A stretch of DNA of 64,000 nt from sequence record MH791398.1. One strand, written 5' to 3'. The notes beneath the pieces are model-generated. The model was not told the DNA's origin. It ran no database searches and saw only the letters and a list, made by a program, of their open reading frames with translations. A program made the position numbers and the translations under genes. Positions 1-64,000 of the stretch are shown piece after piece. Numbering within the stretch: the stretch's first letter is position 1; the number at the start of each line of letters is the position of its first letter.

Positions 1-2849
1 GTAACTGGGCTAATGGAACTGACAATACCGCAACTGCAACTACTCATACGGGTATTGTTGAGGTTAAACAACGATCTTTCGATAACTTGACTGTTCAGAA
101 ATTCAGTAACTGGGTAACAGTCGGTGGATTTGTAGAACCAAGAGAGTTTACAAGGGTATGGATTAATGCAGTTGAAGGTTGGCAACCATGGTTACCGACT
201 GGTGTGTGGGAACAGGTAAACACATACAGAACTGGTATTCTAAGACACAATAACTCTACTAATGACGACTCTGTTTATCCTTACGTATCTTATACCAAGG
301 AAAAATATCGTGATGGTGTTGCTGCTGGTATTCCATACACAATAGGTGAGGTTAGTTTTAGAGTTGGTGCTACAAACCGATATGATCCCCATAGTGGCGA
401 TCAGTTGTCTAGAATTATAGGTCAAGCAACAAACACAACCACAACCGGTGAATATGAAGGTACTTTGTTCTTAGCTTCTAGATATCGCAAAGGGTCTGAT
501 GGTTCGACTGCTGACACTAGTACACTAAGAATAAGTAGAGATGTTGGTGCTGAATTTACCCATGCAGGTAAGAAAGTACAGATCGAAACCGGTAATGTGA
601 ATGCAGAGAAATTTATTGTAACCACAACTGGTTATGCACTTCAATATTCCGGTAATGCAAACCAAGGAATCTATTTAGATAATAGAACAATTATTGGTGG
701 TGGTTCATCTGGTGTTGTGATTCGTCCAAATGGTTCGGGAACTGTAACTGGGGAAACTGTCTTTAATGCAACCGGTACTATATCAAATAACCAAGTTCCG
801 ACGTTGGCAATGCATTTAACAAACAAGGCATATGTTGATGGTGTTGCTCTTGGTGGTTTTAGTTCTATTATCACACTGAGAGATACAGATAACCTCAACG
901 ATATTAAAACCGCTGGTATATATAGCCAAGTTGCTAACGCTAAAGCATTAACTAGTTTGAACTATCCAGTTGAGAAAGCTGGTAACCTTATTGTTACTAC
1001 TTCCGCTGGCGTTATTCAAAAATATTGGGTATATAACTCGTCCGAAGTTTGGTCTAGAGCACAATATTCAAGTGGTGCGTGGAAGCCTTGGTATCGTGAC
1101 TATAACGAAGAGTTTAAACCTACTTCCGCTGATGTTGGGGCGTTATCTTTAACTGGTGGTACTGTAACTGGGGATGTTAGATTTAACTCTGGCAACACCA
1201 CTAGATTGACTCTTGGTAGTGGTTCTGATTATTACGTCGAACGCTCACCATCTGGATTGACATTAGCTTCTGGAACTGTCAATCCGAAGGTTAAAGTTAA
1301 TAACACAGATTATGACATATATCATACCGGCAATAAACCATCAGCCGCCGACGTTGGTACATTAACAACTGCACAGATAAACACAGAGCTTAACAAAAAG
1401 CTTAATCTGTCTGGTGGTATCATGACTGGTGCAATTCGTTGGGATGCAACAGATGAATATATCAACGCCGCGAGCAACAATATATATCTGGCTGCTAAGA
1501 CTGGTACTGTATATCTTGAAAGCAAAAATAACCCAATGGTGAGGATTGGAAGTAACGATTACACCATATATCACACTGGTAATAAACCTTCTGCTGGTGA
1601 TTTTAATGCATACACAAAAACTGAAACAGATAATTTACTTAATACTAAATTAAATCTGTCTGGTGGCACTCTAACTGGAGCGGTAACTACTGCAACCATA
1701 AAGAATGCTGTTATGATTAATAATGGTGCATCGATTAGTTTTCAAGATGGTTCTAATGCTAGATTTCATATATTAGCAGAAGGAAACACATTTAAACTAA
1801 AACATGGTAACTCAGGCGAAAACCAGATAATACAAGTTAGCCCAACAGTAACAGAACTTCAAAATCAGTTAAGTGCAAGAACTGCAATGTTTGTAAGTGG
1901 TGCAGATGGTACTAGGGTATTTGGGCTTGGAGCACAAGAATCTTCTGGTATAAACCCATACATATATGTAAGAAGATCTGGAGACACTGCAAACATACGT
2001 GTAATGACGTTTAATGATGGCGAGATTATTGCTAACCAAGACAGAATTGCTGCACCATCTTTCCGGGTTATCAATAATGCTGGTCTGATATTCACCCCGT
2101 TCGAAAACAAACAAGGTTTGTCTTGGGGGATGGGTATGGATCTATCTAATGGTAACCTTGGTATCCATCGTTATCAAGATGGTGTATGGAATCTCCAACC
2201 ATTTATGATAGGTTCGAACGGTGTGGTTACTATGAGTACGGGTTTCAACACAACCAGCGGAACAATGTCTGGTTCCCTAAGTGTTAATGGAAACATTGAG
2301 GTTGGTGGATCTGTAGGTGTTAATAGTGGTTATGCCTCTATCATTAGCAATAATAATAACAGACTAGAATTTCATCGTCCCGGATTTTGGGCAACAATGA
2401 TTTACATGAACACAGACGGTCAACTTCGATTTACATCAAGTAATGGTGCCGGTGGTGAAACTAAACTCAGAATGTCTATTGATAACAATGGTAATACCGG
2501 AATAGCAGGTTCTGTTAACGCTAATGGTGGTGTTCACGACGTAGGTCAACGAGTTTATTCACCAAGTAACCCAATTCCAGATGGTGTAATACTGAGATCA
2601 GTCGTCAATGGCGGCGGCAATATGGATATTGGTTCATATGCGATGGTCACAGTCAAATCCAACCTTGGTCCACAAGGTCCGGGGACTGTTCTCCAAGGTA
2701 CTCAGATTGCATTCTCGAACGCGGAAGGTACTAATATGGTTGCTTGTAACTATGGTATATGGCGTCTGATGGGTGTTTCTAGAGCAAATTCCCAAAACGG
2801 CGACGGTTGGGGTTCTTGGAACGTAACATTGGCACAGCGGATAACTTAA
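1..2849 (+). CDS. Long tail fibre subunit, 5'-truncated by the window edge
   Basis: Frame is open from base 3. Fibre repeats KPTSADVGAL / YHTGNKPSAADVG / KLNLSGGxxTG, and a C-terminal receptor-binding-type domain ending WRLMG...TLAQRIT. Confidence 0.85.
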   Translation, partial: NWANGTDNTATATTHTGIVEVKQRSFDNLTVQKFSNWVTVGGFVEPREFTRVWINAVEGWQPWLPTGVWEQVNTYRTGILRHNNSTNDDSVYPYVSYTKEKYRDGVAAGIPYTIGEVSFRVGATNRYDPHSGDQLSRIIGQATNTTTTGEYEGTLFLASRYRKGSDGSTADTSTLRISRDVGAEFTHAGKKVQIETGNVNAEKFIVTTTGYALQYSGNANQGIYLDNRTIIGGGSSGVVIRPNGSGTVTGETVFNATGTISNNQVPTLAMHLTNKAYVDGVALGGFSSIITLRDTDNLNDIKTAGIYSQVANAKALTSLNYPVEKAGNLIVTTSAGVIQKYWVYNSSEVWSRAQYSSGAWKPWYRDYNEEFKPTSADVGALSLTGGTVTGDVRFNSGNTTRLTLGSGSDYYVERSPSGLTLASGTVNPKVKVNNTDYDIYHTGNKPSAADVGTLTTAQINTELNKKLNLSGGIMTGAIRWDATDEYINAASNNIYLAAKTGTVYLESKNNPMVRIGSNDYTIYHTGNKPSAGDFNAYTKTETDNLLNTKLNLSGGTLTGAVTTATIKNAVMINNGASISFQDGSNARFHILAEGNTFKLKHGNSGENQIIQVSPTVTELQNQLSARTAMFVSGADGTRVFGLGAQESSGINPYIYVRRSGDTANIRVMTFNDGEIIANQDRIAAPSFRVINNAGLIFTPFENKQGLSWGMGMDLSNGNLGIHRYQDGVWNLQPFMIGSNGVVTMSTGFNTTSGTMSGSLSVNGNIEVGGSVGVNSGYASIISNNNNRLEFHRPGFWATMIYMNTDGQLRFTSSNGAGGETKLRMSIDNNGNTGIAGSVNANGGVHDVGQRVYSPSNPIPDGVILRSVVNGGGNMDIGSYAMVTVKSNLGPQGPGTVLQGTQIAFSNAEGTNMVACNYGIWRLMGVSRANSQNGDGWGSWNVTLAQRIT

Positions 2850-2855
2850 TAATTT

Positions 2856-2873
2856 GGACTCCTTCGGGAGTCC
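2856..2873 (+). terminator. UUCG hairpin after the tail fibre gene
   Basis: GGACTCC-TTCG-GGAGTCC followed by only a weak T-tract. Confidence 0.6.
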
Positions 2874-2895
2874 ATAATTTTAGAGAGAATATTAT

Positions 2896-3396
2896 ATGTT
2901 AGAAAAAATGCTTAAATTCGACGAGGGTTCGAAGCTTACTGTTTATTGGGATACCGAAGGATATCCGACTATCGGTATTGGTCATTTAATAAAGAAACTT
3001 CGTACGAAAGATATGGGGGAAATTAACCGTGAGTTAAGTTCCCATGTTGGGAGGGTTATTACCGACGGTAAGATTACTCAATCAGAAGAAAGTCAACTTT
3101 TTGCTAAAGATCTTGAGGTAGTTAGAAATTCTATGAAAGGGTATGTCGATTTATGGTCTACATATGTTGGATTAGATGAAGTCAGAAAAACCGCATTGGA
3201 AAATATGGTTTTTCAGATGGGGGCTAAAGGTGTAAATGGTTTCCCATCAATGCTTCGCGCTATGCGCTCCAAGAACTGGACAGAAGCCAAGAAACATGGG
3301 CTTGCTAGTGCTTGGGCGAGACAAACGCCAAATCGCGCTAAGAGAGTTACAGACGTTATTGAGACTGGTACTTACAAAGGTTATCCATTCGCATAA
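2896..3396 (+). CDS. e: Soluble phage lysozyme (GH24, T4 e/gp5-type endolysin)
   Basis: DEG...YWDTEGYPTIGIGHL catalytic E/D/T motif; ALENMVFQMG; WARQTPNRAKRV. Confidence 0.92.
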   Translation: MLEKMLKFDEGSKLTVYWDTEGYPTIGIGHLIKKLRTKDMGEINRELSSHVGRVITDGKITQSEESQLFAKDLEVVRNSMKGYVDLWSTYVGLDEVRKTALENMVFQMGAKGVNGFPSMLRAMRSKNWTEAKKHGLASAWARQTPNRAKRVTDVIETGTYKGYPFA

Positions 3397-3399
3397 AAC

Positions 3400-3428
3400 A
3401 AAAGGGATCCCATATCGGGATCCCTTTT
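3400..3428. terminator. Bidirectional rho-independent terminator
   Basis: AAAAGGGATCCC-ATATC-GGGATCCCTTTT between convergent lysozyme and tk genes. Confidence 0.85.
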
Positions 3429-4003
3429 TATTTTCCACTCATACCAGCAACCCAGTGTTTACGACAAACAGAAATATATCTATCGTTTCCACCAATACAA
3501 ACCTGATCACCAATAACTTTTTTACCGTTCTCATCAACACGAAGGTTCATTGTTGCTTTAGAACCACACCAACAAATTGTTTTATGTTCCACAATTTGTT
3601 CAGCCATAACCACAAGTTGACGACTTGCATCAAACATCTCTCCATTGGAGTCAGACATAAGACCATAACACATAACAGGAACATCGTAGTTATCAACAAT
3701 AAAAGCCAGTTGCTTTACTTGTTCGACCGTCATAAATTGGGCTTCATCGATAAGAATACAATCTATTTTCTTTCCGATCTTATAACTCAAATAAAGATCA
3801 GTTAAATTCTCCTTATCAGAAAACATAATTGATGGACGAGAAACCCCCAATCGTGAAGAAACCATTTCCCCATCACGAGTATCAATGCAAGGTTTTAAAA
3901 CTAAAACTCCCATTCCTCGTTCTTCATAATTATAAGCAACTTGCAATAAATGAGAACTCTTTCCCGCATTCATTGCGGAATGATGGAAATGCAAACTAGA
4001 CAT
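3428..4003 (-). CDS. tk: Thymidine kinase
   Basis: HSAMNAGKS P-loop, ILIDEAQF, VMCYGL, C-terminal Zn-binding Cys (CWCG...YISVCRKH). Confidence 0.95.
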   Translation of the reverse strand: MSSLHFHHSAMNAGKSSHLLQVAYNYEERGMGVLVLKPCIDTRDGEMVSSRLGVSRPSIMFSDKENLTDLYLSYKIGKKIDCILIDEAQFMTVEQVKQLAFIVDNYDVPVMCYGLMSDSNGEMFDASRQLVVMAEQIVEHKTICWCGSKATMNLRVDENGKKVIGDQVCIGGNDRYISVCRKHWVAGMSGK

Positions 4004-4011
4004 ATCATACC

Positions 4012-4428
4012 TCAGATAAAATCAGAAAACTTTTTACGACTCTCTTTGAGCCCTTTATAAAATGTTAATGGAAACTTATGAGCCGCAATCAATAGATCCA
4101 CAATATCACAACGAACCCGATATATTTCAATCAGGTTATCACCATCATTGGCTAACAATGCACTATACCGATGGTGTCCGTCTAGAATGTAGTTATCATC
4201 AGAAACAACAATAGGTTTTGATAACACACTATATGGTGCACTTCTCATCTTTTCCACTTTTTCTTCATTATACTCTGATTGAGTCGGAAGTAAAGTCTTT
4301 ACTTTAACCCTTTCCTTAATAAACCCAACCCCGTTTGTTGTACACCAATCCAAAAATCCGGGGACGTTCTCGGCTGCAATTTGAGGCATATTTTGTCTAT
4401 CTATACCTTTACTGTTTTCATATTTCAT
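4012..4428 (-). CDS. ParB/Sulfiredoxin-like domain protein
   Basis: LLPTQ...PIVVSDDNYILDGHHRY motif. Confidence 0.75.
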   Translation of the reverse strand: MKYENSKGIDRQNMPQIAAENVPGFLDWCTTNGVGFIKERVKVKTLLPTQSEYNEEKVEKMRSAPYSVLSKPIVVSDDNYILDGHHRYSALLANDGDNLIEIYRVRCDIVDLLIAAHKFPLTFYKGLKESRKKFSDFI

Positions 4429-4470
4429 TTCAATTCTCCTTAATATAACATATTTAGAGATTAGGAAATG

Positions 4471-4495
4471 AAAAAAGAGCCCGAAGGCTCTTTTT
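4471..4495 (-). terminator. Terminator downstream of hoc
   Basis: AAAAAAGAGC-CCGAAG-GCTCTTTTT. Confidence 0.75.
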
Positions 4496-5261
4496 ATTTT
4501 AAGTCACTTACCTTTAGAATCCGACCATTTCTGGATTCTTGAAGTTCAACTTCTCCATATTCATCAAACGCTTTAACTATGGTTTCTATTTCGTCTTTAT
4601 ATTTCAGAGAACTATAGTCTGTAAACCAAGATGGATTTTTCTTTATTTCGTCAATAACCCAGTACCCAATCCAAGTAAAGCTAGTTCCTCTATACTCAAG
4701 AGGGATAACTTTCCATAAAGACTCAAGAACCTTCGTAATAACGGTTAGGTCAACCATTCTAGTCGAAATCATTTGCCCAGAAGTAGTTTTATCCATAAGA
4801 GTCGTTTCGACCAGATAATTACCAGAGTCCGCAACAACGACGTTGCTTTTTGTTAATACCGCAGAAGTTGCACCGGATACGTTAATGGGTCCTTTCTTCC
4901 ATTGATATTTGATCGTAAAATCAGACTTGTTATCACCAGCGGTATCAGGGGTAAATTTAACGACTGCTGTCATAGTAGACGAAAAACCATCACCTTCCTC
5001 AAGGGTAATGGTCTGTAGTGGTTGTGGTGTAAGGTCCAATTCAGCCATACCGATCTCAAAAACAGTGTCTGTGTCGGTAGTATCTACCGTTGCAGTTACT
5101 GTATAAGTGGCAACATCAGAAGCACCGAAAGAACTAAGAATAAGGTCTTTTTCTGTTTTACCGGAAATGACGGTAGATCCCTTTTTCCACACATAGGTTG
5201 CACCTTCTGTGGTAATTTCTGAACTCAAGGTGACAGACGAACCTTTAGAATAAAATTTCAT
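4494..5261 (-). CDS. hoc: Hoc-like outer capsid decoration protein (2 Ig-like domains plus capsid-binding domain)
   Basis: Ig motifs (YVWKKG...DVATYTV; YQWKKG...DSGNYLV). C-terminal FTWIGYWVIDEI...EVELQESRNG matches T4 Hoc. Late promoter at 5303-5310. Confidence 0.88.
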   Translation of the reverse strand: MKFYSKGSSVTLSSEITTEGATYVWKKGSTVISGKTEKDLILSSFGASDVATYTVTATVDTTDTDTVFEIGMAELDLTPQPLQTITLEEGDGFSSTMTAVVKFTPDTAGDNKSDFTIKYQWKKGPINVSGATSAVLTKSNVVVADSGNYLVETTLMDKTTSGQMISTRMVDLTVITKVLESLWKVIPLEYRGTSFTWIGYWVIDEIKKNPSWFTDYSSLKYKDEIETIVKAFDEYGEVELQESRNGRILKVSDLK

Positions 5262-5314
5262 TTATAATACCTCAAAACGATAAAGGGGCATTATGCCCCT
5301 TTTATTTAGTACCT

Positions 5315-6166
5315 TTATTTCTTCATTACCATAGCCCATGTTTCTGGGTTTGGAATATAATCAGAAATCTTATTCACAATCTGTTTATCAAGTTCAGTTG
5401 CTTTCATCGGAGCTTTACCCTGTTGTTTAACTCTTATGTAGTTTGCTTCTTTAACATAAGAACCACCTTTACCAGATTTAGCAATAGAAGAGTCAACACC
5501 AATTTTATTGAATGCAATATACCAATCACCATCGGCATAACTCCGGGCACCTTCACCCATAGCCATTAGGTTTTTGAAGGTCATACTTGCACCCTCATGG
5601 GTTGCAACAAGAATTTCAACCGGTACAGTACGGGAACGTTCGGCGTTTTGTTTCATAGCAACGTTGATATCATTCATCACCCACACGATATGAACGTTTT
5701 CCTTGTTATAACCTAGTTCACGAACCTGTTTTGCAATTTGAGCCATCTTACCCATATCTTTAAGGGTAACGTCAAAGATCAAATTAGGTTTACGATCCTC
5801 TGGTGCAGCCAATACACCATTAAAAACACGTTTATCCATGTTCTTGGTTGTCTTGTATACATCAGATAGAAGGCTATGCAGAGTAGAAACGTTTTCTGGC
5901 TTCTTCAAGTCAAACTTGGATATATCGTGCCCGGTTTCTGCTTTAATGCGTCCAGCGAGCTTTGTGGAAGCCATAGCAAGCTCTTTTACACGGTCTACGT
6001 CTAGGGTAATACCTTCCAGACCAACTAGTTTAGAAGTAACAAATCCCTTTCCTGAACCGGCCCCACCAGCCAAGATCAAGACGTTGTTAAACTTAGGATA
6101 TGCCTTCTTTCCGAATACCATCAATTTTTCTTCCAATTGAACGAATTCACTAAATTTCATTTTCAT
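5315..6166 (-). CDS. P-loop kinase (zeta-toxin/AAA_33-like)
   Basis: LAGGAGSGKG Walker A, IFDVT, lid motif QNAERSRTVP. Confidence 0.7.
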   Translation of the reverse strand: MKMKFSEFVQLEEKLMVFGKKAYPKFNNVLILAGGAGSGKGFVTSKLVGLEGITLDVDRVKELAMASTKLAGRIKAETGHDISKFDLKKPENVSTLHSLLSDVYKTTKNMDKRVFNGVLAAPEDRKPNLIFDVTLKDMGKMAQIAKQVRELGYNKENVHIVWVMNDINVAMKQNAERSRTVPVEILVATHEGASMTFKNLMAMGEGARSYADGDWYIAFNKIGVDSSIAKSGKGGSYVKEANYIRVKQQGKAPMKATELDKQIVNKISDYIPNPETWAMVMKK

Positions 6167-6199
6167 TTTTGTTTTCCTATAGGTTGGTTACCTTGGTAT

Positions 6200-6493
6200 T
6201 TAGGCATCTACCCAATAAGAAAACTCTTCAATCGTCTTGAATACCATCATCCGTTTGTCTTTGAATCTAGTAACAACAATACCGGATTCCATAACACCAA
6301 CAATATATTCACATACCATTTCACATGGTTCATCAAAAAAGCAAACTTTAGTGTAGAAAGTTTTGATCTTGGTATAGTTACCCATATCAACAACTTCTAC
6401 CTTTTCGTAAGCTTCTTCGCAGATTTCAATAACACGTTTTACATCGTACATCTTTATATCCCTTTTTATTCTTATAGTTTCTTCACTATACAC
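6200..6493 (-). CDS. Hypothetical protein
   Basis: 97 aa ORF downstream of a sigma70-type promoter TTGACG-N17-TATAGT (about 6485-6515, minus strand). Confidence 0.65.
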   Translation of the reverse strand: MYSEETIRIKRDIKMYDVKRVIEICEEAYEKVEVVDMGNYTKIKTFYTKVCFFDEPCEMVCEYIVGVMESGIVVTRFKDKRMMVFKTIEEFSYWVDA

Positions 6494-6529
6494 AAATGAA
6501 AATCCCCCGTCAATAGACGAGGGATGTTT

Positions 6530-6931
6530 TTATTTGAAACGTTTTACCTTGTAGATCACCAGCTTAATGAACTCCAATGAATCCTCAAGTGCGTTTAAAG
6601 TTCCTTTAAACTCTGGTTTTCCATCAAGTAACTCAGCCAACTCAGAGCCGTTGTCGTAAAGTCCCTGTAACACACTCAGAGCGTCGTCTGACGCAACTTC
6701 AAAGTGGTTGTATACCAACTCGATGTCGTTAGCCAAGGCGCTCTCTGCAACCGAATCTAGGTAGTCATCTGGGAATTCCTTATAGAACTCATCAAGTGCC
6801 ATATGGAGCGCATAATTGTTGGTTGTAAGATGGAGATAGTGGATCTTTGCAACCGTCTTTAATCCAAGAGTCACAAATCTAGATACTCTATCTGAGATTC
6901 GTTTCATATCATATTTATAAGCTATTTTCAT
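6530..6931 (-). CDS. Ferritin/Dps-like four-helix protein (DUF5856-like)
   Basis: HYLHLTTNNYALHMALDEFY...DYLDSVAES resembles the Dps ferroxidase H...D...E pattern. Confidence 0.65.
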   Translation of the reverse strand: MKIAYKYDMKRISDRVSRFVTLGLKTVAKIHYLHLTTNNYALHMALDEFYKEFPDDYLDSVAESALANDIELVYNHFEVASDDALSVLQGLYDNGSELAELLDGKPEFKGTLNALEDSLEFIKLVIYKVKRFK

Positions 6932-7482
6932 TGCATTCCCAATTTAACGATTAATGATTCCATCCTGAATGCGGCATAACTAATTAGACCGTATGTGGTA
7001 TTTATTTGTTTACCACCATCCAAGTGATATGAACAACTACTACGATTAGTGAATTGTCTCTGACCATTGGTACATGTGAAATAAGGTTCATCAATAATGA
7101 TCATACTATATTTTTCAATCCTACTTCCATGAATAACATGATTGTATGTACCACGAGAATAAAACCTATTAACAAAGTCGCTAATTGACAACACTTGGTC
7201 TTTTAAATGTGGTGCCACCGACAATATAGATCTGATAGTAGGATGGTTGTGAACAACATACAAAGCGTCTTTATGTTCTTCTAACAACATAATAGCAGCA
7301 GATGTTTTTCCTGTTTGTCTTCCCATATCCAAGCATATAGTCCCCAACTCTTGTTGGAATGCATCAGGAGATATCATCAATCGACTCCTGTCTAGATATT
7401 CGGAACTTTTAAATAATTTTAATTTTTTGTTTACCATACTAACATATTCGTCTCTAAAGAAACTGTTTGGCGATATCATCAT
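6928..7482 (-). CDS. Small P-loop ATPase-like protein
   Basis: DMGRQTGKTS Walker A and MIIIDE Walker B. Confidence 0.6.
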   Translation of the reverse strand: MMISPNSFFRDEYVSMVNKKLKLFKSSEYLDRSRLMISPDAFQQELGTICLDMGRQTGKTSAAIMLLEEHKDALYVVHNHPTIRSILSVAPHLKDQVLSISDFVNRFYSRGTYNHVIHGSRIEKYSMIIIDEPYFTCTNGQRQFTNRSSCSYHLDGGKQINTTYGLISYAAFRMESLIVKLGMQ

Positions 7483-7510
7483 ATCTGTTTTACCTTCTTA
7501 TTAGTTTATT

Positions 7511-7720
7511 TTAATAAGCCATCGCGAACATACGACGCTGTTTTGCTCGAAGGTCTTCACCTTCTTTCTCTTTCAACAGTTCATCCGGCTTTGCATCCAG
7601 ACTAACCTGTTTGGCTTCTACGTTTTCCCACAGTTTGGAGTTATACCATTTTTCATTACCACCATTGGCACCACCACGACCCTCACGGGCATGACTTTTC
7701 TCATGAATATTCTTAGCCAT
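7511..7720 (-). CDS. Hypothetical protein with late promoter
   Basis: 69 aa ORF, GGAG RBS, CCTAAATA at 7750-7757. Confidence 0.65.
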   Translation of the reverse strand: MAKNIHEKSHAREGRGGANGGNEKWYNSKLWENVEAKQVSLDAKPDELLKEKEGEDLRAKQRRMFAMAY

Positions 7721-7759
7721 TTAAAACTCTCCTATAGTTGATATGAACATATTTAGGGA

Positions 7760-7945
7760 TTAAAGACTACGAATAATCGACATAGCAATCAAAACGGGCC
7801 AAATTGCTGATACAGAAAGATAATCCATAACTTCTTTAAAAGTAGGGGTCCTATCCTCTTCTCGGTCTTGATGATCGGTAATCCCAAATGCGGTAATGAA
7901 TACCAGAACACCAATCAAATACACAATAAAAATTCCAGTCAACAT
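7760..7945 (-). CDS. Small membrane protein with two hydrophobic segments
   Basis: GIFIVYLIGVLVFITAFGI and LSVSAIWPVLIAMSII; GGAG RBS. Confidence 0.65.
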   Translation of the reverse strand: MLTGIFIVYLIGVLVFITAFGITDHQDREEDRTPTFKEVMDYLSVSAIWPVLIAMSIIRSL

Positions 7946-7961
7946 ATCAAATTCTCCGTTA

Positions 7962-8210
7962 ATAAAAAGAAAAACGGGGACTATATCAAGCCAGTCAAAG
8001 CAAGATAAAGTCCCCGTTGCCGAACGTTGTCTTTGGTGTCAGACAACAACCTTGTGATAGTGGTAGGTCACACCACCCTCTTTAAAACGGGGACCATAAT
8101 CGAGGCAATATGGTCTCTTTTCGTCTAGTGACAATACAGGGTATCACCTTTACCCTTGACTCGTATTGTTTGACGCCGCTGCGCCACTCTTGGGGCGCGT
8201 ACACTTTAAA
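7962..8210 (-). ncRNA. Candidate structured RNA / attenuator ending in an intrinsic terminator
   Basis: No sense-strand ORF; at least 6 hairpins; terminal 10-bp stem plus U-tract. Confidence 0.55.
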
Positions 8211-8213
8211 ATC

Positions 8214-8465
8214 TTAACTATATTGATAACCGGCGTTAGCCTTTTTCATTTCGTAATCATCATCAACAAAAACATCGTGATTACCGTGCATGATATCATG
8301 TTTCAATTTACGATCTCGCTGACGACTCAATGTATTATAACGATCTTTGACACCCGATTCTGGATAACTAGGATATTTATCTCCCAGATCCCGATTCACT
8401 TTAAGTTCATCACCATACCAACTGTCCAGATGTTTTTCATTTTTACGACGAAATGTCTTACCCAT
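8214..8465 (-). CDS. Hypothetical basic protein
   Basis: 83 aa ORF starting MGKTFRRK with a GGA RBS. Confidence 0.65.
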   Translation of the reverse strand: MGKTFRRKNEKHLDSWYGDELKVNRDLGDKYPSYPESGVKDRYNTLSRQRDRKLKHDIMHGNHDVFVDDDYEMKKANAGYQYS

Positions 8466-8475
8466 ATATCATTCC

Positions 8476-8712
8476 TTACAGGCTTTCTATGTATTTAATC
8501 ACTCGGTTTAGTATTTCATCTGAATCATTTATCTCAATATCATCAAATGCATACTTTATCTTTTTTATTACAGTTTCTTTCTTCCATCCGATCTTGAAAG
8601 CATCATTAACGAAAGAAACCCAATCAATAATATAACCGGAATTATAAAATTTCTCTATCAGAATATCCAACGGAATACCATTTGTTTCAAACTGATAAAA
8701 TACATTACACAA
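8476..8712 (-). CDS. Hypothetical protein with an AlaRS-like motif; start uncertain
   Basis: FYQFETNGIPLDIL resembles AlaRS FxLYDTYGFPLDLT; frame remains open upstream to about 8820. Confidence 0.5.
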   Translation of the reverse strand: MCNVFYQFETNGIPLDILIEKFYNSGYIIDWVSFVNDAFKIGWKKETVIKKIKYAFDDIEINDSDEILNRVIKYIESL

Positions 8713-8821
8713 AACCGGAATACCACTATTGGTATAACCATTTACAAAAACACTATTTTTACCTTTACGTCCTAACGGCTTGCGTTTAGCGGTGACATAT
8801 ACAACCTCTCTTTTTAAGTTT

Positions 8822-9294
8822 TAGCTTCATGTGCGGCTGCAAAGCAGGTCGAACCACCAAGGCACATACTTGTTGTTGTGGTTCCGTAAATCGATCCGGT
8901 CGCACCATCACCGGACTTAATAGCATTGGCTATCCGAGCCCAACATACAAACATCATCACCCCAATGGGCTACGCCTGCAAAACGGTCTTGCTCGTTACT
9001 TTTACGCTTAGGCCCTTATGGGAATCTAAGCCTTATATTTAACGTCATAACGGACGCGCTTATGTGATGGCTTGAATCAGTGGTCATTCACAAGCAATTC
9101 TCCCTATGTAACCTTTTACCCGTCACGGACTAGAACCTTATTACAGGGAAGGAACCTACATCACCATTTGAGAAATGAGAGAGGTCGGGGTTCGGTTTTT
9201 ATTTTCTAGCTTCCACTAGATTTTTTACAAATACCGGTGGGCTACTTAAAGCGTCGATTCTCATAGACCGGACTATTGACGAGAATCCAAAATT
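8822..9294 (-). ncRNA. Candidate large structured ncRNA, segment A
   Basis: About 470 nt with no sense ORF and at least 8 hairpins, directly 3' of tRNA-Thr. Confidence 0.55.
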
Positions 9295-9370
9295 TGGAGC
9301 CGGGTGTGGGACTCAAACCCACGACCTACGGATTACAAGACCGTCGCTCTATCAACTGAGCTAACCCGGC
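9295..9370 (-). tRNA. trnT: tRNA-Thr(UGU)
   Basis: Cloverleaf, anticodon loop CTTGTAA, encoded CCA. Confidence 0.93.
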
Positions 9371-9649
9371 AGAGGATTATAATCAGGATCGTTAGACTGT
9401 GATTATATCCTAATGTAGTTGACATGCTATCACAAGGAGGAAGGACGTTCAACCGATTTTTGTCCATCTGTTCGTTGTTTGGTAAAGGACTGTTACCTCA
9501 AGTTTCACCCTGCTTGTCAAGGGGTAGTTACCATATCGTCTTTATACTACCAATCCCGCCTGAAACCTAATGGCACGTTTCAGGATATCCAGATTCTCTA
9601 TGGCTGGCTTATTCCGGGGCATACGTCGTTACCCGTTCTTTGTGCTAAG
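9371..9649 (-). ncRNA. Candidate structured ncRNA, segment B (between tRNA-Pro and tRNA-Thr)
   Basis: 8-bp stem 9559-9566/9577-9584 and 11-bp stem 9373-9384/9401-9411; no sense ORF. Confidence 0.45.
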
Positions 9650-9725
9650 TGGTCGGTGATACAGGACTCGAACCTGTGACCCTCTGGTCCCAAACCAGAC
9701 GCGCTACCAACTGCGCTAATCACCG
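9650..9725 (-). tRNA. trnP: tRNA-Pro(UGG)
   Basis: CGGTGATTAGCGCAG..., loop TTTGGGA, CCA. Confidence 0.95.
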
Positions 9726-9879
9726 AAAAGTTCCAAACCAACTGTATTTTACATACCAGATGACCACATCCCTATAATGGTTGATTTGGATTACCCCGTG
9801 CTTATCCGTAACGGTTTAAAACCGCAAGGGGGCATCGTCTCCGAGGATTTTATCAGAACGTCTTCTAACTTCTTCTATT
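9726..9879 (-). ncRNA. Candidate structured ncRNA, segment C (between tRNA-Tyr and tRNA-Pro)
   Basis: 11-bp stem 9732-9742/9780-9790 with a G-U pair only on the minus strand; CCCC/GGGG closing stem with a nested hairpin. Confidence 0.4.
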
Positions 9880-9970
9880 TGGTGGATGTTGTTGGATTCG
9901 AACCAACTTGTTTACCCAGAGGGAACGGATTTACAGTCCGCCGCCACACCGCCATCGTAGCCGAACATCC
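9880..9970 (-). tRNA. trnY: tRNA-Tyr(GUA)
   Basis: Loop CTGTAAA, long variable arm, CCA. Confidence 0.9.
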
Positions 9971-9976
9971 AGAATT

Positions 9977-10052
9977 TGGCTGGCGAGGTGGGATTCGAAC
10001 CCACGACATACGGATTAACAGTCCGCTGTTCTACCTACTGAACTACACGCCA
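9977..10052 (-). tRNA. trnN: tRNA-Asn(GUU)
   Basis: Loop CTGTTAA, CCA. Confidence 0.92.
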
Positions 10053-10053
10053 T

Positions 10054-10131
10054 TGGAAGCGGGAGGTGGATTTGAACCACCGATTTCCAGATAATGAGTC
10101 TGGCGAGAACTCCTGACTTCTCCACCCCGCT
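10054..10131 (-). tRNA. trnM: tRNA-Met(CAU), fMet-like body, atypical
   Basis: AGCGGGGTGGAG 5' end like tRNAfMet; loop CTCATTA (U37); CCA. Confidence 0.75.
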
Positions 10132-10174
10132 ATGATATTTAGGGTGGTCTTTCACCCCTTCATGAATCTTGGTC

Positions 10175-10203
10175 ATTATAACCCGGCTACATACGCGCAT
10201 CAA
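10175..10203 (-). promoter_or_regulatory. sigma70-type promoter for the downstream tRNA/ncRNA run
   Basis: TTGATG-N17-TATAAT on the minus strand. Confidence 0.65.
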
Positions 10204-10237
10204 CATCCCTTTTATAATTTAGAGAGCTATGGGACTC

Positions 10238-10477
10238 TTAACAGCTCTTATTAAGATGATCTTTCAACCGTTCTTTTTCAACACACCACGATATTTTATT
10301 TTCTTTTATCCAAGGAGGTGTATCTGACCAATAAATAACAGATAGTTTAGATATGAAATTCGATATAATCTCAATATCCCAATCAGAAAACCCGATATGT
10401 TTATATGAAATCAATTCGGTTGGAGAATTTACATCAAATGACTTTAATCCGTTATCACCAACATATTCCATTTTCAT
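10238..10477 (-). CDS. Hypothetical protein in the tRNA cluster
   Basis: 79 aa ORF. Confidence 0.55.
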   Translation of the reverse strand: MKMEYVGDNGLKSFDVNSPTELISYKHIGFSDWDIEIISNFISKLSVIYWSDTPPWIKENKISWCVEKERLKDHLNKSC

Positions 10478-10495
10478 ATCACGTTTCCCTTTATC

Positions 10496-10572
10496 TGGTG
10501 GCCCCTACTGGACTCGAACCAGTGACCAACCGATTATGAGTCGGCTGCTCTAACCAACTGAGCTAAGGGGCC
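10496..10572 (-). tRNA. trnI: tRNA-Ile2(CAU), lysidine type
   Basis: GGCCCCTTAGCTCAG...CTCATAA...GGGGCCACCA, closely resembling E. coli ileX. Confidence 0.9.
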
Positions 10573-10576
10573 AAAT

Positions 10577-10644
10577 GATATGTTCTTTAGTCGAGCCGAC
10601 TTATCCGTATTTTTTCAACGGTGAGCTGATAGCTGTAACACATC
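10577..10644 (-). ncRNA. Small cloverleaf-like non-tRNA element
   Basis: 8-bp closing stem GATGTGTT/AACATATC enclosing three short hairpins. Confidence 0.35.
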
Positions 10645-10656
10645 AATTTTAAATTT

Positions 10657-10732
10657 TGGAGCGGGTAGCCGGTAACGATCCGGTCTACTCAAACTTGGAA
10701 GGCTTGCATGTATCCATAAACACCTTACCCGC
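10657..10732 (-). tRNA. trnG: tRNA-Gly(UCC)
   Basis: Loop CTTCCAA, CCA; T-loop ATCGTTA is non-canonical. Confidence 0.85.
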
Positions 10733-10733
10733 T

Positions 10734-10817
10734 TGGTCGGGATGGACGGACTCGAACCGTCACGCCTATGGCGCTAGAACCTAAATCTAGTGTGTCTGCC
10801 AATTTCACCACATCCCG
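10734..10817 (-). tRNA. trnL: tRNA-Leu(UAG)
   Basis: Loop TTTAGGT, variable arm, CCA. Confidence 0.9.
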
Positions 10818-10894
10818 TGGTGCGCCGTACTGGATTCGAACCAGTGACCCACGCTTTAGAAGAACGTTGCTCTATCCAACTGAGCTAACAGCGC
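10818..10894 (-). tRNA. trnR: tRNA-Arg(UCU)
   Basis: Loop CTTCTAA, CCA. Confidence 0.92.
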
Positions 10895-10895
10895 A

Positions 10896-10944
10896 ATTTA
10901 TATAAACATCATATCATAGTTAGAAAGGATGTTTAACTTTTATT
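10896..10944 (-). promoter_or_regulatory. Early-type promoter, repeat copy 1
   Basis: GTTAAAC-N17-TATGAT with extended TG; 49-bp direct repeat with 11670-11718 (2 mismatches). Confidence 0.65.
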
Positions 10945-11338
10945 TGAAGTATTTTTCGAAGTAAGCGACTGGATGTCTTGCTTCTTCATCATACTCGTAT
11001 TTAGGGGTATCAGAAAACAACACCCTATAAGCAGTTTTCATCCCTGAACCATATGGTATCTCAATTTCGTCGTTAAAGTCAAATGCGATATAACCTTTTT
11101 TACGAAGGGAACGACAACTAACACTCAACCAAGGCCCACAACAGGATTTAAGTCTACCAATTGCGTAGATATCCTTACCCTCATTGTTAATATAACAATA
11201 AATCTTGTCTACATCAACACCATGGAGTTTTTTCCATTCTTCACTGGTTTGTTTGAAGATCAAACTTGATTGAACCACAGTAAGACCGTTCTTTACAAAC
11301 TTACTAATACCAAGAATATGAATATCATGTTTATTCAT
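10940..11338 (-). CDS. Hypothetical protein
   Basis: 132 aa ORF, GAG RBS. Confidence 0.65.
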   Translation of the reverse strand: MNKHDIHILGISKFVKNGLTVVQSSLIFKQTSEEWKKLHGVDVDKIYCYINNEGKDIYAIGRLKSCCGPWLSVSCRSLRKKGYIAFDFNDEIEIPYGSGMKTAYRVLFSDTPKYEYDEEARHPVAYFEKYFK

Positions 11339-11574
11339 TTTAATATCTCGATTTTTGGTAGAAAGGCTTCAAATGTTTACCACGCATAATCTTTACACAT
11401 TTACCTTTACAGTGATCTTCGTTGAAGATACTACCCCAAAGGATCCCACACATGTAATTTCTGATGTATACGTTCATATTAAGCATCTCATATTGAATTT
11501 GAGAGATGATAAACTCGTTTAACGTCCAAAAAGCTCATTCAACAAAAAGGAATTTGAGTTTATCATCTTGTATT

Positions 11575-11667
11575 TGGTGCGTGAGGTGGGAATCGAACCC
11601 ACGATGTGCCATTATGCAGTATCGGATTTTAAGTCCGATGCGTTTCAACCAACTTCGCCACTCACGC
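11575..11667 (-). tRNA. trnL: tRNA-Leu(UAA)
   Basis: Loop CTTAAAA, long variable arm, CCA. Confidence 0.9.
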
Positions 11668-11669
11668 TC

Positions 11670-11718
11670 ATTTATATAAACATCATATCACAGTTAGAAA
11701 GTATGTTTAACTTTTATT
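11670..11718 (-). promoter_or_regulatory. Early-type promoter, repeat copy 2
   Basis: Near-identical to 10896-10944; directly upstream of a tRNA. Confidence 0.65.
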
Positions 11719-11967
11719 TTTACTTTCTTTTATACCAAGTCGATATGCTTCTACACAGTATGCGTCGATCCTCGATACTGGGACCATAAAAGCTTTAGAA
11801 AGCCGAATCTTAATACGTTCGTTCTCTTTAGCCCGCTCATATAGTTTTCGAAATGGCTCAGGGTCTATAGGCTGAACAGAACATATTTGGTTTGCTATAT
11901 CTAGCGGGTATATTCTTCCACCCCAAGTTACTTTTTCTGATTCTAAAAAATTCATATCATTTCTCAC
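11707..11967 (-). CDS. Hypothetical protein
   Basis: 86 aa ORF overlapping the upstream stop codon. Confidence 0.55.
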   Translation of the reverse strand: MRNDMNFLESEKVTWGGRIYPLDIANQICSVQPIDPEPFRKLYERAKENERIKIRLSKAFMVPVSRIDAYCVEAYRLGIKESKNKS

Positions 11968-12946
11968 TCAGATAGACATCATCGTGTTTATACTCTTTAA
12001 ACTCATTGTATTTAGAGTCCGTAATTTCAAGACAGTCGCCAACTCGAATCAAATCAACTTCATTTGACCAATTTGGTTTAGTTGATTCCACAACCATAGA
12101 GTAAGGAATCTTAACATCCCATTCAACCGGAGTCAACTGAATTTTTTCTGTTTGGTTAAACCCAGCAATCTGGATTTTTGTCATCATACGAACCTTTTCA
12201 AACTGCTTGCATGTCTGACGACCATATTCCTGTGATGTTAGCACAATATCCAAGTTATTACAACCAGCATAAAAATTTTCTAATTTTGCAAATTCTTCAA
12301 TATTTTTGAAGATTGCATAAGTTGTATCGTCGTGATGAGCATAATCATTAATCTGATCTTGAGTTTTAATCAATCTGCTAAGTTCATAATGTTTTGCATT
12401 ACCAATATGAACATTATCAATCATGATCTTAACATGATTCACAAGGATATCATCTTCTGGGTCTTCACTATCTTCGGTCAACTCTTTCAGTCTTTCTTGG
12501 AGAGTTTTAAGATGTCTAGCGACTCGTTCCGGTGTTACCGGTAGCCAGTCATCTGCATCAGAAACGTCGTATACAGGTTTCTCCCACCAACAAGTAATAC
12601 CAAACTCCGAAACGAGATCGTATACATCAGACTTTACTACAATAAAAGAAGTCTCGTATTTTGTTTTGCTCCATAGGTCTGGGATTGTCCAACGATTTTC
12701 ATCGTATGGATAAAATCCATGGGCTAAGTTCTCTTTAGAGACACCATCGTTAAACATGGATACGTTTTTCATTAAGCATTCTAACGCAAGATTATCATCA
12801 ATGTCAAACTCACCATAATCGTCATACACCGCAGTAAGTGGGAAAGCACTAATACAGTGTTTACCAGCAACTGGGATCAAGCGAACTTTATCACCACCTT
12901 GAACGATTTGACGACTAACAGAACAAACAGTATTAAAACTACCCAT
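11957..12946 (-). CDS. Hypothetical protein (likely start MGSFNTVC)
   Basis: Long ORF with a GGTGGTG RBS before the ATG at 12946. Confidence 0.7.
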   Translation of the reverse strand: MGSFNTVCSVSRQIVQGGDKVRLIPVAGKHCISAFPLTAVYDDYGEFDIDDNLALECLMKNVSMFNDGVSKENLAHGFYPYDENRWTIPDLWSKTKYETSFIVVKSDVYDLVSEFGITCWWEKPVYDVSDADDWLPVTPERVARHLKTLQERLKELTEDSEDPEDDILVNHVKIMIDNVHIGNAKHYELSRLIKTQDQINDYAHHDDTTYAIFKNIEEFAKLENFYAGCNNLDIVLTSQEYGRQTCKQFEKVRMMTKIQIAGFNQTEKIQLTPVEWDVKIPYSMVVESTKPNWSNEVDLIRVGDCLEITDSKYNEFKEYKHDDVYLSEK

Positions 12947-12947
12947 A

Positions 12948-13085
12948 TCACCACCAAACCACGGTTTTGATTTCTTTGTTATCAATCCAAAATGCAGCAC
13001 GTTCAGTAACAACAAGGTGATCGTATTTTGATTTTACTACATCTTTCGCTTCGATTTCTTGACCATTTTTAAGAACTACTTTCAT
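12948..13085 (-). CDS. Small hypothetical protein (45 aa, MKVVLKNGQEIE...), not in the ORF track
   Basis: AGGATGG RBS; stop codon abuts the next start. Confidence 0.5.
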   Translation of the reverse strand: MKVVLKNGQEIEAKDVVKSKYDHLVVTERAAFWIDNKEIKTVVWW

Positions 13086-13143
13086 AAACCATCCTATCAA
13101 AAAATAAACCCCTAACGAAAATCGCTAGGGGTGTTAATACGTT

Positions 13144-13368
13144 TTACTGGCTAAGTTTGATCCGTTCATCAAACTGCATATATGAGAAAATTGCTTCGAA
13201 ATCCTGATGGACTGCAATCGTTTTTTGCTTATCGGTTCCACGAACATCAAAGGTGATATAAGAAACACCGTTCTTCTCAGAGAGACCTTTGATCAGTTTG
13301 GTGTCAATAACGGTACGAGACGCACCACCAAATTCAGACGGATCTACAATATCAGCAATAAAAATCAT
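13144..13368 (-). CDS. Hypothetical protein
   Basis: 74 aa ORF, AGGA RBS, terminator-like hairpin at about 13106-13132. Confidence 0.6.
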   Translation of the reverse strand: MIFIADIVDPSEFGGASRTVIDTKLIKGLSEKNGVSYITFDVRGTDKQKTIAVHQDFEAIFSYMQFDERIKLSQ

Positions 13369-13429
13369 TTATCTTTCCTTTTGTTATTTTATAAGGAGAT
13401 TATAACACTATAATCTCCTGTTTTTAATT

Positions 13430-14443
13430 TTAAACTTTGTTAGCTTTCAACATAAATTTCTTGACAAGAGCTTCCATCTGCGCTCCACCAGAAGAACTAT
13501 GAGATTTCATAGTATGAACAAGTTCTTTCATAACATCCATATTTTCCGGGGTTTCTGTCTCATAAAACGGAGTAGTTACAGACCAACGTTCTTTAGTACC
13601 AGTACGACCACTGATATTCCATATACCCTTTCTCATCCATGTCATACGAGAGAAGTAAATCACAGAACCGTTACCAATGTCAACTGCGAAATCATCACCG
13701 CCCAAATGTTTTCCTTCAAGTTCTTTTTTGACGAAAAGAACATAATCGGCTTTCTTGAGCGGCTTGACCTTTTTATCACCAGAAAAAGCTTTCTTTAGCT
13801 TGGTTTCTGGGAAAAGGATTTTCGGATCCTTCATAAACTTTTCAGTTTCGGATTGGTTGTAATTGCTTTGGGTCATTTTTACTTTTTTACGGTCAATCAG
13901 AACCTCAGTGAAAACACCCATCTTATCCAACTCAGGTTTATCAATACCTGCACCCAGAGCTTTGGTGATAAACACATGAGCCATTGCATTCAGATCAAAG
14001 AAAACTGTACGGTCTTCCGACGTAAATTTATAATCGACAGAAGAAGTTCCCCAAGTACCAACGGTAATTTTACGTTCAAATGTGAACTTTTTACCGCTCA
14101 TCTTTTGGAAGTAGTCAAGATAAGCCTGAGTATCAAAAAACTTGTCAAACATATGGGTTACGAAGTTAGTTACAACATGTTTCTCTTCTTCCTGTTTCTG
14201 TTTTCGCTGTGCCCATGTAGCTTCTTGGGTTGCAGGAGAACCAGATTTTCTCAGTTCTTCGTAAGCTTGGTTTACTGCCTGCATTTTTTCGGTGGAACCA
14301 CCACGGTCTGGGTGGTTATCCTTTGCTGCCTTGCGATATGCAGCCTTTAGTTGGTCATCAGTAAACTTACCAGTCAAACCAAGAGCCTTCATCGCGACTG
14401 CTTGAGTCATAGATTCAAACAGCTCATTAAACATCTTAGACAT
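13430..14443 (-). CDS. J-domain (DnaJ-type co-chaperone) protein
   Basis: ALGL...LKAAYRKAAKDNHPDRGGSTEKMQAVNQAYEEL with an intact HPD motif. Confidence 0.88.
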   Translation of the reverse strand: MSKMFNELFESMTQAVAMKALGLTGKFTDDQLKAAYRKAAKDNHPDRGGSTEKMQAVNQAYEELRKSGSPATQEATWAQRKQKQEEEKHVVTNFVTHMFDKFFDTQAYLDYFQKMSGKKFTFERKITVGTWGTSSVDYKFTSEDRTVFFDLNAMAHVFITKALGAGIDKPELDKMGVFTEVLIDRKKVKMTQSNYNQSETEKFMKDPKILFPETKLKKAFSGDKKVKPLKKADYVLFVKKELEGKHLGGDDFAVDIGNGSVIYFSRMTWMRKGIWNISGRTGTKERWSVTTPFYETETPENMDVMKELVHTMKSHSSSGGAQMEALVKKFMLKANKV

Positions 14444-14487
14444 AAAATCATTCCTTTATAAAACAGTATTTAGGCAACAACTATAGG

Positions 14488-14643
14488 TTACATCTCTTTG
14501 TTTTCGTTGTCAACTGTTTTTAACCAATCCAACCACTCCCGCACGGTCATACCTTCTGGTTTATAGATTGTATCTCCTTCAACTGCGATTCGCATCCGTT
14601 CTAGATCAAAATCAAAGTAGTCATCCATTTGAATATCTTCCAT
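14488..14643 (-). CDS. Small hypothetical protein (51 aa, MEDIQMDDYFDFDLERMRIA...), not in the ORF track
   Basis: Clean ORF immediately after the gp57A terminator. Confidence 0.5.
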   Translation of the reverse strand: MEDIQMDDYFDFDLERMRIAVEGDTIYKPEGMTVREWLDWLKTVDNENKEM

Positions 14644-14649
14644 AAAAAG

Positions 14650-14679
14650 AAAGGGGGTTGCTTAATAGCAACCCCCTTT
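14650..14679 (-). terminator. Terminator after gp57A
   Basis: AAAGGGGGTTGC-TTAATA-GCAACCCCCTTT. Confidence 0.85.
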
Positions 14680-14685
14680 ATAACA

Positions 14686-14910
14686 TTATTCTTTTACAAC
14701 TTCAACCTGATTTTGTTTCAGATGATTGATTTTATTCAGATAGAACTGAATGTCGGAAGATTCTTCTTTGTCTAGTTCGAGTGCTTCTGCGAGCATACTA
14801 AAGATTTTAGCATTTTGTTGACTAATTGCTACTGATTCTTCACTCATATCAAAAATACGGGCTTTCAGTACGATGATGTCACTAGACAGTTTTTGAATTT
14901 GTTCTTGCAT
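14686..14910 (-). CDS. 57A: Tail fibre chaperone gp57A
   Basis: QKLSSDIIVLKARIFD resembles T4 gp57A QKLSAEIVTLKSRILD; follows gene 1. Confidence 0.8.
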   Translation of the reverse strand: MQEQIQKLSSDIIVLKARIFDMSEESVAISQQNAKIFSMLAEALELDKEESSDIQFYLNKINHLKQNQVEVVKE

Positions 14911-14922
14911 TTTATTTTCCTA

Positions 14923-15666
14923 TTAGATAATTGATTTGATATTTTTCTTAAGAGCTTCTAATGTACCATCATTAAAAACTATAATATCACTTGCCGATGG
15001 TTCTAAACCACGCTCGGTGATATGTGAATCGGTTGATACGATTCCAGTCTTACAAATAAAGATTACTTTAGCACCATTATCACGACAAAATTGCATTTCG
15101 TGAGCCTGTCTTACATCGGTTATAATGATGTCTTTCCCATCATCCGGGATACACTCTAACCAATAATCACGTCTTACATTGACAACTAGATCCGTACCAA
15201 GAACTTGCATTAGTCTACGAATAGACCATTTATATTTATTTTCAATTTCTGCTGCTTTTTTCTTATTACCAAAGAATTCAGCAAAGCCAATACACAACAT
15301 ATCTTTTATTGTCATTTTGTCACTAGATCTAAATTCAGAGACAGAATTGAAAAGTTTGTGCATTTCACCGAATGTGAAATTGTTGTGTCTATGGCAGAAC
15401 ATTATAGCATTATTCAGAAGACTCTTTAATTCTAAAGTAGTCAAGCCCAAATCTTGCTCTCGGTCATATTCAGTTTCTCCATTAACATCAGAAAAGCTGA
15501 TATCTTTTGTTTTCTGAATACGTTGTAATCCATTATGGATGGATTTTTTAATTGGGTGAGCTAGAGCATATGGAACAGCCCCGGTGAGTTCTTGGATGAA
15601 CTTAGAGGCTGTATCTTTACCCGTTCGTTTCAAACCAGAAATAGCGTATATCATATAGTACCTCAT
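14923..15666 (-). CDS. 1: Deoxynucleoside monophosphate kinase
   Basis: GLKRTGKDT P-loop, WSIRRLMQVLGTD, IIITDVRQAHE, HITE. Confidence 0.92.
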   Translation of the reverse strand: MRYYMIYAISGLKRTGKDTASKFIQELTGAVPYALAHPIKKSIHNGLQRIQKTKDISFSDVNGETEYDREQDLGLTTLELKSLLNNAIMFCHRHNNFTFGEMHKLFNSVSEFRSSDKMTIKDMLCIGFAEFFGNKKKAAEIENKYKWSIRRLMQVLGTDLVVNVRRDYWLECIPDDGKDIIITDVRQAHEMQFCRDNGAKVIFICKTGIVSTDSHITERGLEPSASDIIVFNDGTLEALKKNIKSII

Positions 15667-15707
15667 CTTTTTGTTTATTATACCCCAAGACGAAGTATCT
15701 TTAGATT

Positions 15708-16265
15708 TTACTTTTGGAATGGGTGTCCTGCACCAATACCGACCGGGTTTTGTTTTGGTAGAATTTCCAAATCATTGACACCAACAACACTCATAGATGA
15801 ATAACTAAACGTTACATTACCTATAAGGGCTGGGTTTCCGTCATCAACATAGGACAATTCTATATCGTCCAATGAACTCGGGAATGGGTCGTGAAACTTG
15901 AAAGTCAATACTATATTCTTTTTTGAGTTATCCAGAATATGAACCAAAATAGATCTAGGTCTAGCACCCGGTAGATGGGCAGTGGAATTGAAAGTTCTAC
16001 TATCAGTAACAGAGATCATCCATTGATACAACTCTTTATAAGATTCGAAATTTTCATCAATCAAAAATCTAATCCTAAATGGTTCGTAAATGATCTTCGA
16101 ACCCGGCATAAGCCCGGACGTCATCTGATTTATCGAAACCCTCGTTATATCCATTTCCATAGTTGGAAGAACAACGGATTGAGCTGATGTTACAAAGTTA
16201 GCGGTTGTGTTTGCGTCTGGGATTTCCAGACGCATGTTTGTTATGTGTGCTTGATTATGTATCAT
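15708..16265 (-). CDS. 3: Tail tube terminator / sheath stabiliser gp3
   Basis: PGSKIIYEPFRIRFLIDENFESYKELYQWM...HILDNS. Confidence 0.9.
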   Translation of the reverse strand: MIHNQAHITNMRLEIPDANTTANFVTSAQSVVLPTMEMDITRVSINQMTSGLMPGSKIIYEPFRIRFLIDENFESYKELYQWMISVTDSRTFNSTAHLPGARPRSILVHILDNSKKNIVLTFKFHDPFPSSLDDIELSYVDDGNPALIGNVTFSYSSMSVVGVNDLEILPKQNPVGIGAGHPFQK

Positions 16266-18124
16266 GTTGACGGTTGAACTCCATATGAATATTGCGGTTG
16301 ATCTGGTCTAAATTCACCAAAGCCAGACGGTAGAACGGAATTCATACTGTTATATGTAGTATTATTTACAGCAGCCATTAAAGCACCTTCTTGTCGTCGT
16401 GCGTCTCGTTCTTCCTTTTCACGTTGTTGTTTAGCTCGGAATTCTTCAACCTCTTGGTTCCTTTTCTCAAGGGTTTTAAATACAGGCTCAGTTTCACCAG
16501 CCTTAATTTCATTCCCTAATTTAGATTCCGGTTGAGCTTCATTAGCATTAGCTTTTCCAAACAATGATCCAGTAAGACTTTCCCAAGCACCCTTAGCAGC
16601 ATCAACACCCTTATCTAACAGCTCGGGATTCTCTTTGGCGAAGTTATACAACTCATAAGCCATCAAGCCAGCACCAACAAAAGGAATTGCTCTACCAGCG
16701 ACACGTACCGCCATACCGGCACCAGTCAATGCGCTTTTTGGTATAAATTTAGAGGCTGATTTTGCAGCATCGGCAGCAACAGACCAACCTTTTTTACCAA
16801 GATCCGCCGCCTTTGACAAAATACCAGCTTTCCCTTTAGGGGTAGGTGTCTTTGTTTTAGGGGTCTCTATTTTTGCTGGTTGTCCGGGTTTAGGTTCCGG
16901 TGTGGGTGTCTTCTTTCCATCGGGTGTTGTAGTTTTTGGAGACTTCTTAGGATCCTTAGACGCATCGTTTGGATTAACTCCGCCAGACGATGGTGTTTGG
17001 GTCTTACTTCCCAACCCCGGTATCTTATCAAACAACCCAGAGAACTTAGCAATTAAACCACCAACAGCAGCAGATAGGGCACCCGCAATCATAGGAGCCA
17101 AACCAAGAACCGCACCAGATAGAACACTGATACCAGAAACAAGGCCACTAAGAACAAACCCAACACCACCAATCAATTTACCGATCAACATGGACATCTG
17201 GATACCTTTAAGAACATCGATTAAGCTTTTATGACGCTTTTCGTTGTTCTCTCGTTCTCTTCCATTTTCTTGTCTTTCTTTCTTTTGTTCTTGGTTATTT
17301 CTATCTGTTTTTACTTTGTCTTCGGGTTTGTTTTGTGGGATCTGCTGGAATCTAGAAGTAGCATCAGCCTTCTTCTCTTCATAAGCCGCATTCGCTTTTG
17401 CATCTAATTTCTTTTCCTTACGTGCGTTATGTGCATCGATAATAGACCCACCAACAAACTTCGTTGCATTAGCGGCCTGATTATAACCGGGAATAGTTGA
17501 TAACAAATCGTTTATGGTTCCAGTAACCATACCGATACCAGCGGACATAGTATGACCAAGTATTTTCGCTGTTGCTGATGTTTCTGATTTCTTCATTCGG
17601 TCAACTATATTAGCTTTTTTTGCTATCTCTCGAACAAATTTACCAGTTTTTTGATTTTCTTCTTTGAAATTTTCCACAAATTCACGACGATCACCAACTT
17701 CGCGTTGTATAAATTCTTTCAAAGTCTCCCTAGTGTCCTCCTGCATAGGTTTGGCAGTTTCCCCCTGTTCTGGGTTCTGACTTTTTACACCTTGGCTATA
17801 ATCCACTAGGGGTTGTTTATTATTTAAAATGTCTTCTAGTTGCTTTCGTCTAGCTGAAACTAATTCGTTTTCAACCTTATTACTACGCTTATTATCCTTT
17901 CTGGCACCTTTTATCTGGTTCGCTAATTTTTCTTGTTCTTGTGCGACTTCCAGACTGGAATCAGAAGTAATATCATAAGACGCGGTAAGGTCTTTTGTTG
18001 AGTTGGACAACTTTTCTGTCTTGTCGTCCAACTTAAGCATCGAATCAGAAACAATATCCATAGCATCAGTGACATCTCGAACCGATTTATCAAGTTCGTT
18101 CTGTTTCTGCTTGTCAATCATCAC
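16262..18124 (-). CDS. 29: Tape-measure / baseplate hub gp29-like protein
   Basis: 620 aa, charged helical regions plus Gly/Ala-rich hydrophobic segments; position between gp26/51 and gp3. Confidence 0.65.
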   Translation of the reverse strand: MMIDKQKQNELDKSVRDVTDAMDIVSDSMLKLDDKTEKLSNSTKDLTASYDITSDSSLEVAQEQEKLANQIKGARKDNKRSNKVENELVSARRKQLEDILNNKQPLVDYSQGVKSQNPEQGETAKPMQEDTRETLKEFIQREVGDRREFVENFKEENQKTGKFVREIAKKANIVDRMKKSETSATAKILGHTMSAGIGMVTGTINDLLSTIPGYNQAANATKFVGGSIIDAHNARKEKKLDAKANAAYEEKKADATSRFQQIPQNKPEDKVKTDRNNQEQKKERQENGRERENNEKRHKSLIDVLKGIQMSMLIGKLIGGVGFVLSGLVSGISVLSGAVLGLAPMIAGALSAAVGGLIAKFSGLFDKIPGLGSKTQTPSSGGVNPNDASKDPKKSPKTTTPDGKKTPTPEPKPGQPAKIETPKTKTPTPKGKAGILSKAADLGKKGWSVAADAAKSASKFIPKSALTGAGMAVRVAGRAIPFVGAGLMAYELYNFAKENPELLDKGVDAAKGAWESLTGSLFGKANANEAQPESKLGNEIKAGETEPVFKTLEKRNQEVEEFRAKQQREKEERDARRQEGALMAAVNNTTYNSMNSVLPSGFGEFRPDQPQYSYGVQPST

Positions 18125-18295
18125 TTAGTCCTTTTCTCTCGCCTGTTCTTTAAGATCGTTTAGGTAGAGGTGAACATAAACACCAAATTCAAAGGGGGTC
18201 ATATCCTCAAGGTCCGAATGGCTCCATCCATCTTTTCTAAGCTTATATACCGTATTAAAATGATCGTATATGGTATGGTTAACAAGCGTTATGCG
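18125..18295 (-). CDS. 51: gp51-like C-terminal extension, probably reached by -1 frameshift from gp26
   Basis: 56 open codons RITLVNH...WSHSDLEDMTPFEFGVYV; the only in-frame ATG lies inside the conserved motif; frame begins at the TTTTTTC heptamer. Confidence 0.7.
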   Translation of the reverse strand, partial: RITLVNHTIYDHFNTVYKLRKDGWSHSDLEDMTPFEFGVYVHLYLNDLKEQAREKD

Positions 18296-19074
18296 AAAAA
18301 ACTTTCTACCCCTTTAAGTGTAACAATTTCTTGGTGTCCACATTTTTTACACTTTACAGGTATATTTAGAGTATGTTGGGGGAGGGATGTTACAAATTTA
18401 CCCATTTTTGTCAAAGCAACTGAATCGGCGTATTCCATAATTTCAGAAATATCCTCATACGGAATATCAACACCAACCTTAACAACCTGATCTCCCATAT
18501 GAACTTCGTCAATACAGCGATTGATTAAGTTAAACAAGTCGGACTCAACTTCTACGTTGAAATATTCAACCTCGCTGATATTAGGATATCTCATATAAAC
18601 TGTCATGTTCTCATTCAGAACAATTTTGTTATCTGGCGCATCAGACAATTTAGCGTTATTCAAGTTTACGTTTACTTTAATATCAGAACCACAACGAACA
18701 ATTTCACCATATTGGTCATATTGAACATTACCATCTTCATCGAGAATTTCGTTGGCGCAAGTAAACATAACCGGGACAGTTGGACTTGCTTTTGATAACT
18801 TATACAAAGCTAGATAAACTGCTTCCAAGTCAAACACAGGTAAAAGGTCTACATCAACATTATCAGTTAGGATACAGTTTTTTACGATTTGAATGATCGC
18901 ATCATCGATTCCAGTATTGGCTTCGTTAGCCAACATCAACAGTTTCATTTCTTTCATCAAAAAAGCACGAACCTTGATCTTCCTACCATCTGATAAAGTC
19001 ACATTGGTCTGTTGTACGTTTTTCTGCATAGCAGCAAGAAGTACACTCTTGTCAATCGTGGTTTTGTTTGTCAT
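18289..19074 (-). CDS. 26: Baseplate hub assembly protein gp26-like
   Basis: KVRAFLMKEMKLL, LPVFDLEAVYL, Cys pairs (TC...RC; CKKCG), ends LKGVESFFA. Confidence 0.82.
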   Translation of the reverse strand: MTNKTTIDKSVLLAAMQKNVQQTNVTLSDGRKIKVRAFLMKEMKLLMLANEANTGIDDAIIQIVKNCILTDNVDVDLLPVFDLEAVYLALYKLSKASPTVPVMFTCANEILDEDGNVQYDQYGEIVRCGSDIKVNVNLNNAKLSDAPDNKIVLNENMTVYMRYPNISEVEYFNVEVESDLFNLINRCIDEVHMGDQVVKVGVDIPYEDISEIMEYADSVALTKMGKFVTSLPQHTLNIPVKCKKCGHQEIVTLKGVESFFA

Positions 19075-19147
19075 AGTTAAAAATCCCTTATAGATCTATA
19101 CTTATTTAGTACATTGTAACATGATGTTCTTCAAGACTTAATCTTAG

Positions 19148-19270
19148 ATAGTTTCACTTGCAATCAAACTATAAAGTCTCTATAAGTATTTATATAGAAA
19201 ATCTATAATTAGAAAGTGTGTGAGCGAAGCGAACAGGCGGCTACGCCGTCTCACTACGTTCGAGATCTAT
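19148..19270 (+). repeat. Origin/ssi-like element, copy 1
   Basis: Inverted near-identical copy at 61359-61479; 51-bp core 19220-19270 is identical. Confidence 0.85.
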
Positions 19271-19277
19271 AGATATG

Positions 19278-19302
19278 AAAAAGCCACCCCGTAGGATGGC
19301 TT
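19278..19302 (-). terminator. Terminator after gp54; near-identical to the one after inh (61848-61872)
   Basis: AAAAAGCCACCC-(C/A)GTAGGA-TGGCT. Confidence 0.7.
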
Positions 19303-19306
19303 AGTA

Positions 19307-20248
19307 TTAACGAATGGCTTTCACAACGCCTGTAGTACGTCTTATGATACTCTCTATAGAGTCGATGGTGTTCTCTTCACCCTTAGTAGGAACATGCACT
19401 GTGGTTGATACAGCGAATGTGACGGTAAAGGTTGCTACCTGAGAATTGTTCTCAAAATCTAGTTGAACTTCACCTACCTCTATGGGAAAGCACCCTGTAT
19501 TATGTACAGTGGATTGCTTAACTCCATGACGGTCTAACGTGATGACGTCAATATCCTTTGCATACGTATTATAAAATCCAAATTGTCCATTTCTTGGGTT
19601 GACAATTGTATTCTGCCATGTTAGCATCAAAGAACGTTCCTCGTAAGAAGGGGAACAGTAAAACGTCATACTCATGGTTCCGTAGTTTCTACCTCTAACT
19701 TCGTGTCTAGGTAGTTTGTCTGTACGGTTGATTGTCGTTTCCAAAGTAGAACTAGGAAGACCGACACTCTTTACCATTAATGCTAGATCTCTGTTTACAT
19801 CGTAATCAGTTCCCAAAAATCCATCAAGGATCTCTCCTGCTCCCGGTATGATCCGGATCAAGGACGGGTCCCAAGCACCAAAAATCTTCTTCATGCTAGG
19901 CGTGAGGATTTTGTGTGCTTGTCCCAAAGCAATGTCCTGAACTCTATGCCAAGCATAACTTGTACCAGAGAAAAGACTATCATTGACGTCCATCCCGCTA
20001 CTTGAATCAGGAAATATTGGTAAATCCCTATCAAAAACACCATCACTGAATATAGAGGTTCGGAAATCTCCGAACCTTACAATAAACATGTTTGGTCTAG
20101 CCAGATCAGTATTTTCAACTTTCCGCATAAACCTAGTTAGGTCGGGGATCTCGCTTGCATCCCCACCATCGTTTAATAAATCTTCACCAAACCCGATAGT
20201 ACTATCTATCATACTATCTATGGTTGGAATAGGTGGTATTAAGTTCAT
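19307..20248 (-). CDS. 54: Baseplate tail tube initiator gp54
   Basis: DLARPNMFIVRF, LMVKSVGLPSS, PIEVGEVQLDFENNSQVATFTVTF. Confidence 0.88.
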   Translation of the reverse strand: MNLIPPIPTIDSMIDSTIGFGEDLLNDGGDASEIPDLTRFMRKVENTDLARPNMFIVRFGDFRTSIFSDGVFDRDLPIFPDSSSGMDVNDSLFSGTSYAWHRVQDIALGQAHKILTPSMKKIFGAWDPSLIRIIPGAGEILDGFLGTDYDVNRDLALMVKSVGLPSSTLETTINRTDKLPRHEVRGRNYGTMSMTFYCSPSYEERSLMLTWQNTIVNPRNGQFGFYNTYAKDIDVITLDRHGVKQSTVHNTGCFPIEVGEVQLDFENNSQVATFTVTFAVSTTVHVPTKGEENTIDSIESIIRRTTGVVKAIR

Positions 20249-21246
20249 TAGTATGATCTCCAAACGGAATTCGTATTATAGGTCTTCGGAGGAACACCAG
20301 ATACAAACCGTTGAGTCGGTAGATTAATGACAGAACTCCAATCCTGCGGTTTAATCTCCATTAATGGACCCTTAATATGACCCGGCAAATACGCTTTGAT
20401 CATATGGTCTGCACCTCTCATTCCCTTAACCTTACCCCAGTTGATATTTAGGGATGTACGGTTGGTAATCCTCTCTGTGGTTGCATGTTTCAGCAACTCT
20501 TCCATAAATTCTTTACGGGCTTTGATCGGGATATAGTGAAGGTTGAGACCCAACATCAAACCTTTGTGTTTTGCACTTAGGCCAAGATATACGATCAGGG
20601 GGAATTTATCCCAGTATGGTAGTGTTGCCTTATGTTTTGCGTCATATGCGAAAGTATACAATCGCCCAGCAATTGGTCTTGTTACTTGGTGACCACGAAC
20701 GTTTTTCTTTATGAAATTGTTAAACCATTCCGTTGACTTCTTCTGAGACTTTACAGGCTCTTTTTCGTGTTGTCTTACTTTATTTCTAAAGTCAGCCAAC
20801 AACATCTGATATTTTTCGGCTTTAGATAGTTTTCTTCCGCTTATTTGCGCATCTTTTAACTTCTTAGCCAGTAGAATATCTTGCTTGAATCTTCTGAATG
20901 CCCGCTCCGTGGTTTCTTTATTAAGTCCACGTCCTTCAATATAATTTTTTAGAGTAATACTACTCTTTTCTTTTTGTGTCAAATAATCAACACCAAGCTC
21001 AATCCATTGTTGTTTATTCTTGTTTGGGTTTACCAGAGAATAATAAGTCTTTATTTCTTCTCTGTGTCTGCGCATAGCTCTACTGAATGTTTCATAATTC
21101 AACCCTTTTTCCTCTGCATATTTCTTTGCAGTAAGACTTGGGTTCTTTTTCTTGGCGTTCATATAATCAACACCAACATCAATCCATTGTTTTCTATTGC
21201 GTTTTTCTGTTGTGGACTCTGCACGTTCAGTTATTTCGAATATCAT
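20248..21246 (-). CDS. 2: DNA end protector gp2
   Basis: GRLYTFAYDAKHKATLPYWDKFPLI...GLNLHYIP. Confidence 0.95.
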   Translation of the reverse strand: MIFEITERAESTTEKRNRKQWIDVGVDYMNAKKKNPSLTAKKYAEEKGLNYETFSRAMRRHREEIKTYYSLVNPNKNKQQWIELGVDYLTQKEKSSITLKNYIEGRGLNKETTERAFRRFKQDILLAKKLKDAQISGRKLSKAEKYQMLLADFRNKVRQHEKEPVKSQKKSTEWFNNFIKKNVRGHQVTRPIAGRLYTFAYDAKHKATLPYWDKFPLIVYLGLSAKHKGLMLGLNLHYIPIKARKEFMEELLKHATTERITNRTSLNINWGKVKGMRGADHMIKAYLPGHIKGPLMEIKPQDWSSVINLPTQRFVSGVPPKTYNTNSVWRSY

Positions 21247-21713
21247 TTAGTAAGTCCTTTGAAACCCATTGCTCTCAATGAGTCCTCATTAATTATATTA
21301 AATCTCCACCCTTTTTTCTTGCATAATTCAGCGGTGGTTTTCCATTTGTCGTTATTGACTTGCCATGTATACACAGCTTGAATATAAGCATTTTTTGCTT
21401 TTAATGTATTTCTTTTTGGTGGTACTGGTGGAAAACATTCTTTTTTAGGCTTAACTTCCCAGAGAGAAATAGAACCGTCGGACCACTGTATCCACATATC
21501 CATAAAATAACGTCGTTTCTTTCCATCTGCATTAGAAAAATACGGAATGACCATACATTCGCTGTTCCAATATCTAACGTCTGGATTATTATCCAACATC
21601 TCCATTATATACTTTTCCCACGAACTACGGTAGGTAACCTTTTTTGGGTCTCCTTTATATTTTTCTCTATTCTTTACAAAGTATTGACCTTTGTATGTAT
21701 TATTTCCGGCCAT
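21243..21713 (-). CDS. 4: Head completion nuclease gp4
   Basis: KYKGDPKKVTYRSSWE, RRYFMD, EVKP, NNDKW. Confidence 0.95.
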   Translation of the reverse strand: MAGNNTYKGQYFVKNREKYKGDPKKVTYRSSWEKYIMEMLDNNPDVRYWNSECMVIPYFSNADGKKRRYFMDMWIQWSDGSISLWEVKPKKECFPPVPPKRNTLKAKNAYIQAVYTWQVNNDKWKTTAELCKKKGWRFNIINEDSLRAMGFKGLTK

Positions 21714-21734
21714 AATAAATTCTCCTATTTGTTT

Positions 21735-21757
21735 TATTTAGGGTTTGCCCCTAAATA
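21735..21757. promoter_or_regulatory. Back-to-back divergent late promoters
   Basis: TATTTAGGG-TTTGC-CCCTAAATA, a perfect 9-bp inverted repeat between gene 4 and gene 48. Confidence 0.8.
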
Positions 21758-21782
21758 CAAGTAAACAACATGAGGTTTAAAA

Positions 21783-22841
21783 ATGAAAGTTAATATTCTC
21801 AATGGGGTTAACCGAGCTACTGGTGGTAGTTTCAACCCACTCACTGACACTAAGTCAGAGGGAACTGATCTTATTATAGAAAATAAAAACTCTAAGAAAC
21901 CCGGTATAAAGGCTTTACAGTACCCATTAACCATGAAGGGTAGTGACAACAAACACTCTTCCTATTTAGTTTTCTATGCTGTGAAACCAACAAATGGGGG
22001 GCTTAAAAATAGTGATATCCACGAACGTTCTATGAGGTCTGTTAAGGGTAAATTCAACGAAGAAACCCTAGCCGTTATTCAGCTATATATGCCAAACATG
22101 AACGAAAACATTAGTCATAATTATGAAGATAACGATGGTGGATTCCTTCAAGATATAGTTATGAACTACCAAGCCAACGCATCAGAAAGAGATGGAACAT
22201 TGGATAGCATTGCAAACGGTGGTAAAGCCGTTGTAAACGCGATGGCTCAAAAGGTTATCGTCTCCACTGGTGGTATTGCACAGCGATATAATTCTCAGGT
22301 AACTGGTAATTTGCTTGGTGATCGAGCCGCCCAAATGTATCGTGGTACTGGTGTACGTTCCCAAACATTTATATTTCAATTCCGACCAAGGTCTATGGCA
22401 GAATTAAAAGAGGTTGGACAAATAATCAAAACTTTTATGGTTCTTAGTGCGGCTGAAAATAAAGGGGCTGTAGATCTTGCTTCTCTTGGAATTGGTACTG
22501 ATTCAGAACTTGGTGCGGGTGAAGGGTATACTTATCTCGAAGTACCCCCTTTGTGGTTTATAGAAGAAAGGGTAAGTCAAAGTCAAGAACAGAAGATTAG
22601 ATTTACACCTAAATTCGCAATGGGTCCAGCCGGTATTAGTAATATCCGGATCAACAAAACCCCAGACCAAATATATGATACATTCGCGTCAACGGCTGCG
22701 GATTCCGTCGCAATAGATCTAGAAATAACTGTTACAGAACTTCGTCCGGTTTATCGCGATTACTGGGAAGCTCTTACATCAGATTTGGGCAATCCTGATT
22801 CTGGTGAATTCTTCTTCGGTTCGTATGGAGGTAAGAGATAA
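21783..22841 (+). CDS. 48: Baseplate tail tube cap gp48
   Basis: LQYP, IQLYMP, RSQTFIFQFRPRSMAELKEVGQII. Confidence 0.85.
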   Translation: MKVNILNGVNRATGGSFNPLTDTKSEGTDLIIENKNSKKPGIKALQYPLTMKGSDNKHSSYLVFYAVKPTNGGLKNSDIHERSMRSVKGKFNEETLAVIQLYMPNMNENISHNYEDNDGGFLQDIVMNYQANASERDGTLDSIANGGKAVVNAMAQKVIVSTGGIAQRYNSQVTGNLLGDRAAQMYRGTGVRSQTFIFQFRPRSMAELKEVGQIIKTFMVLSAAENKGAVDLASLGIGTDSELGAGEGYTYLEVPPLWFIEERVSQSQEQKIRFTPKFAMGPAGISNIRINKTPDQIYDTFASTAADSVAIDLEITVTELRPVYRDYWEALTSDLGNPDSGEFFFGSYGGKR

Positions 22842-23407
22842 TGCTATTTAACTATTTTCCCCCTATAAAATATAATGGGGCTCCAACTGCTGATATATTT
22901 CGTCCACATGGAAACTATTTTGATGATATTTTAAGCAAATTCATTGTAAGAAAATATATCGTCTCTGGTTCTCCTAGACCAGAAGTTGTTTCCTACGATT
23001 TATATGGGGATACGAAATATTATTGGATCCTACTATTTCTTAACCAAGTATACGATCCTTTTTATGATTGGATATGTGAAGAAGAAATAGTTCATCAATA
23101 TACAGCGCAAAAATATAAAAACCTACCAGCAAAAGAGGGAACTGTTTTATATCATATTGATGAAAATGGTGAGATGTATTTTCGTATGAAAGAATATCCG
23201 GTTGGTTCTGGTGTTTGGTATGATGAAGGGGATACCGCTCATCTATATAAACAGTATGTCGGGACTTTAGTCCCTGTTACTGCCATAGAACATGAATTAG
23301 CAACCAACGAATCCAAGAGAACCATAAACGTTTTAAATCCGTCAGATTTGGGTAGGTTTATGGATGAATACACAAGATTAATGGAGCGTATCCGTGGGAA
23401 TAAGTAG
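22841..23407 (+). CDS. 53: Baseplate wedge gp53
   Basis: SPRPEVVSYDLYGDTKYYWILLFLNQVYDPFYDW. Confidence 0.92.
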   Translation: MLFNYFPPIKYNGAPTADIFRPHGNYFDDILSKFIVRKYIVSGSPRPEVVSYDLYGDTKYYWILLFLNQVYDPFYDWICEEEIVHQYTAQKYKNLPAKEGTVLYHIDENGEMYFRMKEYPVGSGVWYDEGDTAHLYKQYVGTLVPVTAIEHELATNESKRTINVLNPSDLGRFMDEYTRLMERIRGNK

Positions 23408-24632
23408 ACGCAGTACGGCGGCGTATGAAAACTTTACCATTGAGCGTATTGTTTTCTTTCAAAGCTTGGATAGTGAAGGGTTTGATATAACTGATATATT
23501 CAAATCCTTCTCCATATATGAAGGGATTAGTCAAGGGTTGCTGAAAGGCACCCTTGAATTTGTTGATTTCATGAATTTAATAAACTCAATTAATCCAAGA
23601 GGTGATGAGAAGGTACAAATAAGTTTTAGATCCGTACATTTAAACGGGGTGGATGCAAAAACGTATTCTAAAATATTCAAAGTTACTCGTTACGAAGATA
23701 TTACAAACCCAAATACACAAACTCAAAAGTTTGTAAGACTTCATCTTGTATCCGAACAAGATCACAAGAATGAATATAGTCGGATCAGTAAAAGTTATAA
23801 AGGGACATCCATTCATGCAATCGTTTCTGATATGCTCCGGGTGATTGGGTTCACTGACGAAACCATATTTGTCGAACCAACGCTTTATAACCGGGATATT
23901 GTAATCCCAAATTTAACACCGATATCAGTTATTAATTTCTTAGCTTCTTCTGCACAATCATCAGATGTTAATTCAAAGGGTGATAGTAATTTCTACTTTT
24001 ATGAGGATGTAGATGGAGCCAAATTCAGAACTGGTACATCCATGATGGTTGGAGACCCGGTTGTTGACCTGATATTCGAAGCAACCCACGACACTACAAT
24101 GTATAACAAGATAATCAAGATGCAGCGTGTTAAGGGATACAACATACCAGAACAATATAGGAATGGTGGTTTAGGCGTTAACGTTCATTCGATGTCTTTG
24201 GATAAAAAGCTTTATACAAATAATTATCAGGACTATACGTCTGTAAAAGATGTATATCCAACACTAAACCCAGAACCGTGGTTTGGTGGTGATATAAAAC
24301 CAGAAAGAAATGCATGTGTTTATTTCACAACAGAAGACCAGATGTATAAGTATATCAATATGGGTTCAAATGGTAACTCTCTTGGTATAAGAGCAACAAA
24401 CCGAACATCACTAAACGCAAAAAGAATGCTTATTCAAGTTGCCGGTAATTCGGACCTGAGTTGTGGTCAGGTGGTAAATATTATTGCTGGTGATATGAAT
24501 GGTGAAATGACATCAAAAGATGCAGGGCGCTGGCTTATCAACTCAATAAATCATGTCTGTACACAGGGCTCTTATATCATGAACTTAGAATTGATATCTG
24601 ATTCCGATACTAGAGGGAAGGATATACAATGA
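23394..24632 (+). CDS. 27: Baseplate hub gp27-like
   Basis: FSIYEGI...G.LEFVD, FYFYED..G..F, GRWLINSINH; directly upstream of gp5. Confidence 0.78.
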   Translation: MGISRRSTAAYENFTIERIVFFQSLDSEGFDITDIFKSFSIYEGISQGLLKGTLEFVDFMNLINSINPRGDEKVQISFRSVHLNGVDAKTYSKIFKVTRYEDITNPNTQTQKFVRLHLVSEQDHKNEYSRISKSYKGTSIHAIVSDMLRVIGFTDETIFVEPTLYNRDIVIPNLTPISVINFLASSAQSSDVNSKGDSNFYFYEDVDGAKFRTGTSMMVGDPVVDLIFEATHDTTMYNKIIKMQRVKGYNIPEQYRNGGLGVNVHSMSLDKKLYTNNYQDYTSVKDVYPTLNPEPWFGGDIKPERNACVYFTTEDQMYKYINMGSNGNSLGIRATNRTSLNAKRMLIQVAGNSDLSCGQVVNIIAGDMNGEMTSKDAGRWLINSINHVCTQGSYIMNLELISDSDTRGKDIQ

Positions 24633-26467
24633 AATTTGAATTCTTTTTTGGCGTTGTAGAGGATCGGTTTGATCCTCTTAATCAAGGTAGATATAGAGTT
24701 CGTGTGATGGGATACCACACTGACCAAAAATCAAAAGATGATTTGATTGGTATACCTACTGATGAACTTCTTTGGATGCGCTGTGCCACGTCAACGGATT
24801 CAGCCTCTATATCTGGTGTGGGAAATAGTCCAACAAACCTAGTAGAGGGTGTGTGGGTTATGGGGGTTTTCAAGGATGAATTTAAACAGGATGGTTTAAT
24901 ACTTTTTTCTATCCCCGGATCTTATGTCCAAAAACCAAATACTCTACGGGGATTCTGTGACCCAACAGGTCAATACCCTCGTTATATTGGTAACGACGTT
25001 AATATATTAGCCGGTGGTGGACAAAAAGGGGCTGGTATTCATGGAACTGCCCCGGTGTCTATTGATGGAAAGCCGTTATCGGTTTATACTCAGGATGAAA
25101 ATACTTCTGGTGCATTAGCCCCTGATGACAAATCATTTGACGATGCAATCGCAGATGACGATCCGGATTTCACAATTGAAAAAATGTTGAAGGGGGACGA
25201 AGGGGTTAGGAACAAATGGTATCTCGATTCTCTTGGATATCCAACCATAGGTATTGGTCATCTAATCATACATGAGAATACACGAAACGTAGCCCGTATA
25301 GATGCGATTCTAACCCAACAGTTGGGTCATCCTGTACAAGGGGGTGTGATCTCCCCAGAAGACGTTACAAAGCTGTTTAACGAGGATATCCAAAAGACTC
25401 GTGCTGATATGATGAGATTCGAAAATATACGTCGTGTCTACGTCAAAGAAAATAGAAGTCGTCAAATGGCTTTAGAAAATATGGCGTTTCAGATGGGGGC
25501 TGGCGGATTAGCGAAATTCAAAAATACACTAAACGCTATGTATGAAGAACGTTGGCGAGATGCATATAATGGTATGCTCGACTCTCTTTGGGCTAGACAA
25601 ACTCCGGGTCGAGCGAATCGGGTTGCCAAGATTATTTTAACCGGAAACCTAGAGTCTTATGGAGTAAAACCAAAACCAGAGGAACCGCCTATTATCCCAA
25701 TATCTGGGAGAATGAAGCGTTCTATTATGGCATTGTCCTCTCCGGTTGTTTTTGCTGACGAAGTAGACCCAGATGATCCGTCCGTTCCACCACCACCTCG
25801 TACTGATGGTCTTCTTTTCGAAGAACCACCTAGCGCATATGCTGCTGAATACCCATATAACCATGTATATGAATCGGAGAGTGGTCATATTCAGGAATTT
25901 GATGATACTCCGGGGAAAGAACGATATAACCTGAAACATACATCAGGGACGTATATTGAGATTTCTGGTGGTGGTCGTCAAGTAAACAAAGTTATGGGTG
26001 ATGACTATGTTATCGATATGGCAAACAGGATGATCAACGTAAAGGGTGATTATCAGGTAGTTGTTGAAGGTAACGCGACTGTATACGTTATGGGTAACTG
26101 TACCCAGCAAGTTGATGGAAACTTGACTCAGGTTGTCAAAGGAAACGTATCTGAATCGGTTTATGGTAACGTTGAACAGTCGGTGAAGGGGAACGTTAAG
26201 CAAACTGTTAACGGTGGCTTAGAATCGCGTATAGACGCTGATGTGACCCTATCTGTCGGTGGTAGTGTTGTTAGTGATATAGAAGGGAATTTAACTGCAA
26301 CAGTTCAAGGTAATTGCAACGAGAACGTAGAGGGTGATATGAACCTTAATGTTTTTGGTGATTATACAGTTACTGTATCTGGTGACTATAAATCGCAAGC
26401 TGCTCAATCTCTTATTACCTCTCAAGGTACGACCGAGATTAGTGGTTCTACTGTTAGTATTAACTAA
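24629..26467 (+). CDS. 5: Baseplate central spike / tail lysozyme gp5
   Basis: OB-fold VVEDRFDPLNQGRYRVR, lysozyme domain, YPYNHVYESESGH, VxGxxxxx beta-helix repeats. Confidence 0.97.
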   Translation: MKFEFFFGVVEDRFDPLNQGRYRVRVMGYHTDQKSKDDLIGIPTDELLWMRCATSTDSASISGVGNSPTNLVEGVWVMGVFKDEFKQDGLILFSIPGSYVQKPNTLRGFCDPTGQYPRYIGNDVNILAGGGQKGAGIHGTAPVSIDGKPLSVYTQDENTSGALAPDDKSFDDAIADDDPDFTIEKMLKGDEGVRNKWYLDSLGYPTIGIGHLIIHENTRNVARIDAILTQQLGHPVQGGVISPEDVTKLFNEDIQKTRADMMRFENIRRVYVKENRSRQMALENMAFQMGAGGLAKFKNTLNAMYEERWRDAYNGMLDSLWARQTPGRANRVAKIILTGNLESYGVKPKPEEPPIIPISGRMKRSIMALSSPVVFADEVDPDDPSVPPPPRTDGLLFEEPPSAYAAEYPYNHVYESESGHIQEFDDTPGKERYNLKHTSGTYIEISGGGRQVNKVMGDDYVIDMANRMINVKGDYQVVVEGNATVYVMGNCTQQVDGNLTQVVKGNVSESVYGNVEQSVKGNVKQTVNGGLESRIDADVTLSVGGSVVSDIEGNLTATVQGNCNENVEGDMNLNVFGDYTVTVSGDYKSQAAQSLITSQGTTEISGSTVSIN

Positions 26468-26469
26468 CG

Positions 26470-26498
26470 AAAAGGGATCCCAAATCGGGATCCCTTTT
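26470..26498. terminator. Bidirectional terminator (near-identical to 3400-3428)
   Basis: AAAAGGGATCCC-AAATC-GGGATCCCTTTT. Confidence 0.85.
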
Positions 26499-26501
26499 GT
26501 T

Positions 26502-26777
26502 TTAGATGTCGTCTGCACTTCGTTTGATATATTCTTGGAGTGCTTCTTTTTCAAGTCCCCACACAAAAGATAGAGTGCCGCCACCTACATCAATTTCAAA
26601 TGGACAGAAATCCCAATAAATGGTTTCTTTCATCTTTACTTCCATCAGAAGTTCTTCGTCTTCAACTTTATCAAAGTTCTTTTCGATAAAGTTTTTTAGT
26701 TCTCGACGAACTCGAAAATTATGAACCTGATTTTCTTTAAAACCAGCAAAATTAGTTCCTACATAAATTAGTTTCAT
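26502..26777 (-). CDS. Hypothetical protein
   Basis: 91 aa ORF with RBS. Confidence 0.65.
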   Translation of the reverse strand: MKLIYVGTNFAGFKENQVHNFRVRRELKNFIEKNFDKVEDEELLMEVKMKETIYWDFCPFEIDVGGGTLSFVWGLEKEALQEYIKRSADDI

Positions 26778-26788
26778 ATTTATTTTCC

Positions 26789-27154
26789 TTATAGAGATTC
26801 CAACATCTCGTCAATTCGATGTACTTGCTTCATCAATTCTTTGCGCAAAACCAATAAATCATTTTTGGTTTTGTTTACCTTCGGAGGTTCGTACGATTCC
26901 ACTTCATCTGGTTCCGCGATCATAAGGTATTCTTTCATCTCTTTCGAAGTAAAGATTGGGCTGAATTCATTTAGATTTTCATATCCTTCTATTTTATAGA
27001 TTTCATCTTCCTGTTTTTCATCGACAAAAAAGATATCCATACCAAGTGTTTCCACTATGATGCGATTATTTTCCTCGTTGCCATCTTTTTCTCCAAACTG
27101 GATAAATTTTTCCATTGCTTCTTCGTTTTTGAATTTGAATTTATTATACATCAT
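26789..27154 (-). CDS. Hypothetical protein
   Basis: 121 aa acidic ORF with GAGGG RBS. Confidence 0.65.
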   Translation of the reverse strand: MMYNKFKFKNEEAMEKFIQFGEKDGNEENNRIIVETLGMDIFFVDEKQEDEIYKIEGYENLNEFSPIFTSKEMKEYLMIAEPDEVESYEPPKVNKTKNDLLVLRKELMKQVHRIDEMLESL

Positions 27155-27213
27155 ATTATACCCTCTATTTTATATGAACAACCCCTAAATACTCCATAAT
27201 GGAGGATTTTTAT

Positions 27214-27726
27214 ATGGCACAAATTAACACACCTACCAACTGGAAGTCAACCATTTTTGATGGAGAGACCTCTATAGATAGCTTGTTTAGCTATACACTA
27301 GCCGCATCTGACCAACTGGTTAGTTTTACGGTGGTTCCGTCAGAAGACCTATCACCAGATGGGATTTTTCTTGATGGTAACAGATTGTATGGGAAAGTCA
27401 ATGACTATTTTGATGGGAAAGTGGATTTGGTTCTAAAGTATAGAGATAGAACATCTCTACAGATATCGCAAACAAATTCGTTTGCTTCTTTACCAGAACC
27501 AACTGCTTGTGACCTCATAGCATTTAACCCACCAAGCGAATTGAAAAAGGTTGTTACTTATACACAGACATTGGTTTATGACGATATTACAGATCCTGTA
27601 CTACCAGTTAGAAAAACAGTTAGTGATTCTATAAATATGACTATCATAGGATCATTTGATGGTTGGGTTGCAAAATTTAGAGCTTATGTATCTTCGTCTG
27701 GGCCTTTTCCAAAATTGGGGATATGA
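27214..27726 (+). CDS. 5.1: gp5.1-like baseplate-associated protein
   Basis: Position between genes 5 and 5.4; late promoter 27184-27191; GGAGG RBS. Confidence 0.65.
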   Translation: MAQINTPTNWKSTIFDGETSIDSLFSYTLAASDQLVSFTVVPSEDLSPDGIFLDGNRLYGKVNDYFDGKVDLVLKYRDRTSLQISQTNSFASLPEPTACDLIAFNPPSELKKVVTYTQTLVYDDITDPVLPVRKTVSDSINMTIIGSFDGWVAKFRAYVSSSGPFPKLGI

Positions 27727-28025
27727 AAATGGCAGGTTTAGTATTAAATGGCGCAAAAACTGTTGGGCCGGGGCCTTGGTTACCAAGTCAGGTTATTGGA
27801 ACCACAACTACGGTTTTTGCTAACGGAAAACAAATTCTAGTTAGAGAAGATGATAGGGTGATTACTCACATAAAGCCCGGTGATGACCCAAGTCCGAAGT
27901 CTGGACTTGTTATCGCCAGTAGCGCGAAAGTATTCATCGAAGGGAAACGGGTTGCGCAATTAGCAGATCTTTGTACAGAAGGGGAAGTTATTGTGGAATG
28001 TTCATCTAATGTATTTGTTGTTTGA
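27723..28025 (+). CDS. 5.4: PAAR-type spike tip gp5.4
   Basis: GPWLPSQV, VFANGK, VFIEGKRVAQLAD, SSNVF. Confidence 0.8.
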   Translation: MKMAGLVLNGAKTVGPGPWLPSQVIGTTTTVFANGKQILVREDDRVITHIKPGDDPSPKSGLVIASSAKVFIEGKRVAQLADLCTEGEVIVECSSNVFVV

Positions 28026-28033
28026 GGTTTATT

Positions 28034-28462
28034 ATGGCTGGATTTTTTGGAAACAGATTAAAAATTATCACAAACGAGAAAACTGTCTATTATACAGATA
28101 TAGACCCCAATTTTCGTCGTGATATAAAGACAAACGATGTTCTTATGACACAGAATATCGGTGCGGTGCAATTGTCAATGGCTGGTATTATAGCAACTAG
28201 GAAGCGCGAAAAACCGTTTGATCCTGATTTTGGCTGTGATATTAGTGCAGAACTATTTGAATTAATGAATGATGCGTCAACTAGTGCGGTTGAACGAAGT
28301 ATATATGATGCAATAAGAAACTATGAACCTCGTGTAAAATTGAGGCAGGTACAAGTCGTTCCTTTATACGACAGAAACGAATATATAGTTTCTATTTATT
28401 ATTCTCTTATCACAAATTTATCAACTGTTGTTGAACTAAAAATGGAACTATCAAATGGCTAA
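28034..28462 (+). CDS. 25: Baseplate wedge gp25
   Basis: YTDID, IIATRKREKPFDPDFGCDI, IRNYEPRV. Confidence 0.93.
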   Translation: MAGFFGNRLKIITNEKTVYYTDIDPNFRRDIKTNDVLMTQNIGAVQLSMAGIIATRKREKPFDPDFGCDISAELFELMNDASTSAVERSIYDAIRNYEPRVKLRQVQVVPLYDRNEYIVSIYYSLITNLSTVVELKMELSNG

Positions 28463-30410
28463 TATTAACTCAGTTGAAATCCCAAACGTATTCAAAGAGA
28501 GTACCTTTGAAGGTTTCAAAACCAGATTACGGGATTTCTTTAAAAACCAATATGAATTTAAAGATTATGATTTTGAAGGGTCGAGATTGACTGTCCTGAT
28601 AGAATCGATGGCTTATGCAATGCTATATCATCAGCAATTTGCAAACGGGGCTTTATTTGAAGGGTACAACCAAACTGCCCGTCTTCGTTCTTCTGTGGTT
28701 CAACACGCACAAGATAACGGGTATATGCCTTGGGGTATGAGTGCTAGTACTAATATGATACAGATCCAAGCGTATTATAGCCCGATTGATAGTAGTCCTC
28801 GTTCTATTACAATTCCGAAGGGTACTAAATTCACTGCTTCTATTGAAGAAGTTGAATTTTATGATTATGTAACTTGGGAAGACGTCGAGGTAATCCGTGG
28901 TATAGACAAACGATATATTACAGATCTTAACTTGGTTCAAGGTAGAATTATCAGAAACCAAATGACGTTTGGTCAGGATGGGACTATTGTAATTCAGGAT
29001 CCAAATATTGACCGTAGATATGTTAACGTTTATGTGAACGGGGCTAAATGGGAAGACTGGTCTAACAAACCGATTGTTCGTGTTGGTGGTACTTCGACTG
29101 TTTTTTATCAACGAGAAACAATTGATAGTTTCACTGAAATATATTTCGGGGAAGGCGACTCTACCGTTGATACTAACGGTATGCTCCGCAGTAACTACGT
29201 TGGTGGTTTAAAGCCTTCTGTAGGGGATACCATCGTTTTGGAATATATAAGCACCAAAGGAACCGCCGCTAACGGTTCTCGTGGTTTTGATTATGTGGAT
29301 ACAATTCCTAACTTGGTGGTTGAAGAGATTAGAGAAAACCCAACTCATCCTGACGGAATTAACGATGTGAATTATGTTGGATCTATTGGTGGTGGTGAAG
29401 TTGAGGATATAGAACGTATTCGTTCACTAGGTCCGGTAATGAGAGAGACACAGCGCCGTTGTGTTACTGCTTCCGACTACGAAACTTTCATATCTAGTCG
29501 ATTTGGGAACATTGTTCAGGCTATCCAGTGTTATACCAACCCAGAAAAGCCGGGTTATGCATTCATTGCGATAAAGCCTCAAGATGGTTTATATCTGACT
29601 ACTGTTCAGAAAGAAGACATCCAAAACTATCTGAGACCGTTTAACGTTAGTACGATTACGCCGGTTGTTCATAGTCCAAATTATATGTATGTGAAAACCA
29701 ATGCCAAGGTTACCTACGCAATAAACCAACTCCCACAAACAGAAGAATGGTTACAAGGTCAGATCTTGAATTCCATAGACCGTTATTATACGGAAGAGGT
29801 TGAAATCTTCAACGCTGGTTTCTATACATCCAAGATGAACAGTCGTATTGATAATACTGATGTGTCTATTCTTGGTACGGAAACAAAAATTGGACTTGTT
29901 CGAGAAATAGACAACTATCTAGTTAGTCCGATGAATGGTATTCAGTACAATAACGACCTAGTTGAAGGCTCTATCTATAGCACCGAAATAAAATATATCC
30001 ATAACACAACAACAAGTTATGATGTTCATTATGTTGGTACTAAGAAGAACGATATTCCTGATCCGTCTGGGGTACACAGCGAAAATACTGGGTTGATGTT
30101 GGTTGGACCCTTTGCTGCTGGTCATATATCTGGTGTTCAAGAATATACCGGAAGCGACTTTGATAGGAAAGAAATTGATGGGCGCAGTAAATACTATGTA
30201 GTTGGATCTATAAATTATGAAATAGACCAAATCACATTCGACCTTGGTGTTCTCAATAAAGACCCAGATCAGTTTATTGCGGCATATATTGAATTACATA
30301 GTGAACCAACCTCACTTAATATATTCCCGTCCGATGGTACATTGATCGTTTTTGAGAATAACCTACGTCCTCAATACACAACAATTGAAATGAACTCGGT
30401 GGTAATTTAA
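28455..30410 (+). CDS. 6: Baseplate wedge gp6
   Basis: EFKDYDFEGSRL, TARLRSSVVQHAQDNGY, RETQRRCVTASDY. Confidence 0.96.
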   Translation: MANINSVEIPNVFKESTFEGFKTRLRDFFKNQYEFKDYDFEGSRLTVLIESMAYAMLYHQQFANGALFEGYNQTARLRSSVVQHAQDNGYMPWGMSASTNMIQIQAYYSPIDSSPRSITIPKGTKFTASIEEVEFYDYVTWEDVEVIRGIDKRYITDLNLVQGRIIRNQMTFGQDGTIVIQDPNIDRRYVNVYVNGAKWEDWSNKPIVRVGGTSTVFYQRETIDSFTEIYFGEGDSTVDTNGMLRSNYVGGLKPSVGDTIVLEYISTKGTAANGSRGFDYVDTIPNLVVEEIRENPTHPDGINDVNYVGSIGGGEVEDIERIRSLGPVMRETQRRCVTASDYETFISSRFGNIVQAIQCYTNPEKPGYAFIAIKPQDGLYLTTVQKEDIQNYLRPFNVSTITPVVHSPNYMYVKTNAKVTYAINQLPQTEEWLQGQILNSIDRYYTEEVEIFNAGFYTSKMNSRIDNTDVSILGTETKIGLVREIDNYLVSPMNGIQYNNDLVEGSIYSTEIKYIHNTTTSYDVHYVGTKKNDIPDPSGVHSENTGLMLVGPFAAGHISGVQEYTGSDFDRKEIDGRSKYYVVGSINYEIDQITFDLGVLNKDPDQFIAAYIELHSEPTSLNIFPSDGTLIVFENNLRPQYTTIEMNSVVI

Positions 30411-30412
30411 AA

Positions 30413-33400
30413 ATGATAAAAGCTCCAACAATAACAAGTCTTCGCGTCGCCATGCTCGGCGTGAACTTCGTTCACCTAAAATGGGATGATGTAGGTTCGA
30501 ACTATTTTTATATTGTCGAATACACCATCGTTTCAGGTACTGGGGTAGATAGTTGGACACAATTGGGGGTGGAATATTCCCCCGAATTTTTCAGTTCATC
30601 TCTCATTCCAGATACAAAATATAAATTTAGAATATCTACAACTCATCCCGGTTTGGAGCCGTCTGATTGGGTTGTTAGTGATGTAATAGAATCATTCACA
30701 ACAAACGCATATCAAATAACCACCATGGAGAAATTCATTCCATCGTTTAAGTTTATTGATATGAAGTTACATAAAAACAAGATGGATTATATCAACCTCA
30801 ATAGTGATGTGATTCAGGCTAGTTTGATGAATGAAAACTTTATATACGATCCTAGTATCTCAAACGTCACGAATATAGAAAATTTTGTTACTAGTGACGA
30901 TGAATACCATGAGATTTTGGGTTCTGTATCAAAAATTTGTCGGGATATTAATAGCGTTTACCTTGGCGCAAACCGTCGTGTTGTATACGCATTTGAAAAA
31001 TATCAAAACTACTGTAAGGTAACTAACGACGGTGGGCAGAACTGGTATTACTACCAAGCTATTTCTGATCGCGTTGGATACCCAACCGGTAATACCGTAA
31101 TGAGCCAAAACAGGAATACATCTTTCCTTCTTGGTTATGATTTTGCTTTTTACGGACGAAATGTTGATGAAGTAAGATTTAGCTCAGACCTTCATTTTTG
31201 GTCGGATGATCAGCTTACATTTGTTAAGATGGATACTGATTCGTCTATCCCATTTCCTACTATGTTCTTTGGGACTTTTGCCAAGTACCCAGACGATATC
31301 AGAAGAAAAGTAGAAGCTCAAACGTCCTCTAATATGTGGCTATATGCCGCTGCAAATGGTGTTGCTAGACGTATACGAGTATCTGGTGGTCCAACCGATA
31401 ATGAAGGTAATATCATATGGGACCCGGAAGTCTTTACGATCTGTGATAATCCAAACGTAGTAGTTAAGAAAATGGATGTACTTAACGAGGTTTGTTATGC
31501 GCTGGTATCCGGTGAAGTAGATGCAGGGAAAGATAAAAGAGATCCGAAAAACGTAAAGAAATCTGTATATTCTGGTGTATATCGCCTCAACGAAAAATAC
31601 AAGAAAGAAGATTTCATGTTGGGAAATATGAATTTCTCCGACCCAACAGAAGATATTAATTTTGTAAATGGTATTGACGTTGGTCGTGAGATGGTAACTT
31701 TCCTTCCTGACGGTACACACGTTGGTAAAGTTTCTACTAGATGGGAATCTAGAGTATTCCAAGGTAGAACCCATGGAATGCAAATGAAAGTCAACTTTGT
31801 ACCAAGTGATAGCCATGACTCGTTTGAGTTTATTGCTGATATCTATTCCGATCCAGTACAAAAGATAGTAGACCCGGTGAAATATAGTCGGTTTGTTGAT
31901 GATTTTGCATATCCTAATATTTTTGACCTTTACCAAGAAGATGGGCAGATAGTAAAGCCTTCTGTTCCGGATGGTGGGTCATGGGAAAGAGTGTTTGGAA
32001 ATACTGAGGATGAACGGTATAATATCGAACACAAATATTCCGATATGAGTGTTGATGGTACTAAATTATTTGTGTCCGGTGCAACTTATAAATACACCAA
32101 TACTATCGAAGATCTTGATACCGTTAATAAATACCCGGATGATGTGACCTATGCGGTAAAATACAGTTCCGATTTTGGATATCTTAGTGAAAAGAAAGTT
32201 TTCATGTATCAATGGGAAACCGAAGATGGTGATGTTTTCTCCTTAAGACCAGCTAGATATTATAACGAGGCTGGGTTTGATTATATGGCTATGACTGGGG
32301 AGAGGGTTTGGAAAAACCATGAAAACCGAATAGTTCTTATAACACCTTCCACCAAATACCAATATAACATAGACCCTACACGGGAATATAACAAAGAAGT
32401 TTGGAATAAAGGTTCTGTAAAATTTTATCTGAACAATATCAATTTCAAAAACTTTAGTAAGTATTGTAACGGTATTTTGATTCACACTGCCTACAATAGA
32501 GAGAATGGTCTTGGTGGGGAGATATTTGGATACTATGAGTTCCCTTATCGTGTTAGGGATGAAGCATCTGTATTTTGGAGACCAGAATATATCGCGTTGC
32601 AAGCTTCTTTGATAAACCAAGAAAGAGAAGTTGTTGAAGAGAAGAAGGATGATACAGGTATAATTGATCCAAATATCGCACCTATGTTGAGAATTATGGG
32701 ACCTGAACATTATTTCAACGACTCAAATTACTCTAAGTTTGCTGAATATTATCTTCAATTCCTATCAGAAGGTACTGATTCGATGTATGGTAAACTTCTC
32801 AATTTCATCAAACTAAAATACCCGAGAGAGAAAGATTCTTTTGTATTTTTGTGGTCTGAGATGAGACGACGGAATATATATCTAGACCAAAACAAGAGAG
32901 ATGAGGTTGTTAAATTCTTCGAAGCCAACGCCAATAACTTTTATAGCTCAAAGGGAACTCTGGATAGTTATAAGTTCTTGTTCAAACTGCTATATGATGC
33001 CGATGTAGATATTGAAATCGAATCTCAAGTTGGGATAGATTATGATATACTGGTTAAGTCGTCTAATATCAGTACTGATCTTGTTGGAAGAACGATATTT
33101 ACCAAAACTGGTCGAGCCAACGTTACCTATATTGAACGTCAGTTTGTTGATGGTCAATTAAGATGGAAAATAACGATTCATAACCTTATTGGGAAGTTGG
33201 AAGTTGGGCAAGAAATAAAATCTGAATCTAGTTCTTTTGTTGGTGAAGTCACTCGGGGAGTTAAGGGTAAAGAGCTAGCATATTCCGACATAGATTATAT
33301 AAACAGAAACAGATCTTACTATATGATGAGAATTCGTTCTGAATTGAACACATCTCGGTATAAGGATGATGTTATTCGGTTTGTTCATCCAGTTGGATTT

Positions 33401-33916
33401 GGATTTGTTGGTATTACTCTACTAACTGTTATGGTTAACGGGGGTATTTCTATGAAACACATAGAGACTATCGTCGATATAAATAAATCATATCGGTGGG
33501 ATTCTGGTTTACCTAGCCTAACCCCTAAATATAGAACAGTACCAGACCCCAATGGTTCGTTTACAGATCCAGTACCTCTATTCGACCCGATAACTGGGGA
33601 ATTAATGGAAGTGGAACAACCACAAACGCCATTTGATGTGTCTGAGTGGAATAACGCAATTGATACAAGTACCGGTAATGTATTTGAGGTCAGGAATTAT
33701 GACCAAGATGAACAGAACTGGACTGTTGACGGTGTTGTTTATACCCCATCGGCACGTAGGCTTGATGGTAGTCCCCTGTTTAGCGATTTCAGTAGTAGGT
33801 ATTCTGACCTTAAACGGTTGTCAGAAAAACGGCTTAAGGATGATATAGGCAATCCTCGTGATGTAAGTAAACTCCTTGTGCCAGTACCACCTACCCAAGT
33901 TAAGGTAGAACAATAA
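30413..33916 (+). CDS. 7: Baseplate wedge initiator gp7
   Basis: MIKAPTITSLR, WDDVGSNYFY, FVHPVGFGF. Confidence 0.95.
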   Translation: MIKAPTITSLRVAMLGVNFVHLKWDDVGSNYFYIVEYTIVSGTGVDSWTQLGVEYSPEFFSSSLIPDTKYKFRISTTHPGLEPSDWVVSDVIESFTTNAYQITTMEKFIPSFKFIDMKLHKNKMDYINLNSDVIQASLMNENFIYDPSISNVTNIENFVTSDDEYHEILGSVSKICRDINSVYLGANRRVVYAFEKYQNYCKVTNDGGQNWYYYQAISDRVGYPTGNTVMSQNRNTSFLLGYDFAFYGRNVDEVRFSSDLHFWSDDQLTFVKMDTDSSIPFPTMFFGTFAKYPDDIRRKVEAQTSSNMWLYAAANGVARRIRVSGGPTDNEGNIIWDPEVFTICDNPNVVVKKMDVLNEVCYALVSGEVDAGKDKRDPKNVKKSVYSGVYRLNEKYKKEDFMLGNMNFSDPTEDINFVNGIDVGREMVTFLPDGTHVGKVSTRWESRVFQGRTHGMQMKVNFVPSDSHDSFEFIADIYSDPVQKIVDPVKYSRFVDDFAYPNIFDLYQEDGQIVKPSVPDGGSWERVFGNTEDERYNIEHKYSDMSVDGTKLFVSGATYKYTNTIEDLDTVNKYPDDVTYAVKYSSDFGYLSEKKVFMYQWETEDGDVFSLRPARYYNEAGFDYMAMTGERVWKNHENRIVLITPSTKYQYNIDPTREYNKEVWNKGSVKFYLNNINFKNFSKYCNGILIHTAYNRENGLGGEIFGYYEFPYRVRDEASVFWRPEYIALQASLINQEREVVEEKKDDTGIIDPNIAPMLRIMGPEHYFNDSNYSKFAEYYLQFLSEGTDSMYGKLLNFIKLKYPREKDSFVFLWSEMRRRNIYLDQNKRDEVVKFFEANANNFYSSKGTLDSYKFLFKLLYDADVDIEIESQVGIDYDILVKSSNISTDLVGRTIFTKTGRANVTYIERQFVDGQLRWKITIHNLIGKLEVGQEIKSESSSFVGEVTRGVKGKELAYSDIDYINRNRSYYMMRIRSELNTSRYKDDVIRFVHPVGFGFVGITLLTVMVNGGISMKHIETIVDINKSYRWDSGLPSLTPKYRTVPDPNGSFTDPVPLFDPITGELMEVEQPQTPFDVSEWNNAIDTSTGNVFEVRNYDQDEQNWTVDGVVYTPSARRLDGSPLFSDFSSRYSDLKRLSEKRLKDDIGNPRDVSKLLVPVPPTQVKVEQ

Positions 33917-34899
33917 TGTCAGTGATTTATAGAGCAATGGTTACTAGCGACTTTCGGGTCGCTAACCTTTTAAACTTTTATTCTCTTATCGGAGATGGTA
34001 ATACACAAAATACCCTCTATGCATATTTCGGGAGAAGTGAAGCATGGGCTGATAATGAATCAGACCCAAAATTTGCACCACCATATCCCGATGATACGTC
34101 AGAGGGGTATTCTGATGTTTGGTCTAGAATGCTGGGAGCTGTTAAGATCCAAAAAGAGCTTATTCGTCCAGTAGTGCCCCGTAAGGATTGGGGGGACCAG
34201 AGATATGCAGACCCATACACTTTCCATATCGGTGACATTGTAGTTACCAACTCAGCCCCGTATAATACAACTGAAATTGGATCTGGGTGGATGGTATATC
34301 GTTGTGTTGATGTACCATCAGATGGTATGTGTTCAATTCAAACCATTAAAGACAAGGAAGAGTGTTTGAAAGTTGGTGGTAAATGGACTCCATCAATATT
34401 CAGCATACTCCCGATAGGACGTTCTGATGGCGTAAACATGCAAGATGGTTATATATGGGAATACCTATACACAATACCAACCGACGTTGCGATAAACGAT
34501 TGTTCAAATGAATATATCGTAGTACCAACTCCAGATGAACTAAAAACATCTCCTGATGTATGGGGATACCAACACGTTATAACTTGGTATCCAAATGATT
34601 ATAACCTTATTGGTAGAATAAAATGTAATACACTTAGGTTTAGATCATATTTTGATAGTTATAATTTCCCCGCATCAAGTAAAATCGGTAACACTGGTTT
34701 TCGGCAGATGGGGATTATAAATAATCCACTTTTGGTTAAAAATACACCAGCAGATCCGGATGTAAAAGCAACTGCACTCAGTTATGATCCATCTCAGTTA
34801 GAAAGACATAGTGGGAATATTATCTATATGGATAATAGACAACCTGTAATTCGTTCTAGAGATCAAACGGAAGAATTTAACGTGGTGTTTAGTTTCTGA
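33916..34899 (+). CDS. 8: Baseplate wedge gp8
   Basis: IYRAMVTS.FR, RKDWGD, GYIWEYLYTIP, IYMDNRQPVIRS.DQTEE. Confidence 0.96.
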   Translation: MSVIYRAMVTSDFRVANLLNFYSLIGDGNTQNTLYAYFGRSEAWADNESDPKFAPPYPDDTSEGYSDVWSRMLGAVKIQKELIRPVVPRKDWGDQRYADPYTFHIGDIVVTNSAPYNTTEIGSGWMVYRCVDVPSDGMCSIQTIKDKEECLKVGGKWTPSIFSILPIGRSDGVNMQDGYIWEYLYTIPTDVAINDCSNEYIVVPTPDELKTSPDVWGYQHVITWYPNDYNLIGRIKCNTLRFRSYFDSYNFPASSKIGNTGFRQMGIINNPLLVKNTPADPDVKATALSYDPSQLERHSGNIIYMDNRQPVIRSRDQTEEFNVVFSF

Positions 34900-34979
34900 A
34901 AAAACCCGACCATTAGGTCGGGTTTTTTATTTTCTCCTAAATACAAGGGTGAACCCTATAAAATAAAGGATATAAAATA

Positions 34980-35906
34980 ATGTCTGTACAAAAGCCTAAA
35001 GAGCTAGTTGATACTGGCGTCCGTGGTCAAGAAGGAACAGGTGATACCCTTCATGACGGCGGCTTAAAATTAAACCAAGATATAAACAGTATTTGGAACG
35101 TGTTCGGGGACTACAGAATTGGTAAGACTTCTGGTTTTGGTAATCGCGTTCAGACCCTCCATGGTACTGGATATTATCAAAAACACACTCGGGCATACTA
35201 TGCAGGGGCAGAACAGCCGTCTGGCAACCCAGTAGAATTTGGTTCTATGCACGACCTATCTGTTATCAGAGACGGTACAGGAGACCTTACTATAACTCTC
35301 CCTCAAGGTAGTGGTCATGGTGGGGAATGTATAGAATTCGTCAATACAGACGGTTCTGTGGGGTTTGGTGCTGGTAAAGAAGTGATTATTCGGACTAGTG
35401 GTTCTGGTGATACCATCGGGGCTAGTGGGAATAGATTGGTTGTAAACCGTTCCAATTTCAAATTAACCCTATGGGTAGCAGAAGCAAGTCCAGCAGGTTC
35501 GAAATGGAATTATAAGCTTGAATCGATTTATGGTGACTCTGCAACTTCATATAGCGCCACTATTACTGGGATCGCGGTTGGTGCTGACCGAAACGTGGTT
35601 TTGTTTAGTAAGCCACAATTCAACGCGGTTAAACACATGATCTTTGTTACTCAACGTGGCGTTGGTGCCCTTCAAGAATCATGCGAAACTTTACTGATGG
35701 TAAATAATACCAGTACCGCAGATACAAAAGTTTATTCTACTGAATACGCTAGACTGCGAACCAAAACACCAGATAAAGCGGAAGAAAACCTTTTATTTGA
35801 AGCTTCTTATAGCATCACAGGTAATTCTGTTTTACTGACCATAAAAAACATTAGTCAGTCAACGATAGACGTATATATAAAATCTATCGATGCAATTGGG
35901 GCATAA
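34980..35906 (+). CDS. 9: Baseplate tail fibre connector gp9
   Basis: QKPKELVDTG...TGDTLHDGGLKLN, YQKH, STEY. Confidence 0.92.
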   Translation: MSVQKPKELVDTGVRGQEGTGDTLHDGGLKLNQDINSIWNVFGDYRIGKTSGFGNRVQTLHGTGYYQKHTRAYYAGAEQPSGNPVEFGSMHDLSVIRDGTGDLTITLPQGSGHGGECIEFVNTDGSVGFGAGKEVIIRTSGSGDTIGASGNRLVVNRSNFKLTLWVAEASPAGSKWNYKLESIYGDSATSYSATITGIAVGADRNVVLFSKPQFNAVKHMIFVTQRGVGALQESCETLLMVNNTSTADTKVYSTEYARLRTKTPDKAEENLLFEASYSITGNSVLLTIKNISQSTIDVYIKSIDAIGA

Positions 35907-35908
35907 AA

Positions 35909-38047
35909 ATGAAACAGCAAATTATTATTGGTAATCGTGTTGATGACGGAACCGGTGATTACCTTAGAAAAGGTGGTCAGAAGACAAACGACAACTTTAA
36001 TGAACTTTACTACAACTTGGGGGATGGTAACATTCCTCATGCTGCTGGTGCATGGAAACCATATAGCGACCACACAAAAACTCTATCGGCTATTATGGGT
36101 CAGGCGTGGGTAATTAATACAACAACCGGTCGTATTACTGTCAATCTTCCGAGTGGAACACCAGCCGATTATGGTAAGGTTATTCGTGTTCGTGATGTAA
36201 TGGGAACTTGGGGTGGAAACCCAGTAATTCTTGTTCCCGGTGGATTTAATACCATCAAAGGGTCTTCTGGTACACACAGATTAGAAAACAATTTCATGGA
36301 CGTTGAGCTTGTATATTGCTCTCCCGGTAACTGGGATTATGTACCAAGTAAATATGTTGGTGAAATTAGATCCAACGACATAGCAACTGTTGCCAAAAAA
36401 GAATTTATTGCCACCGAAGGTCAAACCGATTTTCAAAATATATTCTCGTCTGGTTATAACAGAAACTCGATTAACGTATATAAGCGCGGTAACATTCTTT
36501 ATTACGGTCAGGAATACGGTCCCGAATCAAACTATGGGTCTATTGTTCAAAAGACTGTTGCAGACCCAGCCAAGATTGATATTAACCCGGTACAAATCGA
36601 TAGCGATAGGTGGGGTACTATTGTTGGTAAGGGAACTAGATTTGGAACAGTTGAAGGGAATACTATAGTATCCTTTTATTCCAAAGAGTCTGATAAAAAG
36701 ACATACATAAAATTTGACCTTAATAAGAAACCACTTAACGAAGACCGTTTGGTTTGTGTTTATAACGATAAAACATACCTAATGAAATTCGATAAGCTGA
36801 CCAGCGAATATGTTTCTGTGAATGAAACCCCTGACATTCTAGCTCAAATGAAAATCGCGTCAAAATTTTCATATTATGTTGGTGTTAGCAAAATAACAGA
36901 CCTTGATGGATATACCATTAAGCTAGAAAAGCCGTGCGAAGCTGGTGATGTTGTTGTTATCGAAACTTTCTTAGACGGTTTGGCTACATATAGAAGTTCT
37001 TACGAAACTGCGACTATTCGGGTTTATTCCGACCAATATGTTCCTGTAGATTATGTTTCTGAAACAGGGCGTCGGTTTGTTGGGGATCTGTCTGCTAAAT
37101 TTAGATTTAACCTTTCCGAATTTGGCTTCCAACCAAGTGAGACTTTTAACCCAAAAACTCTAGAGATGATTGTCAACGGTCGTCAATTGGTTAAATCTGG
37201 ACAGGGTGATATACCGTTTTTTACTTGTGAGGGTGCGGATAGCTTAACTCAAGAATCTTGTATTGCTAATGGTGGTGTTTGGGTTCCTACTGGTGTTGAT
37301 TTTGGACCTATCGAAGATGAGAACGGTTATATGCGTGATATTGTGGTGAACGAACCGTTCAACCATGAAGACGTTATTACGATTCGTTGGTTTAATAATG
37401 ATATTGGTTCGTTGCTTGAACTTGACGATATTATCAAAGAGACAGACAAAAAATATATCAATACTGTTCCTGTTACTTTGACCGGGAAAATTAGATATTC
37501 TGATCCTTTCAATCCAACCCCAAAGACAGTACAACCAGATCCTAACGATTTGATCAACGTTCCTGCAAACTCTATTGCAATGCTGTTTGATATGTTTTAT
37601 CCAGTTGGTACTATCTACGAAAACGCACATAACCCGAACAACCCAGCAACCTATATGGGGATTGGTACTTGGGTTCGTTGGGCAGAGGGTAAGGTTGTTG
37701 CTGGGTGGAATAGTCAGAATCCAAACGATCCGATATACGGTCTGAATAACCAAGATTTGGATATTAACGGACAACCAAGACACAGTGCTGGTAGTATTTT
37801 TGGTGAAAACGACGTAACCCTTGCGGTTGACAATACCCCCGGAACAAAAAGTACGGAAAAGGCGCTTATTGCAGATCCGAATGGTGATGTTCTTGTTGGT
37901 GGGTGTCAATACGACCCAGACGAGAGTGGTCCGGGTTATAAGAAATACAGAGAGGATTATGTCTATACCAGACCAAACGAAACAGTAAACCCGTTCTCTG
38001 TGATCCAACCTACAACCACCGCCCATAGATGGCTAAGGGTAGAATAA
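35909..38047 (+). CDS. 10: Baseplate wedge / tail pin gp10
   Basis: MKQQIIIGNRVDDGTGDYLRKGGQK, YPVGTIYENAHNPNNP, QP...HRWLRV. Confidence 0.95.
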   Translation: MKQQIIIGNRVDDGTGDYLRKGGQKTNDNFNELYYNLGDGNIPHAAGAWKPYSDHTKTLSAIMGQAWVINTTTGRITVNLPSGTPADYGKVIRVRDVMGTWGGNPVILVPGGFNTIKGSSGTHRLENNFMDVELVYCSPGNWDYVPSKYVGEIRSNDIATVAKKEFIATEGQTDFQNIFSSGYNRNSINVYKRGNILYYGQEYGPESNYGSIVQKTVADPAKIDINPVQIDSDRWGTIVGKGTRFGTVEGNTIVSFYSKESDKKTYIKFDLNKKPLNEDRLVCVYNDKTYLMKFDKLTSEYVSVNETPDILAQMKIASKFSYYVGVSKITDLDGYTIKLEKPCEAGDVVVIETFLDGLATYRSSYETATIRVYSDQYVPVDYVSETGRRFVGDLSAKFRFNLSEFGFQPSETFNPKTLEMIVNGRQLVKSGQGDIPFFTCEGADSLTQESCIANGGVWVPTGVDFGPIEDENGYMRDIVVNEPFNHEDVITIRWFNNDIGSLLELDDIIKETDKKYINTVPVTLTGKIRYSDPFNPTPKTVQPDPNDLINVPANSIAMLFDMFYPVGTIYENAHNPNNPATYMGIGTWVRWAEGKVVAGWNSQNPNDPIYGLNNQDLDINGQPRHSAGSIFGENDVTLAVDNTPGTKSTEKALIADPNGDVLVGGCQYDPDESGPGYKKYREDYVYTRPNETVNPFSVIQPTTTAHRWLRVE

Positions 38048-39018
38048 TGATAAGTATTTTTCAACAACCAAGAAGCCTAACATATTATGCTGGTAGTTCA
38101 TACCAGCTTTCTATTTTAGCAAGTACAAACAACGTAGATGCAGAACTTAGATATTCTTGGGAATCTTCCGTAGATAGCAATGCTTGGACTGCTGTTGTTG
38201 ATGCTAGTGCGGCAACTGATAATCTAAGAGTTCTTCCATCAAACGCATCATATAATCATGGTTATTTCAGATGTCGTGTTAAAGAAGTTAATTCCACATC
38301 AGGTGCGGAACTAAGTTCTTTGGATTCGTCTGTTGTAACCGTGACTATGTTTGACGGTAGAACAAACACAGATATGACTAGAAGTCGAATGGCTTCTATG
38401 ATCAAGAGTAGAAAAGCATCAGACCACGAATTTAATGGAGACCCGACATTAGAGACGTTATCTGTTGTTGGTGGTATCGGTAACCTAACAATCCAAGATG
38501 CCAGAAGTCATAACAAGTTCAAGACAGTTGAAAACGCAATTTCCGATGCTGCATATGTGGGAAGACTTAATAAAGGTTCTGTTATTATAAATATAGATAA
38601 TACGGACCCCGGCGGAAAACCACAAATCGATACATTAACCTTTTCTGGTGCTATTTCCTCTCCAATTTCTGGTATGCCTGTTGTTCTTGATGTATTTGGT
38701 ACTCGAATTGAAGTTGCAGATGGTGTAAGTCCGACATTTGTTAGAGATAAAGTATTCGATTTACTTAAACAATTTGAAGTGGATGGTTTATATGTGAGGG
38801 ATGTTACTAAACTTTCTAGTGATTCTATAAACTTCACATATAGAGACCTTCGTGATCACACACCAGAACCATGGTCAGAATATGGGATGACCATCGATTG
38901 GGTTGTTGGATCTCCTGCATCTTATGGTTACGGATATTGGGAAATGTTTTTCAAAGAAGATAAAGTTGCAATTGATACCACGGTAACAACACTTTATTAC
39001 TGGAAAAGGATTGGTTAA
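38047..39018 (+). CDS. 11: Baseplate gp11 with an N-terminal Ig-like domain
   Basis: C-terminal LGITSRMA-like segment, DQTFVRD/VRDKV-like region, GYGYWE...YYWKRIG typical of gp11; N-terminal QQP...YSW...GYFRCRV. Confidence 0.8.
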   Translation: MISIFQQPRSLTYYAGSSYQLSILASTNNVDAELRYSWESSVDSNAWTAVVDASAATDNLRVLPSNASYNHGYFRCRVKEVNSTSGAELSSLDSSVVTVTMFDGRTNTDMTRSRMASMIKSRKASDHEFNGDPTLETLSVVGGIGNLTIQDARSHNKFKTVENAISDAAYVGRLNKGSVIINIDNTDPGGKPQIDTLTFSGAISSPISGMPVVLDVFGTRIEVADGVSPTFVRDKVFDLLKQFEVDGLYVRDVTKLSSDSINFTYRDLRDHTPEPWSEYGMTIDWVVGSPASYGYGYWEMFFKEDKVAIDTTVTTLYYWKRIG

Positions 39019-39020
39019 AA

Positions 39021-40373
39021 ATGATTAATAATACAGAACAACATATTAGTTCTAAAGCTGTTGATGTGGTGCTAGATCCTAGCACCACTAATTTCCCAGC
39101 AACAACTAATGATGTACAAAAAATGGCTGAACTCATACAACCCCATGCAATTGGAAGGTATGAGGATATGAAAGCGACCGAAACAAAAATGGGTATTCTC
39201 AGGATTGCGACGGAAGCGGAAGTATTGGCAGGAACCGTGGCTGATGCAATCGTTACTCCCAAGACCCTACAAGCCAAATGGGTGCGCCCAGATGCATCAG
39301 AAACGGTTAAGGGTCTAGTTAGGTACGCTACCAGCGCGGAACGTCTAGAAACAGCAGCAAGCGCATCTATAGGAATTAATACGGCTGGTATATGGGATAT
39401 CATCAGAACAAAAGCAATTGGTTCTACCACAAAAGCCGGTACGTTGAAATTATCGACGATTACCATTGGACAACAAGGGACTGATTCAACTACTGCAACA
39501 AGTCCTGATGTTGTTAAGGCAATGATAGATAAGTTCGCAGTTACTGCAAATTCCGGTGCAACTGAATTGACCTCTGGGATAGTTAAGATTTCCCCATCCC
39601 CAGTAATTAATGCGGCTTTACATAACGGTGTAGCAGTTAGCCCGAAAGGTTTTATTGAGACTCGCGCAACTCAATCAAGAGTTGGTACAGTAAAAATGGC
39701 AACTCAAGCCGAGTCTAATGCCCGTACTGCAACTGACGTAGCCATTAGCCCTGCAACTCTTCCGATTGCATCGTCTTCCCAGTGGGGTATTGTTGCATTG
39801 ACAGACGTCGCTGTACAAGGGGCAACGAATAAAGCGTTGAGTTCCCATGGAGCAACAACCCTTGTTGCAAAAACTGGGGGAACAATGACCGGTGCGCTGA
39901 TCACTCCAAATATATATCTTACAAATCCCCAAGATGGTTCACCAAATGCGGTTGTGAGATATGATTGGGCTGTTAGTGCATTTGATGATAAACAAAATCA
40001 AATAAATGGCAAGGTTAACCGTGGAAGCGCAGTAACTCTTAATAGAACCGACAAACAATTGATTTTTAATGCTGCTCCATACGGAGGGCATAAAAGTGGT
40101 GACTTTAATATGTCACAGCCGTGGTGGAATTATGATGGGTTAATAGTTGTATCCTCTGGGGATGATGGTAGACACATGAAGTCGAATTATATATCGAAGG
40201 CACAGATCTCTATCCTTCAAGATAATTTCGCTAACGCTTGGTGGATTGCAGACACTGATTCTACTTGGTGGATTGGTAGGTTTAACGCCAATGGTACTTA
40301 TTTCCATACCACAGGTGACAACTGTATTATATGGCATGTTTGGGGTGTTAATGACATATACCAAACAACCTAA
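39021..40373 (+). CDS. 12: Short tail fibre gp12
   Basis: NNT.QHIS, F..TTNDVQ, repeated ATETKMGILRIAT.AE and G.VK motifs. Confidence 0.9.
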   Translation: MINNTEQHISSKAVDVVLDPSTTNFPATTNDVQKMAELIQPHAIGRYEDMKATETKMGILRIATEAEVLAGTVADAIVTPKTLQAKWVRPDASETVKGLVRYATSAERLETAASASIGINTAGIWDIIRTKAIGSTTKAGTLKLSTITIGQQGTDSTTATSPDVVKAMIDKFAVTANSGATELTSGIVKISPSPVINAALHNGVAVSPKGFIETRATQSRVGTVKMATQAESNARTATDVAISPATLPIASSSQWGIVALTDVAVQGATNKALSSHGATTLVAKTGGTMTGALITPNIYLTNPQDGSPNAVVRYDWAVSAFDDKQNQINGKVNRGSAVTLNRTDKQLIFNAAPYGGHKSGDFNMSQPWWNYDGLIVVSSGDDGRHMKSNYISKAQISILQDNFANAWWIADTDSTWWIGRFNANGTYFHTTGDNCIIWHVWGVNDIYQTT

Positions 40374-40407
40374 ATACTAATATATAAAACGAATGGGGTA
40401 AAAACTA

Positions 40408-43400
40408 ATGGAAATTATTAAACCTGTATTGGATGACCTGAAATATACTTCTGATATGCCTGTTGCTGGTTCTGGTCAAAAACAGGTTGAATGGATTAAA
40501 AATGGTGAGCAACCACAAGGTGCAGATCCTTATATTGTTGGTGATAAAGGGGGCGTTTTAAACCGCCCCTCTACTCAAATTTCTGCCAACGTAGAGACAT
40601 TGGATAAAAACCAAGAAAAAATCCTTTCTAAAATGTCGGAAGTTATCGACAAGGTGAATATTCATGATGATATAATTAATGCTGGTGACGGACGAGATTT
40701 ATATCAACGAGTTGGCGATTTGGAAACCGAAATGGATGTCCATAGTGGGATCCTTGAAGATATCAAAGAAACCGACGTAATCCTCGACGCAAAAATCCAG
40801 TCAATTTCCGATAATATCGGAGTTGGTGATCCATCTCTTAGATTCCGAACTCTCCGAGCGGATGACCTTCATATCAAAAAAATGTTGGGTAATTATAAAG
40901 ATTTTGATATTGATGGTGTTCCATCACCCGGTTCACTTTCTTCCGGGGTAAAAGGTCAAATCGAGCGTAACTATAACACAGGTGTTAATCTTGATGTTCG
41001 TGTTACTTCTCTCGAAAAATGGTGGGAAGACTCCACACCTGCATCTTTGAGGGAAGAAGTTAACCAGATTAGAACCGAACTCGGACAAGACCCGGATCCG
41101 ACTAGGAACATTTATTCTCGTATCGGCGATTTAGAAATGGCTGATGAAACAAATTCACCTTTGGTTCAAGAGCTTGTAGAACACACTGGATATGGTGAAT
41201 TTCCTCTTCAATACCTTGATGTACAAACAGATTCTTATCAAACAGTAGATAATCTATACGATTACTCTCTACATGTCAAGAAAGACGTGGATTATATTAG
41301 TGGTATTGCCAAACAAACCGAAGGTCTGTCCGATGACTTGGCTCGTTCACTTGGTTCGGCTAGTGATTCCACACTGGATACCACCGCTTGGGGTAGAATT
41401 AATGATCTTCGTGTCCGTATGGAGAATAACGAAGGTATTCTAGGATCTAGTCCTCTAGATGGATTGCAGGGAAAAGTTAAAGAAGTAGACCAGAGAGAGA
41501 AAGAACATTTCGAAGATCTTGATGGTCGTGTTTCGAGTATATCAACTACTGTTAACGTCGAATATAGAACTTCTATTGAGGATCTACAAAATACCGTAGG
41601 TAATCCAAACACAGGTTTGGTTATCAAGGTAGAAGGGACAAAAAACGTCGCTGACGACGATTACCGTAGAATTGGTTCATATCAAGCATCGAAAGATATG
41701 TATGAACAGATGTACCGTGATTATAAGAATGGTGCTGGTTATATCCCTAACCCAACAGAAACTCGGCTTGGTGCTGTATGGTCGCGAGAATATGATGGTG
41801 CTAACTGGGTATGGCGAGATTTGTTTACCACTAACTTTGTGGTTGGTGATAACAATAAGATTACCGCCATCGACGGAACCACACTTGTTTCTTATTCTAC
41901 TGGTTCTGATGGGAAATATATCCCGACCTTTGGTCATAACGGAACAACCAAACTCCGTATAGTCGGCGACATTATCGGAAATATTTCTCTTGATACAACC
42001 TCTGATATCAGAAAATATGGGAAAACTATTCTTGGCTCTACCGATCAAACTATAAAAGTTGGTCAGAGTGATAAGAATATAGTTATGGTTGGTAAGGATA
42101 TCGATTCTTTCAAGTATAACACACCAACCGGTGAATTTGATGTTCTGCATATTGGGAACTACAAAAAATATATCACCGACGTTAACCCAGAGAATGGATT
42201 TACCCTAAACCAGAATGCGGTAATTGGTTATGCAGGCGCAGATGTTATTAAATTAGATAACACTACAATAAATATTGGTTCTGCTAATACAAACCTCGCA
42301 TTTAAGGGAAATATCAGCGAATTGGTTATGGACCAAGACAAAGCGTTTAAGATGAATGTTGGTATGGGTAAACATCTAAACGTGGTCAATAACTTTGGTG
42401 GAATATTGACATACGGTGATATTGAAACTACTAACGTATTTGCAACGGACCTTTATATTCAAGGTACTGGGGTTGATCGGTTTAAGGTTTGGCACCAAGG
42501 TATGGATGCACCCGCAGATGGTAGTTTTTACGCTCGTAAGAACAACCAATGGATGGTCGTTGAACAGGGTGGTTCTGGTACTGGTATTATTGGTGATGCA
42601 CCACAGTCCGGATTGGCATACGCTCGGGTAAATGACGATGGTGTTGGTTTCTGGCAAGCCGTAGGCGAAAGAAATATAACCCTAGCAGAAAACGTATCTA
42701 TAATGGCAAAAACCAATAGTGGTACGATTACTGCATTTACCGTTGATTCTGCAACCGTAACAACTCGAATTGGTGGAACTACAGGGAAAATAAACCTTCG
42801 TGGTACTGTATCCGATTTCAAATTAGAAAGTAAAATTTCTACATCTTATGGTTCTCTTTTAGAAAGTACCCAAACCAAAATAGTGATCGGCGACACAACC
42901 ACACCAGTGAATGTATATTCTACTGGGAATCTGTTTGTTGGTGTTGGTTCTGATGCTAAGAAAGTTTGGACCGACGCACATGACGCACCAAACAACGCGA
43001 ATTTCTACGCTCGTAAGGGCGGGCAATGGACTCTAATCCATGACGGTATAGACCCAACCAAGGATGTTTCTGTTGGTGAAACCAGCGATTTCATCATTGG
43101 TGGATATAACGTAGCCAAGGTGGATACAGTTGGTGTCGATAAGCTAATGGTTATTGGTGATAGTAGAACGTTCATGAAGTTTGACGGTAAGGTAACTAAC
43201 CTCAAGCTTGCAGAAGTAGGTGCCAATAATAGTTTCGGTATTACCACACAGGTAAATAATGTCGATAAGAACATAATTAGTATATCGCAACCTTCTACAG
43301 AAAAGTTTATCGCAATTGGTGACACCGATCTACCGGTTCGTATTACCACATCTGAGGTAACAATCAATAACGATAAAGTCCTCACAAAGGATAGTTTCGA

Positions 43401-43533
43401 AGCACCAGCAGACGGAAACAAGTACGTAAGACAAGATGGTCAGTGGACAAGAGCGTATTACTACGGTGATTTTGCTACAGACGCACCGACCAGTCCTAAA
43501 GAAGGTGATGTGTTCTTCGAATTCATCAACTAA
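40408..43533 (+). CDS. wac: Fibritin (Wac), greatly extended
   Basis: N-terminal GSGQKQVEWIKNGE...GVLNRP, coiled coil, multiple foldon-like DAP.DG..Y.RK.G.W motifs. Confidence 0.88.
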   Translation: MEIIKPVLDDLKYTSDMPVAGSGQKQVEWIKNGEQPQGADPYIVGDKGGVLNRPSTQISANVETLDKNQEKILSKMSEVIDKVNIHDDIINAGDGRDLYQRVGDLETEMDVHSGILEDIKETDVILDAKIQSISDNIGVGDPSLRFRTLRADDLHIKKMLGNYKDFDIDGVPSPGSLSSGVKGQIERNYNTGVNLDVRVTSLEKWWEDSTPASLREEVNQIRTELGQDPDPTRNIYSRIGDLEMADETNSPLVQELVEHTGYGEFPLQYLDVQTDSYQTVDNLYDYSLHVKKDVDYISGIAKQTEGLSDDLARSLGSASDSTLDTTAWGRINDLRVRMENNEGILGSSPLDGLQGKVKEVDQREKEHFEDLDGRVSSISTTVNVEYRTSIEDLQNTVGNPNTGLVIKVEGTKNVADDDYRRIGSYQASKDMYEQMYRDYKNGAGYIPNPTETRLGAVWSREYDGANWVWRDLFTTNFVVGDNNKITAIDGTTLVSYSTGSDGKYIPTFGHNGTTKLRIVGDIIGNISLDTTSDIRKYGKTILGSTDQTIKVGQSDKNIVMVGKDIDSFKYNTPTGEFDVLHIGNYKKYITDVNPENGFTLNQNAVIGYAGADVIKLDNTTINIGSANTNLAFKGNISELVMDQDKAFKMNVGMGKHLNVVNNFGGILTYGDIETTNVFATDLYIQGTGVDRFKVWHQGMDAPADGSFYARKNNQWMVVEQGGSGTGIIGDAPQSGLAYARVNDDGVGFWQAVGERNITLAENVSIMAKTNSGTITAFTVDSATVTTRIGGTTGKINLRGTVSDFKLESKISTSYGSLLESTQTKIVIGDTTTPVNVYSTGNLFVGVGSDAKKVWTDAHDAPNNANFYARKGGQWTLIHDGIDPTKDVSVGETSDFIIGGYNVAKVDTVGVDKLMVIGDSRTFMKFDGKVTNLKLAEVGANNSFGITTQVNNVDKNIISISQPSTEKFIAIGDTDLPVRITTSEVTINNDKVLTKDSFEAPADGNKYVRQDGQWTRAYYYGDFATDAPTSPKEGDVFFEFIN

Positions 43534-43544
43534 AAGGGTTTACG

Positions 43545-45041
43545 ATGGCTAACAAAGTGTATAAAAATGGGGTGGTGCATGACACCATCCCATCCATTTA
43601 TAAAAATAACTGGCATAGGTCCGTACCGTGGGTTTTTTCTAATGGGGCATGGCATAGAGCTTATGACCTTGGCGACGAAAACCTATTAGCAAATAGTCGA
43701 ATGTTGAATGGTACTGATATTTTTTGTTATTCTGACGGGGTTGTTATTGGAAACGTTCCACCATGCTATACCGTTTATAATAACTCGACAAATACGGGAA
43801 ATAACGCTTTTGCTATAAGCTTCAACCAAGATAATGAAAATACGAAAGGATATACATTCAGAACTATTGATAGTCGAATGTTCTTCCAAACCCGTATTTC
43901 GTTAAAGGCTGGAAAAACTTATACCGCAAGCGTTATGGTTAAAAACAACGATCTTACGTTGGTTCATAGTGGTGTACTTGCTGATATATACATGGACAAT
44001 GGTGACCCCATTGATAATTATCTAACATTTAAAACTAAATTTGATAATAATCCATTAATTGGTGATGAGAGAACCCGTATATACTCTACTTTCACCGCAA
44101 AGAAAGACTGTCTAATACAATTTAACTTTGGTGTTGGAGTTAGATATAACACAAATGGTGATTTCTCTTTTGATTCACCTATGGTTACAAATACAAATAT
44201 CCTGATCGATTATCAACCAACCCCCCACGTTTTAACCAACGAAGCAATTATTTTAAATAGAGACGCTGGATTCTCTACCACTGGTTCTTTGATGGTTGCG
44301 AACAAGACACATAAAGTTTCTGGTGGCCTTGTTATTGGTGATATCGCTACAGAACTAGTGATAGCTTCAAAAAACGTTGGTGGTATTTCTACTGGTATGG
44401 GCATAAATCTAGAAACTAACACATTCTGGGTTAAAACTCCTGATGGTGTTTATCACACCAAACCATTGAAAAGACCATTACCAAGAAATAACAGTATTGG
44501 TGTATCTGTTTGGTTTGATGTATCTAACGGATTTGCTCAAAATATAAGGTTGTATGTAAACGGTGAAGTCTACGCAAGAATAACAGATCCATATCTTAGT
44601 CTTGATACAGGGCTCAATACTGTATTCGGGTTAAATAGTAATAACATCACCATTGAACAATTTGAAATTTACATGGATGGAAACAGTCATCTATTTAATA
44701 TTTCAAATCAGGGTAATGGAAAATTGGTATCTACTGATGGAAAACTGGTTCTTGATATCGTCGGTGATACAATTTGGTGGAGTACGGTTGCGCCTAAAAT
44801 AACGAAACAACCGCAAGTTATATATAACGCGCAAGTTGGTGATACGGTCGTGATAGAATCGGATTGTGATAGATTTTCCACAGTTCAATGGAAAACCTCA
44901 AGGGGTGTTGAAGTAGGTAATTCTAAAAATCTAGAGATAGAAGTTACCCCAACTCTAGACACATCAATTTTCTACTACGCCATTTATAAGAACAGTTATG
45001 GTCAAGTAACCACTCGCTCAACTAGGATCCAAATATCTTAA
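43545..45041 (+). CDS. Putative virion adhesin (beta-sandwich/CBM-like plus C-terminal Ig-like domain)
   Basis: N-terminal VY.NG.W.. repeats, beta-rich body, PKITKQP...VQWK...YYAIYKNSYGQV Ig motif; follows wac with no promoter in between. Confidence 0.55.
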   Translation: MANKVYKNGVVHDTIPSIYKNNWHRSVPWVFSNGAWHRAYDLGDENLLANSRMLNGTDIFCYSDGVVIGNVPPCYTVYNNSTNTGNNAFAISFNQDNENTKGYTFRTIDSRMFFQTRISLKAGKTYTASVMVKNNDLTLVHSGVLADIYMDNGDPIDNYLTFKTKFDNNPLIGDERTRIYSTFTAKKDCLIQFNFGVGVRYNTNGDFSFDSPMVTNTNILIDYQPTPHVLTNEAIILNRDAGFSTTGSLMVANKTHKVSGGLVIGDIATELVIASKNVGGISTGMGINLETNTFWVKTPDGVYHTKPLKRPLPRNNSIGVSVWFDVSNGFAQNIRLYVNGEVYARITDPYLSLDTGLNTVFGLNSNNITIEQFEIYMDGNSHLFNISNQGNGKLVSTDGKLVLDIVGDTIWWSTVAPKITKQPQVIYNAQVGDTVVIESDCDRFSTVQWKTSRGVEVGNSKNLEIEVTPTLDTSIFYYAIYKNSYGQVTTRSTRIQIS

Positions 45042-45052
45042 GGGGCATTAAA

Positions 45053-45196
45053 ATGCAAACCGCTGTACTTTTATTCTTTAGGACAATAGGTCTCGAAATT
45101 CTAACTCAGTTGCTTAAGGTGGCGGCGGAAGCAATCACCAAAAAACAGAAGCAGAATGAAGAAGATAAAGAGGCTAACAAAAATAAAGAACAATAA
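45053..45196 (+). CDS. Small hypothetical protein (47 aa), not in the ORF track
   Basis: AGGGG RBS; MQTAVLLFFRTIGLEILTQLLKVAAEAITKKQK...; terminator at 45200-45232. Confidence 0.5.
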   Translation: MQTAVLLFFRTIGLEILTQLLKVAAEAITKKQKQNEEDKEANKNKEQ

Positions 45197-45269
45197 TTAA
45201 AAGCCCCGTTCGTTTATTCGTTCGGGGCTTTTCTCTAAATACCATTGTAAACTATTAAAGGAAGATAAA

Positions 45270-46190
45270 ATGTATAATACCTGTAATAACCCTAAAGAAC
45301 TAAAAGATAATATTCTTCGTCGGTTAGGTGCTCCAATTATAAATATTGAGGTTACAGAAACTCAGATCTATGACAGTATCGGGCGGGCTCTTGAACTTTA
45401 TAAAGATTACCACCACGATGCACTAAACCGGGCCTTTATAACCTGTATTCTAACCGAAGAACAAGCCATGACCGGGTATATCGATTTGAGTGAATACCCA
45501 GTATTCGCAGTAACTAGAATTCTGCGTAGTATGGTCGGTAATATGACTCTGTTGGGTGGTGGTGTTCCTCTAAACTGGTTTGCTAGTTTCATTACTGGGT
45601 TAGCAACGAGTGGCGTTGGTTCTTGCTACCATGGACCTTTTGGGACAATCGGTTCCGTTGGATATTTTGCTGCATTTAGTTCCTATCAGAAACTCCTACA
45701 AGACCAATTAAATCCACTACCGGATTATGATTTTGATACCAAATCTGGGATTCTACAGATCACACACAACAACCTCAAAAAAGGTGATGTGATGGTTATT
45801 GAAGCATATGTTCAAAACTTCGTAGACCTTGACGAATATGCATTTAACGATATAGGTAGTGCTTTACCAATAGGTCACGGTGTACCTGCATCAGATTTAG
45901 AAAATAAATGGTCTAACCCATACAAGAAACTCCCCCAAAGCGTCATAGGAAGCGCAAGGAACGACTTCCCAGACCAGAAGGTATATAACAACAGGTGGGT
46001 TAAAGATATGTCCACGGCGTTCGTTAAAGAGGTTTGGGGGAACATAATGGCTAAACACCAAGGGATGCAACTCCCCGGTGGAGTAACTGTTGACGGAACT
46101 AGACTAATCCAAGAAGCCAAACAAGAAATTGAGACTCTTCGAGAGGAATTGCTTCTGTTGGCTGGTCCAGATCCAATTATTATGGGGTAA
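45270..46190 (+). CDS. 13: Neck protein gp13
   Basis: NNPKELKDNILRRLGAPIINIEVT, YNNRWVKD, QLPGGVTVDG. Confidence 0.96.
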   Translation: MYNTCNNPKELKDNILRRLGAPIINIEVTETQIYDSIGRALELYKDYHHDALNRAFITCILTEEQAMTGYIDLSEYPVFAVTRILRSMVGNMTLLGGGVPLNWFASFITGLATSGVGSCYHGPFGTIGSVGYFAAFSSYQKLLQDQLNPLPDYDFDTKSGILQITHNNLKKGDVMVIEAYVQNFVDLDEYAFNDIGSALPIGHGVPASDLENKWSNPYKKLPQSVIGSARNDFPDQKVYNNRWVKDMSTAFVKEVWGNIMAKHQGMQLPGGVTVDGTRLIQEAKQEIETLREELLLLAGPDPIIMG

Positions 46191-46193
46191 TAT

Positions 46194-46985
46194 ATGTACG
46201 ATTCTAATCTATTTGCCAGACTAGAAGATGGTTCCGGATATGAGGATTCAACTAATAAGAAAGAAGTATTGAATCCTCATGTTAATAATTATGGTCATGG
46301 CTATACACAAGCATTTGCTAGACATTTAATGTCAGAAGCAATCCAAATGAAAGGAATTGAGGTTTTCTATATTCGAAGGGAACTGGTGAAACTTGACCTT
46401 TTGTACGGGGAAGATATGCAATCCAAATTCAACAACGCTTTCCGGGTTGCTATGTATTTGGAAAACTTTGAAGGGTATCAGGGACGTCAAGAATTTTTCT
46501 CAAAATTTGGTATGAGTGTAAATGATGAGGCTGAATTCTCTGTATCCCCAGAACTGTTTAATAGACAAGGGGATGGAGAGAAGGCAAGGGAGGGAGACTT
46601 AATATATTTCCCTATGAATAATGCCCTTTTCGAAGTAACTTGGGTTGAACCAAATAACCCATTCTATCAAAATGGACAAGAAACCCTGTATAAAATCACA
46701 GCACAGAAATTCATATATTCTGGTGAAGAGATTCAACCGGAGTTTAGTCCGTCTGATTATATTATGAATCCGGCACTCGACCCAGTTCGTAAACTCGATA
46801 AAAGAGTTGATACATCGATTCTTGAATATGAAGAAGATGATTTTGTTTCTGACGAAGCAGATGATTTTGTAGAAGAATTTGATGTGTTAATTGGTACTGG
46901 TGCCCCGGTTGCAGAAGCTCCATATCAACCATTTGTTAATGGTCAAACTAATAAAGACCCATTCAGTGATCTTGACTTTAGATAA
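46194..46985 (+). CDS. 14: Neck protein gp14
   Basis: EAIQMKG, SKFG, EGDLIYFPMNNALFEVTWVE. Confidence 0.95.
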   Translation: MYDSNLFARLEDGSGYEDSTNKKEVLNPHVNNYGHGYTQAFARHLMSEAIQMKGIEVFYIRRELVKLDLLYGEDMQSKFNNAFRVAMYLENFEGYQGRQEFFSKFGMSVNDEAEFSVSPELFNRQGDGEKAREGDLIYFPMNNALFEVTWVEPNNPFYQNGQETLYKITAQKFIYSGEEIQPEFSPSDYIMNPALDPVRKLDKRVDTSILEYEEDDFVSDEADDFVEEFDVLIGTGAPVAEAPYQPFVNGQTNKDPFSDLDFR

Positions 46986-47047
46986 AATATAAAGGCGGGG
47001 GAAACCCCGCTTCCCTAAATACAATAAATACATATGGAGTGTAAATT

Positions 47048-47860
47048 ATGTTTGGATATTTCTATAATAGCTCAATGCGTAGATATACGGTTTTGCTAAT
47101 GGACCTCCTTAGCGGTGTACAAGTAGAACGTACACGGGGAGACCAAAAGTTTTATAATAAAGTACCAATTACAAACGCATCAAAAGAGCGATTTATCATA
47201 AAGCTTAACAATGCGTTTAGTAACAATTATGATGGTGAAATGGCTCGTGGTGAAACCATTCTCCCTAGAATAAATATCCATATGGTGGATATGATGTATA
47301 ACTCCCAGTATAAAACAGGTATGCAGGGAAGACAAGCATCTGACCAAAACAATAAGTCATATAATATTTTCAACCCAGTACCTTGGAAATTTACTTTTGA
47401 GGTTTCTATTCATACCAGATATGAAACTGATATGCATACCATCGTAGAGCAAATTCTACCATATTTCCAACCTAACTTCCCATGCAAAATTGTTGAACTT
47501 CATGACGGTAAAACCCCCGTCAATAGAGATATTCAGATAACAATTCAATCTGTTTCTATGTCAGAAGAATTAGAAGGAGACCGGGGAGAACGTCGTCGTC
47601 TAGAATGGACCTTATTCTTTGAACTGGATGGTTGGATGTATGCGAACTTTGCAGACCTTAAGGGTGAGATTAAAACAACATATCTTGATTTCTTTGGGAA
47701 TATGAAAAGACTACCGGTTGAAGCTTATGAATCCGTTGACTCACAAGTGGTTCCTTTCGATTCCACACCGAATACATGGAATGGGGATTATATAGAAACT
47801 TGCTCTGCTGGAGTACCAATCCCCGTAGATCCAGAACCATCAAAACCAAGAGAGAATTAA
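47048..47860 (+). CDS. 15: Tail sheath stabiliser gp15
   Basis: MFGYFYNSS.RRY, ETILPRI, EQILPYFQP. Confidence 0.96.
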   Translation: MFGYFYNSSMRRYTVLLMDLLSGVQVERTRGDQKFYNKVPITNASKERFIIKLNNAFSNNYDGEMARGETILPRINIHMVDMMYNSQYKTGMQGRQASDQNNKSYNIFNPVPWKFTFEVSIHTRYETDMHTIVEQILPYFQPNFPCKIVELHDGKTPVNRDIQITIQSVSMSEELEGDRGERRRLEWTLFFELDGWMYANFADLKGEIKTTYLDFFGNMKRLPVEAYESVDSQVVPFDSTPNTWNGDYIETCSAGVPIPVDPEPSKPREN

Positions 47861-47861
47861 A

Positions 47862-48374
47862 ATGAGTGAATTAGATATGAAAAGTCTACTTGATGTGTCT
47901 GGGTTGCCCGGATTTGATGGTGGCGAAGTTGTTGTGTATGAACCAACTGTATTACTTCCGGTGGAATCCAACCCGTTAGATAGAGCAAAAGACCTATCAG
48001 ACGATTACAGTTTGGCTAGACAAGCATTAAACCAACAACAACAAATGATTATGGCTATGGCGGCAATTGCATTGGAGAATGCAAAGAATTCAGAGAGTCC
48101 AAACCAAGTTAATGCGTTCACTCAGTTAATGGGAACGTGGACTGCTAATACAAAGGAAATTCTTAAGCTCCATAAAGAAATGGACGCAATTACAGCCGAG
48201 AAAACAAAAACTGGTGGAAATAAACCAGAAACTCCTAGCCCGAGTATGAATATTGAAAACGCTACTGTTTTTATGGGAACCCCTGCTGAACTAATGCTAA
48301 GAGAAGGAACCCAAACACAGGCTCAATCTCTTGTTATTGATGGTGAATCAGAAGAGGTTAAAAATGCAAATTAA
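47862..48374 (+). CDS. 16: Terminase small subunit gp16
   Basis: LLDVSGLPG, ESNP..R..DL.DDYSLAR, VFMGTPAELM. Confidence 0.93.
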   Translation: MSELDMKSLLDVSGLPGFDGGEVVVYEPTVLLPVESNPLDRAKDLSDDYSLARQALNQQQQMIMAMAAIALENAKNSESPNQVNAFTQLMGTWTANTKEILKLHKEMDAITAEKTKTGGNKPETPSPSMNIENATVFMGTPAELMLREGTQTQAQSLVIDGESEEVKNAN

Positions 48375-48669
48375 TTGGCGAGAACATATAAAAACAGAAG
48401 AACATCTAAGGGCTTATATTGACCTAGATAGAACGGAATTTAATGACTATCTAATTAGTACATCGTGGGATATTCTAACACACAGAAATGGTGTTAGAGT
48501 TCAAGTTGTTAATTATCCACTGGTTAGAGAATTATACACCTATATATTTTCTAAATTAGGATATGATGTTTCTGGTGACAAATATATCATCGGAAACTCG
48601 GTTATCAAATTTACTAATGTGTTAGATATCCCCAGAGGTTCATTCTATAGGTATGTTTTTGAGGGATAA
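48364..48669 (+). CDS. Hypothetical protein inserted between genes 16 and 17
   Basis: About 101 aa ORF, GAGGT RBS. Confidence 0.6.
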   Translation: MQINWREHIKTEEHLRAYIDLDRTEFNDYLISTSWDILTHRNGVRVQVVNYPLVRELYTYIFSKLGYDVSGDKYIIGNSVIKFTNVLDIPRGSFYRYVFEG

Positions 48670-50592
<1,923 letters not shown>

Positions 50593-50604
50593 AAGGAAAA
50601 TAAA

Positions 50605-52641
50605 ATGGCATTACTTTCTCCGGGTGTAGAAGCTAAAGAGAATAATATGCAAACTACTATTGCCCGTTCATCTACTGGACGGGCGGCTCTAGCTGGTAAA
50701 TTCCAGTGGGGTCCTGCATATCAAATTTCTCAACTAGTTTCCGAGACCGATCTTATCGACCGTTTCGGTCGTCCTGATAATCAAACTGCTGATAGCGTTC
50801 TCAGTGCGATCAACTTCCTGAAATATGGTAACGATCTTCGTACCGTCCGTATTCTTGATGAAGATACTGCACGTAACTCTAGTCCGTTTTTTGAAACAAT
50901 TGATTATACTATTACATCTCCGGGTGTTGATTATCGTATTGGTGACGATGTTAAAATTCTCCAAAATGGTGCAACTATCACCACTGGTAAAGTGTCCGCA
51001 CTTAACTCCGTTGGTGGTATTACCTTCGTTAGATTCTCTACTGCCGAAGTAGTCAAAAAGGCAAAAGAACTTAACGATTACCCAGCCCTTCAAAATGGAT
51101 GGCAGATCCAATTTACCTCTGGTGGTCCCGGTAGTGGTCAATCTGCAACGGCTGTACTGAATGGTATTCGTCAAGATAGTAAGATTTATATCCGTAATGA
51201 TGAATATTCCCGTGAATCCCTGCTTCGTAGAGACGAAACGACCGAAACATACATCGATATGTGTGAATCCTATGGTATTCCGGTTGTTGCTTCTCGTTAT
51301 GCCGGTCTGACCGGTGATAATATCCAAGTCGCATTTATTGCGTACAAAGATTATTACAAGTTTGGTGTTGATGGTAAGATTTCTTCTGTTAATACAGTAA
51401 ACCTGAAAACTTTCCCAAGTGGTTTGAGTTTTGGTAATATCACCCCAAGCTCTTATTTGGAATATGGTCCACAAACAAAAGACCAGTTCGCAATGATTGT
51501 TTTTGTTGGTGGTTCTGCTGTTGAATCTCGTGTTCTGTCAGTAAAAGAGAATGACCGCGATATATACGGTTCCAGTATCTATGTTGATGAATTCTTCATT
51601 AATGGATATTCCACCTTTATTCAAGGTGTTGCTGAGTCGTGGCCTACTGAATATTCCGGAATCCTTACATTCGGTGGCGGTAATAGTGGTAACTCGACTG
51701 CTTCTGCCGGTGATTGGATCGAAGGTTGGGATATGTTCTCCGACCGTGAGCACGTAGATGTAAACCTGTTTATTGCCGGTTCTTGTGCTGGTGAAGGTGT
51801 GGAAATTGCATCAACTGTACAGAAATCCGTTGCTGCGATCTGTGACGAGCGTCAGGATTGCCTTGGCTGGATTAGCCCACCCCGCGAATACATGGTAAAC
51901 CTACCTGTAGCAACTTCAGTTAAGAAGATGGTTGAATGGCGTCGTGGTGTTACCGATTCGGGTGTTGTGGTTGATGATAACATGAACATAGGAACCACCT
52001 ACAGTTCTACATCTGCAAACTACAAGCTGCAATATGACAAATACAACGACACCAACCGTTGGATCCCGCTGTCTGCTGATATGGCTGGTTTGTGTGCTCG
52101 TACAGACACAGTAGCCCAACCATGGATGTCTCCGGCTGGTTTTAACCGTGGTCAGATCCTAGACGTTCGTAAGCTGGCTATCGAGACTCGTCAAGCACAT
52201 CGTGATGAGCTATATCAAAACAGTATGAACCCAGTAGTTGGATTCCCCGGTCAAGGTTTCATTCTGTATGGTGATAAGACTATGAGTCTTCAACCAACCC
52301 CATTCGATCGGATCAACGTCCGTCGTTTGTTCAACCTGTTGAAGAAGTCTATCTCTGAAAGTGCGAAATATAAGCTGTTTGAGAATAACGATGCGTTCAC
52401 TCGTAACTCTTTCCGCAGTGAGGTCAATTCCTACCTAGATTCTATCAAGTCTCTTGGTGGTATCTATGATTTCCGTGTCGTGTGTGATGAGACAAACAAC
52501 ACCCCAGCGGTTATTGACCGTAACGAGTTTGTTGCAACTATTCTAATCAAACCAGCACGGTCTATCAACTATGTTAGCCTGAACTTCTCCGCCGTGGGAA
52601 CTTCCGCTAACTTCGATGAGTTGGTTGGTCCACAAAACTAA
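50605..52641 (+). CDS. 18: Tail sheath gp18
   Basis: MALLSPGVE.KE, AGKFQWGPA, WMSPAGFNRG, RINVRRLF. Confidence 0.98.
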   Translation: MALLSPGVEAKENNMQTTIARSSTGRAALAGKFQWGPAYQISQLVSETDLIDRFGRPDNQTADSVLSAINFLKYGNDLRTVRILDEDTARNSSPFFETIDYTITSPGVDYRIGDDVKILQNGATITTGKVSALNSVGGITFVRFSTAEVVKKAKELNDYPALQNGWQIQFTSGGPGSGQSATAVLNGIRQDSKIYIRNDEYSRESLLRRDETTETYIDMCESYGIPVVASRYAGLTGDNIQVAFIAYKDYYKFGVDGKISSVNTVNLKTFPSGLSFGNITPSSYLEYGPQTKDQFAMIVFVGGSAVESRVLSVKENDRDIYGSSIYVDEFFINGYSTFIQGVAESWPTEYSGILTFGGGNSGNSTASAGDWIEGWDMFSDREHVDVNLFIAGSCAGEGVEIASTVQKSVAAICDERQDCLGWISPPREYMVNLPVATSVKKMVEWRRGVTDSGVVVDDNMNIGTTYSSTSANYKLQYDKYNDTNRWIPLSADMAGLCARTDTVAQPWMSPAGFNRGQILDVRKLAIETRQAHRDELYQNSMNPVVGFPGQGFILYGDKTMSLQPTPFDRINVRRLFNLLKKSISESAKYKLFENNDAFTRNSFRSEVNSYLDSIKSLGGIYDFRVVCDETNNTPAVIDRNEFVATILIKPARSINYVSLNFSAVGTSANFDELVGPQN

Positions 52642-52709
52642 TAGAGTGGGGGATATTTATCCCCCATTTTAACCACCCTAAATAATTAAAGAATACAAAG
52701 AGGTTTAAA

Positions 52710-53198
52710 ATGGATCTTACTGATGTAAGCCGTGCGTTTTCTAACGGTGATCTGGCTCGCCCTAACCTGTTTGAGATTGAAATTCCTTTCATGGGGCAAG
52801 ACTTTTCATTTAAATGTAAAGCTGCTTCTATGCCGGGTGCAACTGTAGAACCCGTAATTCTGGGTTATCAGAATAAAAAGCTCAAACTGGCTGGTGACCG
52901 TACATTCGATGACTGGACACTCACAGTCTATAATGACACCGAACACAACACACGTCAACAATTTATTGAGTGGCAAAATATAGCTCAATCCCTTGGTCGT
53001 AATATCAATGGTGAAGTTCCAACCGTGTATAAGAAGGAAGCAACCGTACATCAACTCGACCGTACTGGTAAGCGCACTCGTTCTTATACAGTTTATGGTA
53101 CTTGGCCTACCCAAATTTCCGAACTTGCTTTGGACTGGGATACTGGGTCTGAGGTTGAAATGTTTGAAGTTATTATGGCTTTGGACTGGTGGGAATAA
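52710..53198 (+). CDS. 19: Tail tube gp19
   Basis: GDLARPNLFEIEI, AGDRTFDDWT.TV.ND. Confidence 0.97.
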   Translation: MDLTDVSRAFSNGDLARPNLFEIEIPFMGQDFSFKCKAASMPGATVEPVILGYQNKKLKLAGDRTFDDWTLTVYNDTEHNTRQQFIEWQNIAQSLGRNINGEVPTVYKKEATVHQLDRTGKRTRSYTVYGTWPTQISELALDWDTGSEVEMFEVIMALDWWE

Positions 53199-53279
53199 AA
53201 TGATTGGGGTAGAAATACCCCATATCCTTTTAATTTTATTGCCCTAAATAAATATAGATAAAATAAAAGGATTACTCAT

Positions 53280-54857
53280 ATGTTCAATGGTCGTTTTACT
53301 GTTCCAAGTTTTCTTCGTCCGTGGGCGAAAGATGACGATAAGGAACTAGATATAGAACTCAAATCGGGTATTGATAGTTTCTCCGCACCAGACAATCCCG
53401 ATGGTGCAAATTCTATTGATAGAACCGATACATCAGCACCCAGTCGTGCATATCAAGCTTATGCATATGGTACTGAACAAAAAATTAATTCAACTCGTCA
53501 ACTTATAGATCAATATCGCGCTCTAACAAATTATCACGAAGTTGATAATGCGATTGATGAAATCGTAAACGATGCAATTGTTCAAGAAGACGAAAAGAAT
53601 ACTGTTTCATTGGATTTGGATGCAACTAAATGGAATAAATCCATTAAAGACCGGGTTCAGGAAGAATTTGAAGAAATATTGTCTCTTTTGAACTTCGAAA
53701 AAGAAGGTAAGAGATTATATCGCCGTTGGTATGTTGATAGTCGGATCTATTTCCATAAAATGATCGATCCGAAACGCCAAAAAGAAGGTATTAAAGAACT
53801 TCGGTTGTTAGACCCACGAGCTGTATATTATCACAGAGAAAACTTTAAAGAGGTTGAAGGTGGCAATAGCATTTATAAAGGTCATCGTGAATATTTTACT
53901 TATTCTGGTACTGAATGTTCGACTTATAATATAAACCAAGCCAATACAAACCATATCGTTATTCCCCGCGATGCGATGGTTTATGCTCATAGTGGCAAAG
54001 TATCTTGTGATGGTAGATCCATTATAGGGCATTTACATGCTGCAATAAAGCCAGCTAACATTTTGAAGATGTTAGAGGATGCATTGGTTATATATCGCGT
54101 ATCACGCGCACCAGAACGTCGTATTTTTTATATTGACGTTGGTAATATGCAACCGAAAAAAGCAACCGAACACGTAAACAAAGTCATGCAAGGTTTTAAA
54201 AACCGGGTTATCTATGACAGTTCAACTGGTAAGGTTAAAACAGCAGCCAATAACCTAAGCATGACAGAAGATTTCTGGTTGATGCGTCGCGATGGTAAGG
54301 CTTCTACCGAGATTTCTACTCTTCCGGGTGCTCAGTCTATTGGTGAAATGGACGACGTTCGTTGGTTCAACCGTAAAGTGTATGAAGCAATGAAATTGCC
54401 TCTTAGTCGTCTTCCAATGGAATCTGGTGGTGTTACATTCTCAAATGGTGGGGAAATATCTCGTGATGAGCTGTTGTTTTCTAAATTGGTTCGTGGTATG
54501 CAACGCCAATTTGACCCAATTTTCTATGACCCACTTGTTACAAACCTTATTCTAAAAGGTATTATGAGTCAGGAAGAATGGGATGAAGAAAAGAATAACA
54601 TCAAGATTGTATATGCCAAAGATTCTTATTATGAAGAACTTAAAGATATTGAGATTCTTCAACGTAGAGTAGATGTGGTTAGTAGTCTCATTCAAAATAA
54701 CATTGTCGGAAAATATATGTCTCATAATACAATTATGAAAGACATAATGAAAATGACAGATAAACAAATTGAAGAAGAGGCGAAGAAGATTGAGGAAGAA
54801 ATGAAATCCGAAATTCTCAATCCACCAAATCCAGAAGATGGTCTCGCTGATTTTTAA
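53280..54857 (+). CDS. 20: Portal gp20
   Basis: EVDNAIDEIVNDA, RRWYVDSR, EDALVIYRVSRAPERRIFYIDVGN. Confidence 0.98.
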   Translation: MFNGRFTVPSFLRPWAKDDDKELDIELKSGIDSFSAPDNPDGANSIDRTDTSAPSRAYQAYAYGTEQKINSTRQLIDQYRALTNYHEVDNAIDEIVNDAIVQEDEKNTVSLDLDATKWNKSIKDRVQEEFEEILSLLNFEKEGKRLYRRWYVDSRIYFHKMIDPKRQKEGIKELRLLDPRAVYYHRENFKEVEGGNSIYKGHREYFTYSGTECSTYNINQANTNHIVIPRDAMVYAHSGKVSCDGRSIIGHLHAAIKPANILKMLEDALVIYRVSRAPERRIFYIDVGNMQPKKATEHVNKVMQGFKNRVIYDSSTGKVKTAANNLSMTEDFWLMRRDGKASTEISTLPGAQSIGEMDDVRWFNRKVYEAMKLPLSRLPMESGGVTFSNGGEISRDELLFSKLVRGMQRQFDPIFYDPLVTNLILKGIMSQEEWDEEKNNIKIVYAKDSYYEELKDIEILQRRVDVVSSLIQNNIVGKYMSHNTIMKDIMKMTDKQIEEEAKKIEEEMKSEILNPPNPEDGLADF

Positions 54858-54882
54858 CAACACTAAATAAAGGTATAGAGTG

Positions 54883-55038
54883 ATGGAAGAATTTATTAAT
54901 GCAGCACGAGCTGGTGATCTTATTGCCGCTAAAGGTGCATTCGAAACTGAAATGTTTTCACGTATTGCCGCTAAAACTCATGATATGCGGGTTCAGATGG
55001 GAGCATCCTTAGCCCCCTTCGAAGACGAACAAGAATAA
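54883..55038 (+). CDS. 67: Prohead core protein gp67 (51 aa), not in the ORF track
   Basis: MEEFINAARAGDLIAAKGAFETEM resembles T4 gp67 MEGLIEAIKSNDLVAARKLFAEAM; position after gene 20. Confidence 0.8.
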   Translation: MEEFINAARAGDLIAAKGAFETEMFSRIAAKTHDMRVQMGASLAPFEDEQE

Positions 55039-55066
55039 TTTTTAACAACCCCATAAGGAAAATAAA

Positions 55067-55543
55067 ATGGAAAAACAAGAAGTAATTTCCAAATGGGGAG
55101 TAAAAGGTTCTCGCATTCTTGAAACCGATTTGGAGTACGACGTACTCCTTTCGTTAATCGCTGAATGCGTTGAATCAACTGCTCCCGAAAAAGCACAACA
55201 CCTTAAATCTGTATTTGGTGAAGATGACTCTTTGACAATTGCAGAAAATATGATTTCTGAAAATGCGATTGAAGCATTGGCGATCCTAAGTATTTTGGAA
55301 GAGTCTGAGGAACTTGATGAAGTTCTTGTGAAGCGTGTAAATGCTGCCGGTACTGTTACACGTATCCATGACCGTGAAACCCGTAAACGTAGAGCGACAC
55401 AAACCACTGGATTAAGTAAGTCACAGCGTCGTCAAATTGCTAGACATGCGGTTAAAACCAAAAGAGCTAACCCGTCTATTCAGATTCGAGCTAATAAGAA
55501 ATATAAAAAGGCTATGCGTAAGCGCCATTCGATGGGGCTCTAA
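55067..55543 (+). CDS. 68: Prohead core protein gp68
   Basis: LDEVLVKRVNA.G...RATQTTGLSKSQRRQIAR. Confidence 0.93.
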   Translation: MEKQEVISKWGVKGSRILETDLEYDVLLSLIAECVESTAPEKAQHLKSVFGEDDSLTIAENMISENAIEALAILSILEESEELDEVLVKRVNAAGTVTRIHDRETRKRRATQTTGLSKSQRRQIARHAVKTKRANPSIQIRANKKYKKAMRKRHSMGL

Positions 55544-55545
55544 TC

Positions 55546-56271
55546 ATGTATGAAAATATTCTAGTAGAAAACTGGGAAGGTAGAGACAACGGTGAACCTT
55601 CAAAAAATATGCTTTTAATTGAGCATTGGAGCACCGAATATAGGACTGATACTAATCTAACCGAGAAAAATGAATCTGGGGTTCCCAATAAAGAATGTTA
55701 CCTTATTGAATCAGTGGATGACAAAGGTACTGGTAATCTTTATATCGAGGGTATTTTCCTCCAAGCGGAAGTTCCTAATGGTAATGGTCGTATTTATCCA
55801 AAACGGGTAATGGAAAAAGCCGTAGAAAGATACATTAAAGATCAGGTTGCGTCTAAACAATCTCTTGGTGAGCTAAATCACCCCGGTGATCGTTCTTATC
55901 CAGATCCATCCAAGTCAGCTTTGGTCATTGAAAAGCTCTGGTGGAAAGGTAATGACGTTTATGGTCGTGCTCGTATTGTAGAAGGAGACCATGCGGAAGG
56001 TGATAAGGTCGCTGCTCTTATTAGAGCTGGTTGGATTCCGGGTGTTAGTTCTCGTGGTCTTGGTTCTTTAAAGCGTAATTCTCGCGGTTTAAATGAAGTT
56101 CAAGAAGGTTATCGTTTAACTGTTGGGGTGGATGTTGTTTGGGGACCAAGCGCACCTAATGCGTATACAAACGCATACCGAGTTAACGAATCAAAAACCG
56201 ATCAAAAACCTACCCTAAATAATACAGACGATGCAAAGATTCTAAAATTAATCGAAGCATTGAAAAGTTAA
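55546..56271 (+). CDS. 21: Prohead protease gp21
   Basis: LYIEGIFLQAE, NGRIYP, GELNHP, GVSSRGLGSL. Confidence 0.96.
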   Translation: MYENILVENWEGRDNGEPSKNMLLIEHWSTEYRTDTNLTEKNESGVPNKECYLIESVDDKGTGNLYIEGIFLQAEVPNGNGRIYPKRVMEKAVERYIKDQVASKQSLGELNHPGDRSYPDPSKSALVIEKLWWKGNDVYGRARIVEGDHAEGDKVAALIRAGWIPGVSSRGLGSLKRNSRGLNEVQEGYRLTVGVDVVWGPSAPNAYTNAYRVNESKTDQKPTLNNTDDAKILKLIEALKS

Positions 56272-56292
56272 CTTTCAAATAAGGAAAAACCA

Positions 56293-57126
56293 ATGTCTAT
56301 TAAAGACCAACTGCTCAGTGAATCTAAAAATATCACTGTACAAGCAGATGCCATTTCTGGTGCTCTGCAAGGGCTCAATTTGAGCGAGGGTGTAGTTGAC
56401 GCACTGACCCAAGTATTTCAAACCAAACTGCGTGAAGAAGCCGTACAGCTCGCAGAGTCGCACATCGAAGCCCTAGCCGCTAAATCCGATGAACTGGTTC
56501 AAGAAGCTGCCGAAGCAAAGAATGCAGAACTGATTAAAACCATGGATAGTTATTTCGAACATCTAGCAGAAAGCTTTATGGAAGATAACAAAGTAGCTAT
56601 TGAAACTGGTATCCAAGCCCAACTTGCTGAAAGTCTGCTTGCTGGTATGAAAGAACTATTTGTGTCTCATCATGTTGTTGTTCCAGAGGATGCAGTTGAC
56701 ATCGTTGCTGAACAAGCTGCTGAACTGGAAGAAGCCCAAAGCATGATTAACGATCTGGTTAGTAAAAACTCTGCTCTGACCGAAAGTATTCAAGCTAAAG
56801 AACGTGAAGCTGTTATCGCCGAGTCTATTAAAGATCTGACTATGGTTCAACAAGAACAAGTTAAAACTCTTTGTGAAGGAATTTCGTTTGGTTCTGCTGA
56901 ACAATTCGGTACTCGTGTAAGTGCTCTGGTTGAAATGGTTTCTCAGAAGAAAGAACAAGAACCTAATCAGAAACCTCTAAACGAAAATCTTAACTTCAAT
57001 GATGACGAAGGTCAGAAAGACGACAAAGATGAAAAGGGTGAGAAAGGCGAAAAAGGTAAGAAAGATAAAAAGCCAGAACCCAAATCAAAAATCGATGAGT
57101 CTGTGCAAGAGTTCATGCACTGGTAA
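56293..57126 (+). CDS. 22: Prohead scaffold gp22
   Basis: MDSYFEHLAESFMEDNKVAIETGI, acidic helical protein between genes 21 and 23. Confidence 0.93.
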   Translation: MSIKDQLLSESKNITVQADAISGALQGLNLSEGVVDALTQVFQTKLREEAVQLAESHIEALAAKSDELVQEAAEAKNAELIKTMDSYFEHLAESFMEDNKVAIETGIQAQLAESLLAGMKELFVSHHVVVPEDAVDIVAEQAAELEEAQSMINDLVSKNSALTESIQAKEREAVIAESIKDLTMVQQEQVKTLCEGISFGSAEQFGTRVSALVEMVSQKKEQEPNQKPLNENLNFNDDEGQKDDKDEKGEKGEKGKKDKKPEPKSKIDESVQEFMHW

Positions 57127-57172
57127 TTTTCTGTTTAACGGGGAGTTATAAAAATAACTAGAAATAACTCCC

Positions 57173-57180
57173 CCTAAATA
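57173..57180 (+). promoter_or_regulatory. Late promoter for gene 23 (representative of a genome-wide (C/A/T)CTAAATA motif)
   Basis: Same motif precedes genes 48, 5.1, 9, wac, 13, 15, 19, 20, 67, 22 and 24 (+) and hoc, 26, 4 and inh (-). Confidence 0.85.
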
Positions 57181-57252
57181 TATTTGTAAGGGAAAGAAGA
57201 AATGGTTCTTCTCCCAGAAAATTAAATTTCAAATCCAAAAAGGAAAACAAAA

Positions 57253-58935
57253 ATGTCTAAGACCGCTATTATCGCTAAGTGGAAACCGCTGCTTGAAAAA
57301 GAAGGTATGCCGGAAATTGCTACCATGAAGCGCAAGGATATCGTCGCTCGTCTGATGGAAAACCAATATGAAGACATCAAGAGTAACGACGGTGCTGCAT
57401 ATACCGACCAAACCGTAATCGACTCCATGGTTGACGTTCAAGGTCGTAAAGCTCAACTGGCAGAAGCCAAAAAGATGCTGAACGAAGCTCAAGCCGCTGC
57501 TCTGGCAGAAGGTCGCGAACTGACCGGTGAAGAGATGGAAACCATGCTAACCGAAGCTAACATCGTCGGTGACCACGGTTATGATGCTGTTAAGATCGCC
57601 TCTGGTGAAGCTTCCGGTAACATCACCAACGTCGGTCCGGCTGTTATGGGTCTGGCTCGTCGTGCTATCAGCAACCTGATTGCCTTTGATATCTGTGGTG
57701 TTCAGCCGATGACCTCTTCCGCTGGTCAGGTATTCACCCTTCGTGCCATCTATGGTACTGATGCGCTGGATGCTCAAGCTCGCGAAGCTTTTCACCCGCA
57801 ATATGCACCTGATTCCAGCTTCTCTGGTCGTGGTGCCACTGCCCCACTGATTCCTGCTTTTGATAAAGACGGAACCTATGCAATCGGTGATCTGGCTCGC
57901 TTCCAACTGGATGAAGAAGTAGACGCTTATTCCAACTCCGGTACTAAGGTTGTTCAGTTTGTTACCGCTTATACTGCTGGTACTGCTGCTGACGTTAAAA
58001 CCGCTGGTTACCTGAAACTAATCCACGACAAGATCGCGGTTGAAATCGGTGAAGGTATGGCTACCTCCATGGCGGAACTGCAAGAGAACTTTAATGGTTC
58101 CAGCAATAACCCGTGGCCTGAAATGAGTTTCCGTATTGATAAGCAAGTAGTTGAAGCTAAGGCTCGTCAACTGAAAGCTCAGTACTCCATCGAACTGGCT
58201 CAGGACCTGCGTAACGTTCATGGTCTGGATGCAGATAGCGAACTGTCCAGCATTCTGGCTAACGAAATCATGCTAGAAATCAACCGTGAAATGATCCTGT
58301 GGATCAACGCTACCGCTCAAATTGGTAAGACCGGTTGGACTAACCAACATGGTGGTCAAGCTGGTGTCTTCAACTTTGCCGACCCGAACGACATTCGTGG
58401 TGCTCGTTGGCAAGGTGAGAGCGCCAAGGCTCTGGTTACCCAAATCGATAAGGAAGCTGCTGAAATCGGTCGTCAAACCGGTCGTGGTAACGGTAACTTC
58501 GTAATCTGTTCCCGTAACGTTGCCGTAATGCTCGGTTCCACCGACCAACTGGTTTCTCCGGCTGCTGCTGGTACTACCAAGCTGAACACTGATACCTCCG
58601 TATCTCAGTTCGCTGGTGTTCTGGCTGGTAAGTATCGTGTCTTCATCGACCAGTACGCTGTTGAAGATTACTTCACTGTAGGCTTCAAGGGTAGCTCCGA
58701 ACTGGATGCAGGTCTGTACTACTGCCCATACGTCCCGTTGAGCCCGCTGCGTGGTGTGGATCCTAAGTCCTTCGCTACCATTCTTGGCTTCAAGACCCGT
58801 TACGGTGTTAAACTGCACCCGTTCGCTGACGGTTCCAAGAACAAAGGCTTCTCCAAGATCACTTCCGGTATGCCGGGTGCTGCAATCTTCGGTAAGAACT
58901 CCTTCTACCGTCGTGTACGTGTTCTGGGTGCCTAA
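57253..58935 (+). CDS. 23: Major capsid protein gp23
   Basis: KWKPLLE.EG.PEI, LTEA.I.GDHGY, DICGVQPMT, KARQLKAQYSIELAQDL. Confidence 0.99.
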   Translation: MSKTAIIAKWKPLLEKEGMPEIATMKRKDIVARLMENQYEDIKSNDGAAYTDQTVIDSMVDVQGRKAQLAEAKKMLNEAQAAALAEGRELTGEEMETMLTEANIVGDHGYDAVKIASGEASGNITNVGPAVMGLARRAISNLIAFDICGVQPMTSSAGQVFTLRAIYGTDALDAQAREAFHPQYAPDSSFSGRGATAPLIPAFDKDGTYAIGDLARFQLDEEVDAYSNSGTKVVQFVTAYTAGTAADVKTAGYLKLIHDKIAVEIGEGMATSMAELQENFNGSSNNPWPEMSFRIDKQVVEAKARQLKAQYSIELAQDLRNVHGLDADSELSSILANEIMLEINREMILWINATAQIGKTGWTNQHGGQAGVFNFADPNDIRGARWQGESAKALVTQIDKEAAEIGRQTGRGNGNFVICSRNVAVMLGSTDQLVSPAAAGTTKLNTDTSVSQFAGVLAGKYRVFIDQYAVEDYFTVGFKGSSELDAGLYYCPYVPLSPLRGVDPKSFATILGFKTRYGVKLHPFADGSKNKGFSKITSGMPGAAIFGKNSFYRRVRVLGA

Positions 58936-58951
58936 TAGCAAATCCAAAAAT

Positions 58952-58975
58952 AAGGGAACCTTCGGGTTCCCTTTT
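58952..58975 (+). terminator. Terminator after gene 23
   Basis: AAGGGAACC-TTCG-GGTTCCCTTTT. Confidence 0.9.
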
Positions 58976-59068
58976 CGTTTTTCTTACTGGTCTAAATAAT
59001 ACTAGATAGAGTTCATACAGTCAACCAATGAATGAGCCCTAAATAAAAGAAAAAGAGGAATCTTAAAA

Positions 59069-60298
59069 ATGGCTAAAGTAGTCTCCAAAAAAATACAAGA
59101 CCTAATTAAAGAGTCTGGTATGTCCGGGCGGTTGGTTGAATCTAGTAGTGGTGATATCGTAACGGGTCGCCCTTCTTTAGTTTCACTAACTCGCAAAACA
59201 TTTAATAAAATTTATGATGAGCTTGCTGGTGTTCAACCAACTACAGACCCAGTAGCAAACGTATTTGGTGTACGTTACGAGTATATTAGCGAAGACAATC
59301 AAAGTCATCGGGATATTAACCTTGACAACCGTAATTATGGTGGTGAATTTGATATGGCCGCCGTTGCTGCATTACCAGCCGGTAGTGCTAGTATGGTATC
59401 AAAAACATATTTTGCCAGTGAAGGTTATGTGTTCCAAGTTATCAATGATGGTGATTACTCCGGTGATTTGAATTCTCTTTTTGAGAATGTCTTTACTGGT
59501 AACCTTCGTCTTGTTGTTGACGCAATTGTACCGAACACACAAGAAGATAAAGAAATCCAAAAAACCAGATATGTAATGAACAAATGGAAATCCGTTGTTC
59601 GTAGTCGCAAACTAAAATCTAACATCACTCTAGAACTTCTTCAAGATATGGGTGGTATGAATATGGATGGTGATGCCGCAGTAGAAGATCTATTGTCTGT
59701 CGCCATCGCAGAAGAAATTAACAGCGATATTATCATGAAGCTGGTAACTGTTGCCACCAAAGAAGTTAAAGCAACTCCGTATAATGTAGCAACTACTGAA
59801 TATTTCGCTGGTCGTGATTTGGTGGCTCGTGCGTGTCGTATGGCTGCTCAAATTACGTTAGATACCACATTCAAACCGACTTATATTCTTGCTTCTGCTC
59901 ATGTGGCCGCACTTATACAAACGTCTGGACTAGTTGACGATCAACACCGAATTATCGGTACTAAAATGAAATTGGTTGTTGATTCAAAGACTCCTGTTCA
60001 TTATATGTTGGTTGGTGTTAAGGCTAAATTTGATGAAGGTGTTGATACAGTAAGTGCTGTTTATTACAGTCCTTATATCGAAGAAGATGAAGCGGGGACT
60101 TTTATGGTTGCTGCCGATCCGGACGCACTACAACCTGTAGTTGGTATTATCTCAAGATACGCTCTATCTACTAGCCCAGATTTCAGAAAAATTGAATCCA
60201 ACCCGGCTAAGGTATATGATGGGGAAGATTGGGTAGGTGCCGCCAACAAGTCTCAATTGGCTCGTATGTGTATGGTCGAAATGAAAGATTACGCATAA
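59069..60298 (+). CDS. 24: Capsid vertex protein gp24
   Basis: GRPSLVSLTR, QPT..PVA...GVRY, RKLKS..TLEL.QD. Confidence 0.93.
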   Translation: MAKVVSKKIQDLIKESGMSGRLVESSSGDIVTGRPSLVSLTRKTFNKIYDELAGVQPTTDPVANVFGVRYEYISEDNQSHRDINLDNRNYGGEFDMAAVAALPAGSASMVSKTYFASEGYVFQVINDGDYSGDLNSLFENVFTGNLRLVVDAIVPNTQEDKEIQKTRYVMNKWKSVVRSRKLKSNITLELLQDMGGMNMDGDAAVEDLLSVAIAEEINSDIIMKLVTVATKEVKATPYNVATTEYFAGRDLVARACRMAAQITLDTTFKPTYILASAHVAALIQTSGLVDDQHRIIGTKMKLVVDSKTPVHYMLVGVKAKFDEGVDTVSAVYYSPYIEEDEAGTFMVAADPDALQPVVGIISRYALSTSPDFRKIESNPAKVYDGEDWVGAANKSQLARMCMVEMKDYA

Positions 60299-60345
60299 TT
60301 AATTTTCCAGATAAAAAGACGTAGAAGCTTTATTCTGGATAAAAG

Positions 60346-60378
60346 AAAGCCCCAACCTTTTTAGGTCGGGGCTTTTTT
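60346..60378. terminator. Bidirectional terminator
   Basis: AAAGCCCC(A)ACCT-TTTT-AGGTCGGGGCTTTT. Confidence 0.8.
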
Positions 60379-60727
60379 ATTTTGATTGCTCAAGAACAGT
60401 TTCGATGAAAATATAATATTTCATCTTTTCTATTTCATGTAATTCATCGTAAGATGTCAAACATGGATGGGTTTTCTCGTCTCTAGATTTATCTTCACCA
60501 AATATCCAACCTTCTCCCTCTTTATAATTTCTCCAAAGCTCATGAACAGTTCGAGCATCAGAATCAGGGTGGTCGATTATATATGTTACATGTTTAGTCC
60601 AGACCCGTTTAACCTTTTCGGGTTCTTCTTTCCACAATGTATCGGTGTCGCCTAGTATTAAATTAAACCGTCGAATCGCATCATGCGCAGTTCTGGCGAT
60701 CTTACGTGGTGAGCTTTTCATTTTCAA
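60377..60727 (-). CDS. RyR-domain protein
   Basis: HELWRNYKEGEGWIFGEDKSRDEKTHPCLTSYDEL matches the RyR repeat consensus; late promoter at 60757-60764. Confidence 0.82.
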   Translation of the reverse strand: MKMKSSPRKIARTAHDAIRRFNLILGDTDTLWKEEPEKVKRVWTKHVTYIIDHPDSDARTVHELWRNYKEGEGWIFGEDKSRDEKTHPCLTSYDELHEIEKMKYYIFIETVLEQSK

Positions 60728-60759
60728 CCTCGTTTATTGTTATTATTCCACAACAATAT

Positions 60760-61320
60760 TTAGAGATTGAAAATGTCAACCTTTTCTAATACTGGTATAT
60801 CATCAATACCCAACCATTTACAAAGTTTTGATCTTTGAACTGGGTTCATAATGTTTAGGGTAGGTATATTTAGGCTTCTTGCTATTTTAACCGCAGTAGC
60901 AGTTCCACCAGATACAGTACCATGTATCGATTCTTCCGCACAAAATACAACTAAGTCAGAATAAGACTTGAGATTTAATCCCATAACTTGAGGAACGTTC
61001 CTAGCGTGTAATTCTTGGTGACCAATTGGCATAAATTCCCATCCAATACCAGACCCATGAACACGGGAAGCAAGCAATTCAAATTCATAATAGTTTTCAT
61101 GATTTTTGACATTAACACAACCGGGTCTATCATCAGGACGATATACAACGGTTAATGCTGGGTCATATTCGGTTAGGAAAAGCGTATCAGAACCAATGGC
61201 ACCACCAGATCTAGCACCATAACCACGATCAGAAAAAGCTTTTCCAATTCTTATCATCAACTGTTTATACTCTTCGTTAGGATATCTGGTTCCTATAAGA
61301 GTTACAATTTTCCTTTTCAT
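60760..61320 (-). CDS. SLOG/DprA-like Rossmann-fold protein
   Basis: TLIGTR...RSGGAIGSD...SGGTATAV..A....IP..N. Confidence 0.75.
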   Translation of the reverse strand: MKRKIVTLIGTRYPNEEYKQLMIRIGKAFSDRGYGARSGGAIGSDTLFLTEYDPALTVVYRPDDRPGCVNVKNHENYYEFELLASRVHGSGIGWEFMPIGHQELHARNVPQVMGLNLKSYSDLVVFCAEESIHGTVSGGTATAVKIARSLNIPTLNIMNPVQRSKLCKWLGIDDIPVLEKVDIFNL

Positions 61321-61358
61321 GATGATATTTTAACACACCTAAATAGCATTATAAATAA

Positions 61359-61479
61359 ATAGATCTCGAACGTAGTGAGACGGCGTAGCCGCCTGTTCGC
61401 TTCGCTCACTCTTTCTAATTATAGATCTTCTATATAAATACTTATAGAGATTTTATACTTTGATTACAAGTGAAACTAT
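61359..61479 (-). repeat. Origin/ssi-like element, copy 2 (inverted)
   Basis: Reverse complement matches 19148-19270; core 61359-61409 is identical. Confidence 0.85.
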
Positions 61480-61574
61480 TTTATTTTGTATATAAAAGAT
61501 ACAAAAAAGGTGATCTCTCGACCACCTAAGTATAAAAAGTTAAAAACATTCGTAATGTCTGATACAATACGAAA

Positions 61575-61796
61575 TCAAAAAACGTAAAATTTATCTCCAT
61601 CTAGCTTAACGAATAAATCTTCTTGTACATCATGTACAACCACAATATTCCCCTTCCCCAAATATTCCTTTATCTTCACGATCATTAAATGGTCATCTTC
61701 TTCAAGTCTTTTCCATCTCTCAATCAAATTATAAGATCCGAAATATCCAGTAAGAACAAAAATATTTTCATTAACTTCGATGAAATTGTATTCCAT
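61575..61796 (-). CDS. Hypothetical protein with late promoter
   Basis: 73 aa ORF; CCTAAATA at 61835-61842. Confidence 0.6.
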   Translation of the reverse strand: MEYNFIEVNENIFVLTGYFGSYNLIERWKRLEEDDHLMIVKIKEYLGKGNIVVVHDVQEDLFVKLDGDKFYVF

Positions 61797-61877
61797 TAAA
61801 CACCCTTCTTATATTGACCAAAATGGTCAATTGGTATTTAGGGATACAAAAAAGCCACCCAGTAGGATGGCTAGATA

Positions 61878-62675
61878 TTAGTAAATGGTATGGAAACGAG
61901 AATTACGACTCTCGCGCAATGTCACACTACCATTAATCTGGATGTAATAAAGAACTGTTTTCAGAAGTGCTTTATCCGGTTCGCGTTCATGAGTATCAAT
62001 AATACTCTTCCAAGACGGTCCTTTCTCAAGGATCCAATCAAGAATCCAATACGGGCAATTGAGGTATTGGTTACCAACAGCCCCAATCAGATTTACTTTC
62101 GGCTTGAAACCATAAGTCAAATCCGGTTCTTGGGTATCTTTAGTAGTTTCCAAATTCATTTTTTCTTTAACGAACTTCTTTTCATCTTCAATTAATTCGT
62201 CAAGAGTTTTAAACCCAGAAGAATCAATATATTCTGGTTGTTTCGGTGGAGTGAATTCAATTTTAACATCGTTGGGAGTATTGATATTAACCACCCCATC
62301 ATCAATTTTGATTGATTCAACCACACCAAGTTCAATAACCTCATCTACATTGTCGAATTCGTCATCGACTACAACTGGTTCGACAAAAGGGGTTTTTTCT
62401 TTCGGTTCCGGTGCAAGGTCCAGTTTTTCATTCTCTTTGGCGTCCGCCATTTCAAGGAGTTTAACGATCATATCGTCAACCGAAGTATTAGACTTGCTAA
62501 TTTTAAAACCACATTCCTTAGCATATGCTTGAATTTTCGCTTTCGCTTCTGGTGCGGTATTAGCATCAACAATTTCGTTGATTACCCCAAGGTCAAGTTC
62601 TTTTTGTTTTTTCGCAGTAGACTTTTTTGGTTTAGTTTCTTTTTCTACTGGTTCTTCTACATAATTCAATGCCAT
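61878..62675 (-). CDS. inh: Inhibitor of prohead protease Inh
   Basis: C-terminal PYWILDWI...LYYIQINGSVTLRESRNSRF; late promoter at 62702-62709. Confidence 0.85.
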   Translation of the reverse strand: MALNYVEEPVEKETKPKKSTAKKQKELDLGVINEIVDANTAPEAKAKIQAYAKECGFKISKSNTSVDDMIVKLLEMADAKENEKLDLAPEPKEKTPFVEPVVVDDEFDNVDEVIELGVVESIKIDDGVVNINTPNDVKIEFTPPKQPEYIDSSGFKTLDELIEDEKKFVKEKMNLETTKDTQEPDLTYGFKPKVNLIGAVGNQYLNCPYWILDWILEKGPSWKSIIDTHEREPDKALLKTVLYYIQINGSVTLRESRNSRFHTIY

Positions 62676-62687
62676 TTCGCATTCCTC

Positions 62688-62954
62688 TTAGTTTGTTAAT
62701 GTATTTAGGGATTTGAGATATTTTACTGCCATCCCAATCTCGTTATACCCAAAGATCATACCATATTTGGTCTTTTTATAGCCATGGTCTTTTCGGATCT
62801 GAGTTCCTTTGAACTTAGAATGACCTCCGTGGTCTGAAACCCTCACCATATGCCCCTGTACGTCGATATAAGAGCTTGTGGATGAAGATACCAACCTACA
62901 CTCGATCCCGTTATTGAATAGCTCTATCATCAATTCACGAGCTTTGGGGTTCAT
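62688..62954 (-). CDS. Hypothetical protein
   Basis: 88 aa; contains a VRVSDH motif. Confidence 0.6.
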   Translation of the reverse strand: MNPKARELMIELFNNGIECRLVSSSTSSYIDVQGHMVRVSDHGGHSKFKGTQIRKDHGYKKTKYGMIFGYNEIGMAVKYLKSLNTLTN

Positions 62955-63673
62955 TAATATAATTCTCCGGAATCACACATAATTTTAACAAGACCTAGAT
63001 CGCCTTTTACGGAATCTACCATATTTTTAATCATGATATTAGCCGCAACAGTTTTAAAGCTCAATTCATTCTGGATATAGATATCAAATTGACCATATTT
63101 CTTGGCATCGTTGATGAAATATTTTGTACCGTGTGCTTCACCCACAACCATCCCACAACCTTTTAACCAACTAGGATAACCCTTACCCACTTCTTTTGCG
63201 GAAAAGAATCCATCCTTATTAGTCATTCCACCAGTACGTTGTACTTCATCGACATAATATTTAATGTCTTTCACTACGTTTTTATTTTCAACAACAGACA
63301 CTTTCTTGATTTTTGGTTGTTCGGAACGAGTGAACACACTTTCATCATCTTGTTCGATGATTGGTTTAAGCATGGATTCAAGTTCTTGGATCCGAGTTTC
63401 ATGAAGTTGGTCGAGTTCTTCGATTGAAGATGCTTTATTACGACGTTTGACCCAATCCCGCTGACCTTCAATAATCGCCGGGTTAATTTTTCGAACTTCT
63501 TTATAAACAGAATTTAGTTTCTCGTCTGATTCACTCAAACGTTCGTCTGTACAAATAGTTCGTTCTATTTTGCTCGATGCTTTCTCACAATCAAAAGATG
63601 CGGCATTAACCTGTACCGCACTAATAGCGCACATCGCACCTAAGATAGCAAAACTAACAAACCGCTTTTTCAT
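62954..63673 (-). CDS. Secreted LprI-like (lysozyme inhibitor family) protein
   Basis: Signal peptide ending VNA, then ASFDC.KA...E.TIC.D..LS..D..L...Y...QR.W...RN. Confidence 0.75.
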   Translation of the reverse strand: MKKRFVSFAILGAMCAISAVQVNAASFDCEKASSKIERTICTDERLSESDEKLNSVYKEVRKINPAIIEGQRDWVKRRNKASSIEELDQLHETRIQELESMLKPIIEQDDESVFTRSEQPKIKKVSVVENKNVVKDIKYYVDEVQRTGGMTNKDGFFSAKEVGKGYPSWLKGCGMVVGEAHGTKYFINDAKKYGQFDIYIQNELSFKTVAANIMIKNMVDSVKGDLGLVKIMCDSGELY

Positions 63674-63694
63674 TTTTCATTCCTCAATTTAAAG

Positions 63695-63994
63695 TTATTT
63701 GGTTTCTTTTTTTGCTGCTTCTTCCATTGCAGCAATGATTACATTCAGGGGGGTCAGGTGTCCACAAACGTAGTAGAAGGCGCGAACAAACACAGTACCT
63801 TTGTGTCCACGAACAAGGTGAACGTTAGCGGTTACCATCATCCGACCAAACATCTCATCCAAACGAAGACACCGGTTGAACTGTTCACCCCGAAGTTCCA
63901 TGATCTCCATGATGTTTTTCTTGATAACGGCTTCTTTCTCGCTAACTTTCTGTTCTGGTTGGTTGATGGGAGCGTTTTTAACTGTTGCAATCAT
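63695..63994 (-). CDS. Hypothetical protein
   Basis: 99 aa ORF. Confidence 0.6.
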   Translation of the reverse strand: MIATVKNAPINQPEQKVSEKEAVIKKNIMEIMELRGEQFNRCLRLDEMFGRMMVTANVHLVRGHKGTVFVRAFYYVCGHLTPLNVIIAAMEEAAKKETK

Positions 63995-64000
63995 AGCAAC

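Follow-up and report, generated by a model that had tools for sequence, protein, structure and literature searches.

Why T4 encodes RNAC and RNAD is still unexplained after fifty years. The two RNAs, also called species 1 and 2 stable RNAs, are small and noncoding, and their genes lie at the far end of the tRNA region, on the same strand as the tRNAs (PMC3014915, PMC9697503). As of a 2010 review, no riboswitch or trans-acting regulatory RNA of T4 had been functionally characterized (PMC3014915). ROOL and GOLLD are likewise phage-encoded RNAs that are heavily pseudoknotted, often lie near tRNA islands and have no known protein partner (PMC12286853). Here, we describe an RNA element in MH791398.1, of which a stretch of 64,000 nucleotides was analyzed (the window, to which all coordinates refer). 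The element lies on the minus strand, as do all features placed below, and occupies positions 7961 to 8211, 251 nt from an AU-rich leader to the end of a U-tract, with each segment checked against the sequence. Like RNAC and RNAD, it is a small noncoding RNA that shares the strand of the tRNAs and lies distal to them, and its length is close to that of RNAC and RNAD combined (119 plus 139 nt). Unlike in T4, about 1.1 kb with three small ORFs lies between the last tRNA and the element, and whereas RNAC ends in a tRNA-like T-arm and acceptor, the element ends in an intrinsic terminator. Homology to RNAC and RNAD was rejected, as MAFFT gave no meaningful alignment and a covariance model of the 5' domain (R1) found no match in the T4 tRNA region. 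With ROOL and GOLLD, the element shares a phage origin, an ornate pseudoknotted structure and proximity to a tRNA island, and it adds another case to the recurring association of ornate phage RNAs with tRNA clusters. The element is about 240 nt, however, and many GOLLD RNAs exceed 800 nt (PMC12286853).

The source phage is a T4-like Aeromonas phage (Straboviridae, Emmerichvirinae, Ceceduovirus). Identity over the 1.2 kb around the element is 99.5 to 100% with Asswx_1, Aszh-1, AS-zj and ten further records, 96.6% with CC2, which is also a Ceceduovirus (Straboviridae; Emmerichvirinae), and about 76% with phage 65 (Ishigurovirus). The minus strand carries ten tRNA genes between positions 9295 and 11667, and the order of tRNA cluster, small ORFs and RNA is kept in all lineages. 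Immediately upstream, an 83-amino-acid ORF (8214 to 8465; phrog_1774) has its stop codon 3 nt ahead of the leader. Downstream, a Shine-Dalgarno sequence (GGAG) sits just past the U-tract and serves a 61-amino-acid ORF (7760 to 7945; phrog_16872). All PHROG matches of the flanking ORFs are to families of unknown function. Two of three lineages, that of Ceceduovirus and that of phage 65, have the 61-amino-acid ORF behind the RNA, with its start about 15 nt past the U-tract. In Aswh_1 and ZPAH1, the ORF is missing, and the RNA is followed by a spacer of 140 nt that contains a second hairpin resembling a terminator.

The element was found by blastn in 21 Aeromonas phage records and nowhere else, and the neighboring 184-amino-acid gene is present in exactly these 21. 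The records fall into three lineages, one with the phage of the window (the window phage) and CC2, one with phage 65, 65.2, avDM6 and a metagenomic contig, and one with Aswh_1 and ZPAH1. The RNA of 13 records is 100% identical to that of the window phage. CC2 follows at 97.7%, the phage 65 group at about 76%, and Aswh_1 and ZPAH1 at about 75%. Searches of IMG/VR with the exact 17-mer and two gapped block patterns returned three known phage genomes and two chance matches in coding sequence, and a JGI metagenome scan returned one phage-65-like contig (L013, the metagenomic member of the second lineage) and one chance match. A scan of bacterial (GTDB) genomes gave eight chance matches, none of which was confirmed by the covariance model. 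Model R1 matched neither the tRNA region of Aeromonas phage Aeh1 nor that of phiAS5, and it found nothing beside distant homologs of the 83-amino-acid gene in unrelated phages. Within a subfamily of jumbo Aeromonas phages, no sequenced member lacks the element, and several of these phages are studied as aquaculture therapeutics.

The sequence-only reading that pointed to the locus took the RNA to be undescribed, and so it appears in Rfam and in the literature, where we found no description of it. Searches of the 7-kb neighborhood against Rfam 15 gave no match at an E value of ≤1. When the element itself was searched in three lineages at E ≤ 10, the matches were weak, mutually inconsistent and all below 20 bits, and the classes left unmatched include riboswitches, ribozymes, T-box, group I intron, tmRNA, RNase P, 6S, ROOL and GOLLD. 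We conclude that the element is a new structured-RNA family that is confined to the Emmerichvirinae. Two likenesses deserve mention. The sequences AGAGGGUGGUGUGACC and AGAGGGUGGUG bear a superficial resemblance to the T-box sequence, tRNA genes are adjacent and the RNA ends in a terminator. A T-box requires UGGN to pair with the tRNA end, however, and here GGUGGU is an arm of a covarying hairpin (P4, below) that reads GGUAGU in phage 65 and GAUGGA in Aswh_1, such that UGGN is lost; Rfam gave no T-box match. Moreover, GAUAUAGUCC resembles the S element of group I introns, and a group I intron-like core was rejected because Rfam gave no match, exons are lacking and the helix order differs.

How firmly the element is established as RNA depends on comparison between lineages more than on folding energy. 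The predicted minimum free energy of the minus-strand RNA is -88.9 kcal/mol, compared to -67.5 ± 4.6 for shuffled sequences (z = -4.67), which agrees with the proposal, made on the window alone, of a structured RNA of about 250 nt that ends in an intrinsic terminator; covariation proved decisive for it. The plus strand likewise folds well (z = -4.09), and the strand was therefore called on other evidence. RNA of the minus strand contains many G-U pairs and no A-C mispairs, a U-tract lies 3' of the last hairpin on the minus strand only, and the tRNAs and flanking genes are also on the minus strand. Stop codons occur in all six frames, 2 to 7 in each, in every lineage, and there is no conserved ORF. 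Thus, the element combines compensatory covariation on one strand with the lack of a conserved frame, as is generally asked of a structured noncoding RNA.

Covariation was counted after hand segmentation into helices and loops, and the segments were confirmed to rebuild the real sequences. In a hand-checked alignment of 47 positions (helices P1 to P5 and the junction-closing helix PJ), 23 were compensatory, 2 were changed on one side, 20 were invariant and 2 were mispaired in one lineage. The sequence-only reading had staked its proposal on covarying homologs, and these exist: in the alignment that also includes the pseudoknots (A8), 28 of 76 pairs changed on both sides, compared to 11.6 ± 2.4 in shuffles, none of 500 of which reached 28. 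When pairing partners were slid by 1 to 3 columns, the double changes fell to between 2 and 10. Standard pairs formed in 95% of cells, compared to 84.5 ± 1.1% in shuffles, and a separate count from a covariance-model alignment of the 5' domain agreed. Even the close pair of the window phage and CC2 is informative. They differ at 6 of 251 positions, and four of these make up two compensatory pairs, C-G to U-A in P3 and U-A to C-G in P5, while the other two are a G-C to G-U change in P2b and a change at an unpaired position. Moreover, the RNA retains invariant blocks of 14 and 17 nt, while protein identity between the window phage and Aswh_1 falls to 31% for the 83-amino-acid ORF and 35% for the 184-amino-acid ORF. 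Judged by these comparisons, the element is a structured RNA under strong selection, much stronger than that on the neighboring proteins.

The 5' domain is built around a three-way junction. The leader, UUUUAAAGUGUAC (8199 to 8211), reads UUUUAAGUGUA in relatives, where a mini-ORF runs into it with its last codons and stop, and it is a candidate processing site or 5' end. P1 follows as the hairpin GCGCC/GGCGC (8198-8194/8185-8181) with a variable loop; 4 of its 5 positions are compensatory, and it becomes GGGGU/ACCCC in phage 65 and GUCCCG/CGGGAC in Aswh_1. The junction is closed by PJ, in which AGCGG (8176 to 8180) pairs with CCGUU (8086 to 8090), the latter within the upstream copy GUCCCCGUUUU of a repeat (8084 to 8094). 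The PJ pairing is possible in all lineages, with G-U changed to A-U in Aswh_1, and appears in the minimum-free-energy fold of the flank-trimmed RNA of the window phage, CC2 and Aswh_1, although by duplex energy alone shuffled sequences do equally well. The P2 arm (8122 to 8175) has an invariant CGUC/GACG helix and an equally invariant internal loop, AA/CACUA, and is paired in 100% of cells. It continues into P2a, ACAAUAC/GUAUUGU (8169-8163/8137-8131), with four compensatory positions, a 6-nt bulge, GAGUCA (8157 to 8162), and P2b, AGGGUA/UACCCU (8156-8151/8143-8138), with three compensatory positions and the loop AAGGUGA (8144 to 8150). The junction core (8116 to 8130; J2, the P2 3' strand and J3) is identical in all lineages and forms most of the 17-nt block GUCACUAGACGAAAAGA, which begins with GU, the final two bases of the P2a 3' strand (8132-8131). 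That block and CA(G/A)CGGCGUCAAAC, which is invariant save for its one G/A position, are the most conserved parts of the RNA. The strand between P2 and P3 is AAAAGA, and P3 itself (8092 to 8115) is the hairpin GACCAUA(U)/(U)UAUGGUC (GACCAUA/UAUGGUC at 8115-8109/8098-8092), which is compensatory at 3 to 4 positions, the C-G to U-A change in CC2 among them.

The 3' domain consists of three hairpins, the last of which has the form of an intrinsic terminator. P4, GUGGU/ACCAC (8076-8072/8064-8060), has the loop GUGACCU and two compensatory positions, and reads GUAGU/ACUAC in phage 65 and AUGG/CCAU in Aswh_1. P5, GUUGUCU/AGACAAC (8047-8041/8032-8026), has the loop GACACCAA, and six of its seven pairs are compensatory, including the U-A to C-G change between the window phage and CC2. 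P6, AACGGGGACU.UAUC ... GAUA.AGUCCCCGUU, spans 7973 to 8018 (arms at 8018-8009 and 7982-7973), with an apical helix GC/GC and an 8-nt apical loop, UUUGACUG (7992 to 7999). Its stem is G+C rich, with the base CGGGG/CCCCG, and is followed by UUUUUCUUUUU, part of a U-tract, UUUUUCUUUUUAUU, at 7961 to 7974, as expected of an intrinsic terminator; a simple terminator scanner missed it, the loop limit being 8 nt. The arm-to-arm duplex is worth -21 to -28.5 kcal/mol, and the hairpin has a U-rich tail in every lineage. In Aswh_1, the stem sequence is wholly different, GGGCAUACG/CGUAUGCCC, and the stem is kept. Between the window phage and phage 65, by contrast, P6 is identical at 46 of 47 nt. A MotA-type middle promoter was rejected as the cause of this near identity, as its consensus had 0 matches where about 2 were expected, and a looser MotA pattern matched 4 times in the window, compared to 4.2 expected, with no enrichment.

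The two domains are tied together by pseudoknots. The unpaired segments were searched exhaustively for complementary runs of 4 nt or more that occur in all three lineages, and 18 segment pairs qualified, compared to 7.2 ± 2.3 in independent shuffles, a figure that is inflated by invariant sequences. For this reason, we accepted only the three pairings that covary. In the first, PK-A, the P2 bulge sequence AGUCA (8157-8161) pairs with UGACU of the P6 apical loop (7993-7997); it is 100% paired, and in Aswh_1 it becomes AGCCG/UGGCU by a compensatory U-A to C-G change and an A-U to G-U change. In PK-B, CCUC of the P3 loop (8102-8105) pairs with GAGG (8077-8080), the segment after CCGUU, and a compensatory U-A to C-G change gives CCCC/GGGG in Aswh_1. 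RNAalifold run on raw MAFFT alignments instead paired AAGAGG with the U-tract, which we regard as an artifact, since GAGG has its covarying partner in the P3 loop. In PK-D, GACCU of the P4 loop (8065-8069) pairs with AGGUU just before P5 (8048-8052); it is 100% paired and becomes GACCC/GGGUU in Aswh_1, again by compensation. Each of the three is 95 to 100% paired and, there being three independent lineages, has one compensatory event behind it. As an alternative assignment, L3 may pair with J7. Two further pairings are possible, GGUG of the P2b loop with CACC of the P5 loop and AGUG of the leader with CACU of J2, and as both partners are invariant in each case, covariation is silent on them. 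Because the P6 apical loop covaries with the P2 bulge, the terminator hairpin is an integral part of the fold and not an appendage. The sequence-only fold had listed the stems correctly, and a script found each hairpin, the terminator and the duplicated 11-mer where they had been placed on the minus strand, but that fold lacked the pseudoknots, the PJ helix AGCGG/CCGUU and the part played by the terminator loop.

Beyond the helices, pseudoknots, conservation, noncoding nature and terminator-like end that these comparisons establish, we favor, with middling confidence, a discrete and compact RNA that takes its 3' end from its own terminator and acts by its shape, whether as a binder of protein or ligand or as a self-assembling unit. 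The minus-strand RNA would be a noncoding species of about 240 nt folded into one body. In the 5' domain, P1 would stack outside a three-way junction of AGCGG/CCGUU, the P2-P2a-P2b arm and P3; P4, P5 and the long P6 would form the 3' domain; and at least three pseudoknots (P3 loop with GAGG, P4 loop with AGGUU and P2 bulge with P6 apical loop) would hold the two together. P6 would then have a double role, as the Rho-independent terminator that sets the 3' end and as a structural element docked on P2. The RNA would probably be released as a stable species, with its 3' end generated by termination and its 5' end either by cleavage of the upstream mRNA in the conserved AU-rich leader UUUUAAAG or by initiation nearby. 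Action would presumably be in trans and through three-dimensional shape, by binding of a protein or small ligand or by self-assembly. We suggest shape and not an antisense mechanism because internal pairing takes up nearly all of the conserved loops, so that no seed is left free. A length of about 240 nt suits chemical probing, crystallography and cryo-EM, and as the hosts can be cultured, function is directly testable.

How the element might control transcription was the subject of the sequence-only reading, which proposed a riboswitch-like attenuator acting in cis, a proposal that we consider tenable but doubtful. In the terminating state, PJ and P3 would be folded, perhaps stabilized by a ligand or protein, CCCGUU would be sequestered and P6 would terminate transcription. 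In the read-through state, the 5' domain would be unfolded, GUCCCCGUU would pair with AACGGGGAC, and polymerase would proceed into the 61-amino-acid ORF and beyond. The 11-mer on which this rests, AAAACGGGGAC, occurs exactly twice in the 64 kb, at 7971-7981 on the terminator side and at 8084-8094 upstream, compared to 0.02 occurrences expected, and, as had been noticed, the upstream copy shares bases with the 3' arm of the GACCAUA hairpin. In the window phage, the upstream copy is the best partner of the terminator 5' arm in the whole upstream RNA, and the duplex of -18.0 kcal/mol is better than 99.7% of those with shuffled upstream sequence (P = 0.003). When the transcript was ended before the terminator 3' arm, the expected number of antiterminator pairs was 5.5 to 6.9 in the window phage (5.55), CC2 (6.39) and phage 65 (6.92); the helix dominates the predicted ensemble in the window phage and forms in three of the four phages tested. 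Moreover, the fold is as complex as that of an aptamer, and a Shine-Dalgarno sequence and ORF follow closely behind the U-tract. With the ORF starting that close to the U-tract in two of three lineages, some read-through is required, which fits a regulatory role. The layout is also that of the usual OFF switch, in which the 3' strand of the junction-closing helix doubles as the antiterminator strand, and in the window phage the 3' strand of PJ has an alternative partner in the 5' arm of the terminator, as in terminator-type riboswitches. On energetic grounds, the antiterminator alternative is physically plausible in that phage.

The alternative helix is not conserved, however. Its best duplex weakens to -14.0 kcal/mol in CC2 (fraction of shuffles at least as good, 0.023), -11.9 in phage 65 (0.41) and -8.6 in Aswh_1 (0.65), and in Aswh_1 the expected number of antiterminator pairs is 0.00. 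The compensatory change in CC2 preserves P3 at the cost of one antiterminator pair. In Aswh_1, the terminator arms have covaried only with each other, and CCGUU is still complementary to A(G/A)CGG only. Aswh_1 and ZPAH1 also lack the 61-amino-acid ORF that would be regulated and have instead the second terminator-like hairpin, while the RNA is whole, so the class of downstream gene is not constant. As the antiterminator and the 61-amino-acid ORF are both gone in this lineage and the whole fold is kept, the RNA must act there without the switch. Furthermore, about 100 nt and two conserved hairpins separate the antiterminator strands, the families of the downstream genes suggest no ligand, and no riboswitch model matches. 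Unlike in terminator-type riboswitches, the stem of the terminator is long and of high stability (-21 to -28 kcal/mol); its loop, moreover, is used in the fold. Attenuation by a ribosome finds no leader ORF to act on in the window phage or CC2, and in the Ishigurovirus relatives, which have an ORF of 8 to 10 codons that stops 5 nt ahead of P1, we found no alternative helix in which P1 takes part. The three-state switch of the sequence-only reading therefore survives as a plausible device of the window phage, weaker in CC2 and phage 65 and absent in Aswh_1 and ZPAH1, and not as conserved logic. A read-through switch is at most a lineage-specific overlay on the conserved function of the element, and as such it may tune read-through into the small downstream ORFs. 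We note that one prediction speaks against a wholly stand-alone RNA, as the nascent-transcript ensemble favors the antiterminator-like helix in the lineages with the downstream ORF.

Perhaps, the element is a sensing RNA. A junction bound by ligand or protein could capture the apical loop of its own terminator through the P2 bulge and P6 loop and thereby set how much transcription leaves the tRNA and early region. In cobalamin riboswitches, a kissing loop joins the aptamer to the expression platform, and the element resembles that type in its tertiary pairing between a would-be sensing domain and an expression-platform hairpin. We think such a device unlikely, and if it were real it would be a new class in T4-type phages and the first riboswitch-like device described in the group. 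In a related reading, an RNA-only assembly of the ROOL and GOLLD kind, at a quarter of their size, would be driven by the complementary conserved loops.

Alternatively, the element might have no function of its own and simply decorate the end of an operon, as a terminator joined to a cap that resists 3' exonucleases and stabilizes the upstream early mRNA with its small ORFs after the tRNA cluster. The element directly follows the stop codon of the 83-amino-acid ORF and has a strong terminator at its 3' end. Its own promoter is not evident either, as sigma-70 matches directly upstream are at chance level and none is conserved, and for want of a convincing promoter the RNA may be the 3' untranslated region of the 83-amino-acid gene. 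A single hairpin would suffice for that purpose, however, and the element goes far beyond the need with its eight helices, its three pseudoknots and its two invariant junction sequences, one of 14 and one of 17 nt. Moreover, the fold is kept while the gene it would protect drifts to 31% identity, and homologs of the 83-amino-acid gene in other phages lack the element. We consider an operon end of this kind quite improbable.

In principle, the element might instead be catalytic, for example self-cleaving, or assemble itself into an RNA-only particle, in the service of RNA processing or sequestration close to the tRNA region. Compact folds with several pseudoknots and invariant junction nucleotides are typical of ribozymes, and the conserved loops GGUG and CACC could pair between molecules as well as within one. 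ROOL and GOLLD, which lie near tRNA islands, form homo-oligomeric cages (PMC12286853). Neither a ribozyme nor ROOL or GOLLD was matched in Rfam even at E ≤ 10, however, and the element is much smaller than either of the latter. ROOL alone is several hundred nucleotides long, and we regard catalysis or a particle as very improbable. Finally, a protein-coding sequence or a DNA-level signal, such as an origin, a packaging site or a promoter array, can be dismissed as extremely improbable, because although ORFs of 31 to 40 amino acids can be drawn in the window and the opposite strand also folds well, stops occur in every frame of every lineage and no ORF is conserved, MotA boxes are not enriched, sigma-70-like matches are at chance, and the substitutions are pairwise compensatory with G-U pairs that are specific to one strand.

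A mini-ORF that has a Shine-Dalgarno site of its own separates the 83-aa gene from the conserved structured RNA in the Ishigurovirus relatives. Its carriers are phage 65 (L002:3236-3268, minus strand), Aswh_1 (L004:1449-1475, plus strand), avDM6, 65.2, ZPAH1 and the phage-65-like metagenomic contig L013. The encoded peptide is MYREENEGWF*, MIREEDWF* or MFREEDWF*. The Arg codon varies among AGA, CGC and CGT, a variation that points to selection at the peptide level. Moreover, the UAA stop is located 5 nt upstream of P1, the first hairpin of the RNA, and overlaps the conserved leader UGGUUUUAAG. The mini-ORF could couple translation to RNA folding. The mini-ORF is absent from the window at 8199-8216, and either it was lost from the window phage and its close relative CC2 or it was never present in them.

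The 3' end of the 83-aa ORF is itself conserved. The final codons of the ORF (G-Y-Q-Y), GGUUAUCAAUA (8221-8231, minus strand), are nucleotide identical in all three lineages, although the window phage and Aswh_1 versions of the 83-aa protein share only 31% identity. GGUUAUCAAUA may be part of the RNA or its processing signal. Alternatively, the identity may reflect a conserved C terminus combined with biased codon use. In Aeromonas phage 1233, a 290-nt gap (L023:2743-3032, plus strand) separates a distantly related homologue of the 83-aa gene from an NMN adenylyltransferase/PnuC pair. For this gap, Rfam returned nothing above noise (RAGATH-18, 20.6 bits, E = 0.33), and R1, the covariance model of the 5' domain of the RNA, did not hit it.

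The window phage and phage 65 share 46 of 47 nt in the terminator hairpin P6 (7973-8018, minus strand), whereas all their other helices have diverged. In Aswh_1, P6 retains only the 8-nt apical loop. Testing led to rejection of an embedded MotA-type promoter as the cause of P6 conservation.

A 283-aa protein (5315-6166, minus strand; phrog_5268, function unknown) is encoded five genes downstream of the RNA and contains a P-loop kinase-like region (Pfam Zeta_toxin, 2.2e-07; weak AAA_33). The gene at 6530-6931 (minus strand) encodes a 133-aa DUF5856/"starvation-inducible transcriptional regulator" (phrog_858). It also adjoins the tRNA cluster of phages Aeh1 and phiAS5 (T4 rI.-1/mobD.6 relatives), and therefore the neighborhood is anciently syntenic. 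The RNA was not found at that syntenic phrog_858/tRNA-cluster neighborhood in Aeh1 or phiAS5. Finally, a spacer of ~140 nt replaces the downstream 61-aa ORF in Aswh_1 (L004:1722-1861, plus strand) and in the equivalent region of ZPAH1 (L005). At the end of the spacer, immediately before the next gene, is a second hairpin resembling a terminator, GGGCUAG-GGAA-CUAGCCC, with UUUAUU after it.

Follow-up and report, generated by a model that had tools for sequence, protein, structure and literature searches.

The window, by which we mean the whole 64,000-nucleotide stretch of MH791398.1 that was analysed, comes from Aeromonas phage Asswx_1 (Straboviridae, Emmerichvirinae, Ceceduovirus; 100% identity). 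Positions 8822-9879 belong to a cluster of ten tRNA genes, in which ARAGORN and Rfam confirm tRNA-Tyr, tRNA-Pro, and tRNA-Thr on the minus strand. Subtracting tRNA-Pro and tRNA-Thr leaves approximately 906 nt of non-tRNA sequence, and the ARAGORN coordinates bear out that the spacers elsewhere in the cluster are mostly 0-6 nt long. The stretch of 8822-9970 contains three annotated tRNAs only, and no pseudo-tRNAs were found in its spacers by ARAGORN or by the Rfam tRNA model at E ≤ 10. The features discussed below are the following, with helices given 5' to 3' on the minus strand.

10175-10203, minus strand: sigma70-like TTGATG-N17-TATAAT, a motif match upstream of tRNA-Met-Asn-Tyr.
9880-9970, minus strand: tRNA-Tyr(GTA), from ARAGORN; upstream boundary of the region.
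9726-9879, minus strand: spacer A, 154 nt.
9650-9725, minus strand: tRNA-Pro(TGG), from ARAGORN and the Rfam tRNA model.
9454-9652, minus strand: candidate RNA B, matched by covariance model R1 at 197.7 bits, with covariation; family length approximately 170-190 nt.
Helices of B, minus strand: H1 9635-9632/9618-9615; H2 9584-9579/9564-9559; H3 9551-9547/9527-9523; H4 9522-9518/9512-9508; PK1 9516-9513/9502-9499; H6 9497-9493/9485-9481; PK2 9490-9487/9465-9462.
9371-9453, minus strand: linker between B and tRNA-Thr, with two TATAAT boxes, including ATCACA-N16-TATAAT at 9403-9376.
9295-9370, minus strand: tRNA-Thr(TGT), from ARAGORN and the Rfam tRNA model.
9224-9294, minus strand: C1, a hairpin (9287-9256) followed by conserved CGACGCUUUAAGUAGCC.
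9038-9205 (approximate), minus strand: candidate RNA C2, approximately 170 nt, matched by covariance model R2 at 103.7 bits, with covariation; core 9090-9200.
Helices of C2, minus strand: P1 9197-9194/9156-9153; P3 9152-9149/9115-9112; P4 9130-9128/9124-9122.
8890-9031, minus strand: candidate RNA C3, approximately 145 nt, with a consensus fold.
Parts of C3, minus strand: GNRA-capped hairpin 9031-9006; multibranch loop closed by 8995-8991/8939-8935; long hairpin 8980-8946; hairpins 8934-8919 and 8916-8894.
8822-8889, minus strand: C4, a conserved 68 nt with a GGAACCAC/GUGGUUC hairpin.

An earlier reading made from the sequence alone had described this region as roughly 900 nt of densely self-complementary sequence, GC-richer than its flanks and with no credible sense ORF, interrupted by two perfect tRNAs and lying downstream of one promoter. 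Most of that description held. The two tRNAs score 68-70 bits with the Rfam model, the GC content of the non-tRNA sequence is 0.42-0.49 against approximately 0.29-0.37 in the flanking genes, and sense-strand ORFs reach at most 48 aa, none of them conserved; the longest (8814-8960) is interrupted by tRNA-Trp in phages P19, CC2, and ZPAH1. Dense self-complementarity, on the other hand, is not visible from the single sequence, for which minimum free energy z-scores were -1.77 (9726-9879), +0.24 (9371-9649), and -2.17 (8800-9294). Structure becomes apparent only on comparison with relatives. The proposed TTGATG-N17-TATAAT promoter is present at 10203-10175 and matches at 10 of 12 positions, but that it is the only one is unproven, because a second promoter-like match (9403-9376) is found within the region, shortly before tRNA-Thr, and such matches occur at chance frequency (13 found, 10.1 ± 3.3 expected).

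BLAST comparison with related phages splits the region into blocks that are present or absent independently of one another: A (9726-9879), B with its linker (9371-9652), C1 (9224-9294), C2 (~9038-9205), C3 (8890-9031), and C4 (8822-8889). Phages 65 and avDM6 (Ishigurovirus) have kept B, C1, and C3, with approximately 30 nt in place of C2, and carry additional tRNAs between tRNA-Thr and C1 (Ile/Ser/Asp or Ser/Asp, phage 65 having all three). An 80-nt insert separates C2 from C3 in ZPAH1, the first C3 hairpin is duplicated around an insert in CC2, and a tRNA-Trp gene sits between C3 and C4, at window position ~8890, in P19, CC2, AP1, ZPAH1, and Aswh_1. The same tRNA cluster holds homing-endonuclease genes in P19 and ZPAH1. 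The modules are thus evolutionarily independent cassettes, individually gained and lost. We consider it probable that 8822-9879 is the distal part of a tRNA array whose apparent spacers are independent genes for small structured non-coding RNAs, namely B (~190 nt), C2 (~170 nt), and C3 (~145 nt), with A, C1, and C4 as putative linkers or short hairpins separating them.

The headline interpretation of the sequence-only reading was different: a single ornate RNA of the GOLLD/ROOL class, approximately 1 kb long, with tRNA-Pro and tRNA-Thr embedded in variable linkers. There are grounds for it beyond the GC-rich, ORF-free character of the region, as GOLLD is encoded by phages and prophages near tRNA islands, has a linker that can hold tRNAs, and is of no known function, while ROOL is phage-encoded, often near tRNA islands, pseudoknot-rich, and has no known protein partner (bioRxiv 10.1101/2024.12.08.627333). 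Neither the GOLLD (RF02032) nor the ROOL (RF03087) covariance model matched in cmscan searches, whether at the gathering score over the whole window or at E ≤ 10 with permissive filters over 8500-11800. Across Rfam 15 as a whole, the gathering-score search returned tRNAs alone, the permissive search just tRNA-related and chance matches, and the module blocks of the window and of seven related loci (the latter searched at E ≤ 1) again tRNAs and chance matches alone; true group I introns were detected in loci L012 and L014 by the same searches, which serve as a positive control. Many GOLLD members exceed 800 nt and share a universally conserved 3' domain (bioRxiv 10.1101/2024.12.08.627333), whereas here we see separable modules of 145-190 nt and, compared with ROOL, no single large conserved unit. 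The modules are found apart in other phages, B and C2 each turning up on its own in unrelated ones, and individual modules are absent or interrupted in close relatives. Since a single RNA would not tolerate such gain, loss, and insertion of modules, and since all covariation-supported helices are confined within single modules, the region is not one giant RNA; we leave that reading next to no probability. Association with phage tRNA islands is the only thing the region shares with GOLLD and ROOL.

Among the independent modules, B has a single copy in the window, which starts, by the R1 match, no more than 3 nt from the encoded CCA of tRNA-Pro (9454-9652 vs. 9650-9725). Distant BLAST searches using the version from E. 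coli phages as query recovered 70 phage records with hosts in Escherichia, Aeromonas, Klebsiella, Proteus, Salmonella, Morganella, and Shigella. The carriers include jumbo phages (Asteriusvirus 121Q, PBECO4, and vB_Ec-M-J; Klebsiella phages RaK2 and K64-1; Salmonella jumbo phages), T4-like Bragavirus phages of Proteus, Morganella, and Shigella, T5-like Proteus phages (Novosibvirus), and Aeromonas phages, and nucleotide identity across three virulent phage groups is 80-91% over the matched stretches. In Proteus, Shigella, and T5-like phages, the whole gap from one tRNA to the next is taken up by the element, the flanking pair being tRNA-Gly/tRNA-Asp in Pm5461 and SdyM_006 and tRNA-Leu/tRNA-Ser in T5-like Proteus phage 1. 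A solitary copy is found in vB_Ec-M-J and RaK2, with a sigma70-type TTGACT/TTGACA-N17-TATAAT/TATTAT in front of it and a T-run behind it. Five more real loci came from a metagenome scan, among them one contig with two divergent copies flanking tRNA-Arg, as did one further locus that R1 did not match; a scan of IMG/VR with a long pattern returned isolates only. None of 5,426 complete E. coli genomes contained family B, and the set of species-representative genomes yielded one locus only, unmatched by R1 at E ≤ 0.01, so that B is so far a property of virulent phages.

The fold proposed for B comprises five hairpins and two pseudoknots, around the invariant core strings TTGAC..GCAG..AAAYT.GAGGT and many invariant unpaired nucleotides. 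All of its helices pair in the window copy. In a MAFFT alignment of 10 members, every one of 320 cells belonging to the hairpins and one pseudoknot is paired (100%), with double changes in 15 of 32 pairs. Extending the comparison to 15 members, metagenomic copies included, and to both pseudoknots, 99.6% of 494 cells pair against 25-43% in slid controls, and double changes are seen in 18 of 33 pairs; as the members fall into a few clades, however, the cell counts overstate the number of independent compensatory events. The alignment fitted to the model (A8) and the independent MAFFT alignment (A4) give the same picture, and several pairs occur in three pair types each. PK1 is a compact H-type pseudoknot between the hairpin-4 loop ACNAG and CUNG five nucleotides downstream. 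PK2 joins the hairpin-6 loop to the 3' strand and occurs as GUCC/GGAC, ACCC/GGGU, GCCC/GGGC, AUCC/GGAU, and UUCC/GGAA. A helix suggested by RNAalifold (157-159/181-183) was discarded in favor of PK1, being broken in both copies at locus L040, which both keep PK1. Literature searches with the core strings returned only unrelated primer matches, and B appears to be a previously undescribed class of phage RNA, absent from Rfam 15. It would also be more than a passive spacer, since it can evidently exist as a free-standing, promoter-driven gene.

C2, likewise present once in the window (R2, 9090-9200), has a core of approximately 60 nt that can be written GUAG.UUCCUUUCCUGUAAUAAGGUU-hairpin-GUAAAAGGUUACAU and is accompanied by the 5' motif AAAAAGCUGACC; hairpins on its 3' side extend the element to ~9038. 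We found the core within the tRNA arrays of the T5-like Aeromonas phages AhSzw-1, Akh-2, and AhP_Mru1, and also in Aeromonas phage Ahp1_CNU. In Citrobacter phage Ci1 and Cronobacter phages LPCS28 and S13, it is flanked by the lysozyme gene on one side and the tRNA cluster's early promoter on the other, and it occurs further in Shewanella phage KASIA and in uncultivated viral contigs. Pattern scanning of IMG/VR gave eight loci, of which L021 is apparently a chance match. Helix P1 is formed by four different sequences (AAACC/GGUU, AAGCU/AGCUU, ACUCC/GGAGU, AGGC/GCCU) and the three-pair hairpin P4 by five (GUC/GAC, GAC/GUC, GCC/GGC, CCU/GGG, GAG/UUC), while P3 shows changes from C-G to A-U and from C-G to U-A. 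The MAFFT alignment has 92.6% of cells paired, compared with 35-52% in slid controls, and double changes in 6 of 11 pairs. P2 varies in length, and P3 crosses a possible UGUAA/UUACA helix.

The distance between the two invariant blocks of C2 is 12, 13, or 14 nt depending on the member, which rules out a coding constraint on them. This bears on the idea that the region is conserved for the sake of small proteins, encoded on one strand or the other. GenBank does annotate the region with short hypothetical ORFs (ASswx1_176, opposite strand; ST65p134/135 in phage 65), and in the window an antisense frame is open over the full length of B. Against this, open frames vary in strand and frame between members, none is open in all members of family B or of C3, and B members likewise differ by indels that are not multiples of three (1 nt). 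ASswx1_176 itself (window 9777-10094, plus strand) is probably spurious, as it runs antisense to tRNA-Tyr and tRNA-Asn. Small proteins are therefore an extremely unlikely explanation.

A somewhat better case can be made that C2, perhaps along with B, is a small ribozyme that splices or cleaves itself, or else an intron-like mobile element that entered an older C1-C3 RNA gene. Compared with phages 65 and avDM6, the window has C2 cleanly inserted; C2 opens with a conserved A-rich/GCUGACC motif after U or C, and it contains R/S-like strings (AGGUUCCAGUCCG) that recall the cores of group I introns. Moreover, C2-like elements of the KASIA type are located in intron-rich terminase/portal regions, beside real group I introns, and one adjoins a homing-endonuclease-like ORF. 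The group I model RF00028 recognizes the true introns of those loci at 47.7-80.6 bits, but matches neither C2 nor B at E ≤ 10, and no other Rfam ribozyme or intron model fits. At approximately 170 nt, C2 is shorter than known group I introns, no exon halves of a split host gene were found around it, and in the T5-like phages, Ci1, and LPCS28 it occupies plain intergenic DNA with no recognizable split host gene. Because the model finds the nearby true introns and passes over the C2-like elements, we regard a ribozyme or intron nature as a minority possibility, and a very unlikely one. The C2-like region of L014 matched nothing when used as a BLAST query.

C3 is more narrowly distributed, being specific to Emmerichvirinae: all 21 records are Aeromonas T4-like phages, and pattern scanning of IMG/VR returned only isolates and chance matches in coding genes. 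Between genera it is 85-95% identical, compared with 75-80% for adjacent protein genes. The consensus fold (-46 kcal/mol) has 42 pairs, of which 4 show double changes, with one broken cell, in an alignment of little sequence diversity. Examples of the double changes are UGUAG/UUACA vs. UGCAG/UUGUA vs. UACAG/UUGUA, and UCCGGU/ACCGGA vs. UCUGGU/ACCAGA. On its 3' side, C3 stops 2-7 nt ahead of tRNA-Trp in ZPAH1 and Aswh_1. Taken with B and C2, this points to at least three separate families of structured RNA at the locus, with ends that abut tRNA genes and predicted folds supported by covariation.

The blocks might instead act as DNA or be decaying, whether as promoter/terminator cassettes, homing-endonuclease targets, intron remnants, or degenerate tRNA genes. 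The promoter-like boxes in the linker between B and tRNA-Thr would fit such an origin, as would the status of tRNA clusters as hot spots for homing endonucleases and the position of the KASIA-type C2-like elements by an endonuclease-like ORF in intron-rich terminase regions; A, C1, and C4, for their part, have no testable structure. Compensatory changes on one strand, including those in the two pseudoknots of B, are nevertheless unexpected for DNA sites, and B has a promoter of its own in jumbo phages. The tRNA and group I models, the latter of which finds the introns in L012 and L014, miss the blocks even at E ≤ 10. We therefore judge a DNA-level or decaying origin to be unlikely, though the least so of the alternatives weighed here.

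If B, C2, and C3 are small RNA genes within a tRNA array, their closest known analogues are the species 1 and species 2 RNAs of phage T4 (rnaC and rnaD), which are stable, non-coding, and of no known function (PMC3014915, PMC9697503). In the T4 locus they measure 139 and 119 nt and directly adjoin tRNA-Arg. The resemblance, which we tested for B, is one of setting: inside a phage tRNA gene cluster, on the same strand, and abutting tRNA genes. Homology was not detectable, and B differs in being larger, in having two pseudoknots, and in occurring also in T5-like and jumbo phages. An nhmmer search with rnaC/rnaD at E ≤ 10 found nothing in the window or in any compared locus, and the covariance models of B (E ≤ 10) and C2 (E ≤ 1) likewise gave no match where rnaC/rnaD lie in the T4 locus. 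A by-eye resemblance between C2 and rnaD was not upheld by these searches. B, C2, and C3 are all absent from Rfam 15, and we found no description of them in the literature, which yielded nothing specific on non-coding RNAs of phage tRNA clusters beyond T4 RNAC/RNAD and GOLLD/ROOL; it is possible that they have an unnamed entry in a large catalogue of computational candidate phage RNAs (PMC10690425). We consider them new families of phage RNAs embedded in tRNA arrays, in a niche known from T4 rnaC/rnaD.

Following the example of the T4 tRNA cluster, the array would be transcribed from early or middle promoters as polycistronic precursors. RNase P would cut at the 5' end of each downstream tRNA, and these cuts, together with 3'-end maturation of each upstream tRNA, would free the intervening RNAs, whose compact folds may stabilize them as in the parallel case of T4 species 1 and 2. 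Transcription, processing, and stability of the three RNAs are what we infer from this analogy. The sequence-only reading had offered, as its fallback, a new family released or assembled by tRNA processing. Conservation of sequence and structure in relatives was found by BLAST and covariation, module by module, and the fallback is supported in spirit by at least three structured families abutting tRNA genes. The observation behind the sequence-only reading was largely right, its headline interpretation wrong, and its fallback roughly right. The cassette-like distribution of the modules fits exchange driven by homing endonucleases, which are plausibly behind the shuffling; the T4 endonuclease SegB targets the conserved sequence of the tRNA TΨC stem-loop and spreads the T4 tRNA region (PMC2330249).

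As to function, B, C2, and C3 could be stable RNAs that act in trans in the infected cell by binding a protein or a small ligand. Jumbo phages keep B as an autonomous gene, which is why we prefer this role to that of a passive spacer, and we suggest with low confidence that they may serve, for example, as decoys or modulators of host nucleases that target tRNAs or process RNA. A bolder proposal, which we put forward tentatively and think rather unlikely to hold in full, is that B has a specific biochemical activity (as a ligand or protein sponge, a decoy for defense nucleases that target tRNAs, a ribozyme, or an RNA that, like other short phage RNAs, assembles itself into particles), with C2 and C3 as further such classes. 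If so, the tRNA arrays of phages would do more than supplement the tRNA supply and would serve as general "RNA toolkits". With at least three unrelated structured families apparently traveling as cassettes, stable RNAs in tRNA arrays would not be a T4 oddity. Family B, given its textbook covariation, offers a well-defined target in phages that infect laboratory E. coli, such as the 121Q/PBECO4 group. The analysis also corrects annotation, as such stretches are now left unannotated or given spurious "hypothetical protein" calls.

The blocks between the candidate RNAs are more modest. Spacer A, 97-100% identical among its carriers, occurs in Ceceduovirus only, and phages 65 and avDM6 share the conserved linker that separates B from tRNA-Thr. 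C1 was considered as a repeated regulatory cassette, but it has a single copy in the window; its stem shows one compensatory change (U-A to C-G) in phages 65 and avDM6, and the hairpin could be for processing or protection. C4 is missing from avDM6 and comes after tRNA-Trp in CC2 and P19; it may serve the gene that follows as a 5' leader.

Further features of the window and of the related loci compared with it are as follows:

Window ~8890, tRNA-Trp junction; the gene itself lies at 2998-3069 of the phage P19 locus (L002) and 3415-3488 of the ZPAH1 locus (L006)
L002 1038-1541 (P19_0370) and L006 1297-1656 (ZPAH1 HNH nuclease), homing-endonuclease genes
L014 2445-2670 and 2897-3859, and L012 ~1957-2150, C2-like elements of the type found in Shewanella phage KASIA, with associated features
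Window ~8800-8476 (-), protein gene directly downstream of the RNA modules, conserved at the protein level
Window 9777-10094 (+), ASswx1_176, a GenBank CDS of 105 aa, antisense to tRNA-Tyr and tRNA-Asn
Window 10573-10656 (-), 84-nt spacer between tRNA-Gly and tRNA-Met, analyzed for folding

Comparison at the tRNA cluster placed tRNA-Trp exactly at the ~8890 junction in P19, CC2, AP1, ZPAH1, and Aswh_1, whereas the gene is cleanly missing there in Asswx_1; it is a single tRNA gained or lost like a cassette. The homing-endonuclease genes of P19 and ZPAH1, both close relatives, are located within the tRNA cluster, which parallels segB of T4. In CC2 (L004 ~3395-3560), the first hairpin of C3, the module at 8890-9031 (-), is present in two copies separated by an inserted segment, and the second copy differs in its loop and inner stem. 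A metagenome contig (L040 2097-2611) carries two divergent copies of the double-pseudoknot family B (173.8 and 149.4 bits) with tRNA-Arg(ACG) between them.

Elements resembling C2 (~9038-9205, (-)) were found within terminase and portal regions in L012 and L014, and both KASIA-type copies have the AGAGCAGUCCGUUAA motif in common at a 3′ position. The same regions also contain true introns of group I, which score 47.7-80.6 bits against RF00028, and the L014 element is followed by a 320-aa Zn-finger/GIY-YIG-like ORF. The 3′ hairpin of C2 itself (window ~9058-9095, (-)) matches plasmid sequences from Vibrio parahaemolyticus and Shewanella baltica over 38 nt at 89.5% (E = 6e-4), a similarity that may be due to chance.

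For the gene downstream of the modules, protein-level conservation and synonymous changes among five phages reach back to ~8797, with no in-frame ATG, GTG, or TTG ahead of the TTG at 8712. A conserved Shine-Dalgarno sequence and ATG (8798) lie in the −1 frame, which is closed by a stop after 8 codons; together, these observations suggest a frameshift or non-canonical initiation.

The GenBank record annotates no tRNAs within the stretch examined, and ASswx1_176 is almost certainly a spurious CDS call. The tRNA-Gly/tRNA-Met spacer was not called as a tRNA by ARAGORN or the Rfam tRNA model. It is predicted to form three hairpins in a cloverleaf-like arrangement with a 9-bp closing stem (MFE z = −2.99), and none of 200 shuffled sequences folded equally well; a further small RNA gene and a tRNA in decay are both possible identities.

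Follow-up and report, generated by a model that had tools for sequence, protein, structure and literature searches.

Small RNAs other than tRNAs are encoded within or at the end of the tRNA clusters of phages T4 and T5, on the tRNA strand. They include the species 1 and 2 RNAs (rnaC, rnaD) of T4 and RNAI, RNAIII, RNAIV, RNA1, RNA2, RNA2H, and RNAX of T5, and share transcription and processing with the tRNAs. In the records of T4 and T5 they are labelled as stable RNAs of unknown function, an annotation that phage tRNA clusters have long carried. T5 RNA1, RNA2, and RNA3 are labelled tRNA-like, and in T4, rnaC has a T-arm-like end and rnaD terminates in CACCA. GOLLD and ROOL, structured RNAs of phages and prophages whose function is likewise unknown, are also often located beside tRNA genes; these are ornate RNAs of 500–800 nt. 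Theta ribozymes, which are HDV-like, occur next to phage tRNAs as well (PMC10879173).

The segment studied here, termed segment A (positions 8822–9294), is part of a 64,000-nt stretch of DNA, in the following called the window, and follows a tRNA-Thr gene as rnaD and rnaC follow tRNA-Arg in T4. The 1.1 kb around the segment are identical to Aeromonas phage Asswx_1 (MH791398.1), a T4-like phage (Straboviridae, Emmerichvirinae, Ceceduovirus). In what we consider the probable reading, the segment is the mosaic, non-coding 3' part of the tRNA-Thr transcription unit, and its central element, the M2 core, would be one copy of a widespread family of small phage RNAs that is stable and probably protein-binding. 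The family is missing from Rfam and has clear covariation support, a very wide distribution, and a copy in T4, the best-studied phage; no description of the M2-core RNA was found in the literature.

The M2-core RNA can be grouped with the stable RNAs found in phage tRNA regions, although those of T4 and T5 that were tested are not related to it: no homology of the family to rnaC, rnaD, or the T5 stable RNAs was detected, and in contrast to the tRNA-like RNAs mentioned above, the family is not tRNA-like. For the tRNA region of T4 (65,000–76,000), the covariance models R1 and R2 of the M2 core (see below) gave no match up to an E-value of 10, the T4 copy being located elsewhere, between denV and vs.8. 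The only match in 26 kb of T5 including the tRNA region (22,000–48,000) had 11.6 bits (E 1.3), outside the tRNA array and far from the stable RNAs. T4 rnaD, which by eye is similar (GAUGG, CUGAGUAAGG, UUACAU), was rejected as a member by R1 and R2. Rfam 15 gave nothing credible in 8822–9294 even at E up to 10, and in the window as a whole identified only tRNAs and weak tRNA-derived matches; for nine other members of the family, searched at E up to 5, the only overlap was a ClpQY_promoter match at the chance level (E = 5). GOLLD and ROOL differ from the M2-core RNA, which comprises about 100 nt, in their size, and their own Rfam models did not match here.

Genomic setting and stem content of the segment

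ARAGORN and Rfam identify ten tRNA genes on the minus strand between 9295 and 11667. The last of the ten, tRNA-Thr (UGU; 9295–9370; Rfam tRNA, 68.1 bits), is the upstream neighbour of the segment, and because it is encoded on the minus strand, positions 8822–9294 lie directly 3' of it in the tRNA sense, which confirms the location given in the first-pass annotation. A promoter scan predicted a sigma-70-like promoter (ATCACA-16-TATAAT) on the minus strand at 9403–9376, just 5' of tRNA-Thr, and no intrinsic terminator, i.e., a G+C-rich hairpin with a U-run, was predicted on the minus strand between 8300 and 12000. A transcript from this promoter would traverse the whole segment. The first coding sequence downstream (8476–8712, minus strand) encodes a hypothetical protein homologous to CC2_360, as deduced from the ORF list and the annotations of phages CC2 and P19; a Pfam search of the downstream proteins revealed no family above the curated cut-off. 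This coding sequence sets the end of the non-coding stretch, whose true span is from 9294 down to 8713, the earlier boundary at 8822 being arbitrary.

Short ORFs of 46 and 48 aa on the minus strand and of 60, 38, and 45 aa on the plus strand are present in the segment. They span module junctions at which relatives carry insertions (tRNA-Trp and others), and are therefore broken there. Among the relatives, no ORF appears to be conserved, which argues against a protein-coding reading and agrees with the earlier description of the stretch as non-coding. A 23-codon ORF following GGGAG (AUG at 9087) seemed to be conserved between the window and phage Aswh_1, including an in-frame indel. From inspection by eye, it was rejected as a coding sequence, as it spans the junction of modules M2 and M3, phages 65.2 and avDM6 lack its 5' half, and it is interrupted by insertions in CC2 and ZPAH1.

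Ten stems, together with an alternative pairing of CATTGG with CCAATG, had been listed for the segment, and all of them are perfect Watson-Crick complements at the coordinates given. With loops of 3–40 nt, the segment contains 23 perfect stems of 5 bp or more, as compared to 12.5 ± 3.5 in dinucleotide-shuffled sequences, none of 300 shuffles reaching 23; for stems of at least 6 bp, the count is 7 versus 3.0 ± 1.7, with 12 of 300 shuffles reaching 7. Short perfect stems are thus about twice as common as in shuffles, an enrichment which is real, albeit with only a modest excess over chance. The minimum free energy of the whole segment, suggested earlier as a check, is borderline and not significant on either strand (minus, i.e. 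tRNA strand: z = −1.30, 7 of 100 shuffles as good; plus strand: z = −1.72, 6 of 100), and alone does not separate the segment from chance. Single-sequence folding of the modules described below gave z-scores of −2.28 for M3 (8889–9037), −1.70 for 9035–9100, +1.0 for the M2 core, and −0.35 for M1.

Comparison with relatives supports the listed hairpins at 9256–9287 (M1) and at 9006–9031 and 8895–8915 (both M3). It neither supports nor refutes 9205–09/9216–20, 9070–74/9091–95, and 9046–50/9060–64; three other stems conflict with pairings that have better support, 8937–42/8966–71 and 8829–34/8862–67 being missing from the consensus folds and 9101–05/9145–49 clashing with the covarying helices P3 and P3a of the M2 core. 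The best-supported fold of the central module accordingly uses helices absent from the first list and excludes one stem that is on it. The supported helices are rich in G-U pairs, and read from the opposite strand these would become A-C mismatches; the RNA strand is therefore the tRNA (minus) strand, and the proposal of a structured RNA on the tRNA strand holds.

Modular composition of the non-coding stretch

The block structure was derived from blastn comparison of 8400–9800 with seven relatives and from ARAGORN predictions for the relatives. Judging from the blastn blocks, RNA modules that are inherited separately make up the segment as a mosaic on the minus strand. The single RNA of about 470 nt that had been implied earlier is incompatible with this pattern, which comprises at least four modules gained or lost independently.

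Module M1 (9224–9294, minus strand), defined by the blastn blocks, corresponds to a tRNA 3' trailer and follows the last tRNA of a sub-cluster; in the window this last tRNA is tRNA-Thr, and in phages 65.2 and avDM6 it is tRNA-Asp. Module M2 (9035–9223, minus strand) is present or absent as a block and consists of a 5' hairpin (9205–9220), the core RNA, and 3' hairpins at about 9058–9095 and at 9042–9057. It occurs in all Ceceduovirus phages, in Aswh_1, and in ZPAH1, and according to blastn is cleanly missing from 65.2 and avDM6. At the adjoining junction (9034), unrelated sequence of about 85 nt is inserted in CC2 and in ZPAH1. Module M3 (8889–9034, minus strand), a four-hairpin RNA delimited by blastn and RNAalifold, was found in all seven relatives, its blastn matches being confined to Emmerichvirinae. 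It is followed by a presence/absence point of a tRNA-Trp gene at 8889–8891 (minus strand), identified from the blastn blocks, ARAGORN, and the annotation of P19: tRNA-Trp (CCA) occupies this junction in P19, AP1, CC2, Aswh_1, and ZPAH1, is truncated in Assk, and is missing in the window. In assembled contigs of two sequencing runs, loose ends at 8891 read into tRNA-Trp. The remaining non-coding module, M4 (8713–8888, minus strand), which was defined by alignment and consensus folding, lies between M3 (tRNA-Trp in relatives) and the next coding sequence. Gain/loss polymorphism of tRNA-Trp and modular exchange of non-coding cassettes are thus visible in Aeromonas phages.

The M1 hairpin (9256–9287, minus strand) shows one compensatory pair, U-A to C-G, and is followed by the conserved motif CGACGCUUUAAGUAGCCC (9239–9256, minus strand), which is unique in the window. 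In the Shenzhenvirus-like contig L155, a compensated M1-type hairpin and then CGACGCUUUAAGUAGCCC are found beside an M2-type RNA, and in Aswh_1 and ZPAH1, the motif alone precedes the element. In M4, alignment and consensus folding indicate a hairpin of GGAACCAC...GUGGUUC, followed by GAC (8851–8885, minus strand). M1 and M4 have a layout in common, namely a tRNA-type spacer and a stem of 7–8 bp, followed by UCGAC; this shared arrangement may represent a processing signal or a tRNA remnant.

The latter possibility bears on the reading of the segment as decayed tRNA genes or fragments from array turnover, with the hairpins as leftovers. The gain and loss of tRNA-Trp at 8889–8891, with its truncated copy in Assk, would fit such decay, as would the M1 and M4 stems, which follow a tRNA-type spacer (AAUUUU, then GGA...) and could be acceptor or T-arm remnants. 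However, neither ARAGORN nor the tRNA covariance model, the latter at E up to 10, called anything in 8400–9294, M2 and M3 do not fold like a cloverleaf, and some copies of M2 are located at a distance from any tRNA. We consider this origin very unlikely for the segment, and for M2 and M3 it is already contradicted.

For M3, RNAalifold on seven phages yields a consensus of 43 pairs, four of them with compensatory change and many of them G-U, in four minus-strand hairpins: h1 (9006–9032), whose apex varies in length while its pairing is kept, h2 (8935–8995, apex 8959–8970), h3 (8919–8934), and h4 (8894–8916). M3 is a second structured RNA, limited to this phage clade. The sequences CATTGG and CCAATG, which had been suggested to form a pseudoknot or switch, correspond to the 4-nt apical loops AUUG (h2) and CAAU (h3) with their closing pairs. 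The loops are complementary, so that a loop-loop contact or a switch in M3 is possible; since AUUG and CAAU are invariant in the seven relatives, covariation cannot test either. A pseudoknot does seem to exist in the segment, but in M2.

Fold and covariation of the M2 core

The M2 core is a conserved small RNA of about 100 nt (9099–9203, minus strand), detected with the covariance models R1 (118.6 bits) and R2 (106.4 bits) at 9104–9202; searches with both models found this one copy in the window. Its helices were identified by anchoring on an invariant hairpin and then by covariance models, R1 being built from seven in-register sequences and R2 being rebuilt from 24 hits. With a raw MAFFT alignment of distant members as input, RNAalifold predicted next to no pairs, and an automatic column-pair scan recovered no helices; the 5' halves of the alignment were misaligned.

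In the minus-strand sense, the core begins with an A-run (9196–9205) and P1 (9194–9197 with 9153–9156), the loop of which contains a variable hairpin (9165–9177). P3 (9149–9152 with 9112–9115) encloses P3a, formed by CCU (9145–9147) and AGG (9136–9138) around the loop GUAAUA (9139–9144), P3b (9128–9130 with 9122–9124, spanning 9122–9130), and the junction sequence GGGUAA (9116–9121). UUACAU (9106–9111) and the tail GGGAGA (9099–9104) follow. Covariation among the aligned members shows a fold with an A-rich leader and a P1 of 4–6 bp, directly followed by a three-way junction in which, by the same alignment evidence, P3 closes the hairpin CCU-GUAANA-AGG (P3a) and the small, variable P3b, joined by a conserved GUAA.

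In the alignment of 26 sequences, which was fitted to the model so that pair counts are biased towards the structure, 97.5% of the cells are standard-paired, as compared to 75.3% in shuffles; 11 of the 14 pairs change on both sides, and such both-side changes affect 69 cells, versus 13.9 in shuffles. The covariation score is 0.599 versus 0.163 in shuffles, with none of 500 shuffles reaching the observed value, and did not exceed 0.106 in a control in which the 3' partners were slid by 1–3 columns. The three pairs of P3a are invariant across the 26 sequences. An earlier set of 24 sequences gave the same covariation picture. P1 occurs in at least ten complementary forms (AACC/GGUU, AAGC/GCUU, AGGC/GCCU, ACUCCG/UGGAGU, GCCAC/GUGGC, GAGUG/CACUC, GAGGG/CCCUC, AGACG/CGUCU, AAAGG/CCUUU, and GGGAA/UUCCC), P3 in at least six (CCUU/AAGG, CUUU/AAAG, ACUU/AAGU, CGUU/AACG, CCCU/AGGG, and CUGG/CCAG), and P3b as GUC/GAC, GCC/GGC, GAC/GUC, CCC/GGG, and GCGC/GCGC. 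Despite the model-fitted alignment, double changes across unrelated phages are numerous, and we consider it very probable that the M2 core is a functional structured RNA.

Formation of the hairpins by chance in a fast-evolving spacer, or their interpretation as DNA-level signals such as promoters, recombination cassettes, or endonuclease sites, would be in line with the weak folding z-scores of the whole segment, with module junctions being hot spots for unrelated insertions (CC2, ZPAH1), and with homing endonuclease genes present in the same arrays of relatives. Against it, three helices keep their pairing via compensatory changes across unrelated phages, with G-U pairs tolerated on one strand only, and the core sequences of T4-like and T5-like Aeromonas phages are 88–92% identical, which suggests either that phages of one host have exchanged the core or that it is under very strong constraint. 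We regard this explanation as extremely improbable; for M2 and M3 it is largely refuted.

The tail GGGAGA can pair with UCUCUC (9178–9183) in the P1 loop. Complementary tail/P1-loop sequences likewise occur in Ivi (CUCCGG/CCGGAG), FV3 (GCCAG/CUGGU), the 370-kb phages (CUUG/CAAG), L013 (CCCGG/CUGGG), and KASIA (GUCCCA/UGGGAU), the pair of the window being UCUCUC/GGGAGA. Tail pairing into the P1 loop would give a nested double-pseudoknot topology, which we infer because the tail partners differ in register across lineages and the pairs were read lineage by lineage. The nested, covariation-supported fold of the core has a predicted energy of −3.9 kcal/mol, versus −21.8 kcal/mol for the thermodynamic optimum, which uses other pairs, including the stem 9101–05/9145–49 listed earlier. 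In view of this weak energy, a fold as indicated by the covariation would, if correct, depend on a partner or on tertiary contacts.

If the tail pairs as described, the order of the elements (P1, P2 5' strand, hairpin, P1 3' strand, P3/P4-like domain, P2 3' strand) would be that of the nested double pseudoknot of HDV-like ribozymes, theta ribozymes included, with which the M2 core shares the association with phage tRNAs and compactness. By analogy, the core might be a self-cleaving ribozyme that cuts polycistronic tRNA/mRNA transcripts; the weak predicted stability of its short covarying helices is typical of compact catalytic or ligand-binding folds, and in the contigs L022 and L133 this three-way junction serves as stem III within a sequence that resembles a type-I hammerhead. 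However, the Rfam ribozyme models (HDV, hammerhead, twister, pistol, hatchet) did not overlap any of the members searched at E up to 5–10. The linker between P3 and the tail, at the position of the catalytic C of HDV (J4/2 equivalent), reads U, UU, or UG in several members, among them the 370-kb phages and Ivi, and has no conserved C; P1.1 is missing, P1 is shorter than in HDV-like ribozymes, and the linker after its 5' strand is long. An A-run precedes P1 where HDV-like ribozymes show no conservation, and the P4 position is taken by the conserved three-way junction. With respect to the HDV-type topology, P1 and the P4-equivalent junction covary, whereas the P2 equivalent is seen per lineage and not in one register. 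As to the hammerhead, its core (CUGANGA and GAAA) occurs in L022 and L133 alone; in the window, this position is taken by GGUGAUGUA, the CUGAUGA core is lacking, and Rfam gave no hammerhead match. We consider a self-cleaving ribozyme quite unlikely.

The loop GUAAUA of P3a resembles the GUAAUA hexaloop of the ribosomal L11-binding domain, but the remaining sequence differs. Mimicry of the anticodon loop of tRNA-Tyr (GUA) by the P3a hairpin was considered and discarded, as the loop has 6 rather than 7 nt and varies in the 370-kb phages (UUAAAA, UGAAAG).

Distribution, contexts, and possible roles of the M2-core family

Blastn with the segment matched about 60–100 nt (window 9097–9203) in unrelated phages, namely Shenzhenvirus (Demerecviridae) Aeromonas phages, Ahp1_CNU, Citrobacter phage Ci1, and Shewanella phage KASIA; the core shared with unrelated phages amounts to roughly 60 nt. 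Pattern scans and blastn added IMG/VR contigs and the 370-kb phages XbC2, Kaldavass, L016, and L020; further members are E. coli phage ESCO10 and Klebsiella phage KLB31, the latter with two tandem copies. Blastn with the ESCO10 copy matched 1017 phage records, among them 557 with Escherichia, 161 with Klebsiella, and 76 with Shigella as the first word of the organism name. They include T4, T2, Straboviridae of Salmonella, Citrobacter, and Enterobacter, the rV5-like phages FV3 and A140, and the 44.9-kb phage Ivi. Covariance-model matches in phages from groups not related to one another ranged between 20 and 121 bits. Loose pattern scans of metagenome and genome collections gave mostly chance or coding matches, and three further viral scans revealed three more loci, of which only L247 is a member. 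In assembled contigs of RNA-labelled runs, which are probably DNA, the core (9106–9169) recurs with other flanks, indicating presence, not expression.

The element is located inside or beside tRNA arrays in T4-like and T5-like Aeromonas phages, Ahp1_CNU, the 370-kb phages, Ci1, L011, and FV3; the match is on the tRNA strand within the array in the Aeromonas phages, and just upstream of the array in Ci1. KASIA carries it in the terL-portal spacer, Ivi in another operon spacer, and the Tevenvirinae upstream of vs.8-like genes. In XbC2, a promoter (TGGTATAAT) ends about 10 nt before P1, and a promoter of the same kind precedes the neighbouring tRNA, so that the XbC2 element, judged by this arrangement, looks like a gene of its own.

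The T4 copy (NC_000866, 64,853–64,942, minus strand; 40.4 bits, E about 3e-8) starts at the stop codon of denV and overlaps the annotated start of vs.8. The ORF that runs through the element is peculiar to T4, and ESCO10 has an in-frame UGA two codons before the shared MC(H/Q)GMA start (by eye); for both reasons the element is a leader rather than coding sequence, and the start of T4 vs.8, as well as of homologues in some records, is probably annotated too far upstream. According to a 2026 preprint, in which the RNA element is not mentioned, vs.8 resembles a terminase ATPase. The approximately 90 nt between denV and vs.8 make the RNA directly testable in a tractable system.

In the reading preferred here, the RNA would be transcribed with its neighbours, in the window as part of the tRNA-Thr transcript and in the 370-kb phages from its own promoter, and would be released or retained by the enzymes processing the flanking tRNAs and by mRNA processing. 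A compact, stable RNA might then persist, its invariant three-way junction providing a binding platform, most likely for a protein; protein binding by the core is something that we purely infer. That the core acts in trans through such binding is plausible, but we put it forward tentatively.

Alternatively, the element could be a cis-acting RNA for processing, stability, or translation of its own transcript, such as an exonuclease barrier or a regulatory leader. Its position would be compatible with this, as it is always in sense orientation within operons; in T4, ESCO10, KLB31, and CGG4-1 it lies between denV/ip genes and a vs.8-like gene, with roughly 15–55 nt separating it from the conserved MC(H/Q)GMA start, in KASIA between terL and the portal gene, and in Ci1 and L011 between a lysozyme gene and the tRNA promoter. 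In the Aeromonas and 370-kb phages, however, the next gene is a tRNA or a non-coding module and not an ORF, the XbC2 element has its own promoter, and conserved sequestration of a Shine-Dalgarno sequence was not seen across lineages. We consider a cis role rather doubtful. The contexts of the element vary from tRNA arrays to the vs.8 5' leader of T-even phages and the terL-portal spacer of KASIA, and no single cis function fits them.

A more far-reaching proposal is that the M2 core represents a new class of compact, double-pseudoknotted RNA, either a new self-cleaving ribozyme or a decoy or sponge that captures a protein of the host or of a phage (e.g., in tRNA conflicts or anti-defence). Large lytic phages without close relationship would have passed it on horizontally, and it would have been overlooked in T4 because the vs.8 annotation covers the element. 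As a whole, we regard this proposal as unlikely.

An abiF motif (RF03085, 42.9 bits), which is not the same RNA, forms a hairpin directly 5' of the element in a single contig, L013. No abiF match was found in the window or in other members scanned, and no abiF-like ORF of at least 80 aa was called next to the motif; the neighbourhood is a hint that the element may here be part of an island of non-coding RNAs with a link to defence or counter-defence.

Annotated gene starts, neighbours and tandem copies of the RNA element

The copy of the RNA element in phage T4 (L255:3354-3443, minus strand, corresponding to NC_000866 64,853-64,942) contains the annotated start of gene vs.8 at position 64,912. 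A start with the sequence MC(H/Q)GMA, which is conserved among T-even phages, is located at L255:3338, 75 nt downstream of the annotated vs.8 start, and in ESCO10 an in-frame UGA is found a short distance before it. The vs.8 N-terminus as annotated is probably not translated.

Klebsiella phage KLB31 harbors the element in two tandem copies (L249:1494-1584 and 1629-1738, minus strand). The same annotated-start problem as in T4 vs.8 was noted for its gene MVRL130. The tandem arrangement also occurs in the IMG/VR contig L018 (copies at 2884-2995 and 2769-2878, minus strand), where the second copy is divergent and scores 24.8 bits. In Xanthomonas phage XbC2 (L251:1414-1652), the same promoter-like unit (TTTGGAACG ... 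TGGTATAAT) occurs upstream of both the element and the next tRNA-Met. In contig L013, an abiF RNA motif (RF03085, 42.9 bits; 6307-6344, minus strand) lies directly 5' of the element, and no open reading frame of at least 80 aa was called on the same strand between 5445 and 6397.

Hammerhead-like sequences sharing the junction

Two environmental contigs, L022 (9698-9764, minus strand) and L133 (3297-3419, minus strand), contain a type-I hammerhead-like sequence of the form GCUAUA-CUGAUGAG-stem II-GAAAC ... GUC-UAUAGC, the stem III of which is formed by the three-way junction CCU-GUAANA-AGG / hairpin / GUAAAA, as in the element. The Rfam hammerhead models remained below the gathering score on both contigs.

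Variable junctions and repeats in the tRNA array

Positions 8889-8891 of the window (corresponding loci L002:3192-3266, L240:1422-1496 and L245:1415-1497) mark the exact junction at which the Aeromonas phages P19, AP1, CC2, Aswh_1 and ZPAH1 carry a tRNA-Trp (CCA) gene, which is missing from this site in the window and in about seven other Ceceduovirus isolates. Phage Assk possesses a shortened copy at the equivalent junction, for which ARAGORN made no call. At the junction of modules M2 and M3, equivalent to window position 9034, CC2 and ZPAH1 contain unrelated insertions of about 85 nt (L240:1650-1736; L244:1648-1732), that of CC2 with a flanking repeat of window 8988-9034; in Assk, this junction is a run of N.

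In the window, tRNA-Arg and tRNA-Leu(UAA) are each closely preceded by one unit of a 61-nt direct repeat (10896-10956 and 11670-11730; 89% identity). Both units include an extended-TG promoter-like sequence, TAAACA-16-TATGAT, and the repeat looks like a promoter cassette that recurs in front of tRNA sub-clusters. In phages 65.2 and avDM6, conservation of the 279-nt spacer between tRNA-Pro and tRNA-Thr (window 9371-9649), which is likewise non-coding, is about 81-82%. In P19, tRNA-Met and tRNA-Gly are separated by a putative homing endonuclease gene (L002:4723-5226); the counterpart of this site in the window (10132-10572) holds a 79-aa open reading frame and a second tRNA-Met.

A predicted amber-reading tRNA in a Shenzhenvirus-like contig

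In the Shenzhenvirus-like contig L155, ARAGORN predicted a tRNA with the amber-reading anticodon CUA (334-408, labelled Pyl) within a 23-tRNA array. The contig is filed under a Phocaeicola MAG, a binning that probably reflects contamination.

What the first reader, a model, noticed from the sequence alone, without database searches (positions are those of the whole stretch)
18125..18313. Programmed -1 frameshift joining gp26 to a start-less gp51-like ORF upstream of the tape-measure gene
Seen: gp26 ends ...GTA GAA AGT TTT TTC GCA TAA. The heptamer T TTT TTC (18301-18295) fits the X XXY YYZ rule, and the -1 frame continues for 56 codons (RITLVNHTIYDHFNTVYKLRKDGWSHSDLEDMTPFEFGVYVHLYLNDLKEQAREKD) to a stop 1 nt before the tape-measure start. 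That frame has no ATG/GTG/TTG before the Met inside the conserved LEDMTPFE motif. An SD-like AGGGGT lies 6 nt upstream of the slip site. Known: lambda G/GT and P2 E/E' tail chaperones use such frameshifts just before the tape measure, whereas T4 has separate genes 26 and 51. Inference: two products, 261 aa and about 316 aa, act as a G/GT-like tail chaperone pair in a T4-type phage.
Basis: partly seen in the sequence, partly recalled or inferred. Interest (0 to 1): 0.76.

Follow-up and report, generated by a model that had tools for sequence, protein, structure and literature searches.

The report
Recoding site in T4-like tail chaperone
A T4-like Aeromonas phage almost certainly makes a short and a long tail-assembly chaperone from one gene by slipping back one base at a run of T's, a real and deeply conserved signal that is missing from database annotations but was already described for T4-like phages in 2022.

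Summary
gp26 (19074..18289, minus strand, 261 aa) ends two codons after an in-phase T TTT TTC. The -1 frame then runs 56 codons with no usable start and stops at the start of the next gene.

The window is Aeromonas phage Asswx_1/CC2-type (Straboviridae), and no GenBank record annotates the recoding. I read 100 loci where a gp51-C-like ORF follows gp26 in the -1 frame (Aeromonas, Vibrio, Citrobacter, Pseudomonas and Acidovorax phages, cyanophages, metagenomes). Of these, 99 keep T TTT TTN in phase and one keeps an in-phase T TTT tetramer. Eight loci lack that ORF, including T4-type phages, and none has the motif.

In 71 distinct cyanophage genes, only these two Phe codons are fixed at the nucleotide level. 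The -1 ORF evolves as coding sequence from its first codon. T4-type gp51 is a gp26 paralogue plus this same C-terminal module, so it matches the predicted 316-aa product.

The mechanism (ribosomal slip versus polymerase slippage) is not settled by sequence, and calling the 620-aa neighbour a tape measure is an inference.

The idea is published: Vladimirov, Gautam & Davidson, Virology 2022, known to me only through citing papers. Verdict: real, well supported, already known.

The parts
18289..19074 (-). gp26, the short chaperone form (TAC-N); 261 aa, stop included in the coordinates
   Evidence: ORF listed. PF12322 T4_baseplate E = 1.1e-54, covering profile positions 6-219 of 219. phrog_150 'baseplate hub' E = 6.7e-59. 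AlphaFold2 model with mean pLDDT 95.
18295..18301 (-). Slippery site T TTT TTC, in phase with gp26 (X XXY YYZ)
   Evidence: Read. Present in phase as T TTT TTN in 99 of 100 loci that have the -1 ORF, and in 0 of 8 loci that lack it. Its two Phe codons are the only conserved codons fixed at 100% in 71 distinct genes. The motif class is among the most efficient -1 shifters in E. coli (PMC4066793).
18125..18295 (-). -1 frame extension: 56 sense codons plus TAA; a gp51 C-terminal-like module with no start codon of its own
   Evidence: phrog_634 'baseplate hub assembly catalyst' E = 2.2e-12, and the C-terminal end of phrog_150. tblastn finds it in 38 phage records. hhalign to T4-type gp51 residues 204-244, E = 8.4e-5. 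Coding-type substitution pattern. Homologous ORFs carry PF28602 Gp51_C in precomputed hits.
18308..18313 (-). Purine-rich Shine-Dalgarno-like stretch upstream of the slip site; a possible stimulator, status uncertain
   Evidence: The Gly codon here is GGR in 79% of genes, against 30% and 14% at two other conserved Gly columns. It overlaps conserved Glu/Lys/Arg-Gly codons that are equally purine-rich in T4-type gp26, which has no shift site.
16262..18124 (-). 620-aa gene immediately downstream; probable tape measure, the positional counterpart of T4 gp29
   Evidence: phrog_11300, function unknown, E = 1e-261. No similarity to T4-type gp29 by BLASTP and none to PDB sequences. Syntenic counterparts weakly hit tape-measure families: ValKK3 phrog_58 E = 1.6e-6, pf16 phrog_4070 E = 0.0085. 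It lies between the chaperone gene and gp3 in every locus.
15708..16265 (-). gp3-like tail tube terminator (context)
   Evidence: PF06841 E = 1.2e-6. Annotated 'tail completion and sheath stabilizer' in the identical record.
19307..20263 (-). gp54-like baseplate-tail tube initiator, the upstream neighbour (context)
   Evidence: phrog_45 'tail tube' E = 1.1e-46. Annotated.
19281..19302 (-). Terminator-like hairpin between gp54 and gp26, suggesting that gp26 opens a new transcription unit
   Evidence: 9-pair stem with 5 G-C pairs, followed by a T-run.

Best explanation
Gene 26 of this T4-like Aeromonas phage is a tail/hub assembly chaperone gene that is decoded in two ways.

Most ribosomes read it to its stop and make the 261-aa short form, the counterpart of T4 gp26 (TAC-N). 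At U UUU UUC, two codons before that stop, a minority of ribosomes slip back one base with both Phe-tRNAs re-pairing. They then read 56 further codons in the -1 frame. The result is a 316-aa long form whose added C-terminal module is the one found at the C-terminus of T4 gp51 (TAC-NC).

The long form ends exactly at the start of the next gene, the probable tape measure. By analogy with lambda G/GT, both forms would coat the tape measure through the shared part, and the added module would recruit tube or hub subunits. T4 itself reaches the same outcome with two diverged paralogous genes, 26 and 51.

Shown here: the anatomy, its conservation at nucleotide level, coding selection on the -1 ORF, and the gp26/gp51 paralogy.
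Inferred: that the shift is ribosomal, how efficient it is, and the chaperone mechanism.

My confidence that recoding at this T-run yields the two forms is about 0.9. The 0.65 given below applies to the shift being specifically ribosomal.
For: 1. Anatomy confirmed in the window.

2. Conservation of the site. In 100 loci with a gp51-C-like -1 ORF after gp26, 99 have in-phase T TTT TTN and one has an in-phase T TTT tetramer. The 100 loci are 17 phage or metagenome loci read individually, 80 IMG/VR loci chosen by gp26 alone, and 3 more variants. In 8 loci without that ORF, none has the motif, and T4-type phages encode the same Phe-Phe as TTC TTT.

3. Nucleotide-level constraint. Of 68 conserved degenerate codon columns in 71 distinct genes, only the two Phe codons of the site are fixed (71/71 each). 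Eight other conserved Phe columns mix TTT and TTC. The preceding codon always ends in T although its amino acid varies.

4. 'FL' endings among 154 family representatives turned out to be T TTT TTA, as the model predicts.

5. The -1 ORF is coding from codon 1. Codon-position entropy is 0.62 / 0.38 / 1.08, and Aeromonas pairs show 25 synonymous against 10-11 non-synonymous codon changes. No start codon is conserved.

6. The 0-frame stop (TAA, TAG or TGA) follows one codon after the heptamer in all 80 survey loci.

7. T4-type gp51 is PF12322 over residues 1-201 (E = 5e-56) plus a tail matching phrog_634 and the end of phrog_150, while T4-type gp26 stops at profile position 235 of 282. The -1 peptide profile aligns to gp51 residues 204-244.

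8. Each phage record has a single gp26-family locus detectable by tblastn, so no separate long gene was detected in these phages at that sensitivity.

9. U_UU.U_UU.Y is among the most efficient -1 motifs in E. coli and is used by IS elements (PMC4066793).

10. gp26 and gp51 are listed as hub assembly chaperones, gp51 is absent from the virion, and gp29 is the tape measure (PMC3004832).

11. The best PDB match of gp26 residues 1-100 is the HK97 tail assembly chaperone. Three of 83 relatives weakly hit PF10109 Phage_TAC_7.

12. Citing papers report poly-T slip signals in the TAC-N genes of T4-like phages (PMC12846349).
Against: - No product has been observed; everything here is comparative.
- No downstream stimulatory RNA structure was found. 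The window fold has z = 0.22, the alignment fold shows nothing conserved, and there is no Rfam match.
- The upstream SD-like stretch cannot be separated from protein-coding constraint.
- The signal is always a homopolymeric T-run, so polymerase slippage would give the same protein and explains the same conservation.
- One lineage (L110) has only five T's, with a tetramer rather than a heptamer.
[quoted passage not shown] I could not read the paper to see whether that refers only to T4's two genes.
- Some lineages have an ATG 2-3 codons into the -1 ORF and annotate it as a separate gene.
Confidence: 0.65

Rival explanations
1. Transcriptional slippage. RNA polymerase stutters on the T-run and produces a minority of length-variant mRNAs in which the gp26 frame and the downstream frame are continuous. 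Standard translation of those mRNAs gives the same long product.
For: - The conserved element is always a homopolymeric run of six T's, occasionally seven.
- No RNA structure of the kind that usually accompanies ribosomal -1 shifting was found.
- Runs of seven U are avoided in E. coli genes in all frames, which the authors attribute partly to transcriptional slippage (PMC4066793).
- TTTTTTC is under-represented in this window: 18 observed against 29.9 expected.
- The title of Vladimirov et al. [quoted passage not shown]
Against: - Six T's, and five in L110, is short for programmed polymerase slippage. From general knowledge, known cases use about 8-9 or more.
- Selection has not lengthened the run, although Phe-Phe could be encoded so as to give seven T's. 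80 of 80 survey loci keep ...TTC.
- The site is a textbook in-phase heptamer of a class measured as efficient for ribosomal shifting.
- An SD-like stretch sits upstream.
- PRFect's summary suggests the 'other mechanism' is T4's pair of separate genes.
Confidence: 0.22
2. The -1 ORF is an independent small gene, a 'short gp51' of about 25-57 aa. It would be translated by its own initiation, or by termination-reinitiation after gp26, rather than being fused to gp26.
For: - Databases annotate it this way in several phages: ValKK3, S-RIM44, PX29, phiAS5, and a 26-aa stub in phage 65.
- Some lineages have ATG or TTG within 1-3 codons of the slip site.
- Sullivan et al. 2010 treated the short cyanophage gp51 as a gene (PMC3037559).
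Against: - The first possible start ranges from -16 to +31 codons and is not conserved.
- In the window it would give only a 25-aa product that lacks the conserved N-terminal half.
- Codons upstream of any start are under coding selection, with amino-acid conservation of 0.72-1.00 in columns 1-7.
- This model does not explain why T TTT TTN is fixed at the nucleotide level only where the ORF follows in the -1 frame.
- It also does not explain why the natural single-ORF homologue, T4 gp51, carries this module fused to a gp26-like body.
Confidence: 0.08
3. Artefact or decay. Either a homopolymer sequencing error has split one continuous gene, or the 164-nt stretch is a non-coding spacer or a dead remnant.
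For: Homopolymer runs are error-prone in some sequencing chemistries, and the stretch is unannotated in every close record.
Against: - The same arrangement recurs in more than 100 independent isolates and metagenome assemblies from different platforms, hosts and families.
- The 0-frame stop is kept at the same place with all three stop codons.
- The -1 ORF shows purifying selection.
- No terminator or promoter lies in the gap.
Confidence: 0.01

Closest known systems
T4 gp26 and gp51 (hub assembly chaperones; TAC-N and TAC-NC of T4-like phages, Vladimirov, Gautam & Davidson, Virology 2022)
   Same: Same protein family: PF12322 for the body, and phrog_634 / Gp51_C for the added module. Same outcome: a short form, and a long form that is the short form plus a C-terminal module. 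According to a citing paper, poly-T slip signals in the TAC-N genes of T4-like phages are already described.
   Different: T4 and other Tevenvirinae encode the two forms as two diverged, divergently transcribed genes, have no slippery site, and place gene 26 far from gene 29. Here there is one gene plus recoding, immediately before the probable tape measure. I could not read the 2022 paper, so I do not know whether it names this Aeromonas group or gp26/gp51.
Lambda G/GT tail assembly chaperones (Levin et al. 1993; Xu et al. 2004, 2013, 2014)
   Same: [quoted passage not shown] The lambda features are summarised in PMC5009743.
   Different: The slip motif differs. gp26 is more than twice as long and carries an extra four-Cys, zinc-ribbon-like domain. 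There is no significant sequence match to Pfam chaperone families for the window protein. The upstream neighbour is gp54, not the major tube protein.
HK97 tail assembly chaperone (PDB 2ob9)
   Same: It is the best PDB match of gp26 residues 1-100: prob 0.89, TM 0.46-0.47 over the whole 104-residue chain. It is also the only PDB hit of the full model with notable probability.
   Different: E = 0.087 and TM below 0.5, so this is suggestive rather than significant. Only the first 100 of the 261 residues are involved.
P2 E/E' and Mu gp41/42 chaperones (Pfam PF10109 Phage_TAC_7)
   Same: Myovirus chaperones made by a -1 shift before the tape measure gene. Three of 83 gp26 relatives give weak hits, best E = 0.0036.
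   Different: The window protein itself gives no hit, and all hits are far below family thresholds.
dnaX and IS-element -1 frameshift signals in bacteria
   Same: An in-phase heptamer of a class measured as efficient (U_UU.U_UU.Y, also found in IS elements) and an upstream SD-like stretch.
   Different: No downstream hairpin or pseudoknot was detected. The SD-like stretch is confounded with conserved codons.

Membership tests
T4 gp26/gp51 family (Pfam PF12322 T4_baseplate, plus Gp51_C) | Full-length match to PF12322 above the gathering score | tested here: met
   185.9 bits against a cut-off of 24.5, profile positions 6-219 of 219.
T4 gp26/gp51 family (Pfam PF12322 T4_baseplate, plus Gp51_C) | Extension homologous to the C-terminal module of gp51 | tested here: met
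   phrog_634 E = 2.2e-12. hhalign to T4-type gp51 residues 204-244, E = 8.4e-5, probability 60%. PF28602 Gp51_C is recorded on the homologous ORFs of L101 and L105. The local Pfam copy gave no hit for the window piece.
T4 gp26/gp51 family (Pfam PF12322 T4_baseplate, plus Gp51_C) | Required for hub/tail assembly but absent from the virion | not testable with these tools
   Known for T4 gp51 (PMC3004832). No data exist for this phage.
Frameshifted tail assembly chaperone pair (lambda G/GT type) | Second ORF in the -1 frame, overlapping the 3' end of the first and lacking its own conserved start | tested here: met
Frameshifted tail assembly chaperone pair (lambda G/GT type) | Slippery sequence conserved among relatives at the nucleotide level | tested here: met
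   99 of 100 loci, with the codons fixed 71/71.
Frameshifted tail assembly chaperone pair (lambda G/GT type) | Located immediately upstream of the tape measure gene | tested here: inconclusive
   The 620-aa neighbour has the size and position of a tape measure, and its counterparts weakly hit tape-measure families. It has no detectable similarity to T4 gp29 or to PDB sequences.
Frameshifted tail assembly chaperone pair (lambda G/GT type) | Chaperone fold | tested here: inconclusive
   The top PDB hit of the N-terminal domain is the HK97 chaperone 2ob9: prob 0.89, E = 0.087, TM 0.47. The whole-protein search gave nothing significant.
Frameshifted tail assembly chaperone pair (lambda G/GT type) | Sequence membership in a curated tail-chaperone family (Pfam Phage_TAC_*) | tested here: not met
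   No hit for the window protein at E up to 1. Only 3 of 83 relatives hit PF10109, best E = 0.0036.
Frameshifted tail assembly chaperone pair (lambda G/GT type) | Two products actually made, with the long form in the minority | not testable with these tools
   This needs expression data.
Bacterial -1 ribosomal frameshift signal (dnaX / IS type) | In-phase X XXY YYZ heptamer of proven efficiency | tested here: met
   and PMC4066793.
Bacterial -1 ribosomal frameshift signal (dnaX / IS type) | Downstream hairpin or pseudoknot | tested here: not met
   z = 0.22. The consensus fold is -0.23 kcal/mol with only 4 pairs. No Rfam match.
Bacterial -1 ribosomal frameshift signal (dnaX / IS type) | Upstream Shine-Dalgarno-like stimulator | tested here: inconclusive
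   Enrichment is clear and the Gly codon is biased toward GGR.

The most novel reading that the evidence does not exclude
The long form may be made by RNA-polymerase slippage on a T-run of only six (five in one lineage) rather than by ribosomal slippage. Alternatively it may be made by a ribosomal shift that needs no RNA structure and relies only on the heptamer, an upstream SD-like stretch and the stop codon one codon downstream. Either way, the same unconventional signal would operate across most non-Tevenvirinae T4-like phages, including the abundant marine cyanophages.
Probability: 0.2. Interest if true: 0.5.

Novelty: already known. Interest (0 to 1): 0.3.

Why it matters
This is mainly an annotation fix. 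None of the 21 close or related Aeromonas phage records annotates the long product. The 164-nt stretch is left empty or given a 26-aa stub.

It also explains two old puzzles. Sullivan et al. 2010 noted that cyanophage and vibriophage 'gp51' is only about 20% of the T4 length, and that gp51 is 'missing only in Aeh1'. Aeh1 does carry the module, in the -1 frame and without a start codon.

Biologically, it places the T4-like phages within the general rule that long-tailed phages make a short and a long tail chaperone in a fixed ratio. It also shows T4 itself as the exception, having resolved the recoding into two paralogous genes. That general point appears to have been published in 2022. The added value here is a quantified nucleotide-level survey and the still-open question of mechanism.

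Tried and rejected
**Searches that led nowhere**
- BLASTP of T4-type gp51 against either piece of the window was not significant; profile methods were needed.
- The search for related loci with the divergent gp26 alignment failed for lack of conserved stretches. The ACP17 query found only itself.
- The word-indexed protein search returned only 12 close relatives, so the exhaustive HMMER search was used instead.
- PDB sequence searches for gp26 and the 620-aa protein found nothing.
- The 620-aa protein shows no similarity to T4-type gp29, and NCBIfam gave only a coiled-coil-type SMC hit.
- No downstream RNA structure, Rfam family, terminator or promoter was found in the gap.

**Literature**
- Six searches on gp26, gp51 and frameshift found no relevant paper.
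- The 2022 Virology paper surfaced only through the PRFect reference list. It is not held in the library.
- Two citing papers carried it only in their reference lists, and one cited it only in passing.

**Hypotheses rejected**
- Sequencing error and non-coding spacer.
- A conserved independent start.
- The one 'short' -1 ORF in the survey (L072) is a contig end, not a truncation.

The SD result rests on it and should be treated as provisional.
- I recognised a late-promoter-like octamer upstream of gp26 by eye from remembered knowledge, not with a tool.
- I built no sequence joining the two frames. The pieces were always searched apart.
Full report
**What is there**

The window is 100% identical over this region to Aeromonas phages Asswx_1 and Aszh-1, and 97-99.7% identical to CC2, AS-zj, AS-sw and others (Straboviridae, Emmerichvirinae, Ceceduovirus). 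All genes below are on the minus strand.

- gp54 lies at 20263..19307. A terminator-like hairpin follows at 19302-19281.
- gp26 lies at 19074..18289 (261 aa). It matches PF12322 over its full length, 185.9 bits against a cut-off of 24.5.
- A 164-nt stretch follows that no record annotates.
- A 620-aa gene lies at 18124..16262, then gp3 and dNMP kinase.

gp26 ends Ser-Phe-Phe-Ala-stop, with T TTT TTC at 18301-18295 in phase. The -1 frame is open from 18313 to 18128 and stops at 18127-18125, directly before the next gene's start. Its first ATG/GTG/TTG is 31 codons after the slip site.

**Identity of the -1 piece**

I searched the 56-62-aa piece apart from gp26. It hits phrog_634 'baseplate hub assembly catalyst' (gp51) with E = 2.2e-12, and weakly hits the last 53 positions of the gp26-family profile phrog_150.

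tblastn finds the piece in 38 phage records. In each locus examined, the homology starts about 6 nt before the gp26 stop.

**Comparative test of the slip site**

I read the junction in phages that are 70% identical or much less:
- phage 65, Aswh_1 and avDM6 (Ishigurovirus);
- phiAS5, Aeh1, PX29 and Ahp1;
- Citrobacter Ci1;
- Synechococcus S-H38 and S-RIM44 (Kyanoviridae);
- Vibrio ValKK3 (Schizotequatrovirus);
- Pseudomonas pf16;
- Acidovorax ACP17.

All of them have T TTT TTC (pf16 has T TTT TTT), then one codon, a 0-frame stop, and a 55-69-codon -1 ORF that ends at or overlaps the start of the next large gene.

Eighty IMG/VR loci chosen only by gp26 similarity (53-95% identity to S-RIM44) all show the same layout, using TAA, TAG and TGA as the stop. 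In 69 of 76 evaluable loci, the -1 stop overlaps the next long ORF's start by 1, 4 or 8 nt.

The exhaustive HMMER search found 3,258 family clusters. Of the best 154 representatives, 102 end Phe-Phe plus one residue, 12 end Phe-Phe, and about two dozen end Phe-Leu plus one residue. I predicted that the Leu would be TTA or TTG, and the DNA of two such cases showed T TTT TTA followed by a gp51-C-like -1 ORF. Other variants fit as well:
- T TTT TTT followed directly by a stop (L104);
- T TTT TTC with a later 0-frame stop (L105);
- one lineage with only five T's, giving an in-phase tetramer (L110).

In the opposite direction, eight gp26 genes have no -1 gp51-C ORF downstream: the T4-type phages ECML-134 and CGG4-1, and metagenomic L102, L103, L106, L107, L108 and L109. 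None has a slippery site. The T4-type genes encode the same Phe-Phe as TTC TTT.

**Nucleotide-level constraint**

In 71 distinct cyanophage-type gp26 genes, 68 conserved columns have degenerate codons. Only the two Phe codons of the site are invariant (TTT 71/71, TTC 71/71). Eight other conserved Phe columns have major-codon shares of 0.61-0.93. The codon before the site always ends in T, although it encodes Asn, Ser, Asp or Ala.

**The -1 ORF is coding from its first codon**

Codon-position entropies in the -1 frame are 0.62, 0.38 and 1.08. Columns 1-7, which lie upstream of any start in most loci, are 72-100% conserved. Aeromonas pairs differ by 25 synonymous against 10-11 non-synonymous codon changes. 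The first possible start wanders from -16 to +31 codons. This rules out an artefact and makes independent initiation unlikely.

**Relation to T4**

In Tevenvirinae, gene 26 is followed by gene 25 on one strand, and genes 51-27-28-29 run divergently.

T4-type gp51 (249 aa) matches PF12322 over residues 1-201 (E = 5e-56) and phrog_150 over positions 13-280 of 282. T4-type gp26 (208 aa) covers only positions 14-235. Residues 147-246 of gp51 match phrog_634. The profile of the -1 peptides aligns to gp51 residues 204-244 (E = 8.4e-5).

So gp51 is a gp26 paralogue plus the module that this phage encodes in the -1 frame. It is the natural single-ORF equivalent of the predicted 316-aa product. tblastn finds only one gp26-family locus per record, so no separate long gene was detected in these phages at that sensitivity.

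**Function**

Leiman et al. 2010 list gp26 and gp51 as hub assembly chaperones, with gp51 absent from the particle and gp29 as the tape measure (PMC3004832).

The AlphaFold2 model of gp26 is confident (mean pLDDT 95). Its only close structural relatives are gp26/gp51 family members in the viral library.

Residues 1-100 form a beta-hairpin plus three helices. Modelled alone (pLDDT 83.5), their best match among 350,542 PDB chains is the HK97 tail assembly chaperone 2ob9 (prob 0.89, E = 0.087, TM 0.47), followed by 3fgx (TM 0.55). Three of 83 relatives weakly hit PF10109, the P2 E / Mu gp41 chaperone family. These results are suggestive and not significant.

The 620-aa neighbour has no detectable similarity to T4 gp29. 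It has the right size and position, and its counterparts in ValKK3 and pf16 weakly hit tape-measure families. 'Tape measure' is therefore an inference.

**Mechanism**

U_UU.U_UU.Y is among the most efficient -1 motifs measured in E. coli and occurs in IS elements (PMC4066793).

No downstream RNA structure is present or conserved. An SD-like stretch is enriched 6-10 nt upstream: 62% of loci are at or below -5 kcal/mol, against 4.3% background. The Gly codon there is GGR in 79% of genes, against 30% and 14% at other conserved Gly columns. However, the same codons are purine-rich in T4-type gp26, and the anti-SD string in my script came from memory.

Because the signal is a homopolymer, polymerase slippage would yield the same protein and explains the same conservation. 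Sequence alone cannot separate the two. I put about 0.9 on recoding at this site, and split that roughly 0.65 ribosomal to 0.22 transcriptional.

**Novelty**

My first six literature searches found nothing. Sullivan et al. 2010 had noticed the short cyanophage and vibriophage gp51, and its 'absence' from Aeh1, without explaining either.

The PRFect preprint cites Vladimirov, Gautam & Davidson (Virology 2022). It summarises that some T4-like phages carry a short gene and a longer fusion gene instead of frameshifting. A 2025 paper cites the same work for poly-T slip signals in the TAC-N genes of T4-like phages. I could not obtain the paper itself. On this evidence the central idea is published.

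What remains useful here is the missing annotation, the quantified survey, and the open mechanism question.

Noticed in passing
L007 (Aeromonas phage Aeh1, NC_005260) 2501-2674: Sullivan et al. 2010 state that gp51 is missing only in Aeh1 among 26 T4-like genomes. The gp51-C module is present there, in the -1 frame after gp26 with the same heptamer, but without a start codon and unannotated.
   Followed up: yes
window 18289-19074 (gp26 residues 106, 128, 242, 245): Four Cys residues are invariant or nearly so across the family, and weak zinc-ribbon Pfam hits recur. This suggests a metal-binding domain that lambda-type tail chaperones lack.
   Followed up: partly
window 19187-19194, minus strand: An A/T octamer resembling the T4 late-promoter consensus lies about 110 nt upstream of the gp26 start, after the terminator-like hairpin at 19302-19281. 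I recognised it by eye from remembered knowledge and did not test it with a tool.
   Followed up: no
window 20248-21246, minus strand: The gp2 DNA-end-protector homologue (332 aa) carries an extra N-terminal HTH-type DNA-binding module: phrog_32288 at residues 1-69, ahead of phrog_429 at residues 137-332.
   Followed up: no
window 13430-14443, minus strand: A 337-aa protein with an N-terminal DnaJ (J) domain, E = 7e-9, conserved in this phage group as phrog_13942.
   Followed up: no
L012 2459-3082 (T4-type gp26): T4-type gp26 gives a weak hit to the gp28 'baseplate hub distal subunit' family (phrog_1140, E = 0.001, residues 32-141). This hints at a remote relation between gp26/gp51 and gp28.
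   Followed up: no
L109 (GCA_053365915.1, 1.1-Mb contig) 1201-1932: A gp26-family gene sits in a megabase-sized contig of a genome assembly, next to a CapR-domain protein. It has no slip site and no -1 module. It may be a prophage or a tail-like particle locus.
   Followed up: no
window, whole: TTTTTTC is under-represented in the window: 18 matches against 29.9 +/- 5.5 in shuffles. This is consistent with general avoidance of slippery T-runs.
   Followed up: no
window 15708-16265 (gp3), minus strand: gp3 has an in-phase A AAC CCG near its 3' end, with the -1 frame open for 273 codons. This is simply the frame of the next gene (dNMP kinase), which has its own ATG after a gap, and the motif is a poor shifter. 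I judged it coincidental.
   Followed up: partly
BFVD hits to the gp26 model: Much larger proteins (380-690 aa) from jumbo and other myoviruses (phiRSL1, PaBG, phiEaH2, RP12) match the gp26 fold with E of 1e-4 to 1e-7. The gp26-like chaperone body may therefore be widespread beyond T4-like phages.
   Followed up: no
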